Positions 1 through 8,266 of a stretch of 8,266 nucleotides of DNA are shown here, piece after piece. Positions within the stretch are counted from its first letter, which is position 1. Every line of letters begins with the position of its first letter. The translations under genes and the position numbers were made by a program. The stretch lies in the IMG/VR virus record IMGVR_UViG_2619619132_000010, one strand, 5' to 3'. The stretch is from a virus. Taxonomy: Duplodnaviria; Heunggongvirae; Uroviricota; Caudoviricetes. The notes under the pieces were generated by a model that had not been told where the DNA came from, did not search any database, and saw nothing but the letters and a program-made list of their open reading frames with translations.

Positions 1-1284
1 TTACTTCTTCGCCTCTGCAACCACTTTACTACCCACGCCGCGGTTATTGTATTCCCACATGCGGTTGTAGTTAGTGTCATTCAGATTGCGCTGTATTTCG
101 TCGTTATCATCTACGCTGCCGGTATTACCCGCAAACGGACGATTAGAGATCACCGCATCGGCCCACGGTTTAGCCGTGTTAAAACCTTCGTTGATGGCGC
201 TATCACGGATCACCACCTGACCGTTGGTATTGGCATCAACATCCAGCGAGCGGCCCAGTTGCGCCACACCATCACCGAAAGCATTGAAACGGCTGTTTAC
301 GGCGAGGAAACCGTAGTAAATGTTGGACAGCGTAGCCGGTGCAAACACATACGCTTCTTGCTGAGTACGTGAGTTCACCACGCGGAATTCGGTGTTATCG
401 AACACCACTGCGCCGCGACCAGAAACGATATCCACATCCCCTTCAATGTAGCTGTTGGTCACCAGCGTACGCGGCTGACGATTCGTTTCCAGACGGTTCT
501 GCACACCGCTGTTGGTGACAAAGAAGGTGTTCTGACGACCGAGAATGTTAACGTTGTTAATCTGTACCTGGTCACCATCAGTACGCAGTGCCACCGCCGG
601 ATGGTTACCTGCATCTACGCTATCGCCCAGCGTGTTTTCGATGGTCAGATTTTGCAGTTGCAGGCCATTGTTTTGTGACCAGAAGACCGCAGAGCAGAGA
701 ACACCGATACTGTCGCTGCGTTTGCTCTGGCAGCTATCGTACATATACCACGCTGGTTTACCTGGCATATATTTGCCGCGCGGGTTGACGTCGTGACGCC
801 AGTCGGCAGGGCTCATGCCACCATCAAGGGAAAGCCCAATCTTCACATCAATCGGTTTTTCACCTGTACCGTACAGAGTAATTCCACCCGGAGCGGCAGG
901 GACATATACCGTTCCCTGATACTCACCAGGCATCACGGCAATATACTGGCGCTTGTTGGTACGCTTGATAATTGCCGCATCTACCGCCGCCTGAATCGTG
1001 GTATGCGTTACACCTTGAGTGCCCGCCGGGCCGACAACAAAGTCAGGTTGCGCAGGCAGGGTAATCGGGGAAGGATTCCACGCTGCAGCACCTGGTGTCA
1101 GGGATGCAAAATAGTGTTGAGCATCGAAATTCTGCGCTTCTTTTGCCGACAGAATCGGGCGAGAAGAGGTACCAGGCGCGGTTTGATCAGAAGGACGTTG
1201 ATCGGGCGGGGTTGAGCTACAGGCGGTCAGCGTCACGCCAAAAGCCAATGCCAGCGCCAGACGGGAAACTGAAAATGTGTTCAC
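1..1284 (-). CDS. ybhC: YbhC-like outer-membrane lipoprotein (pectinesterase/acyl-CoA thioesterase family), host gene flanking attB-lambda
   Basis: Complete 427-aa ORF with TAA stop at 1-3 and a GTG start at 1284-1282 preceded by GGAG (about 6 nt spacing). N-terminus MNTFSVSRLALALAFGVTLTAC has a lipoprotein signal with lipobox LTAC. Sequence recognised as E. coli YbhC, the gene adjacent to attB-lambda. Confidence 0.88.
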   Translation of the reverse strand: MNTFSVSRLALALAFGVTLTACSSTPPDQRPSDQTAPGTSSRPILSAKEAQNFDAQHYFASLTPGAAAWNPSPITLPAQPDFVVGPAGTQGVTHTTIQAAVDAAIIKRTNKRQYIAVMPGEYQGTVYVPAAPGGITLYGTGEKPIDVKIGLSLDGGMSPADWRHDVNPRGKYMPGKPAWYMYDSCQSKRSDSIGVLCSAVFWSQNNGLQLQNLTIENTLGDSVDAGNHPAVALRTDGDQVQINNVNILGRQNTFFVTNSGVQNRLETNRQPRTLVTNSYIEGDVDIVSGRGAVVFDNTEFRVVNSRTQQEAYVFAPATLSNIYYGFLAVNSRFNAFGDGVAQLGRSLDVDANTNGQVVIRDSAINEGFNTAKPWADAVISNRPFAGNTGSVDDNDEIQRNLNDTNYNRMWEYNNRGVGSKVVAEAKK

Positions 1285-1309
1285 AGGTTGCTCCGGGCTA
1301 TGAAATAGA

Positions 1310-1430
1310 AAAATGAATCCGTTGAAGCCTGCTTTTTTATACTAAGTTGGCATTATAAAAAAGCATTGCTTATCAATTTGTTGCAACGAACAGGTCACTA
1401 TCAGTCAAAATAAAATCATTATTTGATTTC
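1310..1430. other. attL: attL (B-O-P') prophage-host junction; 15-bp core GCTTTTTTATACTAA at 1331-1345
   Basis: Core at 1331-1345 with host-side arm GTTGAAGCCTGC and phage-side P' arm GTTGGCATTATAAAAAAGCATTGCTTATCAATTTGTTGCAACGAACAGGTCACTATCAGTCAAAATAAAATCATTATTTG. The P' arm carries an IHF-like site (TTATCAATTTGTTGCAA) and Int arm-type sites (AGGTCACTAT, CAGTCAAAAT, AAATCATTAT) at about 1391-1425. Confidence 0.9.
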
Positions 1431-2489
1431 AATTTTGTCCCACTCCCTGCCTCTGTCATCACGATACTGTGATGCCATGGTGTCCGACTTATGCCCGAGA
1501 AGATGTTGAGCAAACTTATCGCTTATCTGCTTCTCATAGAGTCTTGCAGACAAACTGCGCAACTCGTGAAAGGTAGGCGGATCCCCTTCGAAGGAAAGAC
1601 CTGATGCTTTTCGTGCGCGCATAAAATACCTTGATACTGTGCCGGATGAAAGCGGTTCGCGACGAGTAGATGCAATTATGGTTTCTCCGCCAAGAATCTC
1701 TTTGCATTTATCAAGTGTTTCCTTCATTGATATTCCGAGAGCATCAACATGCAATGCTGTTGGGATGGCAATTTTTACGCCTGTTTTGCTTTGCTCGACA
1801 TAAAGATATCCATCTACGATATCAGACCACTTCATTTCGCATAAATCACCAACTCGTTGCCCGGTAACAACAGCCAGTTCCATTGCAAGTCTGAGCCAAC
1901 ATGGTGATGATTCTGCTGCTTGATAAATTTTCAGGTATTCGTCAGCCGTAAGTCTTGATCTCCTTACCTCTGATTTTGCTGCGCGAGTGGCAGCGACAGG
2001 GTTTGTTGTTATATGGCCTTCAGCTATTGCCTCTCGGAATGCATCGCTCAGTGTTGATCTGATTAACTTGGCTGACGCCGCCTTGCCCTCGTCTATGTAT
2101 CCATTGAGCATTGCCGCAATTTCTTTTGTGGTGATGTCTTCAAGTGGAGCATCAGGCAGACCCCTCCTTATTGCTTTAATTTTGCTCATGTAATTTATGA
2201 GTGTCTTCTGCTTGATTCCTCTGCTGGCCAGGATTTTTTCGTAGCGATCAAGCCATGAATGTAACGTAACGGAATTATCACTGTTGATTCTCGCTGTCAG
2301 AGGCTTGTGTTTGTGTCCTGAAAATAACTCAATGTTGGCCTGTATAGCTTCAGTGATTGCGATTCGCCTGTCTCGGCCTAATCCAAACTCTTTACCCGTC
2401 CTTGGGTCCCTGTAGCAGTAATATCCATTGTTTCTTATATAAAGGTTAGGGGGTAAATCCCGGCGCTCATGACTTCGCCTTCTTCCCAT
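1419..2489 (-). CDS. int: Lambda-type tyrosine integrase Int (356 aa)
   Basis: 356-aa ORF MGRRRSHERRDLPPNLYIRNNGYYCYRDPRTGKEF... recognised as lambda Int. Its 3' end overlaps the P' arm of att and its 5' end overlaps the xis 3' end, as in lambda. Confidence 0.96.
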   Translation of the reverse strand: MGRRRSHERRDLPPNLYIRNNGYYCYRDPRTGKEFGLGRDRRIAITEAIQANIELFSGHKHKPLTARINSDNSVTLHSWLDRYEKILASRGIKQKTLINYMSKIKAIRRGLPDAPLEDITTKEIAAMLNGYIDEGKAASAKLIRSTLSDAFREAIAEGHITTNPVAATRAAKSEVRRSRLTADEYLKIYQAAESSPCWLRLAMELAVVTGQRVGDLCEMKWSDIVDGYLYVEQSKTGVKIAIPTALHVDALGISMKETLDKCKEILGGETIIASTRREPLSSGTVSRYFMRARKASGLSFEGDPPTFHELRSLSARLYEKQISDKFAQHLLGHKSDTMASQYRDDRGREWDKIEIK

Positions 2490-2685
2490 TTCTGATCCTC
2501 TTCAAAAGGCTACCTGTTACTGGTCGATTTAAGTCAACCTTTACCGCTGATTCGTGGAACAGATATTCTCTTCCATCCTTAACCGGAGGAGGGAATATCC
2601 TGCATTCGCGCACCCATCGACGAACTGTTTCAAGGCTTCTTGGGCGTCGCTGGCGAGCGTTCCACTCCTGAAGTGTCAAGTACAT
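2467..2685 (-). CDS. xis: Excisionase Xis (72 aa)
   Basis: 72-aa ORF MYLTLQEWNARQRRPRSLETVRRWVRECRIFPPPVKDGREYLFHESAVKVDLNRPVTGSLLKRIRNGKKAKS recognised as lambda Xis. Overlaps the int start by 23 nt. Confidence 0.95.
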   Translation of the reverse strand: MYLTLQEWNARQRRPRSLETVRRWVRECRIFPPPVKDGREYLFHESAVKVDLNRPVTGSLLKRIRNGKKAKS

Positions 2686-2697
2686 CGCAAAGTCTCC

Positions 2698-2711
2698 GCA
2701 ATTACACGCAA
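2698..2711 (-). promoter_or_regulatory. cII-box (TTGC-N6-TTGC) of the pI promoter for int
   Basis: Minus strand reads TTGCGTGTAATTGC just upstream of the xis ATG (2685), the arrangement known for lambda pI, where the cII-activated transcript starts inside xis. Confidence 0.6.
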
Positions 2712-2712
2712 G

Positions 2713-2732
2713 AAAAAACCGCCATCAGGCGG
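2713..2732 (-). terminator. Intrinsic terminator candidate (hairpin CCGCC-TGAT-GGCGG followed by TTTTTT on minus strand), possibly tL3-like
   Basis: On the minus strand a 5-bp GC stem with 4-nt loop is followed by a T6 run. The stop codon of the upstream 55-aa ORF lies in the loop. Sits between that ORF and the pI/xis region. Confidence 0.5.
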
Positions 2733-2892
2733 CTTGGTGTTCTTTCAGTTCTTCAATTCGAATATTGGTTACGTCTGCATGTGCTATCTGCGCCCACAGC
2801 ATCCAGTGGTTATAGCAGTCGCTGATGTTCTCGGCTTCGATAACTCTGTTGAATGGTTCTCCATTCCATTCACCTGTAACTCGGAAGTGCAT
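2725..2892 (-). CDS. Hypothetical 55-aa protein (matches position and size of the small ORF just left of xis in lambda)
   Basis: ATG at 2892 preceded by GGAG; translation MHFRVTGEWNGEPFNRVIEAENISDCYNHWMLWAQIAHADVTNIRIEELKEHQAA; TGA at 2727-2725. Not in the six-frame track (under 60 aa). Spacing to the xis start is 40 nt. Confidence 0.6.
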   Translation of the reverse strand: MHFRVTGEWNGEPFNRVIEAENISDCYNHWMLWAQIAHADVTNIRIEELKEHQAA

Positions 2893-2898
2893 TTATCA

Positions 2899-2930
2899 TC
2901 TCCATAAAACAAAACTCGCCGTAGCGAGTT
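2899..2930 (-). terminator. Intrinsic terminator candidate (7-bp stem AACTCGC / GCGAGTT, loop of 4, then TTTTGTTTTAT on minus strand)
   Basis: Perfect 7-bp inverted repeat at 2913-2919 and 2924-2930 with a 4-nt loop, followed on the minus strand by a U-rich tract (2899-2912). Lies in the 107-nt gap between the 86-aa ORF and the 55-aa ORF. Confidence 0.5.
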
Positions 2931-2999
2931 CAGATAAAAGAAATCCCCGCGAGTGCGAGGATTGTTATTCACCTTTGACGGCAAGTTGCAGGTTAGCCA

Positions 3000-3260
3000 T
3001 TACCGCACCTCCAGTCTCCATACCGCCTGACCAATCCGGCTGGCATAGGTATCTTTGGATACTGCTCCGTCTTTAGCCAGCTCCATAAGAATTTTGCGCA
3101 AATCTGCCGAACGCCATTCCTCATCAGGAAATTCCTTCTCCATTGCCAACCGCAGATTCCAGGTTGCTATCGTGAATGGATATTCCCCGCCGAGAGCTTT
3201 CTCTTGCAGGGCAGAACGGGAACGCATCACCTGCAAAACCTTCTCTTTTACATCCATCAT
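3000..3260 (-). CDS. Hypothetical 86-aa early accessory protein (Ea8.5 position)
   Basis: ORF MMDVKEKVLQVMRSRSALQEKALGGEYPFTIATWNLRL... with a strong SD AGGAGG 4 nt upstream of the ATG. The start overlaps the stop of the upstream 304-aa gene (ATGA). Confidence 0.6.
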   Translation of the reverse strand: MMDVKEKVLQVMRSRSALQEKALGGEYPFTIATWNLRLAMEKEFPDEEWRSADLRKILMELAKDGAVSKDTYASRIGQAVWRLEVR

Positions 3261-4171
3261 TTTGCCTCCTGCGGCGGTTCCGGTAGCGGCATCCAGTGAG
3301 TTACGTCATCCAAGATATTTCCTGATAAATATGTGAAAGCTCTATATTTTTTGTAATAAATTGGACTCATTACCCAGTTCCAATATGCTGCCACTATTTG
3401 ACCTTGACTAAATGCCAGTAACATTTTGGTGTCTTCCGGCATTCGCTCACTACAGCTTATCCAACCATCCGGAGTTACCGGAACTTGTGGAATGGCTGTC
3501 TGCTCTCGAACGTCATTAGGCGCTATAGGTTCTGCTGCCAACTGACTGGCATATTTGTTAATGGTAACGATAAGCTCTTGCTCAGCCTCATCCAGACAAT
3601 CACCGATACCTCGCCTGTCACCGTCAAAATCATCGAAATCGGCACGAATCCTGGCAACCTTCAGGATTGCGGACAACACCTCACTAGGAATTGCCGGATA
3701 GTTGGTTGACGTTTCCGCGATTTCCCGAAAATTATTGGTTGACGAATTCTTGTTTTCCCGAAAGTTTCCGGACTGAAGCATGGCGGCGCGGCAGGCGTTC
3801 CATATTTCGGCAGCAATATCGCGCTCGCTATCGGTTAATTTGTACGTTGAAACATAGCCAGAGAGCATTTCTACGTTTTCCGGAGTTGCTTCTTCAGGCA
3901 CTACCGGTGCTGGAGGGGCGGCGTAAATGCCCTCTATCACTAAATGTTTGCGCTCAAAATCATCTGGCTCTCGATGATATACGTAACTCCAATCACCAAG
4001 GTTATCATTGCGCCTGCAACGGAAACCTATCGGCTCTGCTTCCAGCGATGCCAGAGCAATTCGTGCCAGTTCTTCCGCTTCTTCTGCTGGCAGTACAACG
4101 TTGCTACCAGGTCCGTATGTTTCGCGCCACTGCCTGATTGTCAGCAGTCGCTCTTTGGTAATAGTGGTCAT
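3257..4171 (-). CDS. Phage accessory protein, 304 aa, with DUF551-like C-terminal domain and an internal 11-aa tandem repeat
   Basis: ATG at 4171 with AAGGA 7 nt upstream. The C-terminal region DGWISCSERMPEDT...WMPLPEPP resembles the DUF551 domain common in lambdoid Ea-region proteins. Internal repeat NFRENKNSSTN / NFREIAETSTN. Confidence 0.72.
   Translation of the reverse strand: MTTITKERLLTIRQWRETYGPGSNVVLPAEEAEELARIALASLEAEPIGFRCRRNDNLGDWSYVYHREPDDFERKHLVIEGIYAAPPAPVVPEEATPENVEMLSGYVSTYKLTDSERDIAAEIWNACRAAMLQSGNFRENKNSSTNNFREIAETSTNYPAIPSEVLSAILKVARIRADFDDFDGDRRGIGDCLDEAEQELIVTINKYASQLAAEPIAPNDVREQTAIPQVPVTPDGWISCSERMPEDTKMLLAFSQGQIVAAYWNWVMSPIYYKKYRAFTYLSGNILDDVTHWMPLPEPPQEAK
3702..3767. 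repeat. Imperfect 33-bp tandem duplication (2 units, about 25/33 identical) inside the 304-aa CDS
   Basis: TTGGTTGACG occurs at 3702-3711 and again at 3735-3744, and TTTCCCGAAA at 3721-3730 and 3754-3763, i.e. the same 33-bp spacing. In frame (11 codons per unit). Confidence 0.6.
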
Positions 4172-4181
4172 GTGTTAGTCC

Positions 4182-4445
4182 TTATCCTGCTGTACTTTCA
4201 ACTGATGAGGGGAATAAAATCTTTTCATCAAATCCGGCATTCATATCATGAACAGCAACACACCAATCCATTGACGAACGATTATCAAGAGCCTCCATGA
4301 TTTCATCCATGCGGCGCAGGTCATACAGGTAAATGCTTTTATCGCCAATGGTGTAAAAACCAATTTTTTTCGGTGATGGGCAGCGATCAAGAACGTCCTG
4401 TAATTCGTTCAACCATGCCCGTTCTTTTTTTGTTAAAGTTGCCAT
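4182..4445 (-). CDS. Hypothetical 87-aa protein
   Basis: ATG at 4445 (MATLTKKERAWLNELQDVLDRCP...) preceded by AGGAGAG. The six-frame track extends this ORF upstream to 4487, but the SD-supported ATG is at 4445, 1 nt after the Ea22-like stop. Confidence 0.6.
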   Translation of the reverse strand: MATLTKKERAWLNELQDVLDRCPSPKKIGFYTIGDKSIYLYDLRRMDEIMEALDNRSSMDWCVAVHDMNAGFDEKILFPSSVESTAG

Positions 4446-4446
4446 C

Positions 4447-4929
4447 TCACTCTCCTTTGATGCGAATGCCAGCGGCGCGGGAATCATTCCATCGCTTTAC
4501 TTCTTCACGAATTACGTCAATGCATTCTTTCGAATCCATTAGGTAATCTTCATCAAAAAGACGTTCCTGTTCGTTTTCTATCGCAACAATGATTGCTTCA
4601 ACTAACTTTTGTGCCTGAGAATCACTTTCTAACTCTGCTATGCGCTTACTTCCATCCGAGATAACGCCCTCGTAATACTCACGCTGCTCGTTGAGTTTTG
4701 ATTTTGTCTCCTCAAGCTCAACTCTCAGCTTCCCAACAGTAAGCGCAATATCCTCGTTCTCTTGGTCGCGGCGTTTGATGTATTGCTGGTTTCTTTCCCG
4801 TTCATCCAGCAGTGCCAGCACAACCTGAGGTGTGACTTTCATACGAAATGCCAGCAATTTTTGAGGCGTTGCTACTGTTTCAATTGCTACTGCTGCCTCA
4901 CGCAGTACCTGATAGTCAATCTTGCTCAC
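4447..4929 (-). CDS. Ea22-like early accessory protein (about 160 aa from the GTG start)
   Basis: The segment [37 protein letters not shown]...[14 protein letters not shown]...AGIRIKGE is recalled as lambda Ea22-like. Most likely start is GTG at 4929 with AGGAGG 6 nt upstream (MSKIDYQ...). The track's alternative start is 4950 (also GTG). Confidence 0.68.
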
Positions 4930-5093
4930 TGGTTGCCTCCTTTGCGCCACATCGCATTCAGATATTTGTTTTTATTCACTGAAGGAAAAGAATTTCTCTT
5001 AAGCAATTCCTCTCTCGATGGCATTGGCTTTACGCGTTGGCGAATAATCATTTCTGCCGGAAGAATGCCGGGATTGTATGCAAGACCTCTCAT
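4926..5093 (-). CDS. Hypothetical 55-aa protein
   Basis: ATG at 5093 overlaps the stop of the upstream 96-aa gene (ATGA), and its own TGA overlaps the GTG start of the Ea22-like gene (GTGA). Translation [55 protein letters not shown]. Not in the track. Confidence 0.45.
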
Positions 5094-5380
5094 GATTTAC
5101 TCTCCACGAACTGGTCAATAGCCATGCTAAGTGACACACCTAAAGTCTCGATATGCTGCTGAATATCCTGTAGCGTCTGCGCCTGAGATAACAGGATTTC
5201 ACGGTTGCATAACTCTTTAACTAGATGCTCAAACTTGCTGTAATAACCGATACGGCTTAGTGTTTCTTTCCCTGCATTATCACCTTCTTTGATAATTCCT
5301 CTTTCACTAAGAATCAGGTCGTGTTTGGTTACGGTAATAACGTATTTGCCGAGGTCGATGTTTAGCTTCATTGTTTTCAT
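5090..5380 (-). CDS. Hypothetical 96-aa protein (possible Abc-like accessory protein by position)
   Basis: ATG at 5380 ([17 protein letters not shown]...) with GAGGA 7 nt upstream. The track extends the ORF upstream to 5533, but that extension overlaps the preceding gene and lacks an SD. Confidence 0.6.
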
Positions 5381-5390
5381 TGTTAATTCC

Positions 5391-5687
5391 TCAGTCATTA
5401 CTGATAGCGCCATAACGAGAGCGATAATTACGCAGGCGCGGGTCGATATATTCAGGGAAGTGGGTATATGTGGCTTTGCGGAATGGTCGGATTGATGTCT
5501 GGTAAATTCGCTCGCGTTCTTCTTTCTCTGCAAGCCATATACAGTGGCGAAATTCCTTTTCCTCTTTCGTTTCCTGCGGTAGCGACATTATCCGATCGTA
5601 GTTTTTTCTGAATTTATCCAGCACCTCCGATACGGAATTGCCGGAACAGCGGCGCGCGTCATCCGCACCATACAGAGGCGCTGGCAT
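5391..5687 (-). CDS. Hypothetical 98-aa protein (possible Abc-like accessory protein by position)
   Basis: ATG at 5687 with AAGGA 7 nt upstream; translation MPAPLYGADDARRCSGNSVSEVLDKFRKNYDRIMSLPQETKEEKEF.... Lies 23 nt downstream of the ssb-like stop. Confidence 0.6.
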   Translation of the reverse strand: MPAPLYGADDARRCSGNSVSEVLDKFRKNYDRIMSLPQETKEEKEFRHCIWLAEKEERERIYQTSIRPFRKATYTHFPEYIDPRLRNYRSRYGAISND

Positions 5688-5710
5688 AATGGAATCCTTA
5701 TTTTGCTAAT

Positions 5711-6094
5711 CTAGAAGGGAATTGAATCGTCGTATTCAGGATGATTTTGATGATTGCTACTTTGTTGCTGTTGGCTGTTTCCTGAAGTTGCAAATCCAAT
5801 CTTTGCATTCAGTAATTCAAGAGTGATTGATTGACCATTTTGCCCCTGATAAACATCAACCATGATGTTTTCTCCGGTAATTTCTACAATGCCACCTTCA
5901 ACAAGAACACTACGGTAGTAATCCGCTTGCGCTCCCGGCTTGGCAAATACAACGGCGCTGTAGTTTGTCCATTCTTTCTTTTTTGTCTGGCGATCGTAAT
6001 ACTGAACGCCAGCACGGATGTTGAATCCGATATTTTCCCCGGCCTGAAACTCTCTTGCGGGCTTGTTTAGTCTTACAGTAATCGAATGTGCCAT
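5711..6094 (-). CDS. ssb: Short phage single-stranded DNA-binding protein (SSB-like, 127 aa)
   Basis: C-terminal acidic tail ...EYDDSIPF matches the SSB-family DDDIPF-type tail, preceded by a Q/S/N-rich linker and an N-terminal domain of OB-fold size. Start ATG overlaps the erf stop (TAATG). Confidence 0.72.
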   Translation of the reverse strand: MAHSITVRLNKPAREFQAGENIGFNIRAGVQYYDRQTKKKEWTNYSAVVFAKPGAQADYYRSVLVEGGIVEITGENIMVDVYQGQNGQSITLELLNAKIGFATSGNSQQQQSSNHQNHPEYDDSIPF

Positions 6095-6699
6095 TAAGCA
6101 GCAGCTCCTTCTAATTCGTCTCGTCTGATGTTGTAAACGTCCTGCGCTTTGTGCTGCTCAGGTGTGCCTTCGAGCATCTTCCACGCTTTGGCGAACGCCT
6201 GTTTAAGCTCTTCTACGGTGTTTTTCTGCATTGCTGCGTCAGTGAATGCTTTTAGAACCTGTTCAGGTGTAGGTGATGGTTTTGATTGCTTTGCTGCTGC
6301 GTTCTGCTGATGTTTATGCTCGTCTGTATCTGCATCTTTCGCATCATCAATGCCGAACAAACCATTGAGGCAATACTTGCGTGCATAAGAGCTTGTAGCT
6401 CCCGTAACTTGTGCAGAATCCATTCCTTTCTTGCTTTCTTCCTCTCGTGCAAGAGCGGTTGCCGTATGGCTGTTTTCGCCATCGGTAATAGTTGCCGTGG
6501 CTTTCACGTAATACCGATCACCAATCAACACAACTTCATCGCTGATTGATAAAAACAGACCATTCAGTAACGGCTTAACGCCTTCAAGAATATCTTCGCA
6601 GCTTCTGTATTTATATTTACCGAATGAGTTGTACTGATTCTTTGGCGCGTTCAGATTCTCCTGAATAGCTGCCAGTCTTGCGTAAAATTCTTTGCTCAT
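6094..6699 (-). CDS. erf: Erf-family single-strand annealing recombinase (P22 Erf-like, 201 aa)
   Basis: MSKEFYARLAAIQENLNAPKNQYNSFGKYKYRSCEDILEGVKPLLNGLFLSISDEVVLIGDRYYVKATATITDGENSH... recognised as close to phage P22 Erf. Start taken as ATG at 6699; the track's 6729 start is a TTG extension. Confidence 0.9.
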   Translation of the reverse strand: MSKEFYARLAAIQENLNAPKNQYNSFGKYKYRSCEDILEGVKPLLNGLFLSISDEVVLIGDRYYVKATATITDGENSHTATALAREEESKKGMDSAQVTGATSSYARKYCLNGLFGIDDAKDADTDEHKHQQNAAAKQSKPSPTPEQVLKAFTDAAMQKNTVEELKQAFAKAWKMLEGTPEQHKAQDVYNIRRDELEGAAA

Positions 6700-6709
6700 A
6701 TGATTGTTC

Positions 6710-6880
6710 TCAGAATGGACACGGCCCAAGGAAATAACGCTGATTTAATACTTCGACTCGGGACAAATTAAGGCATACCCGCATTCCTTCACGATCTCCA
6801 TTCTGGCGATACATTAACGCCTGCTGCGTGTACATGCGTCTCTGTAACTTGCTCTCCTTCACTGTGGTTGCAAGTGACAT
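6710..6880 (-). CDS. Hypothetical 56-aa ORF just upstream of erf (arf-position candidate); overlaps the next ORF in another frame
   Basis: ATG at 6880 preceded by GGAG with 6-nt spacing; translation MSLATTVKESKLQRRMYTQQALMYRQNGDREGMRVCLNLSRVEVLNQRYFLGPCPF; TGA at 6712-6710, 10 nt before the erf ATG. Not in the track. Confidence 0.4.
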   Translation of the reverse strand: MSLATTVKESKLQRRMYTQQALMYRQNGDREGMRVCLNLSRVEVLNQRYFLGPCPF

Positions 6881-6959
6881 GAATATCTCCTTCGTTACCG
6901 ATTAATTCTTTCATCTGACGAATGAATTCTTCGTCTGACCAGTTATCTGTAAAACTCAT
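6789..6959 (-). CDS. Hypothetical 56-aa acidic protein, translationally coupled to the kil-like gene
   Basis: ATG at 6959 overlaps the kil-like stop (ATGA); translation MSFTDNWSDEEFIRQMKELIGNEGDIHVTCNHSEGEQVTETHVHAAGVNVSPEWRS. The track shows it with a GTG-extended start at 6974. Confidence 0.45.
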   Translation of the reverse strand: MSFTDNWSDEEFIRQMKELIGNEGDIHVTCNHSEGEQVTETHVHAAGVNVSPEWRS

Positions 6960-7108
6960 TTCCTGCGATACCACGGAAGGTTGATAGCTGATTTCATCGC
7001 TTTATTTGCTTCAAGCCACATTTTTGAATCACCAATAAATCTGGCTATTACTGCTTTGTTCTGTGCAGCACGAAGCATCTGGTGATTGATGGCTATTTCA
7101 TTGCGCAT
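6956..7108 (-). CDS. kil: Kil-like small protein (50 aa), candidate host cell-division (FtsZ) inhibitor
   Basis: Translation MRNEIAINHQMLRAAQNKAVIARFIGDSKMWLEANKAMKSAINLPWYRRK. The ARFIGDSKMW segment resembles recalled lambda Kil. GAGG 7 nt upstream of the ATG; the start lies inside the 3' end of the cIII-like gene, as for lambda cIII/kil. Confidence 0.55.
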   Translation of the reverse strand: MRNEIAINHQMLRAAQNKAVIARFIGDSKMWLEANKAMKSAINLPWYRRK

Positions 7109-7224
7109 AATAAGACCTCAACTCTTTTCCATCCGTCACGTAATTTACGGGTGATTCGTTCAAGTAAAGATTCATTTAATTGGAAGGCACCCATGCGAGC
7201 GCCTCCCGCGATTGCGTAAATCAT
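7093..7224 (-). CDS. cIII: CIII-like protein (43 aa), candidate FtsH-inhibiting regulator
   Basis: Translation MIYAIAGGARMGAFQLNESLLERITRKLRDGWKRVEVLLCAMK. The core ESLLERITRKLRDGWKR matches the recalled lambda CIII central helix. AAGGA 7 nt upstream of the ATG. Not in the track. Confidence 0.7.
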   Translation of the reverse strand: MIYAIAGGARMGAFQLNESLLERITRKLRDGWKRVEVLLCAMK

Positions 7225-7248
7225 GGGTGGTTCCTTATGTTGGTTTTA

Positions 7249-8142
7249 TTAGTAGGTTATTTTTGTTGCGAATACTTCGCCTTTTACGATGGCTGTTATG
7301 ATATTTTTAGCAACATCTTCTGATGCACCAACCTTGATAAGGTCAGCAAGTATTTTGTTATTTACTTCTTTCCGGTGAGCTTTATCCTTTGCTCTACGCT
7401 CTTCTTCGTCCTTGATTCTTTTTTCTTCTGCTATTCTGGCTTGCTCTTTTGCTTCAGCTTCGCGCCGGATTCGTTCAGCCTCCTCCTGTGCTTTTCGGCG
7501 TTCTGCTTCAATTGCCGCCTGCTTTTCTCTTTCAGCTCGTTCTGCTGCCTCTTTTGCTTCGCGCTGTGCTCGTTGCTCGGCTTCAATGCGTTCACGCTCT
7601 GCACGTTCCGCTGCGGCCTTAGCTTCTGCTTCTCGCCTTGCTGCTGCTTCAATTTCGGCTTTTGCCTTTGCTTCGGCTTCTGCTCTGGCTTTCTCTTCAG
7701 CTTCTCTTTTTAAGCGTTCTTCATGCTCTCGCTTTTCCTGCTCCGCTTTGAGTCTTGCCTCTTCTCTTTTGCGGTCAAATTCGCGATCCATCAAAATCGC
7801 TATTTCATGGTCAGACTCAATTTGCTTTGCGAGAGCTTCAGCTGCTGCCTTAGCTTCTTCTTCGGCTTTAATCCGTGCCTGTTCCTCCTCATAATCAGTA
7901 AGAGGCTGGCGTGCCTTGGCTTTCAGTTCATCAAGGCGATCGCGCACTGTCTTGCGGTTGGCATCAATTAGCTTTGGAATTTCCTTCAGTTCAGCAACAA
8001 GGTCTTTGCCAAGACCATCGAGATATGTTTTCGTCTGCGCAACTTTATACGCCAGAGAAGCGATCTGAACCGCCCCGGGTTTCCTGGAGAGTGTTTTATC
8101 TGTGAACTCAGGCTGCCAGATCATCGTTTCCGATGGAAGCAT
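7249..8142 (-). CDS. Large charged low-complexity protein (E/A/K/R-rich predicted long helix), function unknown; 5' end uncertain
   Basis: Long minus-strand ORF with stop at 7251-7249. First in-frame ATGs are at 8142 and 8124, neither with a convincing SD. The central 500 nt or so encodes EAEAKAKAE / ERAERER-type repeats. Its 5' region overlaps the transposase C-terminus in another frame. Confidence 0.55.
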   Translation of the reverse strand: MLPSETMIWQPEFTDKTLSRKPGAVQIASLAYKVAQTKTYLDGLGKDLVAELKEIPKLIDANRKTVRDRLDELKAKARQPLTDYEEEQARIKAEEEAKAAAEALAKQIESDHEIAILMDREFDRKREEARLKAEQEKREHEERLKREAEEKARAEAEAKAKAEIEAAARREAEAKAAAERAERERIEAEQRAQREAKEAAERAEREKQAAIEAERRKAQEEAERIRREAEAKEQARIAEEKRIKDEEERRAKDKAHRKEVNNKILADLIKVGASEDVAKNIITAIVKGEVFATKITY

Positions 8143-8266
8143 AATAAGCTTTTTCTGCTTCTGCCGGAGGAGTATGGCCCAGCCTTTCCAGCAATCGTCG
8201 ATTGTTATACCAGTCCACCCACGTGAGTGTGGCCAGTTCCACTTCTGCACGGTTTTTCCAGCTCTT
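8108..8266 (-). mobile_element. C-terminal end of a DDE (rve-type) transposase, IS3-family-like; partial, runs off the window
   Basis: Minus-strand frame reads ...KSWKNRAEVELATLTWVDWYNNRRLLERLGHTPPAEAEKAYYASIGNDDLAA then TGA at 8110-8108. The W..WYN.RR...LG..P.E motif is typical of the C-terminal part of integrase-core transposases. Confidence 0.55.

Follow-up and report, generated by a model that had tools for sequence, protein, structure and literature searches.

Does this locus join a lambda integration module to P22-type recombination genes, as a first-pass annotation proposed, and how did the two come to lie together? We read the window, i.e., the whole stretch of 8,266 nucleotides analysed here (identical to the final 8266 bases of contig JHDL01000020.1), as the left end of a lambdoid prophage integrated into att-lambda, where attL has ybhC on one side and, on the other, the 6.7 kb of the early operon read leftward from pL that are distal to this promoter. 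The gene set is of the HK97 kind, with biochemical roles assigned from homologues. We give this reading a probability of about 0.93, and no observation speaks against the identification (Table 1). The gene ybhC is annotated as such in E. coli genomes matching at 98–99%, and the core GCTTTTTTATACTAA directly follows the bacterial DNA on its side. Both ends named in the earlier annotation were exact, 1331 being the first core base and 6699 the ATG of erf.

Table 1. Features of the window with coordinates, strand and supporting evidence (aa, amino acid identity).
Feature	Position	Strand	Evidence
ybhC, gal side of att-lambda, bacterial flank	1..1284	-	427-aa ORF; pectinesterase Pfam family
attL core GCTTTTTTATACTAA	1331..1345	+	read directly; phage DNA starts here; lambda 27724 = annotated core
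P' arm, three tandem arm-type-like repeats (about 1392–1421)	1346..1430	+	100% identical to lambda
int, lambda-type tyrosine integrase, 356 aa	1419..2489	-	100% aa to HK97 Int, 99.4% to lambda Int
xis, 72 aa	2467..2685	-	100% aa to HK97 Xis, 98.6% to lambda Xis
cII-type box TTGCGTGTAATTGC, putative -35 region of pI	2698..2711	-	read in sequence; 0 mismatches to lambda
Terminator-like hairpin overlapping orf55 stop	2716..2735	-	scan; fold -13 kcal/mol, z=-2.7
orf55 (lambdap35 equivalent), no known function	2725..2892	-	94.5% aa to lambda orf55; phrog_676 E=1.4e-39
Two tandem terminator-like hairpins, 2912–2931 and 2942–2963	2912..2963	-	scan; inside lambda-homologous segment
11-codon ASCH-domain gene remnant (MANLQLAVKGE*)	2965..3000	-	spans lambda similarity end at 2968
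86-aa accessory gene, no known function	3000..3260	-	phrog_2814 E=8e-51
304-aa EaA-like protein, C-terminal DUF551	3257..4171	-	PF04448 E=7e-22, residues 236–301
87-aa accessory gene, no known function	4182..4445	-	phrog_1714 E=1e-50; 87 aa also called in L010–L015
Ead/Ea22-like gene, 160 aa from GTG at 4929	4447..4929	-	PF13935 E=1.8e-27; good RBS before 4929
DUF2737 gene (HK97 gp38, P22 orf56)	4926..5093	-	PF10930 E=1e-31; 92% aa to HK97 gp38
DUF5405 gene	5090..5380	-	PF17399 E=1.5e-5; phrog_154 E=4e-32
abc2, predicted anti-RecBCD	5391..5687	-	PF11043 E=4e-61; 92% aa to P22 Abc2, 94% to HK97
SSB-like OB-fold protein, 127 aa, HK97 gp40 type "SSB-1b"	5711..6094	-	93% aa to HK97 gp40; DDSIPF C-terminal tip
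erf, predicted single-strand annealing protein, 201 aa	6097..6699	-	PF04404 E=2.4e-44; 100% aa to HK97 Erf
Two overlapping 56-aa ORFs (6710–6880, 6789–6959), at P22 arf position	6710..6959	-	phrog_1723 4e-35, phrog_2123 4e-40
kil	6956..7108	-	100% aa to HK97 Kil; Lambda_Kil Pfam family in L012, L013
cIII	7093..7224	-	69% aa to lambda CIII over 35 aa; 62% to P22 C3
TolA-like coiled-coil gene without first ~50 codons	7249..8066	-	phrog_21365 5.5e-118
IS3-family insertion sequence end	8067..8266	-	96.6% identical to "IS3 family transposase" element in E. coli 6817

The proposed lambda-type att-int-xis-pI-orf55 segment was borne out by local blastn, in which lambda 27724–29361 (NC_001416) aligned with 1331–2968 at 98.718% identity (1638 columns, 21 mismatches, no gaps); an only distant likeness of int-xis to lambda is contradicted by this alignment. 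The match opens with base 1 of the 15-bp att core next to ybhC and runs through P' arm, int, xis, cII/pI box (TTGC-N6-TTGC) and orf55, along with three terminator-like hairpins. Positions 1331–1747, including core and P' arm, are free of mismatches, and the 21 differences fall in int (3), xis (7), orf55 (9) and the intergenic hairpins (2). Lambda Int differs at H164P and I248V, Xis at one residue and the orf55 product at three. The label "lambda-identical" was consequently somewhat too strong: at the sequence level the int-xis segment is near-identical to lambda, not identical, and its proteins are nearer to those of HK97. Genes identical to int in four related loci (L011, L013–L015) belong to the Arm-DNA-bind_1 and Phage_integrase Pfam families, and the three arm repeats are presumably P'1–P'3, going by their consensus. 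Consisting of core, P' arm, int, xis and a cII-dependent pI box, and differing from lambda in no more than 1.3% of its DNA, the module would function like that of lambda: Int together with IHF would recombine attP with attB, Xis would direct excision, and the box, by analogy acting as in lambda, would allow pI to supply Int without Xis while lysogeny is established.

On the recombination side, Erf and a short SSB were expected in place of Exo, Bet and Gam, and matches to PF04404 and PHROG 44 ("single strand DNA binding protein"; phrog_44 E=2e-27) agree with this. Lambda Exo, Bet and Gam gave no tblastn match in the window, and no Red genes lie between cIII and int. The 127-aa SSB-like protein has no Pfam or NCBIfam match and is assigned by its resemblance in fold and family: with its AF2 model (pLDDT 83), the top 50 Foldseek PDB hits were all SSB or PriB (E from 3e-5, prob 1.00), at TM 0.4–0.55 and 10–18% identity, and its acidic C-terminal tail (DD.IPF) is conserved in homologues. 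The abc2 gene had not been named in the first-pass annotation.

The designation "P22-type" holds for the Erf and Abc2 families, but not for the DNA, which is 79.5% identical to P22 in the N-terminal part of erf and 90% in abc2. Erf shares 75% of its residues with P22 Erf, the N-terminal part being far better conserved than the last ~60 residues. P22 Abc1 and Arf were not found by tblastn in the window: an SSB-like gene takes the position of abc1, and the two small ORFs at the position of arf have no similarity to P22 Arf. Shared with P22 are furthermore the lack of a phage exonuclease and the location of the recombination genes within the pL operon, with accessory genes to one side and kil/c3 to the other, whereas the integration modules are unrelated. 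A recent direct cross between the left end of lambda and the erf region of Salmonella phage P22 would account for the common protein families and for 64 nt at 2709–2772 that are 98.4% identical to P22. Lambda, however, has this island too, and the P22 record already carried an annotation of it; P22 kil, int and xis are absent in addition to abc1 and arf; and the recombination region is 96–98% identical to that of HK97, HK106 and HF4s, which are phages of E. coli, with Erf at 100%. Together with the low P22 DNA identity, this renders such a cross very improbable. As judged by DNA identity, the recombination genes resemble those of P22 in type alone, their true relatives being HK97 (96.5% over 5377–7110), HK106 (96.4% over the same interval) and HF4s (97.8% over 5377–8066).

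The combination is in fact not a new mosaic, but the arrangement of HK97, which has been in the literature with these modules since 2000. The records of HK97 (NC_002167) and HK106 (NC_019768) both annotate, in the order found here, an att core (lambda-identical in HK97, lambda-like in HK106), int, xis and, further on, abc2, gp40, erf, kil and cIII. HK97 shares the order att-int-xis-...-DUF2737-abc2-gp40-erf-small ORF(s)-kil-cIII and 98.9% of DNA over 1331–2733; Int, Xis, Erf and Kil are identical, and Abc2 (94%), gp40 (93%) and gp38 (DUF2737, 92%) are close. It differs in lacking orf55, its xis terminator being followed by gp37, in having no match to 2734–4890 (orf55, the ASCH remnant and the 86-aa, EaA/DUF551, 87-aa and Ea22-like genes) or to the DUF5405 gene at 5094–5377, in diverging past 7110 (cIII and TolA-like region), and in its gp42, a fusion of the two 56-aa ORFs by two extra bases. 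HK106 does carry orf55 (98.6% from att to 2946) as well as abc2-gp40-erf-two small ORFs-kil, but has other accessory genes, no DUF5405 gene, and an annotated queuine tRNA-ribosyltransferase gene that separates the two hairpins and is bordered by a 16-nt duplication of 2931–2946. The recombination set is the published HK97/HK75-type Rec module, in which HK97 gp40 is named SSB-1b (PMC12315714). From the HK75 functional type, with contiguous Abc2, SSB-1b and Erf-type SAP and no nuclease, we found no difference, the small ORFs beside erf not being module members in that scheme (PMC12315714, Table 1); this type (anti-RecBCD, SSB, SAP, no nuclease) was assigned to 27 of 325 panel phages (PMC12315714).

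The juxtaposition could also be an assembly artefact, i.e., a draft contig chimeric for two prophages, considering that the window forms the last 8.3 kb of a draft contig, which ends in an IS element, and that neither a phage record nor a complete E. coli genome holds at least 80% of it in one place. Two independent assemblies argue strongly against this, L014 being 100% identical over 1–6556 and L015 99.96% over 1–5423; L011 is 100% identical over 1–4706. Moreover, lambda-type int and erf share one molecule in the complete genomes of CUVET21-PYO5 and O26 strains and in the isolated phages HK97, HK106 and 720R6, and lambda-type int, ybhC and an ERF module occur together in many complete E. coli genomes. 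The chance of an artefact is hence close to nil.

Where, then, do the modules meet? A break from lambda had been predicted near 2895–3000, and similarity indeed ends at 2968/2969, which with respect to transcription is 5 nt upstream of the 2942–2963 hairpin; the two tandem hairpins fold with -11.9 kcal/mol (z=-4.1) and -13.1 kcal/mol (2942–2963, z=-5.5). In comparison with L005, L007 and L008, a 249-bp in-frame stretch is absent from the ASCH gene, so annotated in full in L005 and L008, with a 6-bp overlap at 2966–2971. Homology with P22, HF4s, 611R6, L010, L012, CUVET, 6817 and 720R6, on the other hand, starts or stops at 2705–2716, and that with HK97 has its edge at 2733. In two other assemblies, L010 and L012, a downstream block as in the window (99.6 and 97.2% identical) is joined at 2705–2713 to a different integrase. 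Going by these alignments, the terminator at 2705–2735, not 2968, is the recurrent junction for the exchange of entire int-xis modules among relatives, while the break at 2968 lies between a variable gene slot and orf55 with its hairpins.

As anticipated, the accessory genes between int and the recombination genes are unrelated to those of lambda, which continues with ea8.5, ea22, orf61/63/60a and exo-bet-gam. Right of 2968, the two share only parts of ea22 (80% over 4637–4930, 100% over 4444–4474; the protein 73% identical to the N-terminal 103 residues of lambda Ea22) and a 48-nt island in cIII (7126–7173, 100%). The 304-aa protein is ~35% identical to both ends of P22 EaA, the 86-aa gene has no Pfam, NCBIfam or PADLOC match, and the DUF5405 gene is an insert relative to HK97, HK106, HF4s and P22, breaking HK97-type homology exactly at 5094–5377.

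Whether breakpoints coincide with short conserved linkers had been raised as a question, and breakpoints do cluster at gene boundaries, terminator hairpins and short conserved islands inside genes; BLAST alignment ends lie at a median of 17 nt from a gene boundary versus 100 nt for random positions, a statistic resting on non-independent ends from 12 related loci. In the sense of Susskind and Botstein, the terminator segment 2705–2776 and similar islands could be dedicated linkers selected for homologous module exchange. At least eight loci start or end homology within 2705–2735 with differing left-hand partners (lambda xis, P22 eaC, the excisionases of HF4s and 611R6, the integrase module of L010/L012, an extra gene in CUVET, 6817 and 720R6), the segment is 95–100% conserved between unrelated flanks, and P22 record L06296 annotates the hairpin stretch as identical to lambda 29106–29165. 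A 201-nt query (2700–2900, terminator and orf55) had matches in 168 phage records, and in 80 of these the match covered at least 80% of the query. However, the segment consists of a terminator and the 3' end of orf55, which accounts for its conservation without a linker role; junctions could merely survive selection in such ordinary functional sequence. Many other junctions furthermore lie at start or stop codons with 0–6 nt shared (5094, 5377, 2966–2971), the pattern that illegitimate recombination with subsequent selection would produce. A dedicated linker role is therefore unlikely.

A separate matter is the status of this copy, which may be a defective remnant, because the IS3-family element (transposase C-terminus in ORF 8108–8242) truncates the operon at 8066/8067 at the contig end, and the window does not reach pL, N, the immunity region or attR. 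The insertion removes ~50 first codons of the TolA-like gene, of which the full 322-aa homologues in L005 and L012 run 151 nt further, and cuts int-cIII off from pL. The 249-bp deletion in the ASCH gene and the loss of the erf region in the relative L011, which abuts bacterial genes, would also fit a decaying, non-inducible prophage whose modules no longer cooperate. Between int and cIII, nevertheless, each of the 17 phage ORFs is intact, Int, Xis, Erf and Kil equal those of the viable phage HK97, and the IS alone need not stop N-antiterminated transcription, while pI could still drive int. Decay is thus a serious possibility, falling just short of an even chance, and concerns the status of the copy, not its identity.

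With regard to the HK97-type prophage itself, homology to lambda, P22 and HK97 suggests that Erf would anneal single strands, with ssDNA coated by the SSB-like OB-fold protein with its SSB-style acidic ...DDSIPF tip, and that Abc2 would bind RecC and thereby redirect host RecBCD. This set stands in for lambda Exo/Bet/Gam beside an integration module near-identical to that of lambda, and in our reading the mosaic arose by ordinary horizontal exchange among lambdoid phages rather than from a recent cross of lambda with P22.

The window is 100% identical to the last 8266 bases of the draft contig JHDL01000020.1 (assembly GCA_000601335.1), and the ORF listing, together with comparison with annotated records, places all of its genes on the minus strand. 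Searches of the window against Rfam (gathering thresholds) and a tRNA scan gave no matches, and a promoter scan, which returned fewer sigma-70-like sites than shuffled sequence, was left unused. The possibility of an assembly chimera was weighed and rejected.

Features of the window, with positions and coding strand
Feature	Position	Strand
ybhC (bacterial)	1-1284	-
att core	1331-1345	
int	1419-2489	-
xis	2467-2685	-
TTGC-N6-TTGC box	2698-2711	
terminator-like hairpin, overlapping the orf55 stop	2716-2735	
orf55	2725-2892	-
two further hairpins	2912-2931, 2942-2963	
11-codon gene remnant	2965-3000	-
86-aa gene	3000-3260	-
EaA-like DUF551 gene	3257-4171	-
87-aa gene	4182-4445	-
Ea22-like gene	4447-4929	-
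DUF2737 gene	4926-5093	-
DUF5405 gene	5090-5380	-
abc2	5391-5687	-
SSB-like gene	5711-6094	-
erf	6097-6699	-
two overlapping small ORFs	6710-6959	-
kil	6956-7108	-
cIII	7093-7224	-
TolA-like coiled-coil gene, truncated	7249-8066	-
IS3-family element, end portion	8067-8266	

By local blastn, lambda 27724-29361 (NC_001416) aligns with window 1331-2968 at 98.7% identity, with 21 mismatches and no gaps, so that the att-int-xis-pI-orf55 segment is essentially lambda, as the first-pass annotation had stated; the switch away from lambda that it had predicted near 2895-3000 was also found, with similarity ending at 2968/2969. The alignment starts exactly where the annotated lambda core begins (27724), and the 15-bp core GCTTTTTTATACTAA directly follows ybhC-side DNA at the bacterial/phage junction; the site is therefore attL. 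Core and P' arm show no mismatches to lambda (1346-1747 being mismatch-free), and the mismatches are distributed over int (3), xis (7), orf55 (9) and the hairpin region (2), with two residue differences in Int, one in Xis and three in the orf55 product. Across its full length of 356 residues, Int shares 99.4% identity with lambda Int, and the Pfam families Arm-DNA-bind_1 and Phage_integrase on the identical int gene mark the N-terminal arm-binding and the tyrosine recombinase catalytic domains, respectively. Xis is 98.6% identical to its lambda counterpart, int and xis overlap at 2467-2489 as in lambda, and the predicted cII/pI box TTGCGTGTAATTGC at the start of xis is identical to that of lambda. 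For the three hairpins, the folding energies (-11.9 to -13.1 kcal/mol) are far lower than those of shuffled controls. Of a lambda-type integration module, the core, Int, Xis with its pI box and the P' arm are present, whereas a matching attR (P arm, sib) would lie outside the window, at the other prophage end. As described for homologues, Int and host IHF would recombine attP with attB and Xis would steer the reaction toward excision; cII-activated pI could provide Int without Xis, and N-antiterminated transcription from pL both proteins.

The recombination genes are of a different type. Erf matches PF04404 (E=2.4e-44) and shares 75% amino acid identity with P22 Erf, and Abc2 matches PF11043 (E=4e-61) with 92% identity to P22 Abc2. 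No match to lambda Exo, Bet or Gam was obtained anywhere in the window by tblastn with the lambda proteins, and the interval from cIII to int, which holds the Red genes in lambda, lies wholly inside it; Red genes elsewhere in the same operon, which would have spoken against the proposed mosaic, are consequently not found. The first-pass annotation had proposed Erf plus a short SSB in place of Exo/Bet/Gam, which holds for Erf, the SSB-like protein and the missing Red genes but overlooked abc2. Its assignment to a P22-type module is correct for the Erf and Abc2 families only, as the P22 genes abc1 and arf are absent: Abc1 has no tblastn match in the window at E<=0.01, its position between abc2 and erf being taken by the SSB-like gene, and Arf likewise has no tblastn match, its position upstream of erf being occupied by two 56-aa ORFs. 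Nor does the window have the lambda Red arrangement, in which the accessory genes and kil/cIII flank exo, bet and gam. What is found is the HK97/HK75-type Rec module, with its gene order of contiguous abc2, gp40-type gene and erf, an SSB-like protein with a predicted OB fold and no nuclease, since there is neither an Exo match nor a Pfam nuclease domain in the module and its three genes abut, leaving too little space for a further ORF. A module of the type "anti-RecBCD + SSB + SAP, no nuclease" is already recognized in the literature, where HK75 is its prototype and 27 phages are assigned to it (PMC12315714). In analogy to homologues, Erf would anneal complementary single strands with the assistance of the SSB-like protein, and Abc2 would bind RecC and modify RecBCD, in which case the host enzyme could provide the nuclease and helicase that Exo supplies in lambda.

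For the 127-aa protein of the HK97 gp40 type, Pfam and NCBIfam searches remained without a match and sequence searches of the PDB gave marginal SSB matches (E=0.058 with the single sequence, 0.4 with a profile), so that its assignment is based on the PHROG match, the predicted fold and the motif at its tail. It falls into PHROG 44, "single strand DNA binding protein" (E=2e-27), and ends in a DDSIPF tip that is conserved in homologues. An AlphaFold (AF2) prediction from the single sequence was unusable (pLDDT 42) and was replaced by a model based on a 22-sequence alignment, which yielded a confident OB fold (pLDDT 83.3); among PDB structures, the best 50 Foldseek matches of this model are SSBs, bacterial or mitochondrial, or PriB, each with a probability of 1.00. 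The predicted structure thereby supports an SSB-like OB-fold protein and is independent evidence, at the level of the fold, that proteins of the HK97 gp40 type are SSB-like, in line with a 2025 survey covering 325 lambdoid phages, in which HK97 gp40 is classified as SSB-1b (PMC12315714).

Comparison with individual phages points in the same direction. Int, Xis, Erf and Kil of HK97 (NC_002167) are 100% identical at the amino acid level to those of the window, gp40 and Abc2 are 93% and 94% identical, and DNA identity over window 5377-7110 is 96.5%. HK106 (NC_019768) reaches 96.4% over the same stretch, and phage HF4s 97.8% over 5377-8066. With P22, DNA identity is 90% in abc2 (5377-5690) and 79.5% in the N-terminal part of erf (6223-6699), and the last ~60 residues of Erf have diverged from P22. 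The HK97 record, whose genome paper is reportedly that of Juhala et al. from 2000, annotates an att core identical to that of lambda, followed by int, xis, abc2, gp40, erf, kil and cIII; HK106 has the same arrangement plus orf55. Furthermore, complete E. coli genomes that contain ybhC, an int of the lambda type and an ERF module are readily found. The combination is thus that of HK97 and is widespread among E. coli prophages at att-lambda. Judged by sequence comparison, the mosaic is real, although it represents the known HK97-type arrangement and no new lambda/P22 join. A recent lambda x P22 hybrid was considered and rejected, as P22 DNA identity is only 79.5-90% and abc1 and arf are missing. 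The observation of a mosaic is accordingly confirmed and its interpretation supported, with corrections concerning the module type, abc2 and the exchange junction.

Among the accessory genes, the 96-aa DUF5405 gene fills an exact single-gene interval (5094-5377) between the DUF2737 gene and abc2; its product belongs to PHROG 154, labelled "replication initiation protein". The gene is present in three of the compared loci (L005, L007 and L009) and absent from HK97, HK106, HF4s and P22, a pattern resembling the insertion of one gene at a boundary between genes. The two 56-aa ORFs (PHROGs 1723 and 2123) lie in different frames with an overlap of 92 nt; HK106 and the E. coli genome CUVET21-PYO5 show the same two-ORF form, whereas two extra single bases in HK97 fuse them into the 83-aa gp42. 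PADLOC gave no defence-system match for eight proteins, i.e., seven accessory proteins and the SSB-like protein. The TolA-like protein, a long, highly charged, Glu/Lys/Ala-rich coiled coil labelled "TolA" or "Gam antitoxin-like" depending on the record, matched neither Pfam nor PADLOC. Its gene is truncated at 8066/8067 by an IS3-family element with the terminal TGAACCGCCCCGGG, which cost 151 nt at the 5' end. This element, whose terminus we take to resemble IS629/IS1203, carries the C-terminus of an IS3-family transposase (ORF 8108-8242, minus strand) and reaches 8266, the end of the source contig; an exact-match scan of genome contigs for the prophage/IS junction gave no match. As the element lies between the int-cIII genes and pL, pL expression and inducibility of this copy are uncertain.

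Where similarity to lambda ends, at 2966-2971, lambda, HK106 and phages with an ASCH-domain gene diverge right after the stop codon of the variable gene. Lambda has ea8.5 upstream of this point, and in HK106 another gene is inserted, lying between the two hairpins with a 16-nt duplication of 2931-2946 on its flanks. The window holds a remnant of the ASCH-domain gene, the mini-ORF MANLQLAVKGE*, in which the initial 34 nt and a few nt from the end of the gene are retained and 249 bp are absent in frame. This stretch is present in loci L005, L007 and L008, and a 6-bp overlap (2966-2971) lies at the window's junction, so the change looks like a deletion.

Further to the right, homology to relatives begins or ends at start or stop codons (3257, 4177-4182, 4442-4447, 4945, 5094, 5377, 5690, 6699, 6959 and 7110), and also at two intragenic islands. 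The first, 3435-3482, where the DUF551 domain begins, is common to P22 eaA, HK106, HF4s, phage 720R6 and CUVET21-PYO5 (92-100%); the second, 4712-4821 in the Ea22-like core, to P22 eaD, HK106, the E. coli genome 6817 and CUVET21-PYO5 (87-94%), with only 75% in HF4s. Both serve as recurrent intragenic breakpoints in otherwise divergent genes. One further locus, L011 (from an ENA assembly), matches window 1-4706 at 100% and diverges at its position 9466, within the Ea22-like gene, where the recurrent 4703-4712 breakpoint lies. As its erf region is missing and the sequence continues into bacterial molybdopterin oxidoreductase genes, L011 appears to be a relative that was rearranged or has decayed. 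The 128 alignment ends examined, which come from 12 loci, have a median distance of 17 nt to gene boundaries versus 100 nt for random positions, a figure that is descriptive only, as alignment ends are non-independent. The alignment proposed by the first-pass annotation, i.e., to see whether breakpoints coincide with short conserved linkers, is in this descriptive sense positive: they coincide with conserved sequences or gene ends.

The boundary at 2705-2735 is to be distinguished from the one at 2966-2971. HK97 diverges from the window at 2717-2733, in the terminator between xis and orf55, and P22, HF4s and phage 611R6 join the window sequence at 2705-2713, as do the right-hand copies in CUVET21-PYO5, 6817 and 720R6. 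Two compared loci carry the window block from 2713 or 2705 rightwards, L010 (7213-11459) at 99.6% over 4247 nt and L012 (6106-11467) at 97.2% over 5363 nt, and in both, a 392-aa integrase from a different family lies to its left, beside sbcB. Since the same block occurs on different integrases and the joins fall at the terminator, exchange of integration modules takes place at the 2705-2735 junction, and in L010 and L012 the whole int-xis module has been swapped there. P22 shares 64 nt at 2709-2772 (98.4%), a stretch already annotated in its record L06296 as identical to lambda 29106-29165. A query of 201 nt comprising terminator and orf55 (2700-2900) matched 168 phage records, with left ends clustering at 2705-2713 and right ends at 2772-2776 or beyond. 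The segment of ~70 nt (2705-2776, terminator and 3' end of orf55) is 95-100% identical in lambda, P22, HK022, 434, Stx phages and the window prophage, with unrelated flanks.

Such conservation could be read as that of a "linker", selected beyond its terminator role for the swapping of integration modules by Erf- or Red-type recombinases. We consider this unlikely; the breakpoint sequences have evident functions of their own, as terminators or coding ends, and the same breakpoint pattern fits both homology-promoted recombination and illegitimate joins surviving selection and cannot distinguish between them. If the linker reading were true, the 99.6% identical block on a different integrase in L010 would point to an exchange of this kind, and to a recent one. 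Further by-products of the comparison are exact breakpoint coordinates and one accessory-plus-recombination block found with two integrases at the same terminator. The significance beyond annotation is small, and the window represents a clean textbook case of lambdoid mosaicism.

Follow-up and report, generated by a model that had tools for sequence, protein, structure and literature searches.

The early genes of the stretch of DNA analysed here (8,266 nt; hereafter the window) are joined by a chain of stop/start overlaps, and this raises the question of whether translation is coupled from gene to gene across the operon, and whether the overlaps can vouch for several short open reading frames as genes, both of which the initial annotation had proposed. 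The window is a lambdoid prophage that sits next to ybhC in the attachment site of lambda, and the block concerned is its early-left (cIII-kil-recombination-ea/"exo-xis") operon, dense in genes and of the HK022/HK97/P22 kind (Table 1). All genes of the block lie on the minus strand, in the order cIII-kil-erf-ssb-abc2-ea and heading to xis and int; the small genes are packed head to tail, with spacings mostly from -4 to +10 nt. Since the coding strand carries no terminator-like site between 7224 and 3000 and no convincing promoter-like site in the block (~7224 to 3000), the block is consistent with a single polycistronic unit. The overlaps are real and are kept in relatives, yet they are ordinary and already known, belonging to the normal, previously annotated early-left layout of P22/HK022/HK97-like prophages. 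We are confident that an early-left operon with the usual -4/-1 packing, in which reinitiation by analogy probably couples neighbouring genes, is the best explanation of the whole.

Table 1. Genes, junctions and end features of the early-left block, with positions in the window and spacings in nt.
Feature	Position	Strand	Spacing	Evidence
IS3-family element end, replacing 5' end of TolA-like gene	8066..8266	-		
cIII, 43 aa	7093..7224	-		phrog_550 E=1.6e-20; homolog called CIII by PGAP; 16-nt overlap with kil start
kil, 50 aa	6956..7108	-		Pfam Lambda_Kil E=1.7e-20, above cut-off
kil stop/ORF A start	ATGA 6956-6959	-	-4	
ORF A, 56 aa (52 aa in most relatives)	6789..6959	-		phrog_2123 E=4e-40
ORF B, 56 aa	6710..6880	-		phrog_1723; out of frame in 3' part of ORF A
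erf, single-strand annealing protein, 201 aa	6094..6699	-		Pfam ERF E=2.1e-44
erf TAA/ssb ATG	TAATG 6092-6096, common base 6094	-	-1	
SSB-like protein, 127 aa, HK97 gp40 type	5711..6094	-		phrog_44 (SSB) E=2.1e-27
abc2, anti-RecBCD, 98 aa	5391..5687	-		Pfam Anti-RecBCD_p2 E=4.1e-61
96-aa DUF5405 gene	5090..5380	-		Pfam DUF5405 E=1.5e-5, above cut-off; phrog_154
96-aa/55-aa genes	ATGA 5090-5093	-	-4	
55-aa DUF2737 gene	4926..5093	-		Pfam DUF2737 E=1.1e-31, full length
55-aa/Ea22-like genes	GTGA 4926-4929	-	-4	
Ea22-like gene, 160 aa from GTG 4929	4447..4929	-		Pfam Ead_Ea22 E=1.5e-27, alignment from residue 2
Ea22/87-aa genes	TGAGATG 4443-4449	-	+1	
87-aa gene	4182..4445	-		phrog_1714 E=9.6e-51
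304-aa gene, C-terminal DUF551 domain	3257..4171	-		Pfam DUF551 E=7.3e-22
304-aa/86-aa genes	ATGA 3257-3260	-	-4	
86-aa gene	3000..3260	-		phrog_2814 E=8.3e-51, full length
11-codon stub (MANLQLAVKGE) of deleted ASCH-domain gene, opening at TAATG	2965..3002	-		Alignment with locus L001
Two tandem terminator-like hairpins closing the block	2912..2963	-		Terminator-like site scan

Five overlaps had been listed initially, and all are present at the places given, both in the sequence itself and in a scripted junction table. The junction between the 304-aa and 86-aa genes reads ATGATG; if the second ATG is taken as the start, the overlap becomes TGATG, at -1. Further tight junctions lie outside that list, namely Ea22/87-aa, cIII/kil (-16) and xis/int (-23), together with three gaps of 10 nt and, where the 86-aa gene stops, a sixth TAATG (2998-3002). 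In total, four of 15 spacings in the window are -4 and one is -1.

How much such an overlap says about a gene was gauged by counting the cases in which the stop of an ORF of at least 50 aa overlaps, at -4 or -1, the start of another ORF of at least 50 aa. The coding strand gives 7, which are the five reported, the alternative -1 reading at 3257 and a spurious one inside ybhC; the antisense strand gives 4 comparable junctions, among spurious ORFs, and dinucleotide-preserving shuffles give a mean of 0.59. The bare overlap motif thus exceeds chance only weakly, and real junctions are told apart from spurious ones by independent evidence, i.e. ribosome-binding sites, conservation and family membership; the spurious antisense junctions have ribosome-binding energies of -3.8 to +1.2 kcal/mol. 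The argument that the overlaps by themselves support the short ORFs is accordingly weak, given the four antisense junctions and the fact that the TAATG at 2998-3002 opens a dead stub of 11 codons.

Most of the short ORFs are nonetheless upheld as genes on these other grounds. Every short ORF is covered by a PHROG family, and Pfam cut-offs are exceeded by Lambda_Kil, ERF, Anti-RecBCD_p2, DUF5405, DUF2737, Ead_Ea22 and DUF551. Family profiles, an excess of changes at codon position 3 and Shine-Dalgarno sites of their own speak for the DUF2737, 86-aa, 87-aa and Ea22-like genes: the DUF2737 gene is intact in 48 of 50 distinct variants, with 35/53 changes at position 3 (p=1.2e-6) and a ribosome-binding site of -6.8 kcal/mol; the 86-aa gene is intact in 43 of 44, with 34/55 changes (p=1.4e-5) and -10.3 kcal/mol; and the 87-aa gene has 19/24 changes (p=5.5e-6) and -9.1 kcal/mol. 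For the Ea22-like gene, GTG 4929 has AAGGAGG 6 nt upstream (-11.6 kcal/mol), while the alternative GTG 4950 has no such site. Changes likewise fall at position 3 in the 96-aa gene (43/69), in kil (20/33, p=0.0012) and in erf (81 of 106), whose own ribosome-binding site is weak (-2.7 kcal/mol). The SSB-like protein, which had no match in the Pfam profile search, is 94% identical to HK97 gp40, a protein named SSB-1b from its predicted fold (PMC12315714).

Wherever the neighbouring genes are the same, the overlaps are kept across ~240 related IMG/VR viral loci. For kil/ORF A the spacing is -4 in 132 loci and 18 distinct sequence contexts; erf/ssb is at -1 in 118 loci (13 contexts), 96-aa/55-aa at -4 in 99 loci, and the Ea22 GTGA at -4 in 48 loci, with ATG in its place in some relatives. 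The 304-aa/86-aa junction is at -4 in 76 loci (19 contexts), with variants at -1, -13, +1 or +7; Ea22/87-aa is at +1 in all 11 loci having the 87-aa gene, and the -16 overlap of cIII and kil is retained in 79 loci. Where the 96-aa gene is missing (75 loci), the same ATGAGAGG start of the DUF2737 gene sits 10 nt past abc2. Next to other neighbours, the same downstream genes are found at spacings from -14 to +16, so that the exact -4 spacing is not required.

The same layout is found in known phages. HK022 and HK97 (GenBank AF069308, NC_002167) share the order cIII-kil-(42.1/42)-erf-gp40-abc2-DUF2737-Ea22-like followed by xis-int, with DNA segments 95-98% identical to the window, and their records already annotate the same junctions: kil/42.1 and 38/37 at -4, erf/gp40 at -1, and spacings of +10 both from 42 to erf and from abc2 to gene 38. 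Unlike them, the window has an additional DUF5405 gene (96 aa) separating abc2 from DUF2737, and other ea genes downstream of Ea22 (87-aa, DUF551, 86-aa); its ASCH gene is deleted, and its upstream end carries an IS3-family element. The window-like spacing pattern recurs in HK022 (three at -4 and one at -1, of 14) and HF4s (three and two, of 15), and also in the early-left operon of P22 (c3-kil-arf-erf-abc1-abc2-ea genes; four and one, of 15), which has the same architecture, including a small acidic ORF between kil and erf and a gene joined to erf at -1 via TAATG (erf/abc1, as with erf/gp40 in HK022). P22 differs in that arf overlaps erf by 4 nt and abc1 stands in place of the SSB-like gene. 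In lambda, the exo-xis region (ea22, orf61, orf60a, orf63, orf73, ea8.5) occupies the same place between the recombination genes and xis and likewise holds many small non-essential ORFs and an Ea22-family gene, but gene content differs beyond that family; unannotated ORFs of this region are translated, according to papers that cite the lambda ribosome-profiling study (PMC7093339).

The short ORF whose standing as a gene was not borne out is ORF A, with its weak ribosome-binding site and unconstrained 3' half; its coding status is uncertain. ORF B, which was absent from the genes first listed, overlaps it by 92 nt and ends 10 nt ahead of erf. ORF B is better supported: it has a strong ribosome-binding site (GAAGGAG, -8.8 kcal/mol), codon position 3 accounts for 32/59 of its changes (p=0.00076), it is annotated as HK022_42 and also by PGAP, and in all but two of 112 erf-carrying loci it is intact, with a length of 56 aa (or 62 aa after an internal duplication in one of them). 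The exceptions are an Ea10 hybrid (L022) and HK97, in which ORF A and ORF B are fused; in another locus (L097) a lambda-type kil is followed by a diverged homolog of 66 aa on its own.

It is thus a serious possibility, though one to which we give slightly less than even weight, that chance or a vestige accounts for the junction of kil with ORF A, that ORF A is no functional protein gene, and that the true gene between kil and erf is ORF B. The ribosome-binding site of ORF A (-2.8 kcal/mol) is like those of the spurious antisense junctions, the entire ORF has no excess of changes at codon position 3 (p=0.48), and of the 29 changes in the stretch common to both ORFs no more than 3 are synonymous in frame A, while 3 make stops. 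The stop of ORF A has no fixed position and is premature in one locus, and the start is replaced in five; PGAP often leaves the ORF out, and the DNA identity of its first 16 codons in phage Louie, together with kil, reflects linkage to kil and not selection on a protein. Against this, 15 of 27 changes in the part outside ORF B (6881-6959) fall at position 3 (p=0.014), and frame A is the sole open frame there; the ATG and the ATGA overlap are retained throughout the 132 loci and 18 contexts; and curators of HK022 (42.1) and HK97 annotated the ORF, which also appears in HF4s and some PGAP records. ORF A also has an SDEEFI motif at the same N-terminal position as in P22 Arf, an accessory recombination protein by genetics (PMC12315714), although this motif alone is in common and ORF A has no match to the Arf PHROG.

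Studies of other gene pairs make it plausible that translation is coupled across the junctions. The spacings that occur most often in prokaryotes are -4 and -1, both classes gave strict coupling in E. coli reporter tests, 13 of 14 pairs tested overall were coupled, and coupling efficiency is highest from -4 to +3 (Huber et al. 2019, PMC6728339; review by Brown and Wade 2025, PMC12548453). These E. coli and Haloferax pairs resemble those of the window in being co-directional, in joining through ATGA/GTGA or TAATG, and in having the Shine-Dalgarno motif mostly inside the upstream gene; their coupling was proven by experiment, and that of the genes in the window is proposed by analogy. We suggest that ribosomes terminating on an upstream gene may remain on the mRNA, or open it, and then initiate at the adjoining start, perhaps aided by Shine-Dalgarno sites within the 3' ends of upstream genes, and that expression of the small genes would thereby be linked to that of their neighbours. 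Coupling would count most for downstream genes with a weak ribosome-binding site, from kil to ORF A (-4) and from ORF B to erf (+10); for the genes with strong sites (ssb, DUF2737, Ea22-like and 86-aa), independent initiation could suffice.

Indeed, four of the five downstream starts have a good Shine-Dalgarno site of their own (-6.8 to -11.6 kcal/mol), so that independent initiation is equally possible there, and the overlaps might be a mere by-product of compaction and of the joints of module recombination, with no regulatory consequence. On either view overlaps arise easily, because a start codon already gives three of the four NTGA bases, and the abundance of -4 is ascribed by the review to probable ease of evolving (PMC12548453); they also persist as borders between exchangeable gene modules, as with the DUF2737 gene, which keeps its ATGA start whether the 96-aa gene stops on it or abc2 ends 10 nt earlier. 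The tolerance of the same downstream genes for other upstream partners (-14 to +16) fits the by-product reading too. We nevertheless think it rather unlikely that the overlaps are without consequence, as four of five natural overlapping pairs tested in E. coli were coupled, pairs bearing a Shine-Dalgarno site included (PMC6728339), nearly all variants stay inside the coupling-efficient range of spacings, and ORF A and erf, whose own sites are weak, follow an upstream stop at -4 and +10.

A very improbable reading is that ORF A and ORF B are halves of one gene, joined in most phages by a programmed +1 frameshift into an 83-aa protein such as HK97p32, in which a 2-nt insertion brings the first 43 residues of ORF A and the last 40 of ORF B into one ORF; constraint does run first in frame A and then in frame B, but over 100 of the 112 loci keep the two ORFs separate, ORF B starts at an ATG of its own behind a strong ribosome-binding site and is under constraint from the first codon on, ahead of the point of fusion in HK97, its diverged homolog stands without ORF A, and no slippery or prfB-like site was noticed when the overlap was read by eye.

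Preferring, then, the early-left operon with probable reinitiation coupling, we note that the present copy is altered on both sides of the block. Homology to intact prophages ends at 8066, and the sequence from there to 8266 matches the terminus of an IS3-family element together with the 3' end of its transposase; as from ~8066 this element takes the place of the 5' end of the TolA-like gene (7249 onward), the native upstream region is absent from the window. The operon in this copy may be expressed otherwise than in an intact phage, and an induced lysogen carrying it may be unsuitable as a test of coupling. On the downstream side, the ASCH-domain gene that is intact in the related locus L001 has here lost ~240 nt between copies of an 11-bp repeat.

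All five start/stop overlaps listed in the initial annotation were recovered at their reported positions, each between co-directional genes with stop and start bases in common, as read from the sequence and from a junction table. At the boundary between the 304-aa and 86-aa genes the context is ATGATG, which would give a -1 instead of a -4 overlap if the second ATG were used (negative stop-to-start spacings, in nt, denote overlaps). To place these overlaps against background, a junction was counted wherever the stop of one ORF and the start of a second overlapped at -4 or -1, both ORFs being 50 aa or longer; the coding (minus) strand then holds seven, namely the five reported, the alternative -1 overlap at 3257 and a spurious one within ybhC, and the antisense (plus) strand holds four by the same definition. 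Dinucleotide-preserving shuffles gave a mean of 0.59, and the overlap motif is thus commoner in the real sequence. The motif as such, however, fails to tell genes apart from long pseudo-ORFs lying opposite genes.

The spurious ORFs (50 aa or longer) with -4 or -1 overlaps are found at 793, 2822, 3706 and 6307 on the plus strand and at 459 on the minus strand, opposite genes or inside ybhC. No Shine-Dalgarno match was seen at any of the spurious junctions, and the antisense ones score -3.8 to +1.2 kcal/mol for ribosome-binding-site (RBS) strength, more negative values being stronger; among the five real downstream starts the range is -6.8 to -11.6 kcal/mol for four, and the fifth, that of ORF A, at -2.8 lies inside the spurious range. 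There is also a sixth junction (2998-3002, minus), where the 86-aa gene ends in a TAA overlapping the ATG of a frame just 11 codons long. When aligned with an intact prophage, this stub (MANLQLAVKGE, 2965-3002, minus) proves to be the start of a deleted ASCH-domain gene, which has lost ~240 nt between copies of an 11-bp repeat by comparison with the prophage of strain CUVET21-PYO5. As the motif also occurs in antisense ORFs and in a deletion stub, a start/stop overlap alone should not promote an ORF to a gene. The proposal that the overlaps support the short ORFs as genes is therefore weak where it relies on the motif by itself, while the ORFs are supported on other grounds, with the exception of ORF A.

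These other grounds are codon-position statistics, profile matches and RBSs. Changes were counted per codon position among distinct ungapped homologs, those of the kil-erf set diverging by at most ~10% in DNA. The excess of position-3 changes (see the table), along with full-length profile matches and RBSs, establishes the DUF2737, 86-aa, 87-aa and 55-aa (2725-2892) ORFs and kil as genes, and protein-coding status was found for kil, erf and the SSB-like, DUF5405, DUF2737, Ea22, DUF551 and 86-aa genes. The Pfam DUF2737 profile matches its 55-aa ORF with a score of 108.9 bits (cut-off 25), aligning residues 1-51 with positions 1-51 of the 53-position profile. In the Ea22-like gene, AAGGAGG stands 6 nt upstream of GTG 4929, and the GTG of a longer form, at 4950, has no such site; in the shorter form, residue 2 is the first to align with the Pfam profile. 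The 127-aa SSB-like protein matches phrog_44 (E=2.1e-27) and has no Pfam or NCBIfam match; its C-terminus, DDSIPF, resembles the DDDIPF tip of E. coli SSB. It is 94% identical to HK97 gp40, listed as SSB-1b by predicted fold only in a 2025 survey of lambdoid recombination modules (PMC12315714). NCBIfam returned zero matches for eight small proteins. The main value of the analysis is for annotation: the 55-aa DUF2737, 86-aa and 87-aa genes, kil and ORF B, all below the length cut-off, should be kept, and the Ea22-like start should be set at GTG 4929.

Features of the window and junctions of the operon, with coding tests and conservation among related loci
Feature	Coordinates	Strand	Remarks
ybhC	1-1284	minus	
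Lambda-type attachment core	1331-1345		GCTTTTTTATACTAA; beside ybhC
int	1419-2489		
xis	2467-2685		
55-aa gene	2725-2892	minus	position-3 changes 19/33, p=0.0036; intact variants 27/28
86-aa gene	3000-3260	minus	position-3 changes 34/55, p=1.4e-5; intact variants 43/44
304-aa/86-aa junction, ATGA	3257-3260	minus	-4; 76 loci, 19 distinct contexts
DUF551 gene, 304 aa	3257-4171	minus	
87-aa gene	4182-4445	minus	position-3 changes 19/24, p=5.5e-6; intact variants 8/8
Ea22-like gene	4447-4929	minus	
55-aa/Ea22-like junction, GTGA	4926-4929	minus	-4; 48 loci, 28 distinct contexts
DUF2737 gene, 55 aa	4926-5093	minus	position-3 changes 35/53, p=1.2e-6; intact variants 48/50
96-aa/55-aa junction, ATGA	5090-5093	minus	-4; 99 loci, 17 distinct contexts
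DUF5405 gene, 96 aa	5090-5380	minus	
abc2	5391-5687	minus	
SSB-like gene	5711-6094	minus	
erf/ssb junction, TAATG	6092-6096	minus	-1, base in common 6094; 118 loci, 13 distinct contexts
erf	6094-6699	minus	
ORF B	6710-6880	minus	frame differs from ORF A
ORF A	6789-6959	minus	
kil/ORF A junction, ATGA	6956-6959	minus	-4; 132 loci, 18 distinct contexts
kil	6956-7108	minus	position-3 changes 20/33, p=0.0012; intact variants 47/47
cIII	7093-7224	minus	
TolA-like coiled-coil gene	7249 onward	minus	5' end missing
IS3-family element end	8066-8266		3' end of transposase gene at 8108-8242

The gene identities are backed by Pfam and PHROG profile searches, and their order is that of a lambdoid early-left (pL) operon, with cIII, kil, recombination and ea genes reading towards xis and int and an adjacent attachment site, in agreement with prophages at ybhC. 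By megablast the stretch is a mosaic, with segments 95-98% identical to HF4s, mEp213/mEp043, HK022, HK97, CUS-3 and many ybhC prophages; no phage record and no complete E. coli genome reached a query coverage of at least 80%. The stop-to-start spacings along the operon are +24, -16, -4, +89, -1, +23, +10, -4, -4, +1, +10, -4, +107, +39 and -23, the +89 becoming a nested arrangement followed by +10 once ORF B is counted. A consensus scan found no terminator-like site on the coding strand from 7224 to 3000, and promoter-like matches no more often than in shuffles. The only terminator-like hairpins on this strand between cIII and xis are found at 2912-2963, two in tandem after the 86-aa gene, and at 2716-2735, after the 55-aa gene. 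The block would thus fit a single polycistronic unit.

What lay upstream of this unit is cut off by an IS3-family element. Homology to intact prophages ends at ~8066, where the TolA-like gene has its first ~150 nt replaced by the end of the element. Neither the pL promoter and operators nor nutL or an antiterminator was found inside the window; the native promoter region lies outside it and may possibly have been lost. An identical IS junction is present in a 6.4-kb viral contig (L012), which also ends in the IS, and an exact 40-mer spanning the junction had no match among species-representative genomes. In a related prophage (L246) an IS3-family element sits just upstream of the TolA-like gene, and from there to ninF the annotation shows neither N nor repressor or replication genes.

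Among 240 related loci from three scans of viral contigs, the junctions are kept wherever the same neighbours are present, the GTG of the Ea22 start being replaced by ATG in a few further loci. With other neighbours, the same downstream gene sits at other short spacings: DUF2737 lies 10 nt past abc2 in 75 loci, its start still being ATGAGAGG; starts of the DUF551 family occur at -4, +1, +2, +3 or +10; and rare variants of the 86-aa junction show -1, -13, +1 or +7. Tight packing is thus the rule and an exact -4 spacing is unnecessary, and the overlaps fall at the boundaries of exchangeable modules. The -4 and -1 junctions are equally frequent in P22, HK022 and HF4s, and the annotations of HK022 and HK97 already include the same junctions as here. 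The arrangement is thus the known architecture of these operons, and leaves the current understanding of lambdoid phages and of translational coupling unaltered.

The spacings -4 and -1 are the commonest in prokaryotes, -4 probably being abundant through the ease with which it evolves, and in E. coli coupling works best at -4 to +3 and falls by ~+30 to +40 (PMC12548453). Of five natural overlapping pairs of E. coli genes, four were strictly coupled, as were 13 of 14 pairs overall, and the contribution of the SD motif differed among pairs (PMC6728339). Together with the fit to a single unit, these published pairs make coupling in this operon reasonable to infer. It would count most from kil to ORF A and from ORF B to erf, because the downstream sites are weak there (-2.7 kcal/mol for erf's own RBS), and erf is perhaps the gene that may rely most on upstream translation. 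Independent initiation is possible at the four strong sites, and local RNA folds around the starts gave no clear sign that RBSs are sequestered.

For the interval between kil and erf, the single-strand annealing protein gene, the initial annotation had named ORF A alone. A second frame, ORF B, overlaps ORF A by 92 nt within 6710-6959 (minus); it has a strong RBS (GAAGGAG) located inside ORF A, and its stop lies 10 nt ahead of the erf start. ORF B is well supported: it shows a position-3 excess (p=0.00076), and only two of 112 erf loci lack an intact copy. One exception is HK97 (L009/L248), where a 2-nt insertion makes a single 83-aa ORF, HK97p32, out of 43 N-terminal residues from ORF A and 40 C-terminal ones from ORF B; in the remaining 111 loci ORF B is separate, with one exception. 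This other case is a hybrid locus (L022), where, upstream of erf, the last 43 residues of ORF B continue in frame what we take to be a lambda Ea10-like N-terminal region, so that a recombination joint lies within the gene. In another locus (L092), the usual place of kil and of the beginning of ORF A, upstream of erf, is taken by a gene whose product ends like an IS200/IS605-type TnpB, as seen by eye in the translation; ORF B and erf are intact.

ORF A, by comparison, is doubtful. Constraint is limited to its first 26 codons (15 of 27 changes at position 3, p=0.014; 7 of 8 in a smaller set), and in the part shared by both frames 16 of 29 changes are synonymous in frame B vs 3 of 29 in frame A, where they include three stop gains. 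Its length is 52 or 56 aa as the stop shifts, with a premature stop in one locus and a replaced start in five. Of the genes in the chain, ORF A is therefore the least certain. Existing records disagree here: HK022 annotates both ORFs, HF4s ORF A only, and PGAP one or the other depending on the genome.

We can only tentatively entertain, as a possibility on the unlikely side, that the interval is genuinely dual-coding. In that case ribosomes would reinitiate on ORF A after kil, and ORF B, overprinted out of frame on the last 92 nt of ORF A, would feed the SD-poor erf; both products would be small accessory factors of Erf recombination, and a relay from kil through ORF A/ORF B to erf and ssb would set the proportions of the recombination proteins. 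Modest biological interest attaches only to the ORF A/ORF B overlap ahead of erf, which may bear on the expression of Erf-type recombination modules. The HK97 fusion raises the alternative of a programmed frameshift from ORF A into ORF B; this is unlikely, since ORF B has its own RBS and start and no slippery site was seen on reading the overlap by eye. An assignment of ORF A to the family of P22 Arf, a cofactor of Erf recombination, which its position as a small ORF from kil to erf would agree with, was rejected, as Arf matches phrog_2445 and ORF A phrog_2123, with only a 7-residue motif in common; pairwise, the two align over SDEEFI only (E=0.01). The N-terminal ORF A module of phage Louie was likewise set aside as coding evidence, since its DNA is identical over kil and 16 codons and then diverges abruptly, pointing to a recombination joint instead of protein-level conservation.

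A more distant relative of ORF B was found in L097:697-1586, where a 66-aa homolog (34% identical, same PHROG, E=2.5e-33) follows a lambda-type kil. Here it precedes, without ORF A, a 226-aa P-loop ATPase gene in the usual place of erf, so the small protein travels with different types of recombinase.

Follow-up and report, generated by a model that had tools for sequence, protein, structure and literature searches.

An abc2 gene and four small accessory genes in the probable early-left operon of an HK446-type lambdoid prophage

The DNA analysed here, referred to below as the window, is a stretch of 8,266 nucleotides from the IMG/VR virus record IMGVR_UViG_2619619132_000010. The minus strand of the window carries, between positions 4182 and 5687, five consecutive ORFs of 98, 96, 55, 160 and 87 aa (Table 1), and their coordinates and sizes agree with those given in a preliminary description made from the sequence. 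The ORFs are tightly packed: the first two are separated by 10 nt, the second and the third overlap by 4 nt (ATGA), as do the third and the fourth (GTGA), the fourth and the fifth are 1 nt apart, and another 10 nt separate the fifth from the DUF551 gene. A Shine–Dalgarno motif of the GGAG/GAGG/AAGGA type lies 5' of each of the five starts, and the geometry of the junctions indicates that the genes are probably translationally coupled. Neither promoter-like nor terminator-like sites were found on the minus strand within 4182–5687, which fits the expression of the five genes from a single polycistronic PL transcript. The Rfam scan gave no match, and the window contains no Chi sites versus 0.15 expected, an uninformative count.

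Table 1. Genes and other features of the cluster and its surroundings (positions in the window)
Feature	Position	Strand	Basis
Gp33 homologue (HK446/HK75), 56 aa, acidic	6792..6959	-	phrog_2123; 94.6% identical to HK446 gp33
erf, single-strand annealing protein	6094..6699 (or to 6729)	-	PF04404 ERF, E 2e-44
SSB-like protein, 127 aa, C-terminal DDSIPF	5711..6094	-	phrog_44 'single strand DNA binding protein', E 2e-27
abc2, anti-RecBCD protein 2, 98 aa	5391..5687	-	PF11043, phrog_656, P22 identity, PDB 8b1t/8b1u
DUF5405 family protein, 96 aa	5090..5380, ATG at 5380	-	homologue of HK446 gp29, Sf6 gene 24, P2 Orf83
DUF2737 family protein, 55 aa, pI 11	4926..5093	-	homologue of P22 orf56, HK446 gp28, HK97 gp38
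Mosaic junction, point of oad2 cassette absence	4926..4950	-	DNA alignment with HK446
Ead/Ea22-like protein, 160 aa	4447..4929, GTG at 4929	-	PF13935, lambda Ea22 identity
phrog_1714 protein, 87 aa, acidic	4182..4445, ATG at 4445	-	PHROG match
EaA-like/DUF551 protein, 304 aa, next gene downstream in operon	3257..4171	-	PF04448, E 7e-22, residues 236-301

Each of the five ORFs matched a PHROG family (E-values from 4e-32 to 2e-56), the exact sequences of all five proteins are already present in public databases, and the PGAP and public names agree with the family assignments. Where measurable, dN/dS versus homologues was 0.07–0.30; for the DUF5405 and phrog_1714 proteins, synonymous sites were saturated in comparisons with homologues from Klebsiella, Edwardsiella and Serratia, the proteins still being 58–64% identical and of conserved length. 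By these comparisons, all five genes are under purifying selection. The shortness of the ORFs, and the fact that no NCBIfam model matches any of them, would be in keeping with some being chance reading frames and not genes, but this explanation has a negligible probability and is refuted by the conservation data; the PHROG and Pfam matches are full-length, dN/dS lies far under 1, ORF length is conserved across genera, the starts have ribosome-binding motifs and the junctions are tight, and the AlphaFold 2 (AF2) models of the DUF5405 and phrog_1714 proteins are confident.

With a probability of about 0.88, the cluster lies midway along the early-left (PL) operon of a lambdoid prophage of the HK446/HK97/HK022 type that sits beside ybhC; there the end of the recombination module is followed by accessory genes. 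The same genes stand in the same order from kil through gp28 in HK446, a locus type shared with HK75, HK97 and HK022; the order gp33-erf-ssb-abc2-DUF5405-DUF2737 is kept at 94–100% protein identity (identities to HK446: kil 100%, gp33 95%, Erf 100%, gp31 98%, Abc2 98%, gp29 98%, gp28 94%). The Erf protein read from the ATG at 6699 is 100% identical to HK446 gp32, and the product of the SSB-like gene is 98.4% identical to HK446 gp31 and gave a marginal match to an SSB in PDB (7d8j, E = 0.058). In P22, the slot between erf and abc2, occupied here by the SSB-like gene, holds abc1. Similarity of the SSB-like protein to P22 Abc1 was not found, nor was similarity to the characterised SSB of HK620, and both assignments were rejected; the protein belongs to the HK97-gp40/HK446-gp31 type. 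No ORF between cIII and int matched Gam or GamL in Pfam. The setting proposed earlier, a lambdoid early-left accessory region with a DUF551 gene on one side and an SSB-like gene and erf on the other, is upheld by these searches, as is the presence of Erf and SSB in a prophage where Gam is absent.

The 98-aa protein scored 203.6 bits against the Pfam family PF11043, Anti-RecBCD_p2 (cutoff 25, E = 4e-61), with residues 1–98 aligned to profile positions 1–97; it matched phrog_656, 'abc2 anti-RecBCD' (E = 2e-56), and aligned end to end with PDB entries 8b1t/8b1u (E = 2e-55). It is 91.8% identical to P22 Abc2, with a dN/dS of 0.14 between the two. Residues 3–66 of Abc2 are the part modelled on RecC and Pro68 is the PpiB site (PMC9836394); Pro68 is kept here, and within residues 1–70 only P11A, L32R and A65S differ from P22, all three within 3–66. 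The genomic context is also that of Abc2, comprising a position in the PL operon, erf and the SSB-like gene upstream and no Gam. By homology, the protein is Abc2, a hijacker of host RecBCD, and none of the results speaks against this assignment. The expectation of an alternative anti-RecBCD function in a Gam-less phage was correct, down to the place in the operon, but the preliminary description counted this ORF among uncharacterised candidates, and Abc2 is known from decades of genetics and biochemistry and from a cryo-EM structure on RecBCD (PMC9836394). An Abc2 variant is present in the supplements of the accessory-gene screens of Silas et al., where the other four cluster proteins were not found. 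Genes of 97 aa located beside RecT in Klebsiella and Edwardsiella prophages were considered as divergent Abc2 and rejected, showing no similarity.

P22 Abc2 binds RecC, and RecBCD then fails to respond to Chi (PMC9836394); from the 92% identity to P22 Abc2, we infer that the protein encoded here would also bind RecC and make RecBCD Chi-unresponsive. As in the P22 mechanism, RecBCD would remain active as a helicase, yet deaf to Chi. In the model of Murphy, host RecBCD would resect phage DNA ends to single strands, not destroying the phage DNA, and Erf would anneal the resected single strands, aided by the phage SSB; the loading of Erf by Abc2 is a model that lacks an experimental test in its source (PMC9836394). 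The recombination module would comprise kil, gp33, erf, the SSB-like gene and abc2, in this order, with abc2 as the last gene. Rec modules composed of an annealing protein, SSB and Abc2 have been catalogued in lambdoid phages (PMC12315714; PMC5928155).

The 96-aa protein encoded next to Abc2 scored 24.4 bits against PF17399 (DUF5405; gathering threshold 21.6) and is 34% identical to P2 Orf83 (E = 4e-17), which bears the DUF5405 name in RefSeq; the DUF5405 cluster contains 1193 members. The AF2 model (pLDDT 88) consists of four beta strands and a single helix of 47 residues, a beta-meander plus a long helix. In the preliminary description, the 98-aa and 96-aa ORFs were said to sit where P22 has abc1 and abc2. 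One reading makes the 96-aa protein a functional or evolutionary counterpart of Abc1, acting with Abc2 as a second anti-RecBCD factor. The sizes are indeed alike (96 vs 94 aa) and the gene adjoins abc2, but sequence, position and predicted fold all speak against such a correspondence, which is very improbable. The best BLASTP alignment with Abc1 has E = 4 and covers 8 residues, and a tblastn search against the whole P22 genome gave no match; of P22 Abc1 and Abc2, only Abc2 has a counterpart here (the 98-aa ORF, 92% identity). The gene stands after abc2, whereas abc1 of P22 precedes abc2 and follows erf, and the predicted beta-meander and long helix differ from the HTH reported for Abc1 by Silas et al. 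A close homologue (at least 60% identity) occurs in only about 30 of the 226 Abc2-encoding phage records; P22, HK620 and E. coli GB089 have no DUF5405 gene at this place, the DUF2737 gene coming straight after abc2. Conversely, P2-like phages and a GamL/RecT Klebsiella prophage encode homologues, with no Abc2 gene in the stretches examined.

The P2 homologue is part of the early replication operon of that phage, in the set orf80-orf83 between B and A; these genes are not known to be essential. The DUF5405 gene of P2 adjoins a TraR/DksA-like gene, and that of the Klebsiella lambdoid prophage lies two genes upstream of one, but the window has no TraR-like gene, and P2 differs from the prophage in phage type and operon. 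The label 'replication initiation' attached to phrog_154, the PHROG family of this protein, and repeated in several RefSeq phage records, would make the 96-aa protein a replication initiation protein, a function marginally less probable even than that of Abc1. No replication-initiator domain in Pfam or NCBIfam matched the protein, PGAP names it only 'DUF5405 family protein', and in P2 the genuine initiator is gene A, next to which the homologue, Orf83, is encoded; RefSeq gives the label to Orf81 of P2, a protein with no relation to the 96-aa one, so the name of phrog_154 looks like annotation spillover. Besides, many Abc2 phages do without the gene, and the replication genes of lambdoid phages belong to the PR operon, not to this one. 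The literature on DUF5405, DUF2737 and P2 Orf83 yielded nothing informative.

The assignment of the 55-aa protein to DUF2737 is clear (PF10930, 108.9 bits with a gathering threshold of 25; phrog_1117, E = 5e-37); it is 94% identical to HK446 gp28, shows dN/dS values of 0.12–0.30 and is found on 410 contigs. The 87-aa phrog_1714 protein, found on at least 1000 contigs, matched no Pfam family. Its confidently predicted fold has no solved analogue and gave no functional lead; the protein ends in a conserved FPSxVESTAG tail. A profile search of 1.84 billion representatives returned 208 relatives, almost all of them stand-alone, and the eight longer relatives scanned (P0271, P0274, P0285, P0303, P0304, P0355, P0371 and P0372) contained no Pfam domain. 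Homologues of the phrog_1714 and DUF5405 proteins accompany RecT/YqaJ-type or GamL/RecT modules in prophages, and the DUF5405 protein has one in P2 as well. Neither homology, nor fold matches, nor domain fusions point to a specific activity of the DUF5405, DUF2737 and phrog_1714 proteins. The preliminary description listed these three ORFs among candidates for uncharacterised anti-defence or host-modulating proteins; they belong to named and widespread families and are not orphans.

The Ea22-like gene had been recognised from the outset, rightly, as indicated by a score of 97 bits with PF13935 (cutoff 27) and by 73% identity to lambda Ea22 over residues 1–103, where the alignment ends. The C-terminal domain (residues 104–160; pI 4.7), searched alone, matched nothing in Pfam or PHROG; the PDB search gave no match for the protein, and this domain is not homologous to the solved C-terminal domain of lambda Ea22. 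As far as can be judged from sequence, the protein is an Ea22 orthologue in its N-terminal and coiled-coil part with a swapped acidic C-terminal domain, and it keeps its place in the Ea22 family because a variable C-terminal domain is typical of that family (PMC10834534). The Ea22 family of lambda and Stx phages has a tetrameric coiled-coil and favours lysogeny (PMC10834534; PMC7093339). A fusion of Ea22 with Oad2 was also considered and rejected, since the protein does not align with HK446 gp27 or P22 EaE; in the fusion family phrog_368, it matches one half and Oad2 the other.

The P22 locus, with the order erf-abc1-abc2-orf56-eaE...eaD...eaA, has the same operon position and logic. The likeness extends to Erf (75% identity), Abc2 (92%), orf56 and the DUF2737 protein (77%) and the N-terminus of EaD and the Ea22-like protein (52%), as well as to the EaA-like DUF551 gene downstream, whose product is 27% identical to P22 EaA. 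Unlike P22, the prophage has no abc1, arf or eaE, its erf and abc2 are separated by an SSB-like gene, an inserted DUF5405 gene parts abc2 from the orf56 homologue, and the phrog_1714 gene has no P22 counterpart. In lambda, the equivalent place between the recombination genes and xis is taken by the exo-xis region (orf60a, orf63, orf61, ea22, ea8.5), which shares with the prophage the N-terminal and coiled-coil part of Ea22; a 55-aa gene beside xis resembles, by position alone, a lambda ORF of 55 aa (lambdap35). The differences from lambda are the presence of Erf/SSB/Abc2 versus Exo/Bet/Gam and the unlike C-terminal domain of Ea22; the Pfam scan of the region gave no match to DUF1382 or DUF1317, the annotations of lambda orf63 and orf60a.

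The HK446 locus reads gp33-erf-gp31-abc2-gp29-gp28-gp27(oad2), and the oad2 cassette, which in HK446 separates the DUF2737 gene from the Ea22-like start, is precisely absent here. In the DNA alignment, the window tracks HK446 gp28 up to ...ATGTGGCG and goes on with CAAAGGAGGCAACCAGTGAGCAAGATTGACTATCAGG, a sequence found in HK446 at and past the 3' end of gp27 (oad2). A tblastn search of HK446 gp27 against the window gave only an alignment with E = 0.94, at the shared junction, and no protein similar to the P22 EaE/Oad2 family was found in the window. Beyond the junction, the prophage has a full-length Ea22-like gene, the phrog_1714 gene and the DUF551 gene, whereas HK446 has only the first few Ea22-like codons; the integration modules are not alike either, the prophage having a lambda-type int/xis at ybhC. 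According to a preprint without peer review (bioRxiv 10.64898/2026.07.10.737580), HK446 Oad2 is an inhibitor of the OLD defence nuclease, while Gp33 of HK446/HK75 is an OLD trigger and a candidate RecBCD manipulator. Compared in this way, the prophage keeps a gp33 homologue and is without the oad2 cassette.

The four genes downstream of abc2 (DUF5405, DUF2737, Ea22-like and phrog_1714) would belong to the mosaic 'ea / exo-xis' pool; they would be non-essential and transcribed together, probably with coupled translation, and their products would most likely be small binders of host or defence proteins, tuning early development. Of 5426 complete E. coli genomes, only 1 has 80% or more of the five-gene region in one place, and 3187 have parts of it. 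Judged by their location, their size and the precedent set by their neighbours, the DUF5405, DUF2737 and phrog_1714 proteins may act as small host-binding modulators.

A more specific proposal is that these three, and perhaps the C-terminal domain of the Ea22-like protein, are uncharacterised anti-defence proteins, which could, for example, inhibit RecBCD-guarding immunity (OLD, retrons Ec48/Se72, Gabija) that Abc2 or Gp33 sets off. As the preliminary description had supposed, this slot has been proven to be a hotspot of anti-defence genes: HK446 oad2 (anti-OLD), for which there is experimental support, comes directly after the DUF2737 gene in a locus termed 'a rich reservoir' (bioRxiv 10.64898/2026.07.10.737580), and Silas et al. 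describe the abc1/abc2 neighbourhood as a counter-defence-associated accessory region. Moreover, the genes are optional, cassette-like and mosaic, the phrog_1714 protein and the C-terminal domain of the Ea22-like protein are acidic, and in a prophage with the OLD trigger gp33 and without oad2 a substitute would be advantageous. Against this, the proteins resemble no characterised anti-defence protein in sequence, profile or fold, and the PADLOC defence-system models gave 0 matches among nine proteins scanned. The screen of an HK446 library for OLD inhibitors gave gp27 plasmids, and gp28 and gp29 are unmentioned in the preprint text, a silence that is weak negative evidence and concerns anti-OLD activity only. 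The DUF5405 protein also has homologues encoded in the early replication operon of P2, and homologues of the phrog_1714 protein occur alongside every type of recombination module, so neither protein has a fixed link with Abc2 or Gp33; the genes of the same pool with phenotypes (Ea22, lambda orf60a/61/63) act in the lysis-lysogeny decision, not in defence (PMC10834534; PMC7093339). An anti-defence role of these proteins is, on the whole, conceivable but unlikely; somewhat less likely still is that at least one of them, or the C-terminal domain of the Ea22-like protein, directly inhibits RecBCD-monitoring immunity (OLD, retron Ec48/Se72-type or Gabija-like). In that case, the inhibitor would make up for the lack of oad2 in a prophage with Abc2 and the OLD trigger Gp33.

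The region is an already recognised recombination and accessory hotspot and not a new system; the hotspot idea is sound and has already been published. It mainly confirms textbook lambdoid biology, with Erf/SSB/Abc2 replacing Exo/Bet/Gam, and the look of 'hypothetical proteins' produced by automatic annotation conceals a well-characterised RecBCD hijacker. The locus is a validated hotspot of phage recombination functions set against host immunity that senses RecBCD manipulation, and the prophage offers a natural contrast to HK446, with gp33, erf, ssb, abc2, gp29 and gp28 shared, no oad2, and an Ea22 variant and the phrog_1714 gene in addition. DUF5405, DUF2737 and phrog_1714 are three abundant families and represent cheap, well-defined candidates for anti-defence and trigger screens.

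The five consecutive minus-strand ORFs, designated A98, B96, C55, D160 and E87 by the length of their products in amino acids, are genuine genes. Rechecking of coordinates and start codons found them exactly as the preliminary description had placed them; a Shine-Dalgarno motif precedes all five starts, every product matches a PHROG family (E 4e-32 or better), and dN/dS against homologues is 0.07–0.30 where measurable. Compared with the Klebsiella, Edwardsiella and Serratia copies, synonymous sites of B96 and E87 are saturated, while the proteins are about 60% identical and keep their length. The junctions measure +10 nt (A98/B96), −4 nt (B96/C55, ATGA), −4 nt (C55/D160, GTGA), +1 nt (D160/E87) and +10 nt (E87/DUF551 gene), and the coding strand inside the cluster contains no promoter-like or terminator-like site. 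As read from the sequence, the five genes are co-transcribed, and the junction geometry makes it reasonable to infer translational coupling.

The insertion site of this lambdoid prophage adjoins ybhC, and the window represents the left arm. The gene order, read on the minus strand from high to low coordinates, is given in the table.

Features of the prophage left arm, in minus-strand order
Feature	Position	Strand	Start codon	Remark
Coiled-coil gene	7249-8250	-		333 aa
Transposase-like fragment	8108-8242	-		overlaps 5' end of coiled-coil frame
cIII	7093-7224	-		
kil	6956-7108	-		
56-aa gene	6792-6959	-		gp33 homologue
Second 56-aa ORF	6710-6880	-		other frame
erf	6094-6699/6729	-		
SSB-like gene	5711-6094	-		
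A98	5391-5687	-	ATG	
B96	5090-5380	-	ATG at 5380	
C55	4926-5093	-	ATG	
D160	4447-4929	-	GTG at 4929	
E87	4182-4445	-	ATG at 4445	
DUF551/EaA-like gene	3257-4171	-		downstream of the five ORFs
Two small ORFs, then lambda-type xis and int		-		after DUF551/EaA-like gene
Hairpins (two)	2912-2963	coding		upstream of 55-aa ORF beside xis
Hairpin (one)	2716-2735	coding		3' end of the same ORF

The N-terminus of the Glu/Ala/Lys/Arg-rich coiled-coil protein (PGAP name "cell envelope biogenesis protein TolA", phrog_21365/1376) is odd, and the fragment overlapping the frame of this protein resembles the C-terminal end of a transposase of the IS3 family (IS600-like); IS600 is present at the corresponding place in related genomes, so an IS element has probably interrupted the PL operon in its upstream part. 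The three terminator-like hairpins are probably tL3/tI-type terminators ending the accessory part of this operon.

Profile and pairwise comparisons identify A98 as Abc2. The protein matches the Pfam family Anti-RecBCD_p2 with 203.6 bits (E 4e-61), is 91.8% identical to P22 Abc2, and was aligned end to end with PDB entries 8B1T/8B1U; Pro68 is kept, and the RecC-modelled region contains just three substitutions. The label "uncharacterised", applied to this ORF initially, has to be dropped, the gene being the fully characterised abc2. In the presence of P22 Abc2, the RecBCD helicase stays active and the enzyme no longer responds to Chi; in the model of Murphy, Abc2 turns RecBCD into a resection machine for Erf, the Erf-loading step being hypothetical (PMC9836394). 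Because of its near-identity to P22 Abc2, A98 would be expected to act likewise, leaving a Chi-unresponsive RecBCD with a working helicase that resects DNA for Erf.

The preliminary description had placed the 98- and 96-aa ORFs in the abc1/abc2 slot of P22. The P22 order, erf-abc1-abc2-orf56-eaE...eaD...eaA, indicates that an Abc gene was correctly located but that the pair was mis-assigned: the erf/abc2 interval, which holds abc1 in P22, is occupied here by the SSB-like gene. As an optional cassette, the 96-aa gene separates abc2 from the orf56 homologue; it is missing in P22, HK620 and E. coli GB089. B96 has no similarity to the P22 Abc1 protein. The SSB-like protein is unrelated both to P22 Abc1 and to the characterised HK620 SSB; it has no Pfam match and a marginal match to SSB in the PDB (E 0.058), and it ends in DDSIPF, resembling the protein-recruiting tail of bacterial SSB. 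Recombination modules comprising an annealing protein, SSB and Abc2 have been described previously (PMC5928155, PMC12315714).

From kil through gp28, the proteins of the window are 94–100% identical to those of phage HK446. The acidic 56-aa ORF that overlaps kil at its stop codon (ATGA) is 94.6% identical to HK446 gp33; this gene lies outside the five-ORF cluster, yet bears directly on the anti-RecBCD question. According to a preprint of July 2026, not peer reviewed, Gp33 of HK75/HK446 alone sets off the P2 OLD abortive-infection nuclease and is suspected by its authors to be a new RecBCD manipulator, and HK446 gp27 is Oad2, a P22 EaE-related direct OLD inhibitor (bioRxiv 10.64898/2026.07.10.737580). 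The second 56-aa ORF shares 89 nt with the gp33 homologue, extends into the region of the erf start and matches phrog_1723, labelled "recombinase" (E 4e-35); it is uncalled in the HK446 annotation. Both frames may be expressed, or one of them may be a recurrent mis-call.

HK446 possesses both Gp33 and Oad2, whereas the window has the Gp33 homologue without Oad2. In the DNA alignment, the window tracks HK446 gp28 up to ...ATGTGGCG, after which it carries the 3'-end sequence of HK446 oad2, leading into the start of the Ea22-like gene. The C-terminus of C55 (...WRKGGNQ) is that of HK446 Oad2, while gp28, the C55 orthologue, has ...WRSGKK at this end. The oad2 cassette is a clean presence/absence polymorphism between HK446 and the window. 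The common 3' sequence AAAGGAGGCAACCAGTGA (window 4926-4950 (-); HK446 stretch L011, 2536-2560) provides the Ea22-like gene with its RBS and GTG start, and looks like a conserved recombination "linker" for gain or loss of the cassette.

D160 can be assigned as an Ea22 orthologue by its 73% identity to lambda Ea22 over residues 1-103, which comprise the N-terminal segment and coiled coil; the acidic C-terminal domain of D160 bears no relation to that of lambda Ea22, a mosaic pattern described for this family (PMC10834534). Proteins of the Ea22 family form tetramers and favour lysogenic development via a putative host partner (PMC10834534, PMC7093339). Comparison with Oad2 and EaE rejected D160 as an Oad2 relative.

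B96 is a DUF5405 protein (98% identical to HK446 gp29, 34% to P2 Orf83), C55 belongs to DUF2737 (77% identical to its P22 orf56 homologue, 94% to HK446 gp28), and E87, which has no Pfam family, belongs to phrog_1714, found throughout Enterobacterales prophages, almost always unfused and about 85 aa long. For the three proteins, searches with PADLOC, NCBIfam and PDB sequences gave nothing, and a profile search of 1.84 billion representatives revealed no informative fusions of E87. The AlphaFold 2 model of B96 (pLDDT 88) contains a four-stranded β-meander and a 47-residue helix, and structure comparison returned generic helices only. Homologues of B96 accompany GamL/RecT in Klebsiella and neighbour gene A in P2, and those of E87 come after RecT/YqaJ-type modules in Edwardsiella and Serratia, so neither family is tied to Abc2. 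Our best guess is that the three proteins may be small modulators of the ea/exo-xis type that bind host proteins; they are reasonable but unproven candidates for anti-defence or host modulation.

The E87 family has an invariant motif RCPSP...GFYTIGD and a nearly invariant C-terminal tail, FPSxVESTAG (residues 78-87), which is predicted with low confidence and probably flexible, and which a host partner could recognise as a short linear motif. In E. coli, Edwardsiella and Serratia, the next gene starts about 10 nt downstream of E87 (DUF551/EaA-like gene of the window; L004 6275-6694; L006 6271-6708), and all three products have the N-terminal motif ALAS(L/M)EAEP(V/I), with 35% identity over about 100 aa between the window and Edwardsiella copies, while the remainder differs; the shared spacing and motif suggest that E87 moves together with an N-terminal module of EaA type. 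Unannotated 97-aa genes, of the same size as abc2, are located in the recombination/accessory regions of Klebsiella (L007 5688-5981), Edwardsiella (L004 4016-4309) and Serratia (L006 4547-4840); in Klebsiella and Edwardsiella, they immediately follow a RecT or Gp157 gene. Neither of these two copies resembles Abc2, and the genes possibly represent another uncharacterised recombination-associated family.

Public collections already contain all five exact protein sequences, named as here, with counts of at least 1000 contigs each for Abc2 and E87, 410 for C55, 32 for D160 and 24 for B96. At least 80% of the five-gene region was found in one place in a single genome among 5426 complete E. coli genomes (parts in 3187); the combination is a rare mosaic. 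The general premise that this slot hosts anti-defence genes is supported by the anti-OLD gene oad2 of HK446 at the same locus; with the reports on Gp33 and Oad2, and those of Silas et al. on the abc1/abc2 neighbourhood, the anti-defence nature of the slot is already published and is not new here. The cluster is a correctly observed, ordinary and known locus, in which one gene is fully characterised, one comes from a partly characterised family and three come from known families without an assigned function.

Follow-up and report, generated by a model that had tools for sequence, protein, structure and literature searches.

The window, by which is meant the whole stretch of 8,266 nucleotides that was analysed (IMG/VR record IMGVR_UViG_2619619132_000010), belongs to a lambdoid prophage of Escherichia coli adjoining ybhC, and carries the early-left (pL) operon on its minus strand in the order cIII, kil, ORF A, ORF B, erf, SSB, and abc2. 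The upstream pL gene is a cIII homologue (7093..7224, minus strand; Pfam Lambda_CIII, 4e-15; phrog_550), and it is followed by a kil homologue (6956..7108, minus strand; Pfam Lambda_Kil, 1.7e-20) whose TGA stop codon occupies positions 6958-6956. Downstream of the two small frames considered here lies erf (6094..6699, minus strand, with its ATG at 6699), which encodes an Erf-family single-strand annealing protein (Pfam ERF, 2.1e-44) with an N-terminus, MSKEFYARL, that agrees with that of P22 erf. Next comes the gene for a phage SSB of 127 aa with a canonical SSB tip, EYDDSIPF, at its C-terminus (5711..6094, minus strand; phrog_44, 2.1e-27; no Pfam match), and the recombination module ends with the anti-RecBCD gene abc2 (5391..5687, minus strand; Pfam Anti-RecBCD_p2, 4.1e-61). 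A short ORF (...WVDWYNNRRLLERLGHTPPAEAEKAYYA) that closes the window on the right (8108-8266, minus strand) resembles the C-terminus of an IS3-family transposase. Immediately downstream of it is a 333-aa coiled-coil gene, the first ~40 residues of which appear unrelated to its homologues, and an IS insertion at 8108-8266 may have truncated the early-left region of the prophage.

The interval between kil and erf is occupied by two frames of 56 aa, both on the minus strand. ORF A extends from 6959 to 6789, with its ATG at 6959-6957 and its stop codon at 6791-6789, and its start overlaps the kil stop as ATGA. ORF B (6710..6880) begins at its own ATG at 6880, is preceded by an AAGGAG Shine-Dalgarno sequence (6887..6892, as read in the sequence) at a spacing of 6 nt, and terminates at 6712-6710, 10 nt short of the erf ATG. 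This Shine-Dalgarno sequence lies inside codons 23-25 of ORF A, and GAAGGAG is retained in the homologue from an Enterobacter phage. The two ORFs share 92 nt of the same strand (6880-6789) in different frames, B being +1 relative to A and A being B+2. An earlier note, made from the sequence alone, had described the ATGA junction, the spacing of the ORF B start and stop, and the 92-nt overlap, and all three descriptions hold. ORF A can accordingly be divided into a conserved N-terminal part comprising codons 1-26/27 (MSFTDNWSDEEFIRQMKELIGNEGDIH; 6881..6959) and an unconstrained tail that coincides with the overlap (6789..6880). A scan of positions 6000-7400 for promoters and terminators returned nothing above chance, and RNA folding of 6965-6780 gave no unusual structure and no hairpin over the ORF B Shine-Dalgarno sequence (z = -1.4). 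The window contains 93 ORFs of at least 30 aa, so that open frames of 56 codons are at chance level; gene status at this locus must therefore rest on comparative data.

Such data are plentiful for the interval as a whole. A stretch of 481 bases around the pair recurs at 94-97% identity in HK97, HK022, CUS-3, Sf6, Sf101, mEp phages, and Stx phages, as well as in 1115 of 5426 complete genomes of E. coli. Both ORFs are already catalogued as genes of lambdoid phages, including Sf6 (gp29/gp30), CUS-3 (ECRS218_0052/0053), HK97 (gp42/gp42.1), HK022, and others. Three RefSeq/PGAP records of E. coli (L003, L180, and L181) annotate ORF A and omit ORF B, and other records annotate neither ORF or both. 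The PHROG label ‘recombinase’ is attached to both families, although no supporting basis for it was found, and Pfam, NCBIfam, and PADLOC contain no match for either ORF. Homology to other loci begins exactly at the ATG of ORF A and ends just after the stop codon of ORF B, and the neighbours beyond these points alternate, between kil and a cIII-like gene on the upstream side and between erf and sak4 on the downstream side. The position of these junctions, together with the exchange of neighbours, indicates that ORF A and ORF B constitute one mosaic unit.

ORF B can be assigned to a family over its entire length. It matches phrog_1723 across 56 of 56 residues (hmmscan, 4e-35), the same model is matched by the HkaM protein of phage HK620 (NP_112046; 3.6e-33), and comparison of the ORF B profile with HkaM by hhalign gives a probability of 96.3% (E = 1.8e-9). 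Members of the HkaM family are 56-62 aa in length and all representatives end in Pro-Phe, often with an acidic residue three to four positions before the end; the C-terminus of ORF B reads YFLGPCPF. When 1.84 billion representative proteins were searched with the profile, only approximately 16 genuine clusters emerged, of 56-60 aa, all ending in (Y/F)FLGxxPF. ORF B homologues (56-62 aa) are found in five sequence contexts that have no ORF A. In Salmonella phage S9-5, the gene follows an unrelated gene after a 75-nt spacer, in Erwinia phage vB_EhrS_59 it starts within an ATGA shared with an unrelated gene of 49 aa, and in a Kluyvera prophage it stands directly after a coiled-coil gene; the remaining contexts are those of phage S.Kent and of HK620, where the gene is hkaM itself. 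The family is located directly upstream of the gene for Erf or a Sak4-type ATPase, a position found in loci L005, L006, L094, L095, and L099, with the exception of S9-5, in which an HNH endonuclease gene lies before the recombinase gene. ORF B ends 7-10 nt before the recombinase gene, and its termination there probably feeds ribosomes to erf.

Selection on ORF B is evident in every comparison made. Among 15 pairs drawn from six lineages, frame B showed pN/pS values of 0.20-0.60 in all 15 (Fisher p from 1e-3 to 1e-14), and in the same pairs the two other frames over ORF B gave values of 0.84-2.9. The AlphaFold2 model (pLDDT 91.6) is a helical hairpin, with helices at residues 7-27 and 30-50 and a free C-terminal tail, and the protein is basic, with nine Lys/Arg against four Asp/Glu and a net charge of about +5. 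A Foldseek search of the PDB with this model recovered generic helical hairpins only (E > 1), and comparison of the ORF B profile with the sequences of solved structures gave only insignificant matches to Cas1 (E ~0.09). Hutinet et al. (2018; PMC5928155) described HkaM as an orphan of unknown function and could detect no effect of it on recombineering. In the recombineering assay for HK620, the yield obtained with sak4 and ssb equalled that of the whole module including hkaM (PMC5928155), and hence there is no known recombination phenotype for the ORF B family. Apart from Hutinet et al. (2018), a search of the literature on ‘gp42.1’/HK97 and on HkaM brought up only a survey of the recombination modules of lambdoid phages (Genome Research, 2025). 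Judged by its conservation, ORF B is a real, autonomous, and strongly constrained gene of the HkaM family.

The case for ORF A is more restricted. It matches phrog_2123 (hmmscan, 4e-40), and across three lineages its codons 2-20 gave frame A pN/pS values of 0.54 (not significant), 0.19 (p = 1e-6), and 0.18 (p = 5e-4), the other frames giving values of at least 0.72. The constrained stretch is short, at approximately 20-27 codons, and only two of the three pairs reach significance. The overlapping architecture of A and B persists in Enterobacter phage vB_Ecl_MII_001 and a Pseudocitrobacter prophage (loci L005 and L094), at a divergence that brings synonymous sites close to saturation. The start of ORF A overlaps the stop codon of the gene above it, as ATGA or GTGA, in three unrelated upstream contexts, in which that gene is kil, a cIII-like gene of 56 aa, or a gene of 116 aa (the GTGA case); translation of ORF A is therefore probably coupled to that of the upstream gene. 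The predicted structure (AlphaFold2, pLDDT 57 overall) consists of a single helix at residues 9-20 (pLDDT ~75) followed by disorder (pLDDT <57). The product is strongly acidic, with 11 Asp/Glu against three Lys/Arg, and the opposite charges of ORF A and ORF B are due in part to one purine-rich stretch that is read in two frames. In two ORF A variants of the protein collection (P0038 and P0045), the segment EFIRQMK within the conserved helix has been duplicated in tandem once or twice, as a 21-nt repeat.

Some of these features would also be expected if ORF A were a non-functional by-product, with its 5′ conservation attributable to a recombination joint and to the ribosome-binding site of ORF B, and with ORF B as the only real gene of the pair. 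Over its first 50 nt (6910-6959), ORF A is 100% identical to phage HK140 (L097, 901-950), after which the sequences are unrelated, as at a module boundary; this identity could be due to a recombination joint and not to protein function. The collapse of identity falls at codon 17 and thus marks a mosaic joint within coding sequence; the HK140 counterpart is an acidic ORF of 35 aa in a RecT-type module. At the other end of the conserved part, the last few A-only codons that are conserved coincide with the Shine-Dalgarno sequence of ORF B. Close relatives display 16 nonsynonymous against six synonymous variants in the N-terminus, a pN/pS of about 0.5 that denotes mild constraint, and one sequence carries a nonsense codon at codon 8. 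The low confidence of the structural model, and the finding that two ORF B homologues without ORF A have 28-37 open codons in the A frame, also sit comfortably with a by-product. Against this, pS over codons 2-20 reaches 0.67-0.97 where pN is 0.12-0.18, with p values of 1e-6 and 5e-4 and in frame A only, and the start-stop overlap recurs in three unrelated contexts. Furthermore, the N-terminal peptide MSFTDNWSDEEFIRQM also heads acidic ORFs of 31-35 aa in HK140-type phages and resembles P22 Arf. The by-product reading is consequently regarded as rather unlikely, and ORF A is probably a real gene in part, with constraint confined to its N-terminus.

The resemblance to Arf is itself slight. The WSDEEFI motif of ORF A is faintly like P22 Arf (MQHEFSDEEFIALI...). 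Against the Arf family phrog_2445, hmmscan gave 0.042 for the ORF of the window and 8.4e-4 for its Pseudocitrobacter homologue, in both cases over residues 4-27 only, and hhalign produced a weak match of 21 columns only (probability 36%, E = 3.8e-4). A passage in PMC12315714, citing Poteete et al. (1991), states that P22 Arf aids recombination and is non-essential. The earlier note had placed the pair in the ‘arf slot’. The term is reasonable for ORF A in view of its weak N-terminal resemblance to Arf; the gene that actually abuts erf is ORF B, a homologue of HkaM unrelated to Arf.

Within the 92-nt overlap, where each nucleotide belongs to two codons, constraint was found in one frame. In comparison with the Enterobacter phage, pN/pS across the overlap is 0.23 in frame B and 1.76 in frame A, and between two E. 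coli haplotypes (that of the window and that of the CUS-3 type) it is 0.20 in frame B and 7.3 in frame A. These haplotypes differ at about ten positions within 40 nt, five of the differences being synonymous in B, and as a result of the changes the tail of ORF A is rewritten and its stop codon moved. In the 15 pairs used for ORF B, constraint in frame B+2, which is the A frame, was detected in none. Polymorphisms in the overlap, taken from two sets, comprise 13 that are silent in B and change A and one of the reverse kind, and this 13:1 asymmetry holds even in the polymorphism set picked by similarity to ORF A. Depending on the allele, ORF A is 52, 53, 54, or 56 aa long, with its stop codon shifted by four codons between E. 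coli haplotypes; the ~25-31 codons that extend into ORF B are predicted to be disordered, and the tails from three lineages cannot be aligned.

The sampling behind such counts deserves attention. Each locus set consisted of the best 80 of more than 450 IMG/VR loci, and a scan of genome contigs contributed eight loci. Of the 69 unique sequences in the set picked by similarity to ORF B, 67 have an ORF A of at least 52 aa and 68 an ORF B of 56 aa; in the set picked by similarity to ORF A, both ORFs were intact in all 36 unique sequences. Among the best 80 loci of the former set, ORF A appeared far more variable than ORF B (31 against seven distinct proteins), a contrast that is largely an ascertainment bias and was rejected as evidence, the reciprocal set picked by ORF A similarity containing nine distinct A proteins and eight distinct B proteins. 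Since selecting loci by ORF B similarity had biased these counts, reliance was placed on pN/pS between divergent lineages and on the classification of variants by frame.

On another reading, the pair is genuinely overprinted, and the tail of ORF A has a function of its own and is selected along with ORF B. The A frame does remain open for 27-31 codons into ORF B in all three divergent ORF A lineages (52-56 aa), the tail is acidic in every lineage, and among four ORF B homologues without an ORF A start the first A-frame stop falls at codons 5 and 8 in two. The other two nevertheless keep the frame open, with stops at codons 29 and 38. The earlier note had proposed that routine interruption of one frame in homologous loci would count against the pair, and what was found is divided: the A frame is broken early in half of the loci that lack its start and is nearly always open where the start is present. 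It had also called for synonymous-site constraint to be compared in both frames, and here the outcome is one-sided, with purifying selection in frame B (0.20-0.23) and values in frame A that run from about 1.8 to 7.3. Together with the absence of constraint in frame B+2 in any of the 15 pairs, the unalignable and predicted disordered tails, and the mobile stop codon, this makes functional dual coding quite improbable. Both frames are open in homologues and only frame B is constrained in the overlap, and the pair is thus not overprinted in the sense of dual constraint. Of the two alternatives that had been offered, that one ORF is spurious or that the pair is truly overprinted, neither is exact, since both ORFs have comparative support as genes; as far as substitution patterns can tell, the overlap is asymmetric, with a passenger tail on ORF A and no dual coding.

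A number of database entries join the two frames. The HK97 record annotates Gp42.1 as an A-B fusion of 83 aa, which exists only by virtue of two extra bases, and none of ~100 other unique sequences has them. At the place equivalent to ~6832-6822 of the window, HK97 (L001, AF069529; 1795-1810) reads CATGTCACACGCGAG as against CATGT-ACACGC-AG; the two additional bases are probably an old sequencing error or a mutation of the laboratory strain. The protein collection includes many further A-B fusions of 81-82 aa (P0003, P0006, P0019-P0021, P0023, P0028, and P0030), with junctions scattered over residues ~26, 29, 36, 43, 47, 49, and 51. One of these, P0020, is present on 36 E. coli contigs, which implies that one or more frameshifted lineages survive in nature, and the frameshifts in the HK97 record and in this lineage mean that separate products of A and B are not indispensable. 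A programmed +1 ribosomal frameshift that would yield a single product of ~82 aa from the two ORFs, as Gp42.1 and the 82-aa entries might lead one to suppose, is most unlikely: the HK97 fusion hangs on its two private bases, the scattered junctions are those expected from random indels or sequencing errors and not those of a conserved shift site with a fixed junction, the passage from A to B requires a shift of +1 or -2, for which the sequence offers neither a slippery nor a prfB-like site, the codons before the ORF A stop (UCG UGA or CCA UAA) differ between haplotypes and are unable to re-pair in +1, and ORF B possesses its own strong Shine-Dalgarno sequence and stands alone in other phages.

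The interpretation that we consider likely is that the kil-erf interval contains two real small genes of the pL recombination module that overlap asymmetrically. Both would be translated, each by a different route. Ribosomes completing kil, or whichever gene lies upstream, would restart at ORF A through the stop-start overlap and synthesize a short acidic peptide with an Arf-like WSDEEFI helix, the functional part of which would be the first 20-27 residues. They would then run on over the Shine-Dalgarno sequence and start codon of ORF B in the other frame for ~25-31 codons, adding a disordered tail whose sequence would be dictated by ORF B and would not itself be under selection. ORF B would be initiated independently at its own strong ribosome-binding site, and its termination beside the erf start could deliver ribosomes to erf. 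The two products would be accessory to the Erf or Sak4 recombinase.

As to what ORF B might do, our preferred guess is that its C-terminal Pro-Phe docks on a partner in the manner of an SSB C-terminal tip; the tip of the HK620 SSB, NDYPPF, is known to bind Sak4 (PMC5928155). A more elaborate proposal, which is speculative and to which we would attach only a small chance, is that the HkaM family consists of SSB-tip mimics, in which the hairpin presents FLGxxPF-COOH to a pocket on Erf, Sak4, or the host proteins that are clients of SSB, and thereby tunes or hijacks recombinase loading. The acidic, Arf-like peptide of ORF A could in turn be a partner or an antagonist of ORF B. If it were true, mimicry of the SSB tip would supply the first molecular handle on the ‘arf slot’, which has been unexplained since 1991.

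The main value of these results is for annotation and the planning of experiments, given that ORF B is the ORF omitted from the three RefSeq records of E. coli despite evolutionary support far stronger than that for ORF A. The link between ORF B and HkaM reveals one conserved family that is positioned directly before the recombinase gene across modules of the Erf and Sak4 types, and its invariant C-terminal Pro-Phe offers a concrete lead on the accessory genes of phage recombination modules. The locus also serves as a cautionary case, in that two overlapping frames that are open, annotated, and conserved in appearance need not both be constrained.

Several known systems can be set beside this pair. 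The annotated homologues in Sf6, CUS-3, HK022, mEp phages, and HK97 share 88-98% protein identity with the ORFs of the window and have the same overlapping pair; they differ in that most carry the 52-aa allele of ORF A, the window having the rarer 56-aa allele, and in that the HK97 record alone has the two bases that fuse both frames. HkaM of HK620 resembles ORF B in its small size (62 aa, compared with 56 aa), in its ...FL(G/S)...PF ending, and in its location after kil in the pL operon and immediately upstream of a recombinase gene. However, the two proteins are only ~33% identical, HkaM precedes the RecA-like Sak4 whereas ORF B here precedes Erf, and the start of hkaM itself overlaps kil as ATGA with no ORF A above it. 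P22 Arf (47 aa) is comparable to ORF A in that both are small and acidic, follow kil, and bear an N-terminal (F/W)SDEEFI, but the similarity is limited to ~21 residues and the C-terminal half of ORF A is unrelated. The genetic position also differs, as the P22 arf stop overlaps the erf start, a direct coupling to erf from which ORF A is cut off by the intervening ORF B. Finally, ORF B and its relatives share the Pro-Phe-COOH ending of SSB C-terminal tips, such as DDDIPF in E. coli, NDYPPF in HK620, and DDSIPF in the SSB of this very module; the resemblance is one of a short motif, in a protein that is basic and has neither the acidic run nor the OB fold of an SSB.

Follow-up and report, generated by a model that had tools for sequence, protein, structure and literature searches.

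Does the transposase-like reading frame at the upstream end of a lambdoid early-left operon mark the insertion of a mobile element into that operon, and if so, what has the event done to the phage genes around it? The question arises from a window of 8,266 nucleotides (the whole stretch of DNA analyzed here, IMG/VR record IMGVR_UViG_2619619132_000010), which corresponds exactly, in reverse complement, to the last 8266 bases of the draft contig JHDL01000020.1 (GCA_000601335.1). A preliminary description of this DNA had placed the C-terminus of a DDE transposase at the far end of the window, on the strand of the phage genes, and had proposed that an IS at this place could polarly block or re-drive expression of the left operon and may have truncated the gene for a charged protein next to it. 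The window begins precisely at the stop codon of ybhC, and at its other end the short-read assembly breaks off within the element that we identify below as IS629. This element, a repeat present in many copies, explains why the contig stops at 8266.

Given its gene content and integration site, the phage part of the window belongs to a lambdoid prophage that carries an early-left (pL) operon and is integrated beside ybhC, at attB-lambda. The ybhC gene occupies 1-1284 (a Pectinesterase Pfam match on the source-contig gene), and integration at attB-lambda is confirmed by an exact lambda att core, GCTTTTTTATACTAA, which stands at 1331-1345, with ybhC on one side and int on the other. All of the phage genes lie on the minus strand: int (1419-2489, with a Phage_integrase Pfam match), xis (2467-2685), genes for a DUF551 protein (3257-4171), an Ea22-like protein (4447-4950) and an Abc2-like anti-RecBCD protein (5391-5687, Anti-RecBCD_p2 Pfam match), erf (6094-6729, ERF Pfam match), a kil homologue (6956-7108) and a cIII homologue (7093-7224). 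The kil homologue was recognized from PF06301 (Lambda_Kil) on the source-contig gene and from PGAP annotation in homologues. Downstream of the insertion, the cIII homologue is the first gene left intact; it takes its name from the PGAP annotation of near-identical homologues, to which 7100-8066 matches at 99.5% identity; PF02061 is found on a 43-aa homologue in a related locus (L005). As the prophage is mosaic, the best coverage of the full window among 5426 complete E. coli genomes was only 79%.

The remainder of the window is a different kind of DNA. Positions 8066-8266 (minus strand) are identical at 201 of 201 bases to the 3' end of the 1310-bp element annotated 'IS3 family IS629' in LC567824.1, and they match, at 100% identity and E = 4e-100, copies annotated "IS3 family transposase" in thousands of records. 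The same sequence forms the last 201 bp of a full-length, 1310-bp IS629 copy with 25-bp terminal inverted repeats from E. coli UTME-12; that copy shares 99.7% identity with the element deposited for the Stx2a phage Stx2_499 (LC567824.1) as "insertion sequence: IS3 family IS629", with OrfA and OrfB. Based on these identities, the element at the window end is IS629, of the IS3 family. A match to its visible part is present in 4113 of the 5426 complete E. coli genomes, on chromosomes as well as plasmids and in unrelated contexts, with a median of 3 places per genome. IS629, whose isoforms are IS1203, IS1203v and IS3411 and whose hosts are E. coli and Shigella, is among the commonest IS elements in pathogenic E. 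coli. It is an IS3-family element with orfA and orfB and a -1 frameshift, and it moves by copy-out-paste-in transposition via a circular intermediate (bioRxiv 10.1101/2023.06.07.543989). A 'programmed frameshift' in orfA/orfB and an 'AL1L pseudoknot' are annotated in the full-length IS629 copies of UTME-12 and PK5074.

At this IS end, a terminal inverted repeat and the end of the transposase frame can both be placed. The right inverted repeat (IRR, TGAACCGCCCCGGGTTTCCTGGAGA on the plus strand) occupies 8066-8090 and matches the left inverted repeat (IRL, TGAACCGCCCCGGGAATCCTGGAGA) of the full-length UTME-12 copy at 23 of 25 positions. It begins with TG on the plus strand, so the element ends with CA in its own orientation, in keeping with TG...CA tips. 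The repeat had been predicted to lie within about 60 bp below 8108, and the tip at 8066 is indeed 42 bases below the OrfB stop codon. Translation of the minus strand from 8266 to 8108 gives KSWKNRAEVELATLTWVDWYNNRRLLERLGHTPPAEAEKAYYASIGNDDLAA followed by a TGA stop at 8108-8110; these are the last 52 codons and the stop of the IS629 OrfB (DDE/rve) transposase (8108-8266, minus strand). The preliminary description had read a DDE transposase C-terminus ending at 8108. Taken alone, the 52-aa piece stays below the Pfam thresholds (rve_3, 20.7 bits with a cut-off of 26.5; rve_2, 19.1 bits), and it matches PHROG transposase families at E = 1e-15 to 1e-39. The 107-aa OrfB fragment with the same junction on a sister contig, JHDN01000123.1, passes rve_3 (47.2 bits) and rve_2, and rve scores 94.9 bits on the complete OrfB of the copy that is identical to the window over its final 201 bp. 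The transposase-like frame could in principle be part of a phage gene that has nothing to do with an IS and carries no terminal inverted repeats, and the preliminary description had named this as the result that would speak against it. The complete identity to an annotated IS629 was found instead, the sequence recurs in unrelated contexts in most complete E. coli genomes, and IS-free prophages are without it. Nothing was found in its favor; this reading was rejected, and we give it next to no probability.

To the exact base, the insertion point follows from a comparison with IS-free homologous prophages, which the preliminary description had proposed. A megablast search with 7100-8266 as the query against complete E. 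coli genomes gave about 500 records in which at least 80% of the query is covered at one place. Among those listed, the IS-free records are about 99% identical to the window over 7100-8066, where the match stops. In the phage allele, as in EC17CM7 (L001), GAGAAGCGATC is followed by TCCTTTCTGCC, and in the window the same GAGAAGCGATC is followed by TGAACCGCCCC. The boundary between phage and IS DNA is accordingly that between 8065 and 8066, the T at 8066 being common to both by chance. The region earlier assigned to the IS, 8040-8266, holds for its IS part; its start at 8040 does not, as it takes in 26 bases of phage DNA.

The interrupted gene is intact in EC17CM7, where it is a 969-nt CDS for a 322-aa coiled-coil protein (L001 3150-4118) directly upstream of cIII-kil-erf, and the insertion point falls 152 nt into it. 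What the window retains is the 3' part (7249-8065, minus strand, placed by the EC17CM7 alignment and by PHROG 1376), from the third base of codon 51 through the stop codon, encoding residues 52-322. These 817 nt show 4 nt and 1 aa differences from the EC17CM7 gene. The coiled-coil gene is inactivated as such, IS629 having parted its first 152 nt from the remainder. The suggestion that the charged protein had been truncated was thus well founded: its first 51 codons have been removed from the part seen here.

The coiled-coil protein belongs to PHROG 1376, a family whose function is not known, and matches no Pfam family, even at E<=1; a suspected resemblance to DUF1351 was dropped on the same Pfam result. 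PGAP calls it "cell envelope biogenesis protein TolA" in some records and "coiled-coil domain-containing protein" or "hypothetical protein" elsewhere. E, A, R and K make up 81% of residues 111-280, and the TolA label, a low-complexity misnomer, most likely stems from this E/A/R/K-rich coiled-coil center. In other assemblies, N-terminal fragments of the protein (P0013, P0015, P0017) carry one foreign tail, VTNGAIV(L/I)HTQRLKSDPGGNLLS, at three positions. This tail has the look of a frame that runs on into the end of another mobile element, and the coiled-coil gene appears to have been hit repeatedly.

A long open reading frame crosses the junction. The preliminary description had noted that the transposase overlaps the charged-protein ORF, and the 333-aa ORF at 7249-8250, with a GTG start, does overlap the transposase end, in another frame. 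This ORF is the further extension of a 291-aa frame (7249-8124, minus strand), taken from the ORF list and verified in frame and sequence, whose ATG start at 8122-8124 lies inside the end of orfB. The predicted product would consist of 20 IS-encoded residues (MIWQPEFTDKTLSRKPGAVQ) and 271 retained phage residues, and the 291-aa chimeric gene has been called on three contigs. From its composition, the long "charged-protein ORF" is a read-through artifact in which 20 IS codons are fused in frame to the phage remainder. It exists solely because the frame that reads outward across the IRR is, by chance, open and joins what is left of the gene in phase. Both versions of the "charged protein" ORF, of 333 aa and 291 aa, should be annotated as an IS-disrupted pseudogene fragment and not as an intact gene.

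It might be asked whether the junction is an artifact of assembly, a chimeric contig end at which phage reads were joined to an IS repeat. Two observations would be in line with such a chimera: the window stops where a contig stops, within a repeat present in many copies, and the exact junction is present in none of the 5426 complete E. coli genomes. However, the identical junction is found on three contigs from two separate assemblies (JHDL01000020.1, JHDL01000007.1 and JHDN01000123.1), and the break falls exactly at the canonical TG...CA tip, as expected of transposition and not of misassembly. On these two grounds the chimera was rejected, and we consider it very improbable.

Two of the three contigs come from one assembly, and their relationship bears on the history of the insertion. 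JHDL01000007.1, from the same assembly as JHDL01000020.1, is identical to IMGVR_UViG_2619619132_000003. The first 2842 bases of the two contigs are identical, from the IS end to the abc2-like gene (5425-8266 of the window), and both contigs end at the same base inside IS629. Past these 2842 bp the two contigs are related as mosaics, in which patches show 92-98% identity and the Ea22 and DUF551 genes differ. On the simplest reading, two different resident prophages would have an IS-bearing module in common, in identical form, which recombination copied once the insertion had occurred. Alternatively, the assembler may have duplicated a repeat.

On which side of the phage regulatory genes does the element lie? 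The preliminary description had put it between pL/N and cIII-kil-erf, and synteny with the IS-free homologue supports that placement. In EC17CM7, the coiled-coil gene is preceded by four small genes, then by an N homologue about 1 kb away (PF25694, N_peptide, 54.1 bits), and then by a LexA-family repressor. The N homologue and the repressor are on one side of the insertion point and cIII-kil-erf on the other. In the source genome, the corresponding region would lie past the IS and the contig end. IS629 has the same orientation as the operon.

Taken together, we favor the simple insertion of a complete IS629 copy in the coiled-coil gene, with a probability of roughly 65%. Under this scenario, IS629, 1310 bp long when complete, would have transposed by the copy-out-paste-in route into a non-essential coiled-coil gene of the pL operon, and the copy here would presumably be complete. 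As the window stops at the contig end, the left end of the IS and the target-site duplication lie beyond this assembly. With one IS end visible, a simple insertion is not distinguishable from an IS-bounded deletion or a truncated IS. That the IS629 end is instead the joint of an IS-bounded deletion, inversion or recombination, or the end of a truncated remnant, is possible and, in our judgment, rather unlikely.

Several searches were directed at the other side of the element. For a simple insertion, the expected target-site duplication is GAT or GATC in the orientation of the gene. IS629 target-site duplications are 3-4 bp long and accompanied only 21 of the 47 copies in O157 genomes (PMC3271280), a proportion that leaves room for a rearrangement. 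An exact scan for the visible junction gave 0 matches in GTDB representative genomes and, in IMG/VR, returned only the second contig of the source genome, while the predicted second junction, with a gap of 0-6 nt, had 0 matches in IMG/VR and JGI metagenomes. Exact look-ups of the predicted N-terminal fusion proteins (52 aa and 67 aa; 3-bp or 4-bp duplication) found none in the protein collection, and a homology search for the N-terminal fusion product brought up only different truncated or fused versions of the coiled-coil gene. That the predicted fusion to an N-terminal fragment of the gene did not come to light favors a rearrangement or a remnant. However, these failed searches are weak evidence, as short ORFs at contig ends often go uncalled and the scanned DNA collections are without draft assemblies. 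Truncated IS629 copies do exist, for example in E2865. Against a truncated remnant here, at least 367 bp of the IS are intact at the junction in the sister assembly, where contig JHDN01000123.1 reaches 367 bp into the element and is identical to IS629 at 367 of 367 bases.

Other prophages with IS629 in the same part of the operon speak to the same choice. UTME-12 and PK5074 carry the same element as the window, in the same orientation and in the same operon segment. The tip of the UTME-12 copy (L002 3901-5210) is 66 bp further into the coiled-coil gene, whereas the PK5074 copy (L016 3748-5057) lies about 130 bp upstream of its start codon. As both positions differ from that in the window, these were independent events. 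Neither copy has matching flanking duplications. The far flank of the UTME-12 copy consists of unrelated phage DNA with ClpP and Arc genes, which points to an IS-mediated rearrangement there. The non-matching flanks of the two copies, at or near the coiled-coil gene, show that IS-bounded rearrangements are common at this locus, and they count in favor of a rearrangement in the window as well. If that were the case, the 5' part of the gene, and possibly N and pL, would no longer be adjacent, the early-left genes would be cut off from pL and the prophage would be defective. We retain the simple insertion as the preferred reading in what follows.

An insertion of this kind has close precedents. 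In O157 genomes, 62% of IS629 copies lie in prophages or prophage-like elements (PMC3271280), and in a phage collection we found IS629-like matches in 176 phage records, most of them from Stx phages. AF017626.1, the 2662-bp int region of Escherichia phage 21, also contains, under an 'int' annotation, a complete 1310-bp element that is IS629-like (99.7% identical). The copy in the window resembles known IS629 in its visible 201 bp, in the 25-bp inverted repeat starting TGAACCGCCCCGGG, in the OrfB C-terminus and in its lambdoid-prophage habitat. Its visible part shows no difference from them; what sets it apart is the insertion site at nt 152 of the gene. The Stx2a phage Stx2_499 of EHEC is likewise a lambdoid prophage in which IS629 disrupts an accessory or early gene. 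There, however, a regulatory gene is 'interrupted by IS629' and both ends are documented with a 4-bp target-site duplication, CCAG, whereas here another gene is affected and one end is visible.

How would the insertion affect the genes downstream? A search of both strands over 7000-8266 found no sigma-70-like promoter, and thus none pointing outward from the IS end. Terminator-like hairpins in 7000-8266 number 3, with 2.2 expected, which is chance level; the IS part has none on the operon strand. RNA polymerase that has started at pL and been modified by N passes terminators, among them those responsible for the polarity of IS insertions, and classical polar IS insertions are relieved by lambda N antitermination, as in gal::IS read from pL. 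The window would resemble gal::IS in having an IS inside a unit predicted to be read by N-modified polymerase, with the difference that here nutL and N themselves fall outside the sequence at hand. Provided that both remain linked upstream, expression of cIII-kil-erf would probably persist on induction, as we infer from the read-through by N-modified polymerase in textbook lambda. Two further readings may be named. In the first, the 2842-bp IS module would stand in two mosaic prophages of one genome, having been copied by homologous recombination after the insertion. In the second, the ATG at 8124, which overlaps the end of orfB, would give rise to an N-terminally replaced 291-aa protein, with IS-derived transcription into cIII-kil-erf in the repressed lysogen. 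Taken jointly, we regard these readings as improbable.

The presence of IS629 in a gene of a lambdoid prophage is an ordinary and well-documented kind of event. The exact insertion site is new, as it is absent from the 5426 complete genomes, and this is expected for an IS with low target specificity. Accordingly, the importance of the finding extends little beyond annotation. Situated in an accessory gene between N and cIII, the insertion could reduce the expression of cIII, kil and erf, and by itself it would be unlikely to abolish lytic growth of the prophage. For the element, the locus adds one more case of the documented preference of IS629 for prophage DNA.
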